Shown piece after piece: positions 1 to 64,000 of a DNA stretch of 64,000 nucleotides. The translations under genes were made by a program, and so were the position numbers. The notes under the pieces were generated by a model, which searched no databases, was not told where the DNA came from, and worked only from the letters and a program-made list of their open reading frames with translations. The DNA is from Octopus vulgaris (Eukaryota), in the NCBI GenBank assembly GCA_951406725.2, contig OX597820.1, positions 40,672,001-40,736,000 on the forward strand, read 5' to 3'. How positions within the stretch are numbered: position 1 is the stretch's first letter; each line of letters begins with the position of its first letter.

Positions 1-1503
1 CCGCCTTCTGGAACACTTGGAGCAAGGCCTTCTCCCTGAGAGCCAGTGTGGCTTCCGTGCGGGTCGAGGGACCACTGACATGATATTCGCCACCCGCCAG
101 CTCCAGGAGAAATGCATGGAGCAGCACCTTGACCTCTGCATGACCTTTGTTGACCTCACCAAGGCCTTTGATACAGTCAGTCGGGAGGGACTATGGAAGG
201 TCATGGGAAAATTTGGTTGCCCCAGCAAATTTATTGCAATTGTCCGCCAGTTCCACGACGGAATGACAGCCAGAATCCTTGAAGACGGCGACTCATCTGA
301 AGCCTTCCAGGTGACCAACGGAGTCAGGCAGGGCTGTGTCCTGGCCCCAACACTGTTCAGCATCATGTTCTCGGCAATGATGTCCGACGCCTTTAGGGAC
401 TGCAAGTCCGGTATCAACATCAAGTACAGGACAGACGGGAAACTTTTCAACTCCAGGAGATTGCAGGCTGTCACAAAGGTGAGGGAGACAGTCGTCAGAG
501 ACTTTCTCTTTGCTGACGACTGCGCCCTTAATGCAATCGATGAGCAGGAGATGCAGCTCGAGATGGACAGGTTCTCATCAGCCTGTGACAACTTCGGTCT
601 CACCATCAGTGCAAAGAAAACTGAAGTGATGTTTCAGCCAGCCCCCGGCAAACAATACCATGAGCCTCAGATAAGGGTGAACGGACGGATCCTACGAGTG
701 GTGGAAAACTTCACCTACCTGGGCAGCACTCTCTCCTGCAATGCCAACATAGATGCTGAAACCATCAACAGAATCTCCAAGGCAAGCAGCGCGTTTGGGA
801 GACTGCGAAAGAAAGTCTGGGAGCGGAGAGGAATCAGCCTCAACACCAAGCTGAAAGTCTACCGGGCAGTCGTGCTTACCACCCTACTATACGGCTGCGA
901 GACGTGGACTGCTTACCGAAGGCACGAGCGCCAGATAAACCACTTCCATCTCAGGTGTCTTCGGAATCTCCTTCACATCCGCTGGCAGGACAAAGTCCCA
1001 GACACGGAAGTTCTGAAGCAGGCAGATCTCCCTAGCACCATCACAATCATGCGCAAGGCCCAGCTGAGATGGGCGGGCCACGTCTCCCGCATGTCCGACA
1101 CTCGCATCCCAAAACAGCTCTTCTACGGTGAACTCGGCCAGGGCAGGCGCAAAGTCGGAGGGCAGAAAAAGCGCTACAAGGATAGTCTCAAGGTCTCTCT
1201 CAAAGACTTCTCCATCGGAACAGAGACCTGGGAGACACTTGCTGCCAACCGCTCATCCTGGCGCAGCGCAATCACCGTGGGAGCAGGGACAGCCGAGGAG
1301 GGACGGATTCGGTCAGCGGAGCAGAAACGTCAGATGCGTAAAGTCAGAGCCGCCTGCACCAGTAGCACTGCCCCTACCCACTTCTGCCCCACCTGTGGGA
1401 GGGGTTTCCTTGCCCGTATTGGCCTCACCAGCCACCTCCAGTCTCATGGCGGCAGTTCCATCAGATGATGTCAGTTGGTCATCTTCGAACCGAAGGACGA
1501 ACA
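1..1503 (+). mobile_element. RTE-clade (BovB-like) non-LTR retrotransposon, 3' half (cut by the window start), with short 3' UTR and (ATT/ATC)-like tail
   Basis: Uninterrupted ORF with RT motifs (LLPESQCGFR, FVDLTKAFD, GVRQGCVLAP, LFADD, YLG) and C-terminal CPTC..IGLTSH zinc finger. The ~35-nt 3' UTR GTCATCTTCGAACCGAAGGACGAAC is followed by ATTATCATTATTAT. Confidence 0.95.
2..1468 (+). CDS. RTE LINE reverse transcriptase plus C-terminal domain (5'-partial; frame open from the window edge)
   Basis: The 483-aa ORF 17..1468 extends in frame to position 2 (RLLEHLEQGLLPESQ...), with no stops or frameshifts and the RT catalytic FADD motif. Confidence 0.92.
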   Translation, partial: RLLEHLEQGLLPESQCGFRAGRGTTDMIFATRQLQEKCMEQHLDLCMTFVDLTKAFDTVSREGLWKVMGKFGCPSKFIAIVRQFHDGMTARILEDGDSSEAFQVTNGVRQGCVLAPTLFSIMFSAMMSDAFRDCKSGINIKYRTDGKLFNSRRLQAVTKVRETVVRDFLFADDCALNAIDEQEMQLEMDRFSSACDNFGLTISAKKTEVMFQPAPGKQYHEPQIRVNGRILRVVENFTYLGSTLSCNANIDAETINRISKASSAFGRLRKKVWERRGISLNTKLKVYRAVVLTTLLYGCETWTAYRRHERQINHFHLRCLRNLLHIRWQDKVPDTEVLKQADLPSTITIMRKAQLRWAGHVSRMSDTRIPKQLFYGELGQGRRKVGGQKKRYKDSLKVSLKDFSIGTETWETLAANRSSWRSAITVGAGTAEEGRIRSAEQKRQMRKVRAACTSSTAPTHFCPTCGRGFLARIGLTSHLQSHGGSSIR

Positions 1504-1549
1504 TTATCATTATTATACTTATACATATTTTATATACATATATATGCAT

Positions 1550-1590
<41 letters not shown>

Positions 1591-2658
1591 CTGTTATACA
1601 TATGCATACACATCCATACATATATCTAATTGCATACACGCACACACGCGCACGCTCGCACGTACACACACATACACATGCACACACCCGCACACACACA
1701 CACACACATGCACACACACATACACACAAACATATACATGCATATATACCCAGCATTCGAAACAGATGTTACAAGTACAATACCGGTGTGTTAGTATATA
1801 TTCTTGGAATGTGCATATAATCTTGCATTTACATGTGTATGAGTGTGTGTGTGTGTGTATGCGTGCGTACGAGTCTGTGCTTATGCGCACGCACGTGTGC
1901 GTATATATTTGTATTTGCGTGGATAAATCGGTAAAATACATATGTATGTATATAAAGAGAATGTACACGTATTTATGTACACACATATGAAGAAATGTAA
2001 GTATATGCGTACGTATGTCAAATTGAATATCTGTGTAAAAGTGAATGTATGTGTTTATGTAAATGTGATTTAGTTCATATGGGTGTATATGTATATATCT
2101 GCATTTCTATGTGTGTGCGAATAATGTCTGTATGTAAACATCCATGCGCATGCGCGTCTTCATGCTTGTGAATATCTCGCGGGCTTGTTCGCCACACACG
2201 CGCACGATTGCGAGCGTGTGTTTGTTTATATGTTTGTGCATTCATGTATGCGTGTATGTGGAAGATATCTTCGCGAATTTACTGATAATTCTTGTAAGTT
2301 GAAGCATCTCTAAGAGGAATCGGTGTTAGAGTTAGTGCTAAGGGCGTAAACAAACGTTTTACGTAACACAATCGTAACAAGATCGACAATTGAACACTTC
2401 TCCAACGTTGAACTGAAAAATTGTTCATCAGATTTAGACATTTTGTTTTTCTTTTCCTCCGTGTGTCTGATATCTCGACAAAGGGGTGAGAGAGGGTGTT
2501 TCTAAATTATATTTTTGTTTTATTAGTACTTTTTATATAAATCTTTGAATAAATTACATGTGTATATATACGTGTTTTTATAAGTATATGTGTGTATATA
2601 TATGTATATATATATGTATATATATATATATATATTATATATATAGATACATATACAG

Positions 2659-2691
<33 letters not shown>

Positions 2692-2695
2692 CACA

Positions 2696-2738
<43 letters not shown>

Positions 2739-2768
2739 CACAGACATATATATACAATTATATATATG

Positions 2769-2835
<67 letters not shown>

Positions 2836-2880
2836 TTATATATATATATATATATATATACTTAAGGGGGTGCGTGCGTT

Positions 2881-2912
<32 letters not shown>

Positions 2913-2980
2913 CTACTCACGCACGCACGCACAAATAAATATATATACGTACACAAACATGTGTATGTATGTATGTATGT
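1504..2980. repeat. Compound (TA)n/(CA)n/(TG)n microsatellite field
   Basis: Directly visible dinucleotide runs. They explain the YIYI/HTHT ORFs. Confidence 0.9.
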
Positions 2981-3682
2981 GTATTTGATATTTTTTTTAT
3001 TACATTCGTCATGGTGTTGCACTTGCTGTTTTTGTTGTTTCATGAGAAAAAAAAAACAGATGAGGGTGAGATAGGGCGCTTAGGAATATGCCGTAGATCC
3101 TACCATTCTGGATCTTTCCAAGAAGAACGAATTGATAATGGCATTGAGTGTTCTTAATACCATCGCTGGTAGCTTACGTAAGAAAGCTGTGATAATGCCG
3201 CGCCGAATGTATCTGGCTCATTCCATCGTTATCGCCCTAGTCATTGCAAATGTTTTTGTTGTGGTTGTTCAAGATGTTGCCTCGTCGTCGTTGTTGTTGT
3301 CGTTGTTATTTTCATTCATGGTGTTGTAATCGACGTTGTTGTTGTTATTCTTATAGTTTATCACGGGGGTCGCTCATGATGATGATAACCGTGATACGGA
3401 TGTTGTTTATAACGATAGCATGTATCGTGGTAGTGGGGGGTGGGGATAGGGGTGGTAGTGATAGAGGTGGTTGTGCTGTTGCTGCTGGTGATGGTTATGA
3501 TGATGATGATGATGATGATGGTGAGATGATGATGATGATGCAGACAATGAGTGAGATCAAGAGTATGATGATGAAAAAAAAAATAATAATGTATTTAATG
3601 AAGATGACGGGCACGAAAGAAAGATGATGATGGTAGTAAGGTAACGATGCTGAGATGATGGTTATTGTTATTATTATTATTG

Positions 3683-3832
3683 TTCTGAGTTCAAATTCCG
3701 CCGTGGTCGACTATGCCCTTCATCATTTCGAGGTTGATAAATTAAACACTCGGCAAGTACTGGGGTCGATGTGATCGACTTCCGCATCCTCCAAAATTTC
3801 AGGCTTTGTGTCTTTAGTAGAAAGGGTTATTA
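3683..3832 (+). mobile_element. 5'-truncated tRNA-derived SINE (family A, Nin/Deu-domain-like centre)
   Basis: GAGTTCAAATTCC B-box followed by GGTCGACT.TGCC.TTCATC.TTTCGAGGTTGATAAA. Homologous to the copies at 4045, 11835, 12852, 13022 and 21720. Confidence 0.75.
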
Positions 3833-3865
3833 TAATTGTTATTTTCGTTGGTGGAAAATAAACGA

Positions 3866-3941
3866 AATCATCACCATCATCATCATCATTATCCTCATTA
3901 TTATCCTCATTATTCTTATCATTATTATTATTATTATCATC

Positions 3942-3993
<52 letters not shown>

Positions 3994-3996
3994 ACG

Positions 3997-4029
<33 letters not shown>

Positions 4030-4041
4030 ACATCATCATTA
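3866..4041. repeat. (ATC)n/(ATT)n trinucleotide repeat
   Basis: Directly visible. Confidence 0.95.
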
Positions 4042-4044
4042 TTG

Positions 4045-4210
4045 TGTGGTGAGCTGTCACAATCGTTATTGCGCCGGGCAAGATGCCTAGCAGCATTTCG
4101 TGCCCATTTGAGTTCAAATTCCGCCGAGGTCGACTTTACTTTTATTCTTTCGGGTTCGATAAAATTAAGTACCAGTGGAACACTGGGGTCTATATAATCG
4201 ACTCACGCCA
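4045..4210 (+). mobile_element. tRNA-derived SINE (family A)
   Basis: GGTGAGCTG..AATCGTTA head, GAGTTCAAATTCCGCCGAGGTCGACTTT, TTTCGGGTTCGATAAAATTAAGTACCAG. Confidence 0.8.
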
Positions 4211-4474
4211 AACTCTCTTAAGCTTCCTTTGTGGCAAAAAATATTGTTATTATTATCATTATTAGTACCAGATGAAGGCAAGGGGCTGATGTAATCAATT
4301 AGCCCCCACCCCTTCAAATTTCTACAGTAGAAATTCCTATTGTAGAAAAGACTATACAAGAACAAAAGCAAATACAAGAACAAAAACAAAAATACTAATA
4401 TACAGTTACATACCAGTCATTTATAATCCTTTTTTGTATTTGTTTTTTTTTTTCGTATAGTTAGTATAAAAAAA

Positions 4475-4556
4475 CATCCTGATGAGGGGAGTGTCAGTTT
4501 TGATAATATGAAATATATCATATTACTTGGCACGTCTCTGAAACGGCCCGTAGATG
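4475..4556 (+). ncRNA. Type I hammerhead ribozyme motif with extended stem II
   Basis: catc CUGAUGA [gggga-gugucag..uaauauga/ucauauua..uuggcac-ucucu] GAAA cggcccg UA gaug. Stem I is catc/gatg and the cleavage triplet is GUA. Confidence 0.75.
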
Positions 4557-4765
4557 GAACTCTAAATTTTAAAATATTTGTGTTATTTTATATATATTTT
4601 TTATATCTTTATATCTGGGGCTTATTCATCCGTTTTGTAAATGTGGAAGAATATATGAATATATGTATCTATATGGTCTTCGAGTGTGGACCTTAATTAT
4701 GTTCCTGTAGTTTCCGCTTGCATTGCCTCCGTTCAAATTAAGAAGTAGAATATATATTTAAATAA

Positions 4766-4865
<100 letters not shown>

Positions 4866-4991
4866 GTCTGTATATATGTATATAGATAAGTATATATATA
4901 AGTATATATAATAATAATATTTGGCAGTATAGATCCAAACTTACAGGGAAAATTTCGATTTAGTATTAAATCAAATTTCACAGTATAAGTA

Positions 4992-5080
4992 TATAAAATA
5001 TGAATTAGAGATAAAACCACTATTAGACAAAGTATGTGAAAAAAGCAAATAGTTGTTTTATCTCTAATTCATATTTTATA
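4992..5080. repeat. 33-bp-arm inverted repeat beside (TA)n
   Basis: TATAAAATATGAATTAGAGATAAAACCACTATT ... AATAGTTGTTTTATCTCTAATTCATATTTTATA. Confidence 0.85.
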
Positions 5081-5124
5081 AGTATATATATATATGTATA
5101 TATGTATATATAGATAAGTATATA

Positions 5125-5176
<52 letters not shown>

Positions 5177-5185
5177 TATATATAA

Positions 5186-5226
<41 letters not shown>

Positions 5227-5238
5227 TATATATAAGTA

Positions 5239-5297
<59 letters not shown>

Positions 5298-5855
5298 GTA
5301 CACACAAAACAAAAGAATGCTAATAAAGCTACACCGGTTGTCTGCTTTATGAGTTCTATATATAACAGCTAAGTATTAATTGGAGGAGGAAAGAGTAAAC
5401 CGGCTATCTGGTGGCCCCTCTCCATTTTCTGTACATCAAGAAGCATAGTAAAAAATATCTTTGCACTCTACTGCTTTCACAGCTAGACTTTTTAATTTAT
5501 ATATATATATATATATATATATGCAACTATGTGTCTGTACATACACACACACACACACACACACACTCACACACACACACGCAGAGAATTAGTACATGTT
5601 CTAATTCCTAAGCACTATCCCAAAGACAGGGTATTGAGAGCAGATCTTCGATTTTGAAAATAGTATTTAATGCATAATTTTTTCATTAATTTGACGTGTA
5701 TATACTTCATAAACAGGACACTTAAACTCTATTTTTTTAGAAGAGCTTGGTGTTTTCCTGCTTTAGAGAAATTGCATAGTTAATATAGTCGTACATCCTT
5801 GTGGAGTGGCTAGCTTGTTTCATCTCTTTATGCAGGATGGATTGCATAAACTAAA

Positions 5856-6144
5856 TAGGAGCACTCCGTCGGTTACGACGACAAGGGAACAGCTTGCTCG
5901 TGAAATTAACGCGCAAGTGGCTAATCACTCCATAGACACTTGTATCCTTAACGTAGTTCTCAGGGAGATTCTGTGACAAGGCTGGTCCTTTGAAATGCAG
6001 GTACTACTCATTTTGCCAGCTAAGTGGACTGGAGCAATGTGAAATAAAGTTTCTTGCTCAAGGAGACAAGGCGTCGCCGGGAATTGAACTCACGACCTTA
6101 CGATCGTGATTTAAACAACCTAACTACTAAGCCACGCGTCTTCA
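5856..6144 (-). mobile_element. tRNA-derived SINE (family C, CORE-like centre)
   Basis: The minus strand begins GACGCGTGGCTTAGTAGTTAGG...GAGTTCAATTCCCGG (A/B boxes), then CCTTGAGCAAGAAACTTTATTTCACATTGCTCCAGTCCAC. Related to the copies at 28330 and 61090. Confidence 0.8.
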
Positions 6145-7299
6145 TTGCATAAACTATATATTGTGCTCATATAGTAAACATTTTTCACAACATACCATAT
6201 TTACCGTAATAAACAGTAAAAACATGTACTGCAAAATATTCAAACATTGTGACTATTTTTCCAAATCCAGCTGAATTTCAAATGGAACATTTTGTTCTTC
6301 AAATGCGTCTTGGTGAATAGTTTATGTTTTTTGGTCGTAAATTTTGGTCTGAAATATTCGATTTGAATGCCGGAGATACAGCAATTATTCCATCGAAATG
6401 CATGACAAAGTATGTGAAAAAAGCAAATTTCTTCTTGTCCAATATATTCATGAAACACGATTATGGTAAAAGCCCCTTCAATTTTTTTTTTAAACCTTCT
6501 ACTGTTTACTCTCCTTGTAAATCTTTGTCATAACATTCCAATTAAAATAGTGTTCTTATTTTACTTTTGACTCGACCCTTAAATGTTTTTCAGGAATGGT
6601 AAGCGTAATTCTATAATCTAGAGAGTTTCTTAACATATTTTGAAAATGGCGCATTTTTTTAAGGAAAAGAGGAGAATCATAAATCACTTAACGTTAGTGG
6701 CTCCTCTAATGAAAATGTACAAATATTTCGGCTGTTTGCGTTAGTCGTTACGAAAGAAATTTATGGCCTCAAAATATTTAGGAGTGATTTTATTCATAAA
6801 TGTATTTCGTCTTGGTATGTATATTTCGCATGCAACAGTATAATGGCAATATTTCTCTTTTTATTCATACATTTTAAATCTTTTCTTAGTGTCACTATTT
6901 TCCTTATAGTGATAGTAATCATGAGCATAATGACGGAAACTCTTTAGATTTTGTTAAATGATTCATCGTTATGACGATTTTTTGTAACTTCAGACAAAAT
7001 CGATAACATTGTTATAGTTGTGATGTAAAACAAACAGCATCTGTTATTATATAGCATACAAATTCTCAAATTTTGAATAAAACTTTACTTTCATTTCATT
7101 TCCGCCGAATAATTTTCTGTTCTTTTGTCTCGACTTCTTTTATGTTTCTTCAATTTTCCTTAATGAAAATATTAACCGTTTCAGTTTGGGGAATATTTTG
7201 TAATTAAAATAGTTTAAACTATACAATATTAATATTTTCTTTATTTCATTAATATAAATAACGCACTCAGCTATTTTATTCTTTATCAAATTCGGTATG

Positions 7300-9612
7300 C
7301 TTAAATATTGAACACATTTGGATTCATGCGTGAAGTATGGTTTGGATTTTATTGTTGAAGACGGCATGGCAAAGCTTAGGTGATAGTTGAATCCAGAGCG
7401 TCTTGGAAATGACTTACTGAAATTTTTAGTACTAAAACAGCATTGGAAGATACATATACAACACATGCATCGAATGATAAGTTCATTTTGTAGGGAAAGG
7501 GAACGTGTTTGAGAGCTGGAGGAATATTAACCAAACACGGGTTCGCACCTAACAGGAAACCGAGAAGCAGATACGAAAAAAATGCTTTGACGTTGCCGCG
7601 GTGTTGATTAAACTGTGTCCTGCACATGATTGAACATTTATGTGAGAAATGACTAAAATGGAAAGACGCACAATTAATCGTATTACTGAAATGTCTCACG
7701 ATATTTTTCAACAAGATATTGATTGGATGAATTCTAGCTTGCTAACATTTCCCTTGAATTTGATTAACCCTGTTACATTACTATTACGTCTTGTGACAGG
7801 TTGTTCTTGAGAGCTACATGTAACATGTAATCCAGTACAACCTGTCGCATGGTCGGGTCGTCGGCGACTAAACTGGCAACCCCAACAGGCTTGCTTGGTG
7901 AGGAGGGCGTTGAACAAGATAAATCCTACAGGCACCACACTGATTGATGAGCTCTCTCATCTCCCTCCTCTCCCTGAGTTGGATAGGGAACCCTACCTCA
8001 TGGAAATCCGTACAACTCTCTCCTACTTAAAAAACAGGAAATCACTTCTATCAGATCGTGTGTCGGAGGAGATCTATAAATATGGTGCTCCTGCCCTTGT
8101 CCAACGTTTTCATCAGATTATCCTCTACTATCGGAAAAGTGTATTGATCCCTGAACGCTGGAAACACGCAGACATAATCACTATCTTCAATAAGAAGGGA
8201 GATCGCCCAGACTGCAACAGCAGCAGAGGTATTTCACTCCTGGATTTTGCAGGAAAGGTCTTGGCACGCATCCTGCTATCTCAACGTCTTGGCCACTTCG
8301 TTGAAGGAATCCTCCCAGAGTCTCAATGCGGTTTTAGAGCTAACCGTAGTACTATCGACATGGTCTTCGTCTCTCGCCTCCTGTTAGAAAAGTGCCGAGA
8401 ACAGTGTGATGCCTCGTTTGCTTTTATTGACCTAGCTATGTCAAACCGAACCCTCTACGCAGAAGATATTGACAACAGAGCACTTCCTCGAACACTAACT
8501 CACAGTTTCTTCAAATCTTTTTATGAGTTGGATGTTAGGCATTTGAATATTTTGCTTCATACTAATTTGATATGACTAAAATTTAGAATTATTCTCATAA
8601 TTGAACACTTGAACTCTAACCTGAGGTAGAGGTGTTTCTCTTGGTGAGGGATTCAAATTTACCGAACAAGTTTGATGATGCTAAGTTTAAGGACTGTCTA
8701 GAAAAACTCATTTCTGGAAAGAGTGAGAAGATGCAAGTACTGAAGATAATGCTGGATTTATGATTACAAAGGGTACAGAAAAATTTAATTTTCCAAACTT
8801 GAACGAAGGCATTATGGAAGAAACGGATGCACTACTTGAAGTAAATGAAAGGCATATGAGCATCGTGAAGGATCACGTTACTGGCTACTTTCCAGAAAAC
8901 CTGTCACAGAAAAATGGATGTCAAACGAATGCTTTTCTTTTTAACTACGGAACTGTCAGATAAGAAAGTTGACGACCTATCAAAAAAAGGGGTTGATTGA
9001 TGTTTACTTCTCTAGTAGACTTAAAGTAGAATTGTATTTACTTTGAGTCGATGTCTAGAATGATGTTCACAATATCGTTTTATTTGTTGCTCTATATCTT
9101 TGTGAATCAGCTTCCTCTACTTCAATATTAATGGATACAAAGACAAGGTATCTCCTGAAAACCGATAACGACATAAGGGAGGCTCTTTGAACAGATAAAC
9201 TCCTCGTTTCAATGAATCAGCTGAGTTCCAACTGATAGTGTTTCTGGTACATTTTGTTTGATGTTATGAAGACAAAAAGAAAATTATTTAAAATTATCTT
9301 CTTTTGCTTTCATGTATATATTGTTATTTAACTTCTGTTCTTTTCATTGTCATATATTTCTTTGATAAGTAAATTTACTTTTTTTCTTAATTATTTTTGG
9401 TATATATTTTCCCTTCATCAAAGTTTATTCTGTATAAAACCTTAATAATAAAATTCTTCTACGTTGTTGTTATTTTGTGCTTCTATGAGAGCTATCGATT
9501 ATTTATTATTTATTAGTATTCATATTTATTTATTTTCACAAGGGTGAAGAGGGTGTAAAAGGCGAAAGACATCAATCCGAGTGGGCAAATCACAAAGAAC
9601 CATTGGTCTAAG
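7300..9612 (+). mobile_element. Decayed hAT (Buster/Charlie, SCAND3/ZBED5-like) DNA transposon interrupted by an RTE fragment
   Basis: Colinear decayed motifs: VKYGLDFIVEDGMAK..LGNDLLK..LKQHWKIH (BED finger), TINRITEMSHDIFQQ, LDE (~7722), HLNILLHT (~8540), GYFPE, YLCESASST..KTRYLLKTDNDIREAL (C-terminal dimerisation domain, ~9095-9190). Possible right TIR remnant AGAACCATTG followed by GTCTA. Confidence 0.75.
7770..8436 (+). mobile_element. RTE LINE fragment (putative 5' UTR piece joined to the N-terminal RT region), nested in the hAT
   Basis: ORF 7895: ...WKHADIITIFNKKGDRPDCNSSRGISLL..GKVLARIL..ILPESQCGFRANRSTIDMVF..LLEKCREQ..FIDL. Homology then switches to the hAT sequence. Confidence 0.85.
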
Positions 9613-10414
9613 CGAAAACTTCATTGATTTTGTGTTGTTCTCCTATAATATTCGTTGTGTGAATTTTTGTAGTTAGTATTTGAGAAATATATTGTAAGGG
9701 TGTTTACTTAACGTTGGAAATTTGGAATATGATCTGGGGCTGTTACTGTGACATTGATACACTGTTGTATCTCATTTTTATTGCTTGCTTTTGGTTTTCT
9801 TTTAGACAAATATTTCCTAGTTTTCTGTTTTGCTATCGTTTATTTCCTTGTTTGGTTATCTGATGTTACTTTCTTTAACTTTAGTTGTGTTATTCAGGTT
9901 GTATCTTATACTATGCCTTATAGGATATAACTGTTGGATAGTTGTTTTGCTGAATGCATGTACCTCTCTTGATAGTATTGTATTGTTGAATTCTACAAAC
10001 CCCAATTCTCATTCACGGCTGAATATTTTTTTTAAGTTTCCAATAGTGTTTCGCTTCATTCAGCTATGCGTATATATGCCATGGCGATGTCCGGTTACTG
10101 GTCACAAGGGATTTCTGTGATTTTCTCATGTAATTGTAGCTGTTACGTATGTTTATCAGCAGTTGATATCTCGGGAAAAGTCATTGTAGTTAGCTTAATA
10201 GTTTAATGAGGTGTATAGTTGTACTGTTCTGAGTTGTTAAGATGTAAATGAAATTCTCTTGAAAATCTATCGTGTCGCTCTAGACTATCTTCATTTTCCA
10301 GTCAAAATGGCTTTTTTTTTCATACTGTAATATCCTACAATGGCGTTAGAGGTGCCATAGCTGAGGTTCAGTATTTACATCGGGTGCAAATATTATTAAT
10401 GAGTTGTAACCAAA

Positions 10415-11538
10415 TATTGGGTTGGCAACTAAGTTCCCGCCTTTTTTTTAAATTTTGGAATTTATTGCGTTTTTAAATTTTGGAATCTATTTGTTTCGAG
10501 AATTCAATTTTTGAATCATTTTGGAATCTATTTTGTTGTTTCTTTCTTTGTTTTTTTCTAGTTAATTTGAGCTAATTTTTATTTATTTTCAGATCATTTA
10601 AATGGGATGTCAAGTTAAGAAAAACGAGCATTTTCGACACCTTTTTGCTTTTAATCAAGGTTCTAAGGCCGCAAAAGCTGCTCGCAACACTTGTGCTGTG
10701 TATGGAGCGGGTGTTATAGCTGAAAGAACCGCTCGTGATTGGTACGCCAAGTTCAAAAATGGAAATTTTGACCTCAAAGACGCACCTCCTTCTGGCCGTC
10801 CAGTTGAATTCGATGAAGAGCGATTAAACAAATCTTTGCACGAAAATTTTGCACGAACTGGTAGAGAAAATGAAATTCTCCCACACGGCTATAGGGAAGC
10901 ATCTTCACTCGATGGGAATGGTTCAGAAATATGAAGCATAGTTTCTGCATACTTTAAGTGACAACAAGAAAAATCAACGAGACACAATCTCCGCTGGTTT
11001 GCTTGCTCGTCACCGTTCAAATCATGGACACAAGCAACGATTTCTTTACCGAATCGTTACTGGCGATGAAAAATGGTGCCTCTACATCAATATGAAGCAG
11101 CATAAAGAATGGCTTAGCCCCAGTAAACAAGCGACAAAGGGCGTGAAACAAGATCTTCATCTGGCTAAAACGATATTGTGCGTATGGTGGGACTGGGAAT
11201 GGATTATCCATTGCGAATTGCTTGAACGGAGCCAAACGGTCAACGCGGAGCTCTATGTTCAACAGATGGAACGACTCAACACGGCTATTCAAGAGAAAAG
11301 ACCTAATCGGCAGCATGGAGTTCTTCTGCTGCACGACAATGCCTGCCCTCATGTCGCCAATATCACCAAGGAAGCCATTCAAACGCATAGTTGGGAAATG
11401 CTGCTACACCCGCTGTACTCTCCTGATTAGGCACCAAAGAATTTTCACCACTTTCAATCTCTTTCAAATGCTATGCGTGGAGTTTCGTTCAATACTGATG
11501 CAGAAATTGAGAGCTTGGTTGGATCAATTTTTCGAGTC
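10415..11538 (+). mobile_element. Mariner (DD34D) transposon, frameshifted, mellifera-subfamily-like; right end missing
   Basis: TA plus left TIR TTGGGTTGGCAACTAAG. ORFs 10602 (HTH ..KFKNGNFDLKDAPPSGRP) and 10999 (VTGDEKW, HDNA, HPLYSPD). Confidence 0.93.
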
Positions 11539-11834
11539 ATAATTCCATATATGATATGGGGCTTTCTCGTTGATATAGACTAACGAATCCTATTAAAATT
11601 TAATTAGTGATTAGAGGTATTCACTATTGTAGCAGTAATAAATGTTTCTTGAGCTGTCGCAATGGTAATGTGATGTATGATGGCATATTTAGTTCCATAA
11701 AAGCGTTTTTGGCCATTTTTCCTATTTTGAGGTAATTATGAATTTTGCTACGTTATGTTTCATTTATCACTGAAATCTTGCTATTTTTAATGCCTTCTTT
11801 GTAAGAACGGGGAATCAAGAAGTAAAATATTTAT

Positions 11835-12054
11835 TGCCCACAAGGGGCTAAACATAGAGGGGACAAACAAGGACAAACAAAGTGATTAAGTCGATTACAT
11901 CGACTCCAGTGCATAACTGGTACTTATTTTCTTCACCCCGAAAGGATGAAAGGCAAAGTCGACCTCGGCGGAATTTGAACTCAGAACGTAACGGTAGACG
12001 AAATACCGCTATGCATTTCGCCCGTCGTGCTAACGATTCTACCAGCTCGCCGCC
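11835..12054 (-). mobile_element. Full-length tRNA-derived SINE (family A)
   Basis: Minus strand GGCGGCGAGCTGGTAGAATCGTTAGC...CTGAGTTCAAATTCCGCCGAGGTCGACTTTGCCTTTCATCCTTTCGGGG...AAGTACCAG...GCCCCTTGTGGGCAATAAA. Confidence 0.9.
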
Positions 12055-12851
12055 CACAAAAATTGAAATATCAAGAGTACTTCCTTCGTATCGTTGTGGA
12101 TATTATTGTTGCCGATGTCTTGCATTTAAATAGATATTTCGGAAATGTTGTTTGAGTGTATTTATCTCTATTCTGGGAAACATTTTGATAATTATAAGCT
12201 GCAGGAATCGTTTCAGAATGTCATCCACATGCAAAATACATGTTTTTATGAGCCAATATTGCATTGTTCGACCAGTGTTGAAGGTATAACTTTCTCATCT
12301 TCTCTTCTGACATATTGTATTCGGGACTACTTTATCTTGCGTGTTCGTCCATTTTGTAGATGGTACCAGAAAATTTAATGTGCATTTGACAACAAATTGT
12401 TGCAGGTCAACCAGGCACGTATTCAATACTTCACTGACTTGTTCTAAGAACGGTAAAAGTAGCAGTAGGAACAGTTGAGAGAAAGCGGAGATATTGAATT
12501 AGTATAACCGAAATTTATATTTATTGATTTTGAAGTGAAAGAACGGAATGGCAAAGTAAGTGGAGATTATATACGCATTGATTCTTCGTTTCAGAAGTTG
12601 GAATGAATTCAAAGTGTAACATGGACAACAATGACAAACTATTGATAACTAGTGATCGGTTTACACCCTTAGGACGAACAGGATGTGTGATTAGTTTCTT
12701 AATAGGAAGTGATGTATAACATACAGTCAAAAGAGCCAAATATTCGAAAACGAAAAGGAGAAATTGTTTAGTAAACGATTTTCATTGAGTTTTGAACTGG
12801 TGTGGTTGTCGTTGGAAAAAGAAAGGAGGATCAAGAAGTAAAATATTTATT

Positions 12852-13220
12852 GCCCACAGGAAGCTAAACATAGAGGGGACAAACAAGGACAAAGTAATTA
12901 AATCGATTACATCGACCCCAGTGCGTAACTGGTACTTATTTAATCGACCCCGAATTGATGAAAGGCAAAGTCGACCTCGGCGGAATTTGAACTCAGAACG
13001 TAACGGCAGACGAAATACATATCTCTTTACTACCCACAAGGGGCTAAACATAGAGAGGACGAGCAAGGACAGACAAACGGTTTAAGTCGATTATATCGAC
13101 CCCAGTGCGTAACTGGTACTTAATTTATCGACCCCGAAAGGATGAAAGGCAAAGTCGACCTCGGCGGAATTTGAACTCATAACGTAACGGCAGACGAAAT
13201 ACCGCTAAGCATTTCGCCCC
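12852..13220 (-). mobile_element. Two tandem 5'-truncated family A SINEs
   Basis: Two copies (~12852-13018 and ~13022-13220), nearly identical to 11835-12020. Confidence 0.9.
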
Positions 13221-14903
13221 AAAAAGAGAAATTGCTTAGTAAACGATTTTTATTGAGTTTTGAAGTGGTTTGGTTGTCGTTGGAAAAAGAAAGGCCCCAT
13301 GGTATATTCGTTATCTCCGTATATTATTCAGATAGATATCATCAAAAAGATAAGAAATTTTGCCCATTCGGAACAATATGTTAGATTAGCGAGAAGAATT
13401 AAACCATATACACAGCAATGATAGAAGTAATTAGTCCAGCTTACTGTGTTCCCGTTCTGCCTCATAGTGAGCTTATTATAGGAACACTTTTCAACTTGAA
13501 CTTTCTGAGAAATGATGCCATTTACATGTTATTTCGGGTAGCATTCTTCTATCACATACTGTCACAATACAACTATACAGAACTCAGTAGGTTAAGGATA
13601 AATATAACTTTTTATTTGTGTTTCTATTCAAAGTTTTTATGAGATATATGCACAATGTTTGGTGTATCTATTGGGTATTTTTATTGTTGTTGCTTAACTT
13701 TGAATGAGATATGATCAAACAGACCTGTGCCAGGTGAGTACACGGCCGAAGAATGACGTGCATCCATCAAACCAATTGTTTCATTTCTCTCATATCTTGA
13801 TAATTTTAGTGTTATTTGTGCGTATTTGTCTGTTAGTGATTACAGTTAGGTTATTTTGCAATTTCTAAGGCAATTTTTGAGGCAAATGTTACATGCATGT
13901 CTATCTTTCAAGCCACATATTCGGGTTATTTCTATTTCTAGACTCTTACACTCGAATAAATTCAGCCTTTATTTCGTAGTCATTTAGATTTGATATGCCG
14001 ATTAAAAGACATTGGTGTTCCGGATGGTCTTAGATAATAATACACGGACAATTTGCCTTAATCTCCTTTTTTGCGTGAATTTCATATAACAGAATATAAT
14101 TAATTTGTCATCTGAAATCTTTTTGACTTGTGTGTTTGTAGATTTTCTTTCATTAAGGTATTTTATATTAATGTCATAGTTTCTTATAAGGAGTCCAACC
14201 TGGCCATCGCTGTTTAGCTCATTAAAAAAAGGGTTATTCAAAGAAGAAAGGGAAATAAACAAATGATTTTTGAATGCCCTTCTAGATAGAGTCAGAAATG
14301 CCCAGTGCAGAAAACTGCGGATCAATGCCAGTGACATTGACATAAAGTATCAGAGCATCAGAATCTAGCCTCAACGTATTCTCGAGTTGCATTTAAACAT
14401 TATTATATTAATATCATAATGCTTTTCTTTTCTTTTTCTGAGGTGGGGAAGCTTTTATCTTGAATTGCGATCAAAGTATTTCGATATCCTTCTGCACTTC
14501 TCAGGAGTGTCGTATTTTGCAATATCAATTCTGCTTGTCAGCTACTGAACATGAAGTAAATTTCTTGGCCACAATTTACTCTTTGTTGTCCCGTTTTACT
14601 GTTTCATTAATAATTTCTTTACCTGTTTCTACAACCACTACAGATTGATCTCTTAAATCAAGATATCTTTTCTATTTATTGATTTGTTTTGAAGATGCAA
14701 CGCATATTTTATTTGTGTTTTATAAACATTCGTATTAAATTCTCAGTTTTGTTTACCAAATATTTTTGTAGTTCTGCAATAGATGTTTTATAATTATTCC
14801 TTCTCTGTGAAAGTTCTATCCCTTCTCCTGTATTTATAGTTTATGCGGATTTTTTCTTTATTTTTCTATCTCTTGATCTTCTTCGTGGATTCTAGTCTAA
14901 CCA

Positions 14904-16154
14904 TATGAGGGTCGGCTAAAAAGTTCACAGCTGACAAAGTACTCGCATGGAATGTGACCAAATGAGGTTTACTTTTCAACATAGATCCCACTTGCGGTAC
15001 ACACACTTCTTCCATCAGTGTTAAAGTGTTTGTAACCCATTTGTGAGAAAGATTTCATCCTGTTCATCAGAAAAAGTTATCAACTATAGATATGACATCA
15101 TCCTCACTGCGATATGTTCGGGAACACATGATAGTCAGATGAGTCAGGAGAACATGGACGCTGATCAACCAGTTTAAAGCCTCAGTCACACCACTGAAAC
15201 CAACACCTGGTGTACTGAAACATTGTCATCATGAAACAAGATCGCTTTCGTTAGACATTCTGGAAATTTGGTCTTGATAGACTTCTGTTACTGCGCCAGA
15301 ATGTTGGCATAGTGTTCTCCATTGATGGTGTGAATCTTTTGAAGATAGTCAATAAATGTTATGCCTTTTGCATCCCCCACAAAAAAAAAGAAAAAAAAAG
15401 AACTGAGGCCATCGCCTTCCCTACAGATGAAACGACTTCGGCCTTCTTTGGAACAGGTGAGGAAAGGTGTTTTACTGCATGGATTGTCTCTTTGTCTATG
15501 GTTCAATGTGATGAACCCAACACTTAGACTGAGTGAGGGAACGTACAAGAAAACCAGCTGTATCCGCCTCAAGCAATGTCAGATTTTCCCATGATGCGAT
15601 CAGCTTTATGTGCTTTTGATCAAGTGCCAGAAGATATGGCGCCCACTGAACAGAAACCTTTGTCATGTCAGGTTCATTGTACTGAATGTTCTCAACTTTC
15701 TCACGGGATATGCTCATAGCATTGGTTATTTGATTTATAGCCAATCGCCTGTCATCCATCACCATGTGATGAACACGATGGAAGTTTTCCTTGGTGATGG
15801 CAGCTCTAGAACATCCAGATCTTGAGTCATCTTCAGAACATCCATTAGCTCTCCTACATTCAGCCGCCCACTTTTGCACTGTTTATAAAGTTGGAGTGTT
15901 ATTTCTTAATGCAGCAACCATGTCAGCATAAATCACCTCAGCGAATACACCTTTTTTTTCTGCAGGTACTCGATAACACCACGAAACCAAATTTTGTCTA
16001 TTTTCAAGAGACATGGCTACTAGTGACATTTGAAGTTTTTTTGAATAGTCAAATGTGAGTTTACCTGGAAAGAAGCAGTCCAGTTATTAATAAGAAAATT
16101 TAAATACATGCAACATTTTATTTCTCTAGCATTATTCTTTCATAGTCAGCCTAT
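14904..16154 (-). mobile_element. Decayed mariner transposon (irritans/Himar-like)
   Basis: TIR TA-TGAGGGTCGGCTAAAAAGTTCA at 14904 and partial opposite TIR GTCAGCCTAT at 16145. ORF 15496..15879 KWAAECRR..EDDSRSG..DDRRL..KVSVQWAPYLL..WVHHIEP. ORF 15288 DAKGITFIDYLQKIHTINGEHYAN. Confidence 0.9.
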
Positions 16155-16986
16155 TTTGTTTGCGTCTGTCTTGTATTCACTAATCGTTTGATATTTTTGC
16201 TATAATTGAGGCTACTATCCCAAGTGTAACGAAGATTATCAAAGAGGTTCTAGTAATGAATAAAAGCCTGATTCTCCTTTCTTCTCTTGTAGCTGTAGCT
16301 TTGTGTATCAGAAATTGATCTTTACAACTTCATGGCATTCTAGCATCCTTTTTGCTTCTTTCTAGTCGAGCATTTATTCTTTAATATATTACTGTGAAGA
16401 CGTTGATATTCTAGGAAAGCAATATATGGCTCTGTGTGGTTTGGGGTTCGTTGGTTCTTAAATTTTGGATCTGAACCTGTTCCTCATTTAGTGGGATACT
16501 CAAGTACTGTTTCTGAATTATTTGCCTGTCAAAGTTTTTAACCAGACAGTTGGAAATTTAACATTTTCCGATATTTTCCATTTGCTAATTTAACTTTTCT
16601 TCTCTTACCTGCATTTGTTCTTGCACTGAAATTCTTTTCATCATTGTTTGATTATGTGCTTGTTATTCTTAAGATTCTTGCCTTTGGCAATTTATCTGCT
16701 GTCCACTCCACCCTAATCTTATGATTTTCTTGCTGTTGGTGAAGTATTCATTTTTGCTTCGTTTTACAATCAAGTTCTTAGTAAAATCTTGGTTTCTGGT
16801 TTAAGGCAAATTGCTTGTTTTGTTCAAAGAAATGTTGTCGCTTTTCATAAGGTTTGATTCTTTGTGTTTCAGTAAGGCTGTCTTGTTTTGGATGTTCTTT
16901 GATTCCGGTTATAGCTTTTTGTTTTACGTAGTATTTTTGAAGAATTTGTCCCCCTTAAAATTTTCCTTCCCACCCTTCTACCGTTT

Positions 16987-17545
16987 ATGATTATTGTTGT
17001 TGTTATTGTTATTATTATCATTATTATTATTATTGGTGTTGTTGTTGTTGTTGTTGTTGTTGATGATGCTGCTGCTGTTGTTGTTATCGAGCTAGTGCAT
17101 GCTAATTTCATTTGCAGGTGTGTTAGCTTATCTTGAAATTTGGTGACAGCATGTCTCCTCAACTCTCAAGAATCTTACTGAGATTCTTGAAGAATATAGG
17201 ATGGTACTTTTCTGTGGGTCAATAATGCGAGTCTTAATTCAATCCCTTTGGTAGCATTATGACTGGTGTATCAATTACACCAAGTACCATAGGAGTAACT
17301 GTTGATTTAGTCTTCCACAGTCTCTTCTGGTCTCTGGCTAGATCCCTATGTTGTTTTTTTTAAATTTCTTTGGTATCGACTGTTTCCTTATTTTGTCCTC
17401 TATGATCATGTCTGGCCATATTGTTTCAATATTATCATCACTCTTTATGGGGAAGTCCCATAAGATCCTGTATTTTTCATTCTCTGACACAGCATCTGTT
17501 TCAGGTTCATACAAGTTTCCTATTACTTAGAAGCCACTTACTCGG
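16987..17545 (-). mobile_element. R4/Dong-type (restriction-like endonuclease) non-LTR retrotransposon 3' end with (AAC/AAT)n tail
   Basis: Minus-strand translation ENEKYRILWDFPIKSDDNIETIWPDMIIEDK, HRDLARDQKRLWKTKSTVTPMVLGVIDT, QKSTILYSSRI..KILES*, followed by a trinucleotide tail. Confidence 0.85.
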
Positions 17546-17770
17546 TCAACATCTCAAAGCGCTCTTTTTTCTATACAGCTATGCCTGCGCTTATATATAT
17601 ATATATATATATATCTTTGCTACCTAAATGTAGCTGACCCATATGGAACGATGCTTGTAGTTTATACCCCAAGGAAGACAACTCCACTGCGGGCTAACGC
17701 CATACTGTCTCTGCCCGATCAGTATCTGCGAAGAGAAATTCTCGTTCCCATCTCCAGCCTGACGTGATAC

Positions 17771-17813
17771 ACACGGTCCCGGGTTTCTGTGAAGTAACCC
17801 GTCTTCAGCGTGT
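17771..17813 (-). ncRNA. Degenerate type I hammerhead (cleavage triplet mutated to GAC)
   Basis: acacg CUGAAGA cggguuacuucaca GAAA cccggg AC cgugu. Confidence 0.6.
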
Positions 17814-18014
17814 AACAATCACCGGCTAGGGATGAGAAGTGATTCCGAACGCAAAATACTATATGCTTTTTCCAGTGACAAACCGTCGCTGATATCAAAA
17901 AAGTAGAAACAAGCAACAATTAATCTCTGAGTGAGAATTAAACAGTAGCAGGATCACGTTGTAAAGTATGTGTTTGCGTTCGAAATCACTTCTCATCCCT
18001 AGCCAGTGATTGTC

Positions 18015-18057
18015 ACACGCTGATGACGGGTTACTACCCAGAAACCTGGGTCTGTGT
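18015..18057 (+). ncRNA. Minimal type I hammerhead ribozyme motif
   Basis: acacg CUGAUGA c-gggu uacu accc-a GAAA ccuggg UC ugugu, with a GUC triplet. Confidence 0.7.
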
Positions 18058-18218
18058 ATATCACGTCAGACTAGAGATAGGAACGATGATATTCTTTCAC
18101 AAATACTGATCGGGCAGAGTGTGTCGTTAGCCAGCTGGCAGAGATGTCTTCCAGGGACTAGAAGCTCAATAACATCGTCCCATATGGGTTAGCCACATTT
18201 AGGTGGAAAATATACTTC

Positions 18219-18315
<97 letters not shown>

Positions 18316-18344
18316 ATATATATATATATGTATATATATATATG

Positions 18345-18392
<48 letters not shown>

Positions 18393-18421
18393 CATATATA
18401 TAATGATATATACAATATATA

Positions 18422-18471
<50 letters not shown>

Positions 18472-18726
18472 CATATATATAATATATATATATATATATA
18501 TGATGTACGGGTTACTATCCAGAAACCTGCGTCTGTGTATATCACGTCAGACTAGAGATAGGAACGATGATATTCTTTCACAAATACTGATCGGGCAGAG
18601 TGTGTCGTTAGCCAGCTGGCGGAGATGTCTTCCAAGGGCTAGAAGCTCAATAACATCGTCCCATATGGGTTAGTCACATTTAGGTGGAAAATATACTTCA
18701 CAATATATATATATATTTATATATAT

Positions 18727-18769
<43 letters not shown>

Positions 18770-20450
18770 ACTACGAAGGGCAAAGCAGACCTTCACAAAG
18801 CAAGGGAGGTAAGTAGACCTTTCCCATCTCACTTTAGCCATATTAAGAGTAGGAAATAGGGAGCTAGTAGTGATTTCGGAAGTGACTCTTAGGGAGAGCA
18901 AATGATCCGAGCATAGCGATTGGAATAGCCCTTGACCAAGATGATTACGTAGACCGAGATACTGACGGTGCTCTTAGAAATGGAAAAGCGAAAGACGTTC
19001 TATGAATATGAGTGGGATGTGTGAGATTTAAAGAAATATCACAAAGATTCTATATTGTGTTCTAAGCACCGTAGCAGTCTGCTGCGACTCTCAGCAGAAG
19101 TTCTTAAATACAAATGAAAACCATTAAACACACAGAAATCACTGAGTGGCTGATCATGAGCAAATCGCTTCTTTCTAGCTTCTACATACTTGAATTGTTC
19201 TCTTTTGAATCGTAGGCGTCTATCACAACTATCACAAGCAGTAATGAAATTGGAATATTTCCACCAGTTTGAACCAGAGTGAGTTGGTACTAACTAACAA
19301 GAAATGGTGAGAACAACTGTGACATGAAACATAATTCCAATGCAGATTAAAAGATTTTGGTCAAAGTGCTCATAACAATGTAGGCGTTGATGATTAGTTT
19401 GTTTTTTTTTTATTTTCGCTGGCATAGCAGTGTCTTGTGCAAGTTACTGAAGATGTAGCCAAGGAAAGTTATCTCATGCAATACATTATAGAGAGAGTTT
19501 TTAATAATTCTATCTTCGAAGAGATCGGATTAAAACAAAAGATCTTCCTTGACACTAAAACTTTTAGCAGGGTCAATCGTCGTTGGGCAACGAAATGTAC
19601 TCAGTGGTTAGTAATAGACCCTGTCCAAAGAGTTTTTATTCATATGTTCGCTTTGTTAGTTGGGAACCTTCTTATCATTCCTGTACATTTTGGCAACTAT
19701 TCTTACCTGAGTTAGTTATCATACGAATCATTCTTATCGAACTAGGACTCATGAGAGGTGTATCATTTTATACGAGCGCAGTCAAGGTATAGGACACTTC
19801 AGAAAATGAGTTGGTCGACACCATACTCAAGAAATAGGAGTTGTTATCAAACTCCTCATTAGTTAGGACAAGCTAGTTTGTTTGCAGTTTAGGATAGGCT
19901 TATGTAAGCTCGTTTCTATCGTGCACTACGTCAGTGAAGATACTTCTGTTCTGGTTCGTTCCACATTTCCAGGTAGATTGGTAGATTGGTAGTAAAAGAA
20001 AATGTTTTGAAAAAGTGTCACCCTAAGCCAGAAATTACCTCGGACGAGTAGTAATGCGAACTTGCGACTTCCATCTTGACTATGATAGCCAACCTCTGCT
20101 AAGTAAAATTTTATGCAATTCTAAGCAAATCCATTACAACGTTTGTGTATTCTGCGATTGACGAATTGAATTGACGTGTCTTGTGCAAAATTTCCTAGCC
20201 ATTTTAAGTAAAGGACACGTGAATCTAATTTCTATAAGCAACAAATGATAATGTGTCAGCTAGAATGACGTAATGCATTGTACAGATTCTTCTATTTGTG
20301 TGAAACTCCAATGTGTATTTGATTTATCGGGCTGTATGCACCTTTTATCAGCAGTACACACGACCTTGCACAGCATCTTTCATCAAATAATCTTCAGTGT
20401 TTCGAGGAAACAAAGATAAAGGCTTGAGAGAAATATTGCATCTGAAGTTG
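18770..20450 (+). mobile_element. Highly decayed Tx1/L1-clade LINE remnant
   Basis: NAD*KILVKVL (~19340) and YLMQYIIERVF..LDTKTFSRVNRRW (ORF 19437) resemble RT domains 1-3. Boundaries are approximate. Confidence 0.55.
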
Positions 20451-20888
20451 TTTGACCTTTCACACGTATTAATGTGTTGAGTGAACAAACTGTTCTAAGA
20501 CTTCCAAATTATCTGCACTTATTAGTAGTTAAATAAGGTAAGGAATGTGCTGAGATAAAACTAATTTAATAAAGGATTGGTCGTTATGAAAGACTGGACA
20601 GCTTGGAATAAGAAATAAACTAAGCAGGGTACAATGAGATTTCCATCTTCCTCTAATGGAGAAGAGAGAATTCTGACGGAAATCTTGCGAGCATTCATTT
20701 ATTAAAACAGAATCGTTGTATCACGTATGAAACTTTATATAATCCAAGATTGATTTACATGAAAACACACACACACGAACGCATGCGCACACACACTCAT
20801 ATGTAGGCATGTATGTGTATGAGTACACACACACACACAAATACATACTTATATACATGCATATCACACATCTGCATGTATACTGACA

Positions 20889-20952
<64 letters not shown>

Positions 20953-21570
20953 TATATTATATATAGTGTGTGAACGATGATCGGTGTGTGCGTGTGTTTG
21001 TGTTTGTGTGAACATGTGCGATCTAGTCGACCTAGCGTTTGGCTCATGACTATAAGGTTGTAGGTTCTGTTCTTGGACTGGGCGGTACCTTAAGTCTTTC
21101 AGCAAAGTGCTTAATTTTACGCTACGCCAACCTAATGAGCAATTTCTGAGTAAAATTATTACCAACCGAATGGTCATGCAAATCTCTTTGCGTCCAACTT
21201 CGCATATCGCTTGGCGGCAGAGAGGGTCGAGAATTTGCCTGTTTTCTTGCGTCTACATAATCACCTTCAGCAATTGATGAAATCTTAGTACATATTACTA
21301 AGCAATGTTCAGCAGCATATTGTGACTACTTACTGTTGAGTAGTCCTTTTCTCCCTCTTCTTCACTCTCTCCGTCTCTGTCATTGTTTCTGTCTCTGCAT
21401 GTATTGTGTGTGTGTGTGTGTGTGTAAATAAATATATATATATATATAAAACTTGGAGAAGAGAAATAGAGAAATAACGCGTGCGTTCAGTCATATAGTA
21501 ATATAATAAATATATAAAATATATGCATATATACATACATATATGTACATACTTACATCTACATGTATAT

Positions 21571-21601
<31 letters not shown>

Positions 21602-21620
21602 ATATACACAAGCATATATG

Positions 21621-21671
<51 letters not shown>

Positions 21672-21719
21672 GTATGTATTTACACACAAACAATACATGC
21701 AGAGACAGAAACAATGACA

Positions 21720-21855
21720 AGGCGCTAAACATAGAGAGGAAAAACAAGGACAAACAAAGGGTTTAAATCGATTACATCGACCCCAGTGCGAAACTGGTAC
21801 TTTATTTATCGACCCCGAAAGAATGAAAGGCGAAGTCGACCTCAGCGGAATTTGA
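21720..21855 (-). mobile_element. Truncated family A SINE
   Basis: GCTAAACATAGAG..ATCGACCCCAGTGCGAAACTGGTAC..GTCGACCTCAGCGGAATTTGA. Confidence 0.85.
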
Positions 21856-21879
21856 CACAAAAGTCAAAAGTATTAGTAT

Positions 21880-22955
21880 TTGTTAGGGTGTTGTGTGTGC
21901 GTCTGTGTGTGCGCGTATGTTTGTGTTTTGTGTTGGTGGGAATGTTAAGTGTGTGTACGTGAGTGTGTGTGTGTGTTTCTGTCTGAGTATGCTTGTGTTT
22001 TTATAATTGTCCTGGTGGTGGTGGTGCTGTGTGTGTGTGTGTGAGAGCAACCGTATGTGTGTGAGGCTGCATATGTATGTGTGTGGGTATGGGTGGGGGT
22101 GTGTGTGAGTGTGATGTATTTATCAACGGTTCGGTGTGTATGCGTGTATGTTGGGTTTATCCGGGTGGTGTGTATGTGTGTACGTGTACGTTCTGTGCAT
22201 GTTGTTACTGATTATGCGTTTGTGTGTGTATGTATACATGTGGGTATTGTTTATGTAGTTTCCGGTTGTGTGTGCACATGTATGTGTGTGCTGTATTTGT
22301 GAGTGGTTTGTTTTGTCGGTATTGTTAGTTCACCGTGTGTGTATACGTTTGGGTGTGTTTGTGTGAGTGAGTCTATGTGCCTTCTATTTGTCGGGGCGGT
22401 CTGTGTCATTGTCTGTGTGCATGCTTGTGTGTATGTGTGTATGTCTGTGTTTGCGAGTGTTTATAGTAATTGTTGGGATTGTATTGTGCGTATATGTGTT
22501 TATTTTTTCTTTCGAGTGTGTGTGCGTGATTTTTTACCGGGGAACGGGCATATTGTGTTTGTGTATATGTACATATGTGTGCATATATGCATGTGTGGGG
22601 GGTTTTGTTGTATTTGCGTGTTGTGTGTGTATCTGTGTATGTGTGAGTGTGTTTGTGTGAGTGTGATTTGTGATTGTCAGAGTGGTGTGTGTAGGTGTGT
22701 GCATGTACGTGTTTACGTATGTGAGTATGTGTACGTGAGTGTTGGTTATGTTTGCTAGAATCGTATTGCAAGTGTATATATGTATGTGTTTTTTCTTGGA
22801 ATGTGTGTGTGGGTTTGTGCTGAAGTGTGGGGATATTGTGTTTGTGCGTGTGTGCATATGAATGTGTGGGAGGTTTGCATTGTATTTGTGTATGCGTGAT
22901 TTTGTACATATGTACGTGATTTTGTTTGTGTTTGTTGTGGGTGTGTACCTGGGCG
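21880..22955. repeat. ~1.1-kb cryptic (TG)n-derived tract immediately 3' of the Penelope ORF end
   Basis: Degenerate TG-rich sequence with no long perfect run. Confidence 0.8.
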
Positions 22956-22959
22956 CATG

Positions 22960-23290
22960 TTAGAGTATGTTGAGTTTTGGTCTGTATTTTTGAATAAGAT
23001 TATTTTCACCATATATTCATGTTTGGTCAATGGTGTTGTCTGGGCGTTAGTATAGTGGGAAAACTAGGAATTTGGGGGATTTGTTTTGTACACAGAGATC
23101 TAAGTGACCACTAAGTGGTATCTGTCTTGTGGTGGGGTCCCTCAATTGTTGGCGATGGACTATCATCCTTTCTCTGAGGGTGAGACTCGTTTGCCCTATG
23201 TAATATTGTGGCACACTTCAAACCTTATGGCATAAGTAAATTCTTTATGACTCTCAACTGACATTCTGTGAAAGTTTCCGACACCTGTGC
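22960..23290 (-). mobile_element. Penelope-like element, GIY-YIG endonuclease C-terminus (pseudogenised)
   Basis: Minus-strand frame 23202-22960: YIGQTSLTLRERMIVHRQQLRDPTTRQIPLSGHLDLC...ENNLIQKYRPKLN, with two in-frame stops. Confidence 0.85.
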
Positions 23291-25378
23291 CCCTTATATG
23301 AAAGATATCGAAGTTGACCATTGCAGATTGCAGCTTCAAGAACCCAAATACTCTCCGAAGCAAGCGTGTTAGCTCAGTCGCCTACGAAGTCGAAGTCATC
23401 TCTGTCCCGCCAAGTAACGGGACAGAAACAAAATTATATGGAACTATTCGAAAGTGACTTTAAGGTAACATACGCCAACAACCAGTTTTCTCGCAAACAA
23501 GCCATATCTGGATCCAAATGAACAATAATATGCGGCACACTATCAATAAGAGCATCGTTGAGATATCTAACCCATACATTAATGGGTCAAAAAGGAACAG
23601 GTTTTATACAGCTGAAAGAAACGCATCCTTACTGGATCGTTGAACTGCAACCATCTTCAAAACGTAAGACCAGAATTTTTTACAAGATACATGCCTCTCG
23701 ACAAATTTCTATTATCTGACACAAAACCGTCCACTCATTATTCAGGAAGAGTCACACAATTTATCGAGCTTAAATCTTTTCCCCATTCAAACACGCAGCC
23801 TAAGCATAGTTTCTGGATAGCTTTATTCTATACATTTAATTTTTTAGAAGCAGAAAGACTTAGCATTAGCAATGTTACGGGACATAACCTTTATCCTCCT
23901 TTCGTTTACAGTTTTCCGATCATTTTTCTCATAACTTATTTCTTTTCTCGTTATTTCTCGCATTTCCTCACGAGTTATCATATCATTCGCGCCGGATCAT
24001 GCAAGATACGCTACAAAAGTCCGTCCAGCTATTGTACTACATACGAATGAAACATAAATTAACTCATCTATAAAAACTACTGCATCCATTAAATAAATAA
24101 TATACATGTATGTATACAGATTAATGCATATAAAATACATACATGTATATATTAACTTCTGCACGTCTATGTGTGTGTGTGAGTGTGTATGTATATACAT
24201 ATATATATACATATATATGTATATATATATGTGTGTGTGTATTTATATATGCATATATATCTATGTATACATATATATATATATGTATATTTATCTATCT
24301 ATCTATCTATATTTATATCTATATCTATATTATGATAAAAGGAAGATTTTCTCTGCCTGTTCCCATGTTTCTTTTTAATACAATTCTACAATATAGAATT
24401 TCTTCAGTTGGAATTTACCTATGATTTTTCCAAGTAGATTCGATTGGGTCATGGCATATCAAGTTTTTTCAATTTGACCCACAATTAAGCAAAAATTCGA
24501 GAAAACTCAATATTTTACGAGTTGCCTCTCAGATTTCAAGTGGTTTACTCCTGCTATTACCACCACACTTTCTCCTACTTTCTCTTTGCAATTGTGAAAC
24601 TATTAAAGTGAAAGTATACCCTTATTATGTGTGTGTGTGTGTGTATTAGCAATTCGTATAAAATTGCATCAATGACTTGAACTTGAATAAGTCGTTTCAC
24701 ATAAATGGGGATAAATTAAAAAGGTTTGTTGTTATTATTATTACTGTTTGACTATTGTAATCACGTTTGTTGGTTCCGCGTCAGGGAAACGTTGCTGTGT
24801 TGCATTTGTTAAATAATTGTAAACCGTAACCCTCCCCCTTTCGGAGAAGGGGCTTTGGTTATTGTTTAAAAATTGAATTGTGTCACTGTTTGGGAAAATT
24901 GAGAATATTTTCACCGTCTTTACGGAAGCATTTTTGTTAAAATGCCTTCGATAGAAAAAAGTCCAAACATGAATTTCGCTGCAGCCGTACACTTCTATAC
25001 AAGAGGGAGGACAAGATCCAATTGATCGAAATTGCAAGAGACGGGCCTACAATTCCAGTCTGTTATATATTTTGAGTATTGTTATCACTAGCATTATCAA
25101 GATATAACTTTGTATTTTGTATTTTATGTGTAGATGTATATATATAGATGTACATATAATATGTACACATATATATACACATACATATATGCATAATATA
25201 TCTACCCATACACACATACGCACACACACACACACATACATAGGGGCAGGTGTGGCTGTGTGGTAACAAACTACGTTCCAAACACATGGTCCTGGGTTCA
25301 TGTACATACATACATACATACATACATACATACATACATACATACATACATACATACATACATACATACATACATACA

Positions 25379-25409
<31 letters not shown>

Positions 25410-25435
25410 GTATGTGTATTAATGTGTGTGTGTTA

Positions 25436-25826
25436 TCTCTCTCTATATAAAGCTGAAGATGTCTGTGTGCGCCAGGTTTGGTAACCTTTAACTAACACTA
25501 TCTCCTCCGTGACCCTGCGGCGCCATTTGACCAAAATTGAGAGTATGATAGAAGAAGAGTTGCTCTTCCTTTCGAAGAAGATAAAATTAAAATCGGACCA
25601 TGTTAACACCAAAAATTATTTAAATCAAAAAGGTGCTTTTTTCTATGAAAATCCCTATTTTTTTACGATTTTTTCACTGCTTTGTCCACACTTTTCGGTG
25701 CATTTCAACCAGAAAAATGTTCACTTGAAGAGAATAACATGCTACATAATGCAACATTTTTACTTTTCAAAAATTCCAATTCCAGCGGGTCGAAACAAAC
25801 GCGAGCAACGTCGGGCGATACTGCTA

Positions 25827-25827
<1 letters not shown>
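25436..25827 (+). mobile_element. Non-autonomous Helitron
   Basis: Inserted between A and T. 5' TC(TCTCTATATAAAGCTG), subterminal GC hairpin remnant CGCGAGCAACGTCGGGCG, 3' CTAG. Confidence 0.8.
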
Positions 25828-25875
<48 letters not shown>

Positions 25876-26799
25876 CATACATACATACATACATACACGT
25901 ACATACTGAGAGATATATATACACAATAAGAGAGAAATAGTGAGAAGGAGAGACTTACACATATAAATGTATTTATAAAAAAGTGGAAAATAAATATTGA
26001 GGAATAAAAACTAAGAATGATAAAGAGAGTTATATGTTGTCTTACATATATACGTACACGCGCACACTCACGCACACAAACACACACTCACGATCTTCAC
26101 CGCGAAATACGAGCTTATGTTTTTCTGAATAAATATTTATTAAAAAAATTTTAGTGTTTTTTTCCTTCATTATTTATTTTCGTCTTTATTTATTAACATT
26201 TATTTTTCTTTACAATTCATATCTATATTACTGATATTTCAACACGTTTGCCGTTAACATTTCCATATAAACTTTTCAACCTGGGGTTGAAATAAAAATT
26301 CTACTGTAAGAAAATTATTATTCATACATTTGAAAGTATATATTTTGAATAGGCTGTCTATAATAAAAATAAAAGCAGAAAATAGACGATTTTTTTTTTA
26401 TCATCATTTTCTCTTTACAAATATTCTGTTCAGTTTCCCGAGTGAAATATTTCTAAATTTCTCCGATGCCTCGAGGCACTCAGACTTCATAGCACTTTAC
26501 CATTGTTATTGTTTCCTGGTTTAGTTTGAAAGTTAAGATATATTTCGCTATGGTACTTGCCATAGATTACAGCTTATTAAGAGATTAATACGAATTTTTT
26601 CCTTATTGATGTTTCAGTATTGGAGGTTTTGTTGTACCAGAAGTTGTAGGGTGCTGGACAGTAATGCCTCGAGGTATTTAGTATGCAACTATTTACATAC
26701 CTTTTACATTCTGAATTCAAATACCACTAGCATTGACTTTATATTATTTTTAATCATCGTGGTTTTGATACGATAAGTACCAGTGATGTAAACGATTGA

Positions 26800-26818
26800 A
26801 TTATCATCATCATCATCA

Positions 26819-26903
<85 letters not shown>

Positions 26904-27062
26904 TGTTGTTGTTGTTTTTTGTTGTTTTTTGCCTTTGCATAGCTTCTAACGCTGGAGACGTACTACAGTGTCAGCTCTTCACTACCAGTGAAATAAGGAA
27001 ACCTCCTTTTATTTTTCGAGCACCTTCCGGAGTTTTCGAGTGCTATTTTCTGTAAGTGCTCC
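26800..27062 (-). mobile_element. R4/Dong-type LINE extreme 3' end with (AAT)n tail
   Basis: Minus strand ..LQKIAL..LRKVLEK*, short UTR, then (AAC)(AAT)n. Confidence 0.65.
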
Positions 27063-27104
27063 ACCCTTATTGCAGCCCCTATATCCTATGTATATATGTA
27101 TGTA

Positions 27105-27151
<47 letters not shown>

Positions 27152-27529
27152 AGATAATGGTGTCATTGAGCCCCAAAGGTGTCAGGTAATGCTGAATAAC
27201 TCCTATAGACAGACCATAGTTAAGTTCTAGGTTCGGTAATATTGCGAATACAGGGTTCAACGTTGGTTCTATGTCAGCGTGTGTATATATGATTTTTTGC
27301 ATAATGAGATAGAAAAAAAACCAAAGCAATAACTCATATTAAACTCTGTTGGACTTTTGGATTTGGCTCAAAGGATATTGGGATTTTACACATATATACC
27401 ATTATGCCTATAAAACGGATTTACGAATTCAATAACCATACATATCTTACATCTATTTTCTTTTCTCCACGTCACTCTCTATTTCTATCACATCGAAACT
27501 AACTATGAGTTAATTCTTCCTCTCACACC

Positions 27530-27581
27530 GTCTACGATGAAGGGACATTATTAATTATTATCCTAGAAACAGCTGTAAGAC
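27530..27581 (+). ncRNA. Degenerate hammerhead motif (core ACGAUGA)
   Basis: gucu ACGAUGA aggga..uccua GAAA cagcug UA agac. Stem I gtct/agac, palindromic stem III. Confidence 0.5.
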
Positions 27582-27652
27582 CTTCTATCTATAAATGTCC
27601 TAATATCTATACAGCCTGGTTTTTTTTATCTTATTACGCAAAAAATTCATAA

Positions 27653-27701
<49 letters not shown>

Positions 27702-28329
27702 CATGGACAAGAACATGAAACACCAAGGAGACGACACAATAACCACAGGACGGGACATTCGAAACCCTCAGTCATCAGTCAAGAACCAGATCATCTTCGC
27801 AATTTCGGCTGATTAATCTTGAGATTGCTCCGATCTGGGCAGCCCCCAAGGGAAATCTAAGCCAAGCGCATTAGATCCCTTGGAAGAAAGCTTCGAATGT
27901 ATACAACACAAGGACGGAAAACGAACGATGTACACGAATAAAAATACAGAATACGTGACTACAATAAGGAAAGCACGAATAAGAATACAAAAACGTAAAA
28001 ACAATAACGGTAAGGATAAAAAACAAAACAAAACCAGGACGTAGGACAAGGGTCTTTCGACAGGACGAGTTGAGTTGGGGCTGGCTTATGAAGTTGTGCC
28101 TAATGGCCGCGGGAGACGAACAAATACGTGTTGCTTCGACGACTGCTGGAACGAAAAGGGCGCCCAGCAGTGGCTAGCGGTCACGTGAGGACAAAAGACA
28201 GGAGAAAGGGACAGATGAAGAGAGAGAGAAGGTGGACGAGGGAGAGAAGAAAGAGACAGATCGAGGGGAGTGGAGGTAAGAGGGATAGAGAAACGTAGGA
28301 GGGGTACATATATATGTAGAAGACCCCCT

Positions 28330-28608
28330 TCGTTCATGAATGACCATAGGATTGCACCTAAAAGGTTAACCTCGGAGGCCCATGTCCGGGTAAGGCTGTT
28401 TGTGGCGGGCCATCAGTCACCTATGCATGCCAGCCTACCCTCTCCACACCACTGATGTTAGAGGGAAAGACAAAAGGACCGATACATCTTGCCATCAGTG
28501 ATGTCGCAACTCATTTCTACAGCTGAGTGAACTGGAGCAGCGTAAAATAAAGTGTCTTGCTCAAGATCACAAAACGCAGCCCGGTGAGGGAATCGAACTC
28601 AACCTCAC
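28330..28608 (-). mobile_element. Truncated tRNA-derived SINE (CORE-like centre related to family C, different tail)
   Basis: Minus strand GAGTTCGATTCCCTCACCGGGCTGCG..TCTTGAGCAAGACACTTTATTTTACGCTGCTCCAGTTCACTCAGCTG. Confidence 0.7.
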
Positions 28609-28795
28609 ATTATAGATATATATGCACGTACTATTTATATAGTACATAAATATCTATATATGGTATATATAATCTTAATACGGAGCAAATAATTCAGCAG
28701 AAAATATTTGCGAAGATATTGTAGACTCTATTATTCTCTAGTGTAACAATTAAAAATTATAATTTTAATCCTTCAGATATACAGTATATATATAA

Positions 28796-28856
<61 letters not shown>

Positions 28857-28891
28857 GTATATATATACAGACACACATATATATATGTATA

Positions 28892-28922
<31 letters not shown>

Positions 28923-29205
28923 GTATTTATATATTTATATATATATATATGCATATATATATATTTATACATACATATATTATATATATATAAACTATAC
29001 ATATCATATATATTATATATATATAATATACATATAATATATATATATAATTTATATATATATGCTAAATATAAAAAATATATATATATGATATATATAT
29101 ATCATATACATTATATATATATATATCATATATATATGATATACATATCATTTATACATATAATCGTATATCTCTGAGCGAGAGATATACACTAACAGTA
29201 CCAGA

Positions 29206-29359
29206 TAGTAATGATTATGCCAACATAACGTGGCAATACTCTAAAGGACGATGTTACTGTTGTTTTAGCACCCGAAAAACATCTTTTCCTGGGGCTAAAA
29301 CAAGAATAACATTGTCCTTTAGAGGACTGCCATGTTATGTTGGCATATAAACATTACTA
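29206..29359. repeat. ~65-bp-arm imperfect inverted repeat (hairpin, MITE-like)
   Basis: ATGCCAACATAACGTGGCA..CTCTAAAGGAC..TTGTTTTAGC / GCTAAAACAA..GTCCTTTAGAG..TGCCATGTTATGTTGGCAT. Confidence 0.85.
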
Positions 29360-29940
29360 AATATAATTTTTTTCTCTCCTTGTTTCTCTCCTTGTTTTCT
29401 GTGTCCCTTTCTGTAGAAGAGCGTAGTTTCGAATCGTAAAATACTTTTTCTATTCCTGAGCGTTATACTAATACATCTGTTTGTTTTGTACACTACCTGT
29501 CTTCGTCTTTTGTTGTTTTGTAAACTCTCCCTATATATATATATATATATATATATATTTAAATAGGTGAATGAATTATCCTATGTTTATCGTCAGCATG
29601 GAAAAATCATAGAAAAATCATACAAATGTAAACACTGGCAGAAACATACTTTCTACTCATATAAATGATAACGATAGTCACTGTGGTTTGAACAATTAGC
29701 TTAACGTACACTCCACTTCAATAGCGAAATTCTTTCCTAAGCCTTCGAACATTCTTTCAATCAACGTACCCTTCCCTCTCCACTTGTGCCCTACCTATTA
29801 TTCCTTTAGCCCTTCTCTTCCTACTATAATTCTTTGACGTCAATTCTTCTAAGGGTTTTTTTAAAAACACTCATCATCGTTTTGTTTACCATGTAGGCAG
29901 TCATCGAAATTTGTGTTTGTCTTGTTGTCGAGAGAGGGTC

Positions 29941-30033
29941 CCTTTCTTTCCTGATGAGAAGATTGCATAATGCACCCTTTATTCCTTTGGAATGAAACCA
30001 TGTTGTCTTCGAAACATATGTCGAGAGTAAAGG
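29941..30033 (+). ncRNA. Canonical type I hammerhead ribozyme
   Basis: ccuuucuuuc CUGAUGA gaagauugcau...auguugucuuc GAAA cauaug UC gagaguaaagg. All core nucleotides intact, G10.1-C11.1, GUC triplet (cut after 30022), palindromic stem III. Confidence 0.85.
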
Positions 30034-30069
30034 AATTTTGTTAACATCTTCGTTCGACTCCATTCTTTC

Positions 30070-30132
<63 letters not shown>

Positions 30133-30263
30133 GATATATAGTAGCAAGTAATTTGATCTGAGATCTTGTGCTGAAACGAAAACAATTGCAGCGTGGAAGG
30201 TGTTTATAAGCCATTTAAGAAACACACAAAAGCCGTTCGATTCACTTCAACATTTAAGTTTAA

Positions 30264-30313
30264 TTTGTCAAAATATTTTCGTCGCTAAAATCCGCGACCT
30301 GTTCACTGACAAA
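30264..30313 (-). ncRNA. Hammerhead ribozyme variant with swapped G3:C8 pair
   Basis: uuuguca GUGAACA g gucgc ggauuuua gcgac GAAA auau UU ugacaaa. 7-bp stem I, 5-bp stem II, palindromic stem III. Confidence 0.65.
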
Positions 30314-30323
30314 GTCCGTGCTG

Positions 30324-30547
30324 CATCTAAGAGAGTAACAGTTAGTTCGTTCATATATATGTACGTATGTATGTGTGTATGTATGCATACATGTGTGTAT
30401 GTATGTACGTATGCATGTACGCACATACATACATGCATACACAGGCGTATGTGCGTACATGCATACGTACATACATACACACATGTATGCATACATACAC
30501 ACATACATACGTACATATATATGACGAACTAACTGTTACCTTAGATG
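30324..30547. repeat. Near-perfect ~100-bp-arm inverted repeat
   Basis: CATCTAAG..GTAACAGTTAGTTCG..GTACGCACATAC / GTATGTGCGTAC..CGAACTAACTGTTACCTTAGATG, ~18-nt spacer. Confidence 0.9.
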
Positions 30548-32653
30548 GATCTCCTTGGGAGAGGTAGATATTTTCAAGAAACGACTTGATTTCTTATTAC
30601 CCAAGATTCCAGATGGACCAATATCAAGATAGAAAACTCAAAAGGGGGCAGCAGTGGATAACTCTCTCTCCTTCACCAAAATCCAATCACATAGAATTGG
30701 TTAATTAAAAAGGGTTTACAATGGCAGTGAATAAAAGAATGAAAGAATACATTATATATGTATAATATATATATATGTATATATATATACATGCATATAT
30801 ATATATATATATACACACACATATCTATATATACATACATATATTATACACATATATATACATACACACACATATATACATATATATATACACACACACA
30901 TAATTTGACACAATACAGATGGTCGTAGCTGTTTTTATTTTGATTATAAATTGCTCAATAACCAGCGCAATCCCTGCAAAATATTAGTAACATCTCAAAT
31001 GTGTTCTGATCCCATACTCTCACTGCAGTATGGGTACATCTACCATAGCTGGGAATTGTATATCCCGGGCACACCGTGATGATCATTCAATATAAATGCT
31101 TCATGGATCACAGTTCCTACTACGAACATCACCAACACCACTCTTTAAATTTTACTGCCACTAACGCCACCCTCTTGAACCTTGTATCATCCTCTTTATT
31201 ATCACTGTGTATGCACTGCACTATGACCGCAACTTCCACCACGACACTCACAACACTAACACTTCTATTACAGCTGTTTCACCGACTCAACTATCGTTAG
31301 AATATCATTGATAAACGACCCCATCAAAACAGTATCGCCAACATCTTCATCCCCATCGTCACTCCATCATCACCATTATCATCACTATTGCAATCACCAT
31401 CATCACCACCACCGTCATCACCACCATTATCACCATTGAAACCACCGCCACGAACACATTCATATCATAATTGAACACTGCCACTAAAAGCATACCACCA
31501 CAAACACCATCGTCACCACTACCACTATTGTGTTAATGTCATCACCCAACATCCCCACCAAAATATTATTACCAACACCTCCACTACCATTAACTGTATT
31601 ATCACGATCCCCATCTTTCCTCCGACAACCATCAACCTATCCTCTAACCAATATCACTACTATTGCTATCACATCTCCCGAAGACTTACTCCGCCACCGA
31701 TAACCGATCACCGATGCCACCACCATCACCACTATTACCATTACCAACAGCCTCGCATAAAAACTTAAAACTCCTAAAAAAAAAATTAACAGAATCACAA
31801 ACACACAAACACCCACATAAAATCAATGAACAAAAGCAAAAATGGAAGATGTTGCCGGTAGCAAAATTTGCAACACTTTTATCATGTTGTAATCAGAATC
31901 TTTTGTAGGAATTAACAGCATTTTATTTTTGTTTAAATTATCATCGGGCAAAACTGTTAGAAAAAGATTAATTATTGATGTGCTCCGAGAAACAACGAAA
32001 AGAAGGAAGGAAAGACAGGAATTATGAAAAATATATGTGTGTAAGTTTGTGACTGTGTGTACCGGCGTGTGTGAGTGTGCATGCTTGTATGTGTGTGTTT
32101 GTGTAGGTGTGGTAGTGGGACATGGAGAGAAAGAGAAAGACATGTAGAGAGGTGAGAAGGGGAGAGAGAGAGAGACGGTAAAAGAGAGACAACGGTTGTA
32201 TTGAAAGGCAAAATAAGAGGCAAAGTACATGTGTATGTGCATGTCTATATGTGCCTGTATTTGTGCGCATACATGTACTCAGACATGCACACACGCAATC
32301 GCGCACACACACACATATATTTATATATATATACCTATATATATATATATATATAATTATTTATATATATATATATATATATGTATGTATATATATGTAT
32401 ATATGTTTATATATGTATGTATATATATGTATATAATATGCTTATATATGTATGTATATATATATGTATATAATATGCTTATATATGTATGTATATATAT
32501 ATATGAATGTATACATGTATATATATATGTGTATATGTATTTATATGTATGTATATATATGTATATAATATGTATATATATATATGTATGTATATATATA
32601 TGTGTGTGTGTGTATATATGTATATAAATATGTATATTATATATATGTATGTA

Positions 32654-32709
<56 letters not shown>

Positions 32710-33034
32710 AAAGATATGAAAAGACTCATAGAGAGAGAGAGAGAAAGACAGAATGAGAAGAGAGAGAAAGAAAGAGTTAAGGAAGCTAGGGAGAAAGGAA
32801 CGAAAAAAAGACAAAAAGGGAAGATAGAATGAAATGAAATTGTAAAAGAGAAAAAAGGAAGAATGAACGAATGAAGGAAGGTAAAAAGTTGAGAGAAAGG
32901 CAAATAATTAAGTAAAAAAAAAGTTTAGTAAATGAAATTAAGAAATTAAAATAATAGAATAGACGCTCGCCAACAAAACAAGGTTGAAAACAAATATGAA
33001 CATTAAATAGCAACAAGAGTAGCATTAGCAACTA

Positions 33035-33035
33035 C

Positions 33036-33080
<45 letters not shown>

Positions 33081-33109
33081 TGTAATAGTAATAATAATTA
33101 TTATTATTG

Positions 33110-33196
<87 letters not shown>

Positions 33197-33213
33197 TGAT
33201 AATAATAATAACA

Positions 33214-33259
<46 letters not shown>

Positions 33260-33330
33260 GAAGAAGAAGAAGAAGAAGAATTATTATTATTATTATTATT
33301 ATGATTAGGATGATGATGATGGTAGTGATG
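33035..33330. repeat. (AAT)n/(ATT)n/(AAG)n compound microsatellite
   Basis: Directly visible. Confidence 0.95.
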
Positions 33331-33399
33331 ATTTCATTATTAATCGTAAAGTTTGAAAAAGCGATCGAGGACTGTACAAAAAACGTGTGAACAAAATAA

Positions 33400-35410
33400 A
33401 TAACGAAAACAAAAGAAGAAACCTTGAAACAAATGAAAATTGCCCCACTAGGGGGAATCTTCCGAGGAAACTTTCATGGAAGCTCCACAAAACCCGAGTC
33501 ACCCTAAATACTAACGCAAGCGCCGTCTCCCAGCTCTCATTATCCAGAGAACAAGAATACACTTAGTGCCGGTCCTCTTCGCTCGCATCATACTCGCTAC
33601 TCGTATCCACCTATCTATAAATTTGTTGAGAGGCAACTCTTCCTCTCCAGCTATATTTACTTTTCAAAGGAAATTTTTAAAAGTTGACCGTTTTATGAAG
33701 GTGGGAATTGCCTGTCTATAGTCCTTTCAGTTTCTCTCACCACATAACATCCTTTGCCAAACAGATCAAAACTGCTGTCCGTCTCAACCAAGGAAAATCG
33801 GTAAAACAATCTTCATGCAGGACTTATCCAGATGTCGGATCCGTTATACACCTAATATATACGCCAGATTGATTACTTGTGGAAATATATGTTAAAAAAA
33901 TCTGCAATACTCGAGCACTAAGTAAATTCATACAAAATGGTTTTGTTCCTCTATGCTCATTTCAGATAGATCAACCTGACGAAACATGTTGAAGAGTTAC
34001 CGCACTCTGGTAACACTGTCAGACAACATTTTTGGGAATTATCCTTGACATCCTTCATGACAGTTCTAAATAATCCAGCTAGTTGATATTCACTGAGACC
34101 AAAATTTCCATCGAGAACATCGTCCTTAACAAGACCGCTATAGAATGCAAATATGGATCTCCCACCGACTGCATTGCTCAGTTGCTCATCATTGGATGTA
34201 CTTTCCGCTATAGTGGCTCTAGAATCAGTGCATAAAAAGAAAAACAAGCAAAGACAACTATTTAGAAAATGCTTTAGCTGATACTTGAAATCTGTGTTTA
34301 GCAGAGTTATAGGCTGCAAAATATCAATGTGGTTCCCTTTTGTTCGCGTCCTTTTTAAACATAACTAAGGCACCTTGACTCATAAAGCTGAGATGTTTTT
34401 CCGTTTTCTTGATCGTTGTGGTATAAACCTATCAAAAGGTCATCGAACAAGCCTGGCACGTAGTTTAGATGTTCTACACTAGGTGTGTGTCTTCCGTACT
34501 GAAATCCATGGTAGTAGAGTGCCTATTATCAGCTTTTCGTAACGCTTGGCCTCCGTTGCCAATAGTCACGGCGAATTTTCACAGGAGTTACCTTATGCCT
34601 CCATTACCGAAAGATATGGAAAGTCGTCAAGGTAGGAATTGACTTTCATCCTACGATCCAGTCCGCAACTTATCCTTAACATATTAGTTCCTTATTAGAT
34701 ATTTCTCTTATCTGGTTTTCTCTTTTTCATTGCTTAAACTTATTGTTTGTATTCTAATCGATCATTTCAGAGTAAACGTTCATTTGTTGTTGACGGTTAC
34801 CCTCGTCAATACCTGCTTCACTAATTCGCTATTCTCGCCTCCGTGGATTTCCTGCACCGGGAAAGACACGTTCAGTATTCAGTAACCAGATTCCTTCTCA
34901 CGAATTTATCTAGGTCGATCGTACAGATGATATTTTTATGCTCTATGTAACCGACAGCTTTAAAATGATGGCAACCTACGTTATCCCTATCTATTGGCCT
35001 CTCTCTTAATATGATCTAGATGATCCAATGAAGTTTGTCCATTTCATCTGAAGTACATTTGAGTCATCCATTCGGCACCAGTGTGACAGTTAGAAACGTC
35101 CTACCAAGTGTATGCGAGTTTACAAGCATCTGCTCCTGCAGCTATCGTGCATTTAGGAAACTATTCTAATTTCTCACTAGCGGTAATGAGTAAACTATTC
35201 CTGAGAATGATAATAGACGCCAGAATACATTTTGCTGATTCACCCTTGTATCATAAACAGCTATTAGTCGGAAGGCATGACATTCGCTGTTGATCATGTT
35301 CAGCTCCAACGACTTACTTTCTGCATTCAGGAAGGCAATCCTCGTTGCGATATCCTGAACGTTCTGAAACAATGCAGTAATCTCCACCTCCCGATCCCAG
35401 CTGATTTTAT
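33400..35410 (-). mobile_element. Decayed, internally deleted Tx1/L1-clade LINE
   Basis: Minus strand: AFRLIAVY (APE endonuclease, ~35260), VPGLFDDLLIGLYHNDQENG and QPITLLNTDFK (RT, ~34300-34460), LPLNKFIDRWIRVASMMR (C-terminus, ~33600). Confidence 0.7.
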
Positions 35411-35416
35411 GATATA

Positions 35417-35606
35417 TACGAGGGTTGCTAAAATGGCCCTGGCTTTGGCTAAAAGAAAATAAAGGAGGATCAGTTAATCGTGATTATATCAAACATCTTC
35501 CATTTTTAAATTCACACACTTATTGCATTGGTCCTTCAGTTTTTCTAAGACCTGTAAAAAGCCTCGGAATGTTGGGCCTGCAGGAACTTTTCAGCACCCC
35601 CTTGTA
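35417..35606. mobile_element. Mariner-derived MITE (~186 bp)
   Basis: TA-CGAGGGTTGCTAAAATGGCCCTGGC ... CAGGAACTTTTCAGCACCCCCTTG-TA terminal inverted repeats with TA duplication. Confidence 0.75.
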
Positions 35607-35759
35607 TAGCAAATATTCACCACATATGGTCGTGAAGTGTCATGTGTCATCGGCTGCATGTTGAAAGAAGGATACTAATTGTGTTACGAGTAAGAAAGAA
35701 ATTGTAAGCTGTTGCCTGGACAGACTACAAGAAGGTTTACAATTTTCAATACTGCTGGC

Positions 35760-37010
35760 TCTTTGGCGTACCTGAGGACACTTGGAGCGAATAGAAAGAT
35801 AAAACAGCTTTCTGAGAAAGTATGAATGAGAGTGTGGGCGTTAGACTATGCACAAATGAATCGTCGTTAGGAAACGTGGAAATACGCAGCGGTACCTTCA
35901 AGGAGGACTCACCCACCTCATTATTTTTTGTCATCGCTTTAATACCTCGAACGAATATACTGAAAAAATACGTATGGGTTTACCAAAACCAAGGTGAAGA
36001 TGAATCATTTGCTATATATGGATAAACTCAAACTATATACAAGAAAATATAAAAATCTGGATTTTCAAATCGAAGTAGTGAAAGTATTCAGTAAAGATGC
36101 TAGTTTGAGTTAAAGAAGTGTGCTTTACTACTTATGGTTTGAGACTCGAAGATAAACTATTATAGTATTGAATTACCACAAGACAACATCATTAGATTGC
36201 TTTAGAATAATGAGGGATGCATATACCTTGGGGTGCTGCAATGCGATACGATAATGGAATGAGAAATCAAGGATAACATTTCGAAAGAGTTTGAGAGAAT
36301 TAGGAAGGTGCTCGAAACAAATTTAAATTGGGGGAGAATATCAAAGTATTAAATAAACGGGCTACGCTAGTCTTAAGACACCCTGCTTCCCCTTTAGAAT
36401 AGACAACGGTAGAGCTACAAAATGCGAGAACTAAGAAACTATTCACAATACACAACGCATGCCAGCCGAAATATAATAACAACAGATTCTACCTAACAGG
36501 GAAGGAAGAGGACGACTCCCGGCCGACGCATCACTATCACCTAGAAGAATTCAAGAACAGAAGGAAGAACTCTAGAATAGATTGCTGGAGATTACATGGC
36601 CAGTTCATGTAAGAATTCGAGGACGTTCGAAGTAAAGAGCCCTGGTTGTGAGAGGCGGACTACGAGAGATCAAAACGCTAATTATAGCTGCTCAGAAACA
36701 AGACATGAGAACGAATCTGACAAAGGCTAAGATCGATAAAAATCAATCAAAAAGCAAATGCAGAATCTCCGGGGAAAGAGGACAACACCAAAAAATGTAA
36801 CCGCAGCAAAAGCGTTCACTTGGAATGTTAATCGAACGTATGATTTTAAAGTAACAGAAAAGTGGTATGAACACGAACCATAGGCTGCGAGAGAGGACAA
36901 AAATTATAGGATTTATGAGGCTACTCATAAAAAATGGCCATACATCTGAAGCTAGAAGACAAGGTATAAAGAACAAATTAAAAAATCGCATAAGATCAGA
37001 GACTGTGGAA
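35760..37010 (+). mobile_element. Decayed R4/Dong-type LINE RT and C-terminal region
   Basis: VEIRSGTFKEDSPTSLFFVIALIP, MNHLLYMDKLKLY, YLGVLQ, IRKVLETNLN, KLFTIHNACQPK, LIIAAQKQDMRTNLTKAKIDKNQSKSKCRI, colinear across frameshifts. Confidence 0.85.
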
Positions 37011-37924
37011 ATTATCTTAGTAAATATTCTCGTTTCTATTTAGGTGCATACAATTATAGGTCATTATATATGTGTTGAAGCAAGTGATTATTTCTTTTAT
37101 TTAATTTGGTTGTTAAGACTGCTGAATTTGTAACACTCGACCTTGTTTCATCAAGTAAAAACTGTTCCATTATGTCTTCGTTTTCGTCCATGGCAAGGTT
37201 GCTTAACGTGTAACACACATTATTTCATTACATTGACATTTTCTATCATACATATGATTTGGGCTCCATTGTCAATTAGGACAAAACTCTTGTCACTTAG
37301 GACAAAACTCTTGAACTTCATATTCAAGATTTCTGTTATATCTTGGATGTATCTCCATATTTAACTTAGTTTAAAGCTTCAAACTCGAGTACAAATCACG
37401 ATTAGCAGAATATAGATAAAAGAAAACAATGAGAATATTTGCATCAATATAGCAAATACCAACTGCGGTAACTACTGTAGATATATACCTGTATAAGGCA
37501 GGATGGCTACGGTTTTAACGTCTTTCACCAGAGGTCAGATGGCACCTAATCTGGCATCAAACAAAAATAACGACATAACTGCAACAGGATCGCGTTAACA
37601 AGAGCAACAAAAACAATAGTAACACCAGCGACGCCGATGACGGCGACAACAACGCCGCTGACGATGACAACGATAGCAACAACAACAACAACGGCTGCAG
37701 CATTGATGACAATTAAGAGAAATTGTATGACAACATATTTGATAACAACACACACGGAAGCAACGACAGAGGCGATGAGAAATGAGTTTGACGGCAGTGG
37801 CAGGGACGAGAAGGGCAGCGTCGACGCGATCAACTTCACGAAGAACACCAAAAAGAAAATGGCGGCACGCCGTAGGGCGGAAGAGATCTAGATGAACACC
37901 AACATATTCAAAGTTTCCAGTCAC

Positions 37925-37991
37925 TACCATCATTATCATCATCATCATCACAATCATCATCACCATCATCATCATCATCATCACCATCACC

Positions 37992-38036
<45 letters not shown>

Positions 38037-38230
38037 GTCGTCGTCGTCGTCGTCGTCGTCATCATCATCATCATCAGGATCATCATCAACATCATCAACA
38101 ACAACAGCAACAACAACAAAATCATCGCCACTACCACCAATACTAATAGCATAATTTAACTACTACCACCATCAGCACCAACCCCACTAATGGTACCACC
38201 ACCACCACCACCACTACTAATACTAGCAAA
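37925..38230. repeat. (CAT)n/(CGT)n/(CAA)n trinucleotide field
   Basis: Directly visible. Confidence 0.9.
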
Positions 38231-38318
38231 AACAACACTGTTATTACCACAAGACTACCCTCGACGCTGCTAATATAATCACAAGCTTCAAGAAACAATG
38301 TCAACTACATAGGCAGAG

Positions 38319-38363
<45 letters not shown>

Positions 38364-38699
38364 TAGAACAGGAAAGATAGAGAGAAGTATAGGAGTATAT
38401 ATGCATGCATATATGTGTGCGTGTGTTTCAGTATGACTACAACTGTGTTTGTGTTCGTGTGTGTGTGTACAGTTACAAAACAGCTGCAGGAGTATTTTTA
38501 ACTCCATTGAGTCAGCTTTGTTTCTTGTTGGCTTTTAATGTTTTTCTACGTTACACGTTGCGTCACACCATCTCAAATCATATTCACATCAAATCTTTAT
38601 CTATTTATCGTCCCATTCAGCCTGACTCCTTTTACTCAATGCATTCTCTCTTTCTCTCTCTCCTCTTCTTCTGTCTATCTTTTTATCTGTCTCTCTCTC

Positions 38700-38751
38700 T
38701 CCTCTTCTTCTATCTATCTATTTATCCGGATCTCTCTCTCTCTATCTATCA

Positions 38752-38846
<95 letters not shown>

Positions 38847-38888
38847 AATCTATCTGTCTGTCTGTCTATCTGTCTGTCTGTCTGCCTG

Positions 38889-38923
<35 letters not shown>

Positions 38924-39010
38924 GTCTGTATGTCTGTCTGTCTGTCTGTCTATTTATGTATGTAAGTATGTATGTATGTATGAATGTATGTATGTATGTA
39001 TGTATGTATG

Positions 39011-39041
<31 letters not shown>

Positions 39042-39042
39042 A

Positions 39043-39137
<95 letters not shown>

Positions 39138-39140
39138 TAG
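38700..39140. repeat. (TATC)n/(TGTC)n/(TATG)n tetranucleotide array
   Basis: Directly visible. Confidence 0.95.
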
Positions 39141-39385
39141 TCTATCTGTCTCTAATAGGGTTTTTTTTTGCATGTCGAAAGTCACACACTTTGTCTCCTT
39201 TCATATTCCTTTCATTTTCTGTCTTTTATCACACTTTATCTCTGATTTTTTACTCTATTGACAGTCGCCTCCTTCCTCCTATATTTCCTCGTCTAACATT
39301 TCCACATAGTCATCAACAGAAACAACAGAAGCGGCAGTAGCAGCGGTGGTACTAAAGCTATCATCGTCGTCACCGTCGTAGTTAC

Positions 39386-39451
<66 letters not shown>

Positions 39452-39473
39452 CATCATCATCATCATCATCATT

Positions 39474-39529
<56 letters not shown>

Positions 39530-39655
39530 ATTCATCGTCCTCATCATCTTATTATCATTCTGAAAATCATTAACATTGCTATTATGAACATCCTGACTGC
39601 TATCATTAACATTATCATCATTTTCAATATCATCAGCACCTTGATCATAATCACT

Positions 39656-39700
<45 letters not shown>

Positions 39701-39740
39701 GTCACCACTATCACCATTAACGTCATAATCATCACCACCA
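39386..39740. repeat. (ATC)n repeat
   Basis: Directly visible. Confidence 0.95.
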
Positions 39741-40119
39741 AATTTATCTTTGTTCAACATAAGGGAGGTTTCTATACGTTTATACGTGCCTGTTGGAAAG
39801 AACAACGTAATTTCATTGAAATAAGCCTTTCACTATTAGAAAAACAGTGATGCATTATGTTATGTGCCTTAGTTGTGTGCGCGCGCGTGTGTACATCTTT
39901 TGCAGACATGTAGAAGGCTTTAGGGTTTGTCTACATATTTTTGAATGAAGCAATATGGCTCCATTCTCTGTCCTCTCTTTTCCATAGGAGTGTTTGAGTT
40001 CATGTTCAATCTCAACCCATGCTTGTTTGAGACGGTGTTCTTTGCTATCCATTTAGGCGGTGTGAGATTTTTGCTCGTCGTCGCATAAGAAACCTTATAT
40101 CACTGGGAATTATATTTAT

Positions 40120-40562
40120 AGGCCACACCATCAATGAAGAATACTATGGTAACTTGCAGGGGTAGTTACAAAAGGCTATCAAGAACAAACGCTCAGAAAA
40201 CTTACGAAAGTGGTCTTGTTTCATCAGGATAAATCTCCAACACACAATCCTTTGGTTTCAACGGTTGCTGTGCATAACTAGCATCCCTCTTCCCCTGATA
40301 TGGCCCCAAATGGTTATCATCTTTACCCCAACATGGAAAGCAATTGACAGGAAGCCAGCATCATTATGATGATCACGTCACATCTGTTGTTGAGATGATT
40401 TTTTGAGCAAGAGGATAAAACCTTCTTGGATCCAAGCACTGCAAAACTAATGAAAGAAATGTATGTACCGCAAGAGGGACTATATTGAAAAATAAAACTC
40501 ATTTGATCACTTTACATGCGAGTATCACGGTCAGCCTATGAGTTTTTCAGCCGAGCCTCATA
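40120..40562 (+). mobile_element. Mariner 3' half, same family as 14904-16154
   Basis: GHTINEEYYGNL..KAIKNKRSE..VVLFHQDKSPTH. The end GGTCAGCCTATGAGTTTTTCAGCCGAGCCTCA-TA matches the reverse complement of the 14904 TIR. Confidence 0.85.
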
Positions 40563-40694
40563 TATGCATATATACATATACATATGCATATATGCATGAA
40601 TATATGTACACATAACCATGTCATTGAGTTTGTATCTATGTATGTATGCATGTATATATACATACATGCATACATACATACACACTATACATCC

Positions 40695-40746
<52 letters not shown>

Positions 40747-40752
<6 letters not shown>

Positions 40753-41422
40753 AATAAAAGGCGGAAATGCGGAAGATGAAATATAGAAGAATTTATTAAT
40801 CATGACAATTGCTACGACACATCAGGCATCGATCTCTCACGAGTTGGACACTCAACAACTGGTTCAGAAGCATCCAGCGGTACAGATGTATCTCATCGGG
40901 TGATAAATAGACACAACTCGTTAAAGTAGCTTCTCGTTTTGTAAAATGAAAAGCAGCCAGACGGAGTAAATATCTTCATTTACATAAGAGGTTCAAAAAT
41001 ACAATCACAGATGGAAAAAAAGAGAAACCAATACGCAATAAAGTGAGAAAAGTATTAAAAATAACCGTTAACAAATATGGATGTATAATCGCCCTCGGGC
41101 AAGCTGTATGTCTCAGTTAAATTTACGAAAGTGGTCATGTTTCATCAGGACAATGCTCCAGTACACAGGTCTTTGGTTTGAACGGCTGCTGTGCATGGGT
41201 GTGGCGTTGAACTCGTTCATCACCGTCCCTGTTTCCCTGATTTGACCCTAACTCACCATGGTAAAAGCACGTGTCTGGGAAGCCAACGTTGAGGAACTTA
41301 TTTTAACTGAACCAGTTGTCGAGTGTCCCCACCTGTGAATAGTCGATGCTAGATGTGTTGAAACAATTGTCATGATTAATAAATTCTCGTATATTTCATC
41401 TTCTGCCTTTCATTTGCCATAT
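40747..41422. mobile_element. Inverted pair of Penelope-like pseudo-LTRs (40747-40867 / 41307-41422) enclosing a mariner fragment (41120-41275)
   Basis: ~120-bp inverted arms flanked by (TA)n. Internal translation KVVMFHQDNAPVHRSLV..AAVHGCGVELVHHRPCFPDL. Confidence 0.75.
40799..40904 (-). ncRNA. Hammerhead motif with long stem II, inactivated (GAAA changed to GUAG in this copy)
   Basis: aucac CCGAUGA gauacauc...gauguguc GUAG caauug UC augau. The opposite arm at 41351-41376 retains GAAA caauug UC augau. Confidence 0.6.
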
Positions 41423-41429
41423 GTATATA

Positions 41430-42235
41430 TATATAGCTGGAATTTACAGAAAAACGAAAGACGAAGACAGGTGTATAAACAACAAGCATGTGTATTAGTT
41501 TGACGCTCGGGAAGGTGAGAACGTCTTCAAAGTTTCGAGCCTATGCTCTTCAACATAGAGGAACACGGTGAAATAAATAGAGAGAACCATGGGACTGTCT
41601 GGACAAAGCCAGTTGGATATGAGAGCTAGAAAGAAGAGGAGATAATAAAATACTGGTGATCCGAAAACGAAGGTGCGAATGCGTGTGTATATGTGAAAGT
41701 GTGTAAGTGGGAGCATGTGGGTAGTGGCAATGACTTTGATGTCTGTATGTGTGCGTGTGTGTGTTCGTCTGTAATGTGTGGGCGTGTTGATGATGGTGCG
41801 GGTGCTGAGAAGTGATCAGTGCTAGTATATCTGGAGTGGTGTGGAGTGGTGTGATGTGGTGTGGTGGTGTGTGGAGTGGGTGGCGGTGTGGGGATATCAC
41901 AGTGAGATGTGGGTTTGGAGTGAGGATGTCGGAGTAGAGGTGTGGGTGAGGGTGGGGTATGTGGGAATGGGATGTGTGGGGGTGGGGTAGATAGAGGGTA
42001 TGAATGAAGGAAGAAGGTGGGTAGGAGTGAAAAGAGGAAGGGCGTCAGATGAGCAGGGGATGGAAGTTGAGCCTACGTGGTGCAAAGGAGCGAAGAGAGA
42101 AGATACATTCTCGTTCACGGCGAAGGAGGGAGTCCAGACGGCCCATGTACGAAGACAATCTGAACACAGATAGTTGTTGTAATGAATGACAGCTACAGTG
42201 GAAATGACGCGAGGCCAGGCTGTCATTGCCGAGTT
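41430..42235 (-). mobile_element. Penelope-like element 3' end (GIY-YIG C-terminus, CA/CCA-rich tract, pseudo-LTR with hammerhead relic)
   Basis: ORF 42045: GNDSLASRHFHCSCHSLQQLSVF..LLRRERECIFSLRSFAPRRLN. Minus strand ..UUGAAGAGCAUAGGCUCGAAAC at ~41532-41553. Confidence 0.75.
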
Positions 42236-42240
42236 TGTGC

Positions 42241-42276
<36 letters not shown>

Positions 42277-43722
42277 TCATATACACATACATACATACAA
42301 CATACATACATACATACATACATATATACATACATACAAACGCACGATAATGTGTACTTATATACATGCATATATGCGCATTTTTATGTACATTTGTCTA
42401 TGATTATATATGTATACATATATGTACGTTTGTATATGCACACATATAATCGCATGAGTGTGTGCCTCTGTGTGTGTGTGTTTGAGTGTGTGTACGTGCG
42501 TGTTTGTGCATGTGTGTGCGCGTGTATGTTTGTGATAATGGTTTCTGTTGTTGATGTAAATCCCAGTGCACTTCCTGATGTAATACTCACTATGAGTACA
42601 ATAATAACAGCAGCAACGGTTTGTGTTGCCTTCTGAATTCCTGACGGATTCAGAATTCGGACACATGCCCATATCTCCCTTTGTGTATTTCCGTCACTTA
42701 TTCTTTAACATCCACAAATAAATAACCTTAGGAACTGCTCTCAACAATCTCCAATAAAAATAAAATCACGGTTATATTCTTAGCTAACTACTAATATTTA
42801 AAACTCAATCAGATAAACTACATGCGGCTTAGTGCTAGCTACTTCAGCGACGTTACAATAAACAGCAGACGTGAAACAATTAAACATGTACTACGGTTGA
42901 TATATATGACCAGAATCTTTGATACTGCGCGCATAGACGGCAACATTTTCAAAAAATTCGGATCCATAAGGGAATAAAAGAATTAAAGTACATTTCCATG
43001 TGCTTTGATGTCATATATAAATAAATGAACTGAGAAGCAACAAGTACGAAGGATACTATGTAAAAATGTTTAGTTATGTCCATTTTCGAACTGAGTTCAT
43101 ATCCTCTGGTACTTCTGAGGGCGATATAGTAAATTACTTTCTAGTACACGTGTGGATATATTCAAAGGTAGATAAAATAAATTACTTACAAGTTCTTGTG
43201 TGGTATTAACACTTGCCCGGAGTATGTGCCTTCAGGCTAATATGAGGAATTAATATTTGATTTGAAACGTTGCAAAGCTATCTTTAACCAAGTGCAAACT
43301 ACTGGGTGTATTGTGTCAAGCAATTTCTAATTATTTTGGATGCAGAACACTTTAATTAGTGCACTACAACATAATTCTTCAACACTTCACGACAAATATT
43401 GAAACTTAAAGCAAGCCAAACTTAAACCAGTTCTTTAGGTACTTGTGATTACTAAGACACAAATGAAGGAAAATAATTGCAGTAATTTCGTCTCAAGAAT
43501 TGCTGTATTGATAGCTTACATAATGCTCATACAATAAATTAAATATATCTTACATTCTATGCATATTATGATATATACATCCTTTCCATGCGTATGTTTG
43601 AGTGTTGGTATTCTATATATACATATATGTTTGTCTCTACGTATTTGTATTTGTAAGCATGTATCTGTATATACATGCATACATACATATACTTACATAC
43701 ATACATACATACACGCATACAT

Positions 43723-43761
<39 letters not shown>

Positions 43762-43821
43762 GGTGTGTGTGTGTACATCTATATGCATATATATGCATAT
43801 AATGTATGTATATAACTATAT

Positions 43822-43870
<49 letters not shown>

Positions 43871-43938
43871 TCTATGATTCTATCTTTCTATCTATCTATA
43901 TATCTATATTTATATACATTTGTATATTTATATATTTA

Positions 43939-43987
<49 letters not shown>

Positions 43988-44344
43988 GCTGCTTATATGT
44001 ATGAATATAAGTATGTATGTATGATTATATGTATGTATGTATATATGTATGTATGTATGAATGTATGTATGCATGTATGTATTTATGCATGTATGTATGA
44101 CATCGTAAATATAGAGAGAAGCGTTATTTGATATTTTAAGGCAAAAATTGTTCAAAAGCCAACACAATCAAAGTAAATTGAAATAAAGGAGTGACAGGAG
44201 GAAGCGAAAACAAAAGGATATTAACCCTCAAATACTGAAATATAAGGTAAAGTGTAAACTATTGTTCTGAATTCTTTATTTCTGTTTCTACATATGTATT
44301 TCAATGTGCATTATGTTGAATTTGAACAATTTTAACTATGTAAT

Positions 44345-44400
<56 letters not shown>

Positions 44401-44613
44401 TATTGAAATTATCTCTTCTATATGAATCAACAACGAATGCAGTAAGGTTATTGTTTTCTTTCTTCAACTAGCGAAAAATTCTTATTCTTTACGAATGTTT
44501 TTTGCATCCGTTCCTACTTCATGTATATCACACAATGTATTGTATTCTAATTTGCATGTATATTGTACAATATATTATATTCCGCATTCATCTAAAGCAA
44601 TATATTCCAAATA

Positions 44614-45478
44614 TATGAGTGCATTACCGAAAGTAATGCAAACGTGAAAAAAAGTTGTTTATTTTTACTAACTTGTATAGGTCCTTTAACCTGCTCATGT
44701 TGATTGAGCAACTTCTAAGGTAACATACTACTCAGCATAGCGTCCCATTCAAGCAATAAATCTCCATCATTGTTAAATCCGAATCTTGAATATTTGTTAA
44801 AAAATTCAGATGTACGTTAGAACACGCTTCTTTCTCAATTTCATATCGTCTTTGTCATTAAATGCTTGTTCACGAAGACTGTTCTCCATTGTACACGCTT
44901 CTTTCTCAATTTCATATCGTCTTTGTCATTAAATGCTTGTTCTCGAAGACTGTTCTCCATTGTACCGAAGACGTCGAGCTTGCGGATGCCCCAGATTTGA
45001 ACTGTACTATGGATGGGAAACACATAGCCCAGCTCAATTTGCCGATCACATGATTTTTCGCCGAATATGAGAAGATATGTAATTATATTCTATAAACTGA
45101 CCCTTCATTTCATGATCATAAAGATGCAACCGCATTTCATACCCTGTCGTCATATTGGGAAAAACAAAACCTTTCTTCTGGATTTAAAAGTTTTCAGCAT
45201 ATCAGAGCAGACTTCTATCCGTCTCTCCAAACTTGTGTGTCAACAGAATACATTTTAAGATATACTCTCTCTTTTACTCTTTTACTTGTTTCAGTCATTT
45301 GACTGCGGCCATGCTGGAGCACCACCTTTTAGTCAAGCAAATCGACCCCGGGACTTATTCTTTCTAAGCCCAGTACTTATTCTATCGGGCTCTTTTGCCG
45401 AACCGCTAAGTGACAGGGACATAAACACACCAGCATCGGTTGTCAAGCAATGCTAGAGAGACAAACACAGACACATAA

Positions 45479-45564
<86 letters not shown>

Positions 45565-46030
45565 GACAGGCTTCTTTCAGTTTCCGTCTACCAAATCCAC
45601 TCACAAGGCATTGGTCGGCCCGAGGCTATAGCAGAAGACACTTACCCAAGATGCCACACAGAGTGGGACTGAACCCGGAACCATGTGGCTGGTATCCAAA
45701 AATTTACATCTTCTTAAATATCTTGTGCCTTCAGTCAGGCGGTGCAGCATGATTATTCATGAATTGAAACTCGTCTGTCCACGCAGTTCAGTTTGTCTAA
45801 TTGATGATTTAAGACATTGGTCGTAGTTGAAGGTCTCCCACTGAGCAGGCTATCTTTGATATTAACTTTACATTATCTAAACTTCTTCAGTTACCTCTTC
45901 ATATCACTCTTCTTATAAGCATCACCTCTGTTAACAACCTGCTGCATGCAGTGGATGTAAGATAGACTGAACCTTTCTTTTGCTAAAAACTTAATGAGGG
46001 TGCGTTACTTCGGCTTGGAAATCGTTATAT
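44614..46030 (-). mobile_element. Decayed mariner interrupted by a SINE and carrying a 71-bp tandem duplication
   Basis: Minus strand RTLIKFLAKE..NIKDSLLSGRPSTTT (~45830-46005), then HP*YSSNL..MENSLREQAFNDKDD (~44900-45020). TIR-like TA-TGAGTGCATTACCGAAAGTAATGC at ~44614. Confidence 0.7.
45263..45694 (-). mobile_element. tRNA-derived CORE-type SINE (family B, OR2-like), 5'-clipped
   Basis: Reverse-complement match to 49734-50149, with (GAGTAAAA)-like tail and internal (TA)n(TG)n. Confidence 0.9.
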
Positions 46031-46344
46031 TCCTCTAATGAAGAAGAAAGCAATAAAAGATAACTAAAGGGGAAGACCTATTCTAAGAAAAAGAGAAATT
46101 TGTACGAGTTATGTCTGTTTATACAGAATTCATGACCAATAGGCATAATATTCATTAGAATTCACGTATTACACAAAATATTACGTTGCATATTACACTA
46201 CATATACATTTTGCAATAAATTGTATTCTTAGATATCATATGATACACAATGCATCAGATATGATATGCAACAAATAGCACATACAGTATATGTTTAAAA
46301 TCTGCTGTTTTACACACACTCACACACACACACACACACACACG

Positions 46345-46391
<47 letters not shown>

Positions 46392-46743
46392 CATGCCTTT
46401 ATTCTTAGGATAAAACAGTCTACAATTTGTCATATCGCAAACCTCTTCCACAACTTCCATTTCATGATGGTACTCATCCAAAGGCTTCTTCTAATTCTTT
46501 TCATCACCTTCGTGTACTTTATGAAACGTATTATGTATCAAATATGACATGTATTATGATACATTATATTCCATTTTCAACAAACTTAATTCACTTGACG
46601 ATTTGCTATCGCAACAAAAGATTGACATTAACGATAGTCAAAAGGAAGCAATATTTTTAATTCAAAGGCAGTCATACAAGTAACCCTCTAATGAAATGTA
46701 TTCATGTATGCATGTAAATATGTACGTATGCATGAATGTATGT

Positions 46744-46795
<52 letters not shown>

Positions 46796-46911
46796 TTCAT
46801 ACTTATAAACAACTACACATATATACTTGCGTATATACATACAATATACAGTATGTATCTCTGTTTTGTTTCTGAGAGACAAAGTTTACGGCGATTTTCA
46901 TATGTATATTT

Positions 46912-47192
46912 GGTACTATTTAAGAAGTACTCGCGCATCCGCGCTAGCTAGTCGTGACTAGTCGATCCTACAACGACTACCTAGTAAATGAAACAGAAAA
47001 ACACAAAATAGATTATTTTTTTACACAAATTAATTATTTTTTTAAAACAAAGTAAATAAAACACAAAAACACAAAGTAAATAATTAAAAAAACACACAAA
47101 AACAAAATATGGATCGACAATTCACGACTAGCTAGCGCGGATGTGCGAGTACGCGAGTGCGCGTACCGTGACCATTCTTCTTAAATAGTACC
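46912..47192. mobile_element. MITE with compound terminal inverted repeats
   Basis: GGTACTATTTAAGAAG / CTTCTTAAATAGTACC, plus inner ~40-bp CpG-rich inverted repeat GTACTCGCGCATCCGCGCTAGCTAGTCGTGA / TCACGACTAGCTAGCGCGGATGTGCGAGTAC. Confidence 0.8.
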
Positions 47193-47309
47193 GTATATTT
47201 TATGTAATATAATGAAGTAACTTATTTTAATACTACACACACACACATACACACACACAATTGATGTAGAAATACATACAGATATATATTTGTTTAAGTG
47301 TCCGTGGTG

Positions 47310-47357
<48 letters not shown>

Positions 47358-47718
47358 GAACTTTTGGGCGCATGCTCATGCGTCTTTACGCATGTGCATG
47401 TGGAGTCCATATACCTCCCTCACAAAAACAGTTCTTCAAAGAACAACACGTTCAGCCAAAGATCTTGATGAACACGATTACAATTGACAGGATTGTTGAG
47501 CTAACTTTAGCATTCTTTCTTTACATATATGAATGCATGTATCTGTGTAGATCGTTTGTAATGATGTGTAAATTCATATATTCATGTATTGCTTTTGTTG
47601 TATATGTATACATACAGACACAATTTCATACATTTATATATGTATATACTTGTATACATACATATTTATATATAAATATGTATGTGCATATATATATATT
47701 CATTTATATATATATATT

Positions 47719-47790
<72 letters not shown>

Positions 47791-47971
47791 TTGCATATAT
47801 AGAGAGAGACAAATGCATATGAATATAGATACATACATACGCACACACATACACTCGCATACATACACACGCAAACACAAGCACATACATAAAAACTTAT
47901 TTATATAATATAAGGATATATATGTATGTACGTGTTAGAGATGCAGACTCATAAATACAGTGTTTGTTTAC

Positions 47972-48015
<44 letters not shown>

Positions 48016-48280
48016 AAGTACATCTGTATTCGTGTATGTGGATGTGATATTATGTGTATGTATTAATGTATGACTGCATGTATTTATGCAAGTCTGATTG
48101 CATTTGTTGACAGTTATTTCTTTAACCGAAATTTTTATTGGAGATGAAAACTAGAAAGAACTAGATGTAGTCAAGAAGAAATAAAGACAATATTTGATAA
48201 ACCACTCCTTCATTGCACCAAAAAACTTTTTTATAAACACATAGAAACAGACGTGCACACACACACACACACACACACAA

Positions 48281-48564
48281 CCGTGGAGACTGGCGACGTA
48301 CCGTAAGAGAGGGAATACAAAGGAGTGACAGAGAGAGAGGAGAAATGAAAAGACAAGAAAATACGTCAACAAGAAACTATGGCATTACAACCAGCCAGGA
48401 ACAGTCTTCGCTACATTTGCGGTACCTGCCAGAGGGAGTGTTTGTCCAGGATAGGACTACACAGCCACAGCAGGAAATGTATCAGGACATGAAATGTAAA
48501 AGCCGGACTAGACTACTTTATGCGCAACTCCATTGTCTCCCGAGACAAAAAGGATGCCAACCAA
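48281..48564 (+). mobile_element. 5'-truncated RTE LINE 3' end (second RTE family)
   Basis: RGDWRRTVREGIQRSDRER.. then, after a frameshift, YICGTCQRECLSRIGLHSHSRKC*. 3' UTR CATTGTCTCCCGAGACAAAAAGGATGCCAACCAA. Confidence 0.8.
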
Positions 48565-48605
48565 TATATATATGTACACACATATACATATATATATACA
48601 TACAC

Positions 48606-48716
<111 letters not shown>

Positions 48717-48765
48717 GATAGATAGATTGATAGATACATACATAGATACATATATATAAATATAC

Positions 48766-48798
<33 letters not shown>

Positions 48799-48881
48799 TT
48801 TATATGCATACACACACACACACATATATATATACATATACATACATGCCTTATGTATGTGTATGTGTGTATGTGTATGTG

Positions 48882-48916
<35 letters not shown>

Positions 48917-49349
48917 GTGTACTTATCTCTAATACATTAAATTGAAGTTCAATCTTGCTTGCAATGTTACACAGCCAAACTGGCGAATAATGGGAAAACA
49001 CGAAAGTAAAATTCCTCTGAAATATGAATGCAAGCAGAAAAAACAAGTTTCGCTTCAATCGGAAGAGTGGTTATTAAGATATTCGAGGGTTTGGTGTATA
49101 AATACCCAAAGTGCTGAATAATGGGAAAATACTCCGAAAATAACTTAACCCTGAAAAAGAAGAAACTAATCTTTCCATTAGACACATTATGATGCACAAA
49201 ATATTTTGAATAGAAGATGACTTTAAAAATACAGCGAATACTTCGTAAGACGCCCGTTCTTCACCTAGGGGTGAAATATTATTTTTCCATAGCTCTCTTT
49301 CGAGTGCATTCAACATATCTCACCTCCAAAGATTTGGCTGTTATTTATA

Positions 49350-49416
49350 GCACACCCTGCTGCCACGTAACAGCTATTTACGATGAAGGACCCTGTTACG
49401 TGGTAGCAGGGTGTGC
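49350..49416. repeat. 24-bp-stem hairpin
   Basis: GCACACCCTGCTGCCACGTAACAG - 19-nt loop - CTGTTACGTGGTAGCAGGGTGTGC. Confidence 0.85.
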
Positions 49417-49449
49417 AGGCATACACACCCACACCCACACACACAAGTG

Positions 49450-49506
<57 letters not shown>

Positions 49507-49524
49507 CTATATATGTATTTTATG

Positions 49525-49660
49525 GCCTTTGTTCAATTTCTGTCTACGAAATCCACTAACAATTCTTTGGTCTGCCCCAAGCTATAGTGGTAGACACATG
49601 TGCATGGTACTATGCAGTGGGACTAAACCCTAACAAATGTGGTTGGGGAGTAAGTTAGTA
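49525..49660 (-). mobile_element. Degenerate family B SINE 5' part, head-to-head with the next copy
   Basis: TCTGTCTACGAAATCCACT..GCTATAGTGGTAGACAC..GCAGTGGGACTAAACCC..ATGTGGTTGG. Confidence 0.65.
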
Positions 49661-49693
49661 GATAGAAATATATACGTATATGTATGTGTGCAT

Positions 49694-49733
<40 letters not shown>

Positions 49734-49735
<2 letters not shown>

Positions 49736-50149
49736 CGCAGGAGTGGCTGTGTGGTAAGTAGCTTGCTTACCAACCACATGGTTCCGGGTTCAGTCCCACT
49801 GCGTGGCATCTTGGGCAAGTGTCTTCTGCTATAGCCCCGGGCCGACCAATGCCTTGTGAGTGGATTTGGTAGACGGAAACTGAAAGAAGCCTGTCGTATA
49901 TATGTATATGTATATATGTATGTGTGTGTGTTTGTGTGCCTGTGTTTGTTCCCCTAGCATTGCTTGACAACCGATGCTGGTGTGTTTACGTCCCCGTTAC
50001 TTAGCGGTTCGGCGAAAAGAGATCGATAGAATAAGTACTGGGCTTACAAAAAAGAATAAGTCCCGGGGTCGAGTTGCTCGACTAAAGGCGGTGCTCCAGC
50101 ATGGCCACAGTCAAATGACTGAAACAAGTAAAAGAGAAAAGAGAAAAGA
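49734..50149 (+). mobile_element. Full-length tRNA-derived CORE-type SINE (family B, OR2-like)
   Basis: GGCGCAGGAGTGGCTGTGTGGTAAG (A box), GGGTTCAGTCCC (B box), CTTGGGCAAGTGTCTTCT CORE-like segment, internal microsatellite, tail GAAACAAGTAAAAGAGAAAAGAG. Confidence 0.92.
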
Positions 50150-50172
50150 TATATATATATATATATATTATC

Positions 50173-50203
<31 letters not shown>

Positions 50204-50839
50204 ATGTACATGTACGTTTGCATGTACGGAAGGTGTATGCTTCTGCCTGTATCTGTGTAGATATCTCTGAAAGCTTTTTAAGGCATGTAGAGTAAGGTTT
50301 GTAAAGGAGTGTGAGTGTGATTGAAATAGAGAGCGTCTTTCAAAAACATAGACCTTATGATATCGTACATAGATGAGAAAACAAAAAAGAAAGAAAATGA
50401 GTAGGCACAAAGATAGGGTGATAGACAATTCCGAAGAAGGACGAAAGTGTAATATTTGTAAAAATATTGAACAATTACAGAAATATATTGAAAAACTAAT
50501 GAAGTAAATATATTAAAATAAGAACAAGTTGACTGACAGGACGTATGGAAATTTATGAGAATGAGTGATGGGAATGAAGAAAATACTTATATGTCCGGGG
50601 TAAAACCGACAGTAAAAGAAACGAATCACTATATAAAGAGAGTGAAAGGAAGGAAAGGGGCCCGATTGAGAATAGTGTGTATATACATATATTCTATATA
50701 CACTCGCAACATTTTACACATATATGCACATATGTCTATGCATACGTAAAGGACATACATAAATTTAAACATAGATGCGTATATATATGTATATTATATA
50801 TATATGTATGTATGCATTTACAAAAACATACATACATAC

Positions 50840-50933
<94 letters not shown>

Positions 50934-51929
50934 ATATATATGCATATATATATTTATAGATACATACATATATACATACATATATATGTGTATAAATATA
51001 TATATATATATGATAGTCTACATTTAAGCACAGGAGAAACCACCATTAACAGGTAATTTTTACACGCTAGAAGAAGCAGTCAAAACGACCAAAACCACAT
51101 TTAAGAGCAATAGCGAAGGGAAGGAAAAATAAAAAATGTTTTACCATGTTATTTTTTTACGTTTATAGTTAGATTTCGAATTCTTTCAGCAAATAAAATA
51201 ATTTGCTAGGCGAAATTCTCCTCTGCTACCGCGCCATAAAATTAACATATAATTTAGAGACATGTGTCTCATCATTATATGTTATAATTTTTCAAATTCA
51301 CCGCGCAAGCGCATTTTCAGTCAGCAGTAAATGAAAACTGCCGAACTGATCTTCGAAATGCTAAAATCATATACGTAAAATAGCGAATATTTTTAGAAAT
51401 TTCACTACCAGTGACCTAGCATGCATAAAGAGTCAAAGACAGTAGAAGCAGTCATACAGATAATATATGTATATATATAGATACATATGTGTGTGGGTGC
51501 GTGTGTGTGCATACATATACATATATATATATACACATATTTTTTCCTCTCTTGTCTGTAATGAATTTGTGACTATTCGGTGGTACAGAAGTATTTTTTG
51601 ACTTCTTTCATTAGCGATATAGGTGCTCATGTAGTACCCCTGTGTATATATGTACATATCTAATATTGTATGTATATATTTTATTAATTTGCCTGTACGG
51701 ATGATAATTCGCTTACTTGTAATGGTATTATAATAATACCATCCCTATATTTATATATATACATACATATATATATATTACGTTTATATATTTGTTGTGC
51801 AAGATTTTTTATTGGTTAAACTGACCATTCGGATATACATGGCCGCGGCGTTCGGGCTAAAACATTTTTAAGGATATATATATATATGTAGACATATTTA
51901 TGTAAATATATATGCTTAAGTGTGTGCGT

Positions 51930-51992
51930 TACAGACAGACAAATAGACAGTCAGACAGACAGATAGACAGACAGACAGATAGACAGACAGAC

Positions 51993-52079
<87 letters not shown>

Positions 52080-52095
52080 AAGATGGATAGATAGA
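51930..52095. repeat. (GACA)n(GATA)n array
   Basis: Directly visible. Confidence 0.95.
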
Positions 52096-52509
52096 TGAAA
52101 ATATTCTCTTATGTAGTTTATCTATGGTATGCTGAAAAGCTTACCGAGTAGAATAATGCCTGAAATTAGAAACATTCCAACTTATATTTCTCAATACAGT
52201 ACTATGACAAATCTTATTTCGTATACATATAACATCGTCAGTTTATTTTACTCTATTTACCCCAAGTTGCTCAATCTTCTACAAACCCCTTGAGGATGAC
52301 TATTATTTATAGTGCAGCTTATCCTGTTTCTATGATCCCTGACTCAAGAGGCAAGTAACTGTCAAATCATAAAGATATATAATGGTGATACTGTTTGGTA
52401 AATATAAACGTATTTTTTATGACTGTGATAAATTACATACTCAATTTTTCCATTTATGAGATAAGAATTTATTACTCGGGTACTAAATGAGTCTTTTAGT
52501 CAATTAACG

Positions 52510-52910
52510 TACTCTTTTACTTGCTTCAGTCATTTGACTGCGGCCAAGCTGGAGCACCGCCTTTAGTCGAGCAAATCGATCCCAGGACTTATTCTTTGCA
52601 AGCCTAGTACTTATTCAATCGGTCTCTTTTGCCAAACCGCTAAGTTTTGGGGGCGTAAACACCAGCATCGGTTGTCAAGCGATGTTGGGGGGACAAACAC
52701 AGACACTCAAATACAAACACACATATATATATACATATACATATATACGACAGGCTTCTTTCAGTTTCCGTCTACCAAATCCACTCACAAGGCTTTAATC
52801 GGCCCGAGGCTATAGTAGAAGACACTTACCCAATGTGCTACGTAGTGGGACTGAACCCGGAACCATGCGGTTTGTAAGCAAGCTAATTACCACACAGCCA
52901 CTCCTGCGCC
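52510..52910 (-). mobile_element. Full-length family B SINE
   Basis: Reverse complement of 49734-50149. Confidence 0.92.
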
Positions 52911-53412
52911 TGTATATATTCTTATATTCTTTTAATCGTTTCAGGGTGAACACTGTTGCCATTTTCTCTCTACGATTTGACCATTTTCAAAAAGTCCATA
53001 CCATTCGCGTATATATATATATATGTATATGCGTGCGCTTACTTACATTTATGCGTATTCACTAACATAGGGTAACTGCCAACAATTATATGTGTGCGTG
53101 ACTGTAAATATGCAAACTTATGCTTAATAAGTATGCATGTTCGCATTTACGTAATACTACTTGTATGTACCTATGTGTGGTGGTGTTATATATATCGCCA
53201 TGTTGGACCACTGAATTCAACACGTTTTTTCATTCTCTCTCTCTTTATTTCCACTTATTGCTTTCTGACAAAGAGCGTAGGCACGAAACATGAAAGACTT
53301 TTCCATTTTTCCCGAGCGCCATACTATTACACTCGCTTGTTGCTCCTCCACCTGTCGTCGTCTTTGTTATTCTATAGTATTGGACTATATATATGTGTAT
53401 ATATGCATATAC

Positions 53413-53470
<58 letters not shown>

Positions 53471-53589
53471 ATATATATGTATGTGTGTGTATGTGTGTAT
53501 GTATGTATGTATGTATGTATGTATGTATGTATGTATGTATGTATGTATGCATGTATGTATATATGAATACCGCGTATGTACCTTTGGCG

Positions 53590-53772
53590 ATGTTTTCCTC
53601 CGTCTTCCCTTCTTTGGATCTTTCCTTTTCCTATGTTTCTGACGAAAAGCTCCGCTCGAAACTTTAAACCCTCCTTCTTTCCTTCCTTCCTGAGCGTCCA
53701 ATAATACTATATTTGTTCCATGTCCTCGTGTTGTTGCGTTTTCTCTTTGTGTTTTCATGTTTGGATTAACTA
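53590..53772 (+). mobile_element. Penelope-like pseudo-LTR relic with minimal hammerhead (53635-53669)
   Basis: guuu CUGACGA a aagc ucc gcuc GAAA cu UU aaac. Homologous to 55450-55632 and ends in (TA)n. Confidence 0.6.
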
Positions 53773-54868
53773 TATATATATATATATATATATATACCAA
53801 AAAGATGTGTTATAATACTATTCCACAGCCATACCAACAATCCAACATACTTCCATATTCAGCTATTCCACGGGTATCATTATGGTTTTGACACCTGAGC
53901 AGTACCATTCAATCCGACCGTGTCAACAGCAATAAAATAAGTGTTGTTTGGGGACAAATAAACCAAAGAAACCACAACTTTCAGACGCATTTACCCAATG
54001 TACAACCGTATCGATTAATAAATTCCATAAGTAAATTACAACCACTCCTAAATACGTAACTAAACAGCGACAACTCTATTAAGTCATAAAAATTATATTC
54101 CCTACCGTCTTCTGTAGTGTAATATAAAAGTTAAGCTTAATAACTACATTATTTCAATCAATCAATATTCAAGCAGGATTAAACACTAACTTTACTAAAA
54201 CTACAACAAGAGACATTTATACCAATGTACATTGTATCGGTATTTTTAGCAAATTGTGATCCATCTTCAAGTCCATATAAATAATAATCCCACCGGGCTT
54301 CCATAGATACTACTATAATGAAAATTCAAACCTTATAAAATTTTTTCCAAAACAAAACATGGTTGAAATTAATTCAATTAATATTTTTATGAGTAAAATA
54401 CATTATTTCATCATTTAAAAGTTAATAATAAAACACTACATACTTATTAATATATCAGCACCACAAATTATAATAATAATTTACCACATATATATATATG
54501 CTCATACTTACGTATATTTTTATGTGTTTACGTGTGTATACTCAGCTGCGTAAATTTATGTCTGTTGTATGTGTATGTGTGTGCGTGTTTGTGAGTGTGT
54601 GTGCGTGTGTGCTTGTGTCTGTGTGTATGTGCGGTAATTACGTACGTGTGCCTGAATATGAATGGTGGAATGACATGCTTTAACATTTGATATTTAGGCA
54701 AGCCTTCTTATATACAGTTACCAACCATGATATGTGCTTATATTCGCATAATATACTTACATATAAACATATGCTGTTTGCTATTTCTTTCAATGATTTC
54801 TTATTTTTATACATGTTCCTACAAATCACTAAATAGCATTGATTAATATATCTATTCATATGTATATA

Positions 54869-55352
54869 TACGAAGACGTATCAAAAGGTTCTCGGAGTAG
54901 TGATGTTTATTAACATATAAATTATTTACCTAAGTTTTAACATCATCTCCTTCGAAATAGTCACTTTGCGCAGTAATACACCGGTCTCAGCGTTAATGTC
55001 AACTTGGGAGGTAGACTTGGAAGTTGTTTTCCCTAAGCGAGTCGAGAACCTTCTGCAATTCGCTCTTGATCTCGACAGTCTCGACAACTGTGTTAAAACG
55101 GCAACATTTAGCCTGCATTTTCATCTAGGTACAGAGATGAAAGTCGGCAGCTGCTAAATCTGACGAGTAGGGTGGGTGCGTAAGCGATACCATACTATTT
55201 TTAGCTAGAAACTGACGATTGAGAAGCACTTGCTGAAGAATCTAATTCTTTCCGCTCCACAGATCCGGTTGCTGTTGCCGAATGTCCTCTCTCAAACAAT
55301 TCAAAACGTCGCAGTAGAACTCTCGATTGATGGTCTGGCCCAGAGGAACGAA

Positions 55353-55357
<5 letters not shown>
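54869..55357 (-). mobile_element. Mariner 3' half, decayed
   Basis: Minus strand EFVPLGQTINREFYCDVLNCLREDIRQQQPDLW..FLAKNSMVSLTHPPYSSDLAAADFHL. TIR-like TA-CGAAGACGTATCAAAAGGTT. Confidence 0.85.
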
Positions 55358-55429
<72 letters not shown>

Positions 55430-55449
55430 AACAACATGTGAATCGCTCA

Positions 55450-55632
55450 CGATTTTCTTCTTCCGTTTTCCTTTCTATTGGACTTTTCTCTGTTTCTGAA
55501 GAAAAGCGTTGCTCGAAACGTTAAACCAACTTTGTTTCCTTCTCTGAGCATCTGCTAATACCTTACCTGTACCATGTCCTTGTATTGGTGTGTTTTTCTT
55601 GTGTTTGTTCTTCTTTTTGGGATTTTACTATA
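55450..55632 (+). mobile_element. Penelope-like pseudo-LTR relic with minimal hammerhead (55492-55526)
   Basis: guuu CUGAAGA a aagc guu gcuc GAAA cg UU aaac, with palindromic stem III AACGUU. Confidence 0.65.
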
Positions 55633-55642
55633 TATCTTCTTT

Positions 55643-55714
<72 letters not shown>

Positions 55715-55924
55715 GATGTTTGTAAAATAGAACGGAATCCTATTAAACGGTTAATTTCCCCTGACTATCCATGGAAGAAAACTCTTAAACATGACCTTAG
55801 CAGCTCACTACACAGCCAGTAATAATGTTTTTCTTTCTAATTAAATGAATCCCAGTAGTATAATTATGTATACAAGCATATATACCCGGCCATCCTCGGG
55901 ATTAAAATGGCATAGATTTTTATT

Positions 55925-56207
55925 GTTTTACATGTTTCAGTCATGTGACTGCGGCCATAAGGGAGCGCCGCCGTTGGTCGAAGAAATCAGCCACAGGATA
56001 TATTCTTTGTATGCCTAGTACTGATTCTGTCATTGTCTTTTACCAAACCGCTAAGTTACGGGAATGTAAACATAGCAACATCAGTTGTCAAGCAATGGTG
56101 GGGGTACAAACACAAGACACGCACACACATACATATATTTACGAGTCCTCTTTCAGTTTCCGAGAAGGAAATCCACTCACAATGTTTTGGTCAGCCTGAG
56201 GCTATAA
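55925..56207 (-). mobile_element. Degenerate family B SINE
   Basis: TTTCAGTCATGTGACTGCGGCCAT..AAACCGCTAAGTTACGGG..AAATCCACTCACAA..GAGGCTATA. Confidence 0.8.
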
Positions 56208-56210
56208 TAA

Positions 56211-56285
<75 letters not shown>

Positions 56286-57018
56286 GTAGCTTACATACCC
56301 GGTAATTCCCGGGAGAGCGGGCTTATCCCTTGGTTCCGTTCTCATAATTGTTTCGCTAATCCAGTAACAACAATATAAAGTAGCCCCGAAAAGGGCTTTA
56401 ATACGTTCCCAGAGTATATAGATTTTAGGAGGAGATACTACTAATAAGGTATGTATACTAACATTGTGAAACATGTTACATAATAACAGGCTAACCAGAT
56501 ATGAGATAATAACAATTCAAAGTAATTAACTGTGAAAAAGCTTTTGTACGTTCCCAGAGAATATTACCCTCAGCAGCGCTAGTATTGATATATTCGTGAA
56601 TAAGTCACTAACCGAAATAAGTGGATCTATTGTTAAGGAGAATACTATTTACTTGTCTAAGCGTTGTATTGGATAAATTGGGAACATAACTAAAATAGTT
56701 AAAATACTAAGAAATAAAGCATACTGAAAATAAATGGGTTATTTCCCTTGGTGGTTATTTCAAGGAGTGAATGGTTTATTTCCCTTGAAAGCTTAAAAAT
56801 AAATACTCCCACCGTTTACTCGCGCCCAAATGTTATTCCTCCCGCTGTTTACCCGAACATTTTTTCGAAATCAATTTATACTTAAAACCTCCCCCACAGA
56901 CACATAAGCAATGTACGTGTGAAGTTTAAGAAAAATCGGTCGAGCCGTTTTGGCGCAAAACGAGGACATACCAATGCACACACAGACAAACAGAAATTTT
57001 CAGTTTTAATATGTAAGA
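56286..57018 (-). mobile_element. Non-autonomous Helitron
   Basis: The minus strand starts A|TCTTACATATTAAAACTG and ends with the hairpin CCCGGGAATTACCGGG followed by CTAC (CTAG variant)|T. Confidence 0.75.
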
Positions 57019-58325
57019 TTTAGGCCGTTTTATTTTTGAAATATACGAAACAATCTCTCAATGAACTTGGTATTTAATCTCATATATATTCTCTAATGCG
57101 CTCTCTCTTACAACCAAATGTTTAGAATGTTCAATACCTTAAAAGGAGTAGAGGTTTTAATGAAAGTCAAACATTATATTTTCCAGAAATAAAATCTCAT
57201 CTCTCATAAAGATCCACAGAATGCAGTATATCTTAAATTCTTTTGATCTTAATTTTAAATCAGAGCCTATTAACAAAGTTGTTTCTAAAACTGACCTAGT
57301 TCACCGAATTTTCATTGTAAGCAGTTAACCTCTTCAGCCTTCTCGCATTCGAGAATAAGTTGACTCCGTGCACCTTTTAATGTCTCTGTAGTCGCTCACT
57401 TTACCGGATGGTTTGCATCTCTTTCTGCACTCCAAACAACTAATAGTTTACGCAGTTTCTTCATTTCGTTCAAGTAATAGCCAAATATGCTCGGCATTAT
57501 AAAATATGTTATCCAAAATCATTTTGGATAATATATTTATAGGAGAACAACCTTCAAAGGAATATAAATTATTTCATCATTCATCATATCGGATCAGAGA
57601 TTACAAGTCGTAAACGTTAAAAATGGAACGTGTTACTAATATAGTATTCATTTGTATGCATTTATCTAACGATTAGCATGCGGAAGAAACAAGTCGATTC
57701 ACCCACATTCTACATAGTGAGCTTATGCACACACACATCTTCAAGAAAAGACAAGAAGGATCCAGGCCATGTGAACGCAGTACAAAATAAGAGAATACAG
57801 TAGCTCTTTCTAATCGCGACTCAGTGCCGGCTGGCACTGATTTTCTATATATCGCTAGCGAAGAGATGAACCGCTGCACTCTAGCGATTGAGCGTACATA
57901 AGCGATGAGATCAAAGATGACCGAAATCACGTGATATGGTGGTCATGGTGCTGGAGTTAGTGCAGAGTTATCTCACGGAGTGCGATATAAACGAACAAGC
58001 GTGCATTCCGCACCAAAAGGCTATATGAGAGTTTTTCTCGTGGTAAATACTGCAGTGAAGTCTGTTCCAACAGAACATCCAGGTTCAAGTGGGGATGAAT
58101 TATTACTTCTTAGTGGTAATACTGCCTCTGTCGCTAATATACATATATTTTTACGCTGCGAAACATTCTTATAACGTATGGGTCAAGAATGTAGTATGAC
58201 GACAAAAAGGAAAAAGCACTAAATGTACGTAAAGTATGAGCTCAGATACACTTTGTAGAAGCATATATAAAATTTAATATAACTAATTAGATATATTAAA
58301 TATATCAGTTTGGGTATTAAATACA

Positions 58326-58402
<77 letters not shown>

Positions 58403-59809
58403 GTGTGTGTGTATGTATGTATGTATGTATGCATAGATGCAAAACGAGAGAAAGGAAGAAATGTAGACTTTCAGATGAAACACCTTACACAGAGTACAAA
58501 CAACGAAGAAAATTAATAGGGAAGAAGAGCATTTAATATATCTGATTTGCTTATCAGCATAATTGCCTCTATATCTGCTCAATTTGATCCCTGTTATAGC
58601 CATTCTTTACTCCGTATAATTGATCCCCTGTAAAGTCTGAGTTTGAATAATTTGAGTATTACTAAGTGTCTTCTATACAGAGAAACTCCGGATCTCGTCT
58701 GTAGACAACATATATGAATTTCGGTTGTTTGTATGTATGTGTGAACGTATGTATATGCCAATCCAAGAGCTGACAATTTGTAAAGAAATTACAGAATTCG
58801 AAGAATTACAGAATTAAATAATTCGAAGATAGTTTTCAGAGTGAACAAATATTTAATCCATAATCGTTGGTTCGATAGTACATATTTTGTTTTGCCTATG
58901 GCTTTTCGGGAACAAAACAAAGGATGTTGGGCTAAGTTCACGATCAAAACTATTAGCTTGACATTTAGAGAAATGGAAAGAGAAAATTATGTCTTATCAA
59001 CTGTATCTTTATATCGTAATAGTAGAGTAGCATAAAACGAGCAAAGAAAACACGAAGAAAATTTTTTTTTCTTAAATCAAATAAAAGATGTAGTTGAGGC
59101 GAATATCCTCATGTGAAGTTTAGATTCAGACAGCAAGATAGAGAGAGGAAAAAATAGCTGAGAGAGAAAGATAGAGAAAGTATGTGAGGGTAAGACAGAG
59201 AGTACGTGCGTATTTATTCGTGGTTAAATAGGTGTTGAGTATATTAATTAATTTGATAGTAATCTGTTTATATCTTCGAGCAACACGTCGAATCAGTGAA
59301 ATCAGAAGCCACGATTAATTATGTTAATAAAGTTGGGGGCGGTGGGGTGTTTCACATTCATATTTCCAAAGAATATGTTGATACACAACTTCCCAAATGT
59401 TAACTCCAAATTACATTAGATTTCATACAGCCATACATACGTACATATATTTGTTATGGCGTATGCTTACAAATATTTACATATACTAATGTGTATACAA
59501 TACAAACACACACACACATATGCTTTCGCATTTCCAGTATAACGCCATTATGCATCCATGTGTGTACTAGTCTTCTCTGAAGAGACGAGTGTCGTAAAGC
59601 TGGCCGATTTATAGGAAGGCACCAGTATATATTCTGTTACAGAGAATTTATCCTTTTTGTAGTTCATTCCGATCGTTGCCCCAAATATGCACACACACAG
59701 ACAGACAGACAGACACACACACACACACACACTCACACTCACACACACACATACACGCGCAAACGTACATGCACGCACATACAGACTCAGACTTGTGTGC
59801 GTATACATA

Positions 59810-59848
59810 TATATAGATAGATATAGATAGATAGATAGATAGATAGAT

Positions 59849-59933
<85 letters not shown>
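59810..59933. repeat. (GATA)n array
   Basis: Directly visible. Confidence 0.95.
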
Positions 59934-59934
<1 letters not shown>

Positions 59935-60147
59935 GTATCCTCCTTATTCTCTTGGAGATTTTAGGTAAAAGTATATTAATGTGTCCTAATTTAATTAAAT
60001 TCTATATCTTTGTGTAGCTGAAGATCGCTCTACATTTTAAATTGATGTAATGAAATGATTGCACTGTTCAATTAAATGGAGACACATGAAACGATCGTAC
60101 TGCATTACCTCTGGATTTCCTTGTCGCTTATTTTGATTGATATATAT

Positions 60148-60656
60148 CATCAGGAGGCGTTCGATGCTTCCTAAGGCTATACAGCGGTGGTGTACCCCCT
60201 ACTGTCACGTTCTTGTTAGATTGACAGTATACAACCAGTCTATCGCCCCACCACCGTACATGTCTCTACGAGAGATTTAGAAATTCAATATTTCTTATTT
60301 TGATAATCAGTGAATAGACTTCACTGAATATAGATATATACAAATACGAAGTCGAGACAAATATCACCGGTTGACCGGTGTCTGCTACTCTAGGCCGATG
60401 AAGGACAACGATCCTGAAACACGTGTCCCTAGATGCAGTTTCGGCAGCCGGGGGTGTTTGTCTCCCCTTCGTAAATGTATATAAGGACACAGGGAAAAAT
60501 GTGTCAAAGCCATCAGGAGGCGTTCGATGCTTCCTAGGGCTATACAGCGGTGGTGTACCCCCTACTGTCACGTCCTTGTTAGATTGACAGTATACAACCA
60601 TTCTATCGCCCCACCACCGTACATGTCTCTACGAGAGATTTAGAAATTCAATATTT

Positions 60657-60661
<5 letters not shown>
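60148..60661 (+). mobile_element. Retrozyme-like / non-autonomous Penelope unit: 1.4 copies of a 363-bp monomer in (TA)n
   Basis: 151-bp direct repeats 60148-60298 and 60511-60661 (3 mismatches), hammerhead in the unique part, no credible ORF. Confidence 0.75.
60389..60433 (+). ncRNA. Minimal type I hammerhead ribozyme (U4C variant)
   Basis: ucuagg CCGAUGA agga caacga uccu GAAA cacgug UC ccuaga. All three stems perfect, GUC triplet. Confidence 0.8.
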
Positions 60662-60741
<80 letters not shown>

Positions 60742-61089
60742 TAAATGATTGATAAGCATATGCTGTCTCTCTTTCTCTTCCTTCAGCAGGTACATCGTTG
60801 ATGTTCGATCAATTTGGATGTTTATGACTCCTCACGAGTAAGTATACGTTTAAAATAACAGATGAAAGATGGTACTAACTACCAAGATATGTACGCATAT
60901 CTATGTATTTATTGGATTAGACATGCATGTGACAAGTTAATTATTTTTGTTCTGCTATACAGAAAAGCAAATCCTCCTTAACCCCTTACCAACACTGTCG
61001 TTTTTCACTCACTATGCTGCTTTATGTCACTAGATGCACTTTGCATTTATTTAACTAGCTACTTCATCTCATCTCCCCCTCTTCCCTTA

Positions 61090-61375
61090 GCATGGTTTAT
61101 TGGTTAGTAGTGTATTGCACTCACGATCGCGAGATCGTGGTTTCAATTCTTAGACCGGCTGGTGCATTGTGTTCATGAGCAAAGCACTTCAGCTCTCGTT
61201 GCTCTGCAATCACTTCGACACCTGACGCATAGAACCCGTTCAGCCATCGTCAATTTAATGGAGGGACTGAGCTAATGTACAGCATATACACTTGGTCACC
61301 ATAAACAAATCATTTGTGTAGGTCGTACGGCAAAACCTAAACACTCATACGCCGTCTTGAACGGGAGAATCCATC
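61090..61375 (+). mobile_element. Degenerate tRNA-derived SINE (CORE-like)
   Basis: GCATGGTTTATTGGTTAG..CACGATCGCGAGATCGTGGTTTCAATTC..GTGTTCATGAGCAAAGCACTT..GTTGCTC. Confidence 0.65.
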
Positions 61376-62711
61376 ATACGCTATATGCTTATAGTTGATT
61401 TGCATTTCAACCCTGTCTGAAAAATGCGGTCGTTAGTTAATATGCTCTATTGTACTCTATAAAGCATATTTCAAAATTTGTAGTTATTTGTAGTTATTCA
61501 CCGATCGTGATTATCGAGTTCAGAAGTATTTGTAACGTATTAAATGAAAGAAATACCAACTTCATGCTCCAAGTTATTTTTCTTGTACCAAATGTGCTCT
61601 GCATTCGCAGTATGCTTCTCTATAGGGTTATGTTGCAGAGGGAGTTTTACTGCATACCATCAAAATCCGCAACCAATGCGGTATTTTACCGCACACTTAG
61701 CGCATCTATTTCTAGTTATGATATATGTTAGCTGTGCTCACATGTGTCTGTCTGTATGCACGCGTCTGTGTGGCATACAGATGATATACATCTAGATGCT
61801 TCAAGTGAGTTACCTAGTCTTTTTTCAGCTGCACTTGAATTACAGTTTTTACTCTGTTCATCTATGTTCTGTAATTTTCCACTATTTTCCGTTGTGCACA
61901 GTAATTAAAACTGTTTCTTCAGAGGACCAAACGTAGCTGGAAAACTTAGCCTGATGCTATCCTAGGATGATCTTGAATTTAGATAGGTGATTGACAGAGT
62001 ATTTCTTTAATCATTCCTACATATCAATTGGAGGTCTTTCATAGGCTATGCTTGAACTGTTCGACTGCTGCTTGGTAGATAACAGCTTTTGTTTATATGA
62101 ATCATTAGATAATTTACGTGTTTTTCAATCAATGCAATCGCCGATGTTTTACAGAAACAACTTTCTTCAGAAAAGCTTGTGTATCTCTGATATGCTATTT
62201 TGCGAGACCTGATGTGAAAATGTAATTCATATTAGGCACCTGTTCAACAAATCATATTTATTTATGTATTCCATTTTATCGCATATTCTTTACATTTTCG
62301 TTTTCTGAACATTCATATTAACGGCTTCATGTGTCACGGAGGCGTGAAACTTACGGAGGCGTTACGAAATTTGAACTTATAGCTTCATAGATATATTTTT
62401 GTCAATTCAGTTTCAATATCGAGTACTTCCGTATTTTCTGCTTTTCTGTAAGTTCTCGCACGCACGCGTGCACACACACACACACACGTACGTGCACACA
62501 CACACGTACGTGCACACACACACACACATGCATGCATACAGATACTTGCATGCTTGTGTGTATGTGTGTGTGTGTGTGTGTGTGTGCATTGTTTCCCATG
62601 TTTTGCGTACTTTTAGAAATATGATTGAGATTTTTAGTATGCTGATATATATTCACTGGATTGCCATTAACGCTAGTGTCAGTATTGGTACTAGTATTGA
62701 AGGTGAGGTTT

Positions 62712-62737
62712 GCAGTAGCAGCAACAGCAACAGTAGC

Positions 62738-62802
<65 letters not shown>
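62712..62802. repeat. (AGT)n/(AGC)n repeat
   Basis: Directly visible. Confidence 0.95.
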
Positions 62803-64000
62803 ACTGACACAGTATATACTATCATTCTTGTTTTGCTAATTGTAGTGGTCTGTGAGGATGATGGAATCATTAAGACATGGTTTAATGATGGTCCTGTCAA
62901 CACTTGTATTTTTAGTATTGGTGGCTGTAATAATCGTGATGTTGTTGTCGTTGTGGTCATTACTGATGGTAGCAGTAATTGCTGCATCTCAGGTAGAGCT
63001 ACTGATAAGTTTGCCAATATTTGTGTTATATCTGTTCTCAAGTGGCTGCTGTATGCTCAAAGCTTCTTCTCTGCATATGTTTTCCATAATGGCAGGTTAT
63101 TTCTAAACGGCCTTTGCTGCCTACAGAAGGAATGTGTTTTACAGTGCATGCTATTTGTTTTGATAGAATATTGGTCAGTATTGCAAACGCTTGATTCCGC
63201 TTCGTATCAGCTGTTACATTTTATTACAGCTGTATTTACATATATAACATTAATCGGAGCTTGATAAAACCGTTTATGAGATATAAAATGGGAAAAAGTC
63301 TTTAGTTGTAGTGCGAGGATGTTGTGTGTGGTAGTTGTATCGTGGTGCTGGCTGATTGGCGCTACAAGTAAGAAAAGTGAATGTAGTTCAGGATATTAAT
63401 TTTAAACATAGAAACGAAAAGAGACATTATGGAGGCTTGGACATTTTACGCTTAATATAACTTAGCCAGAGGAAAGTAAGCACCTCTCTTCTTTTCACCT
63501 AGAAAAGTGGGAATATGGTTGTAACTTATCTTGAAGTCGACAACTTGTCTCCAATGCTTGCAAAATAGTAGATTCCGCTAAAGTCACATCAAATATGGGT
63601 GCTGGTGCTAAAGAATGGTATGTATTAAGTCTACTATTAAATCGATCAAAGTACATCTCTGCTACGTATTTTTATTGGCTTTGATGTGATAGATTGCAAA
63701 GTTGACATTGAAACTCGGGGCACAGATCAAGTTCTATTTTCGATTGCTAATTGAATAACCATCACTCAACTTATGCATCAAATATGCAGGAGAAAGAATA
63801 AATGAGCTGAAATTTCACCCTCTCGGCTTTTACAAATGTAACACAAATATGTTTGTTAGCATTTAGGTAAGTCTAAGTTAACAACCACTATGTAAACTTC
63901 AGAAAAATCACAAAGTCACAACATTCCATTGTTAACCTCTACAAATTTCAGTCCATGTGTCTAACCAAAAGAATTCCTTGATATTCCGATTGCACAAATG

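Follow-up and report, generated by a model that had tools for sequence, protein, structure and literature searches.

A dispersed 363-bp hammerhead repeat in Octopus vulgaris with integration footprints resembling those of Penelope-like elements

The insertion and its hammerhead motif

The Octopus vulgaris DNA analysed here, a stretch of 64,000 nt that we refer to as the window, carries an insertion that belongs to a repeat family designated family A (Table 1). The two 151-bp repeats at its ends are direct, have a period of 363 bp and differ at three positions (60174/60537, 60211/60574 and 60238/60601), exactly as the original prediction had described them. The family A unit is 363 bp long and non-coding, with a GC content of 44.4%; one stop-to-stop frame noted in it, on the minus strand, spans 120 amino acids, and no coding frame of element length was seen. 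The prediction of a non-coding monomer with one type I hammerhead was thus borne out by a 363-bp unit with 44% GC and a hammerhead of canonical architecture.

The insertion had been placed between (TA)n tracts, which is correct for the right side, where (TA)15 is followed by (GATA)n, but the TA stretch on the left side is just 8 nt long. The latter is possibly part of a target duplication, although inside a microsatellite it is uninformative. A different high-copy repeat, at 60007-60138, stops just upstream of the insert. A candidate exon of 48-51 bp (60787/60790-60837) is located about 125 bp downstream, with a pyrimidine tract, a CAGCAG acceptor, a GTAAGT donor and one open frame; if this exon is real, the hammerhead would be in sense orientation and intronic, a setting that might tolerate a weak core. 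Within the insertion, a TATATAA box followed by GGACACAG was observed at 60472-60480 (q325-333), with a similar stretch in a second family (B, below); it is a possible promoter element.

Table 1. Features of the insertion and its flanks in the window (q, position in the family A unit).
Feature	Position	Strand	Evidence
Whole insertion, family A: single 5'-truncated arm, 514 bp (1.4 units), tailed 3' site at end	60148..60661	+	
151-bp repeat, copy 1 (q1-151; q1 = 60148)	60148..60298	+	
151-bp repeat, copy 2	60511..60661	+	
Short 3' end site of family A, fixed (q96; also 60243)	60606	+	113/239 arms end at q88-97
55-bp tail reaching the second fixed 3' end site (q151)	60607..60661	+	96/239 arms end at q144-154
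ATATATAT at the 5' junction	60140..60147	.	sequence
Target tract at the 3' junction, (TA)n then (GATA)n	60660..60741	.	sequence
Type I hammerhead motif: helix I 6 bp, helix II 4 bp + CAACGA loop, helix III 2 bp + palindromic loop	60389..60433	+	
Core CCGAUGA, U4C at 60396 as family state	60395..60401	+	119/131 young-subfamily motifs; older subfamily too
CUAC adjoining helix I	60385..60388	+	invariant in A, A-old, B, B-old, C
Long predicted rod extending helix I, hammerhead at tip	60334..60483	+	fold prediction
Small hairpin	60365..60380	+	perfect in 35/113 family copies

In the hammerhead, helix I pairs 60389-94 with 60428-33, helix II pairs 60402-05 with 60412-15, and the cut is predicted at 60427/60428. 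The motif had been described as having three perfect stems; the fold and its position hold, but helix III has just two base pairs, closing a palindromic ACGU loop (ACACGUGU), and is best paired between two copies, which form an intermolecular helix of 8 bp when cofolded. Alignment to the Rfam model RF00163 falls exactly on the motif but is weak (14.3 bits, E-value 0.57, gathering threshold 34), and an Rfam profile search over 2 kb missed RF00163 and returned only chance matches to miRNAs. A 31-nt stretch of the hammerhead has 89 exact matches in the genome, as compared to 0 for the control, and the fold of the monomer, in which the hammerhead tops a rod of about 150 nt, has a z-score of -8.9 relative to shuffled sequences; the hammerhead is therefore not a chance motif. 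Covariation across 16 sequences, with both sides changed in 16 of 60 pairs and 94% of cells paired (0/500 shuffles; slid controls at most 45%), is a statistic inflated by relatedness that comes largely from two family B sequences. The small hairpin that had been noted upstream of the hammerhead is present but was rejected as a conserved element, being imperfect in most copies (Table 1) and absorbed into the long rod in the full fold, and it is probably incidental.

The core of family A reads CCGAUGA and not CUGAUGA, with all remaining core bases matching the consensus. A CUGAUGA core occurs in six family A copies, where it is explicable as CpG decay, and U4C is retained by the older subfamily, which shows about 85% identity and in which one helix I pair has changed from G-C to A-U. 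CUAC on the helix I side and CAA in loop 2 are invariant across six representatives; we take them to be likely candidates for loop-loop tertiary contacts, by analogy with the Schistosoma motif. U4C reduces activity considerably in vitro, yet an infectious viroid carries it naturally (PMC3088659). Standard hammerhead searches would miss such family-wide non-canonical cores.

Copies, ends and sister families

A genome search with the unit gave 2118 first-look candidates, of which 40 were scored, figures that are not copy numbers; full-length matches were 95-98% identical. Copies are dispersed over most large contigs, and the sample comprises 239 distinct arms from 150 loci (L009 was left out as a duplicate of L005), which were collected by place and with four biased queries: the full monomer, the exact hammerhead, the 3' part and the older subfamily. 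The monomer search that had been suggested as a check thus revealed a multicopy unit in partial tandems and rare multimers, and the 150 loci dispose of a single-copy unit. Among 193 young family A arms, 71 are longer than one unit, the longest being 1012 nt (2.8 monomers), and only 9 contain two complete hammerheads. Most copies are partial tandems and inverted pairs, and the direct repeats, which vary in length, look like partial tandems rather than LTRs. In the window copy, only the tailed arm and a single hammerhead are present, so that no monomer can be excised by double cleavage; the copy is a product and not, as had been proposed, a template for circular RNA. The insertion was rightly called recent, with a median divergence of family A from the majority sequence of 2.1%, but the family is not the youngest, since the values for its sister families B and C are 1.2% and 0.5%.

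The 3' ends of the 239 arms are concentrated at two sites 55 nt apart, which together take 209 arms (Table 1), with the other 30 ending elsewhere. A (TA)3 stretch lies within 12 nt in 148 of these 209 arms. We infer that q96 is the first reverse-transcription start of family A. The 5' ends are scattered round the unit; they also cluster near the TATATAA box, perhaps via TA microhomology. Family A copies are thus permuted at the 5' end only, and the circular permutation originally proposed applies to their variable starts but not to their 3' ends, which lie at two sites of the type known from Penelope-like elements (PLEs).

Both ends could be classified in 58 of the 82 head-to-head pairs of family A, and 57 of these 58 combine a short with a tailed end, as compared to about half under independence. 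The corresponding counts are 30 of 32 in family B and 24 of 25 in family C. Target duplications of 10-14 bp, overlapping the element ends by a few bases, were found in 9 of the 11 pairs outside microsatellites (0/300 shuffles). At locus L160, the short arm spans q344-96 and the tailed arm q2-151, which shows that one arm cannot always be copied from the other. We infer staggered nicks, with each target strand primed at a different site. The two fixed ends, the short and tailed inverted pairs and the target duplications are the tail and inversion signature of PLEs, which are described as having partial tandems, a second copy that is inverted and truncated at its 5' end, a one-sided tail and duplications of 8-10 bp (PMC8557442, PMC3846280). 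Two internal start sites of reverse transcription, explaining the tail, are described for an anole PLE in vitro (PMC11167929).

Chimeric copies led to the two sister families, an A/B chimera (L147) to family B and a B/C chimera (L184) to family C. Family B has a unit of 362 bp (e.g., L177:1499-1860) with the core UUGA[C/A]AA, in which U3 and A8 covary, and reaches 3.6 units, with a longest arm of 1323 nt; it has hairpins with compensatory changes, and an older form was also identified (L270:2937-3490). Family C has a unit of 360 bp (e.g., L304:1501-1860) with the core CCGACGA in 106 of 110 motifs (U4C), and reaches 11 units, with a longest arm of 3920 nt. Both have two fixed 3' ends, as in family A, and family C is the best candidate for current activity. 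The 11-unit C array (L320:1193-5110; G000:C14:72706491-72710409) is a haplotype mosaic, and most of the other C multimers listed are homogeneous, such as one with four units of a type found once in the mosaic. This is the pattern that a master array releasing monomers would give; the mosaic could alternatively have been shaped by assembly error or unequal exchange. Direct junctions with no TA spacer, in the two chimeras and between family A and the PLE families P2 (L192) and P3 (L204), suggest template switching between families.

Comparison with described retrozymes and Penelope-like elements

Retrozymes are described as non-coding tandem units of about 150-450 bp with a GC content below 50%, and those of mussels as units of 350-390 bp (Cervera and de la Pena 2020, PMC7229834). 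On these DNA-level characters, family A appears to be a metazoan non-LTR retrozyme, the core being the uncertain element. The likeness extends to the non-coding 363-bp unit with GC below 50% and one type I hammerhead of canonical build, to the short palindromic helix III, to the highly self-paired monomer with a free hammerhead, to target duplications longer than 4 bp and to the co-residence of PLEs (PMC7229834). Family A differs in the fixed U4C of its core (U3/A8 in family B), in the fixed PLE-type 3' ends documented here and, unlike the long arrays described in that paper, in consisting mostly of partial tandems and inverted pairs.

With EN+ PLEs (PMC8557442, PMC3846280, PMC11167929), family A shares the partial tandems, the adjacent inverted 5'-truncated copy, a tail that may be present at one of the ends, two internal start sites, targets that are AT-rich or consist of microsatellites, and target duplications of about 10 bp. 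Unlike these elements, it has no ORF, a tail of 55 bp as compared to 30-40 bp, a canonical hammerhead and no homologous parent among the PLE loci sampled. The strands are alike in start site in the PLE experiments in vitro, whereas here they are paired one of each. The canonical metazoan build (helix I of 6 bp, helix II of 4 bp, short palindromic helix III) is distinguished from the minimal PLE motif in PMC4209133, where circles are also proposed as the origin of PLE tandems.

A link between PLEs and retrozymes was proposed earlier (PMC7229834, PMC7761336) and has phylogenetic support in vertebrates (Li, Clavereau, Pollet, bioRxiv 10.64898/2026.07.22.740005). According to PMC7761336, retrozyme repeats give no motif indicating their partner. 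As in family A, vertebrate retrozymes are mostly monomers with few multimers, and their mobilisation by PLEs is deduced from co-occurrence and pLTR phylogeny in 35 genomes of vertebrates, insects and a coral; here, the evidence is the anatomy of integration sites in an invertebrate, with no homology to pLTRs. This anatomy is independent support for the link, and family A can be described as a non-LTR retrozyme variant with direct footprints of PLE integration. Literature searches returned no report of cephalopod retrozymes, although the supplementary listings of PMC7229834 and of the preprint could hold some. For the giant squid genome, 235 Rfam hammerhead matches are given (PMC6962438).

The template and the integrating enzyme

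We favour, with moderate confidence, the interpretation that the insertion in the window is a copy, with one hammerhead, of a non-LTR retrozyme whose non-coding 363-bp units are dispersed in the genome; its integration was likely the work of the RT and GIY-YIG activities of a PLE, which probably copied a circular monomer RNA. A few loci with at least two hammerheads would be transcribed, and slow or dimer-assisted self-cleavage followed by host ligation would yield a putative 363-nt circle. A PLE protein would then make nicks some 12 bp apart in the two strands of an AT-rich target. Of the resulting 3' ends, one would start synthesis at q96 and its counterpart at q151, with 1-4 nt of microhomology in either case, and each cDNA would run backward across the cleavage junction over a variable length. 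The DNA-level evidence consists of the two fixed 3' ends, the one-of-each inverted pairs, the target duplications, the read-through of the junction and the shared haplotypes.

The predicted cut is crossed 138 times in the 193 young family A arms; four arms start within 2 nt of the cut, as compared to 2.1 expected, and 5' ends did not accumulate at the cleavage site in families A, B or C. The templates were therefore intact at the cut, either uncleaved or re-ligated. Minor alleles at non-CpG polymorphic sites were concordant between tandem units in 53 of 57 cases and between inverted arms in 85 of 89, as compared to 22% in shuffled pairs (maximum 35%). Non-CpG variants private to one locus and common to both copies numbered 3 and 7, where the chance expectation, estimated by hand, is about 1 each; 4 of the 57 tandem sites were discordant, and one C arm changes haplotype midway. 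The sharing of haplotypes points to a monomer-level template that was read repeatedly, but the concordance could also result from homology-guided jumps, bursts from a single source or gene conversion. Of the claim that the 1.4-mer reflects reverse transcription more than once round a circle, copying beyond one unit at the monomer level thus stands, but the 1.4-mer itself is not diagnostic, since partial tandems are also described for PLEs with no canonical hammerhead (PMC8557442). Reads across 60427/60428 would likewise be no proof of a circle, since this junction is already contiguous in the DNA. Pieces of the families are present in contigs from sequencing runs that were only guessed to be RNA and are uninformative on strand, ends and circles. 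One such contig of 390 nt, from run X5, wraps once round the C unit at L138:861-1220 (360+30), which a circle and a tandem fit equally well.

A more far-reaching version, which we put forward only tentatively, would have at least three related RNA circles of about 360 nt with tuned-down cores (U4C, U3/A8), a PLE RT-endonuclease dimer that integrates them by using two fixed sites of a single circle to prime both nicked strands, and master arrays of mosaic composition that give rise to homogeneous daughters. If true, it would tie the circles of animal retrozymes directly to the tail and inversion mechanism of PLEs.

Less probable than the favoured interpretation, and in our view unlikely, is that family A is a non-autonomous mini-PLE spread through uncleaved linear transcripts, with no circle, a hammerhead that is weak or merely structural, and copies longer than a unit arising when the PLE RT jumps, guided by homology, within one RNA or from one to another. 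The U4C state, fixed in families A (119/131) and C (106/110), agrees with such an element, as do the 5' ends with no pile-up at the cut, the template switching suggested by the A/B and B/C chimeras and by the fusion of A to a PLE, and the tandems formed by PLEs lacking canonical hammerheads. Insertion of the anole PLE does not require cleavage, its main template being uncleaved RNA (PMC11167929), and only one of nine Xenopus retrozyme dimers cleaved (bioRxiv 10.64898/2026.07.22.740005). Both results tell against the favoured interpretation, as do the lowered activity of U4C and the small number of arms with two hammerheads. The helices and loop bases are, however, kept with compensatory changes across three families, and in family B the 3-8 pair persists in the form U3/A8; this conservation suggests that catalysis is under selection. 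The shift in period expected after a jump to the second start site is not seen in any aligned arm, and the homogeneous daughters and the mosaic array fit the sampling of monomers.

An autonomous PLE still to be found, with the unit as its pseudo-LTR or 3' stub, is improbable, even though the footprints are wholly PLE-like and vertebrate retrozymes are related to pLTRs (bioRxiv 10.64898/2026.07.22.740005). The original prediction had named fixed ends abutting a Penelope ORF as the mark of an ordinary pseudo-LTR. The 3' ends are fixed, but at none of the 150 loci, with flanks of 1-1.5 kb, does an ORF with RT and GIY-YIG domains lie between family A copies as pseudo-LTRs; what lies upstream of a unit is another unit. 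Similarity to PLE proteins was detected in the flanks of only 7 of the 150 loci, at differing positions and orientations, and the two cases on the same strand involve separate PLE families, in which the remaining copies terminate with no family A sequence. BLAST comparison of family A with 30 GIY-YIG loci, taken from a sample in which 150 of 6136 candidates were scored, and with 10 copies of a young PLE gave TA-type matches only, and no sequence is shared with three PLE 3' UTRs. The hammerhead is, in addition, of the canonical and not of the minimal PLE build as described in PMC4209133.

The young PLE (L121-L130) has a frame of 781 amino acids with RT and GIY-YIG domains, the endonuclease being preceded by a CxxxxCxxC motif, and this frame recurs in many nearly identical versions. 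The element occurs at (TA)n targets and has short and tailed ends and a 40-bp tail. The frame is intact in 10 of 10 copies compared, which were picked from matches listed with that frame, and two copies contain an upstream frame of 479 amino acids. Relatives of this PLE have a hammerhead-like motif with a UUGAUAA core (U3/A8). Three loci at which a family copy adjoins a PLE were considered individually. A family B copy (L270) was rejected as part of the neighbouring PLE, being a separate insertion in a TA tract. The short arm of family A that lies head-to-head with the tailed end of a P3 element (L204) had the appearance of a co-insertion, but the P3 copies are older (median pairwise identity 90.5%) than young family A, so that an arm inserted later into a pre-existing stub is an equally likely origin. 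The fusion of family A to the 3' UTR of a P2 element (L192) may have arisen by a template switch or through a deletion. A literature search on the target specificity of Neptune found no paper.

Local tandem duplication or satellite formation through recombination of DNA, in which the hammerhead-like fold would be fortuitous, might explain the Rfam score below threshold and a long C array perhaps reshaped by unequal exchange, but is refuted by the dispersal over most large contigs, the fixed 3' and variable 5' ends, the inversions, the target duplications and the covariation.

These families bear on which enzyme spreads animal retrozymes and on whether PLE tandems come from circles. Being small and young, they yield quantitative footprints, namely one-of-each priming, a stagger of about 12 bp and shared haplotypes, and with an intact young PLE frame in the same genome, both questions become testable in vitro. 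Several more families of hammerhead-like repeats were observed in the flanks of family A loci (L065, L077, L097, L105, L109 and L112).
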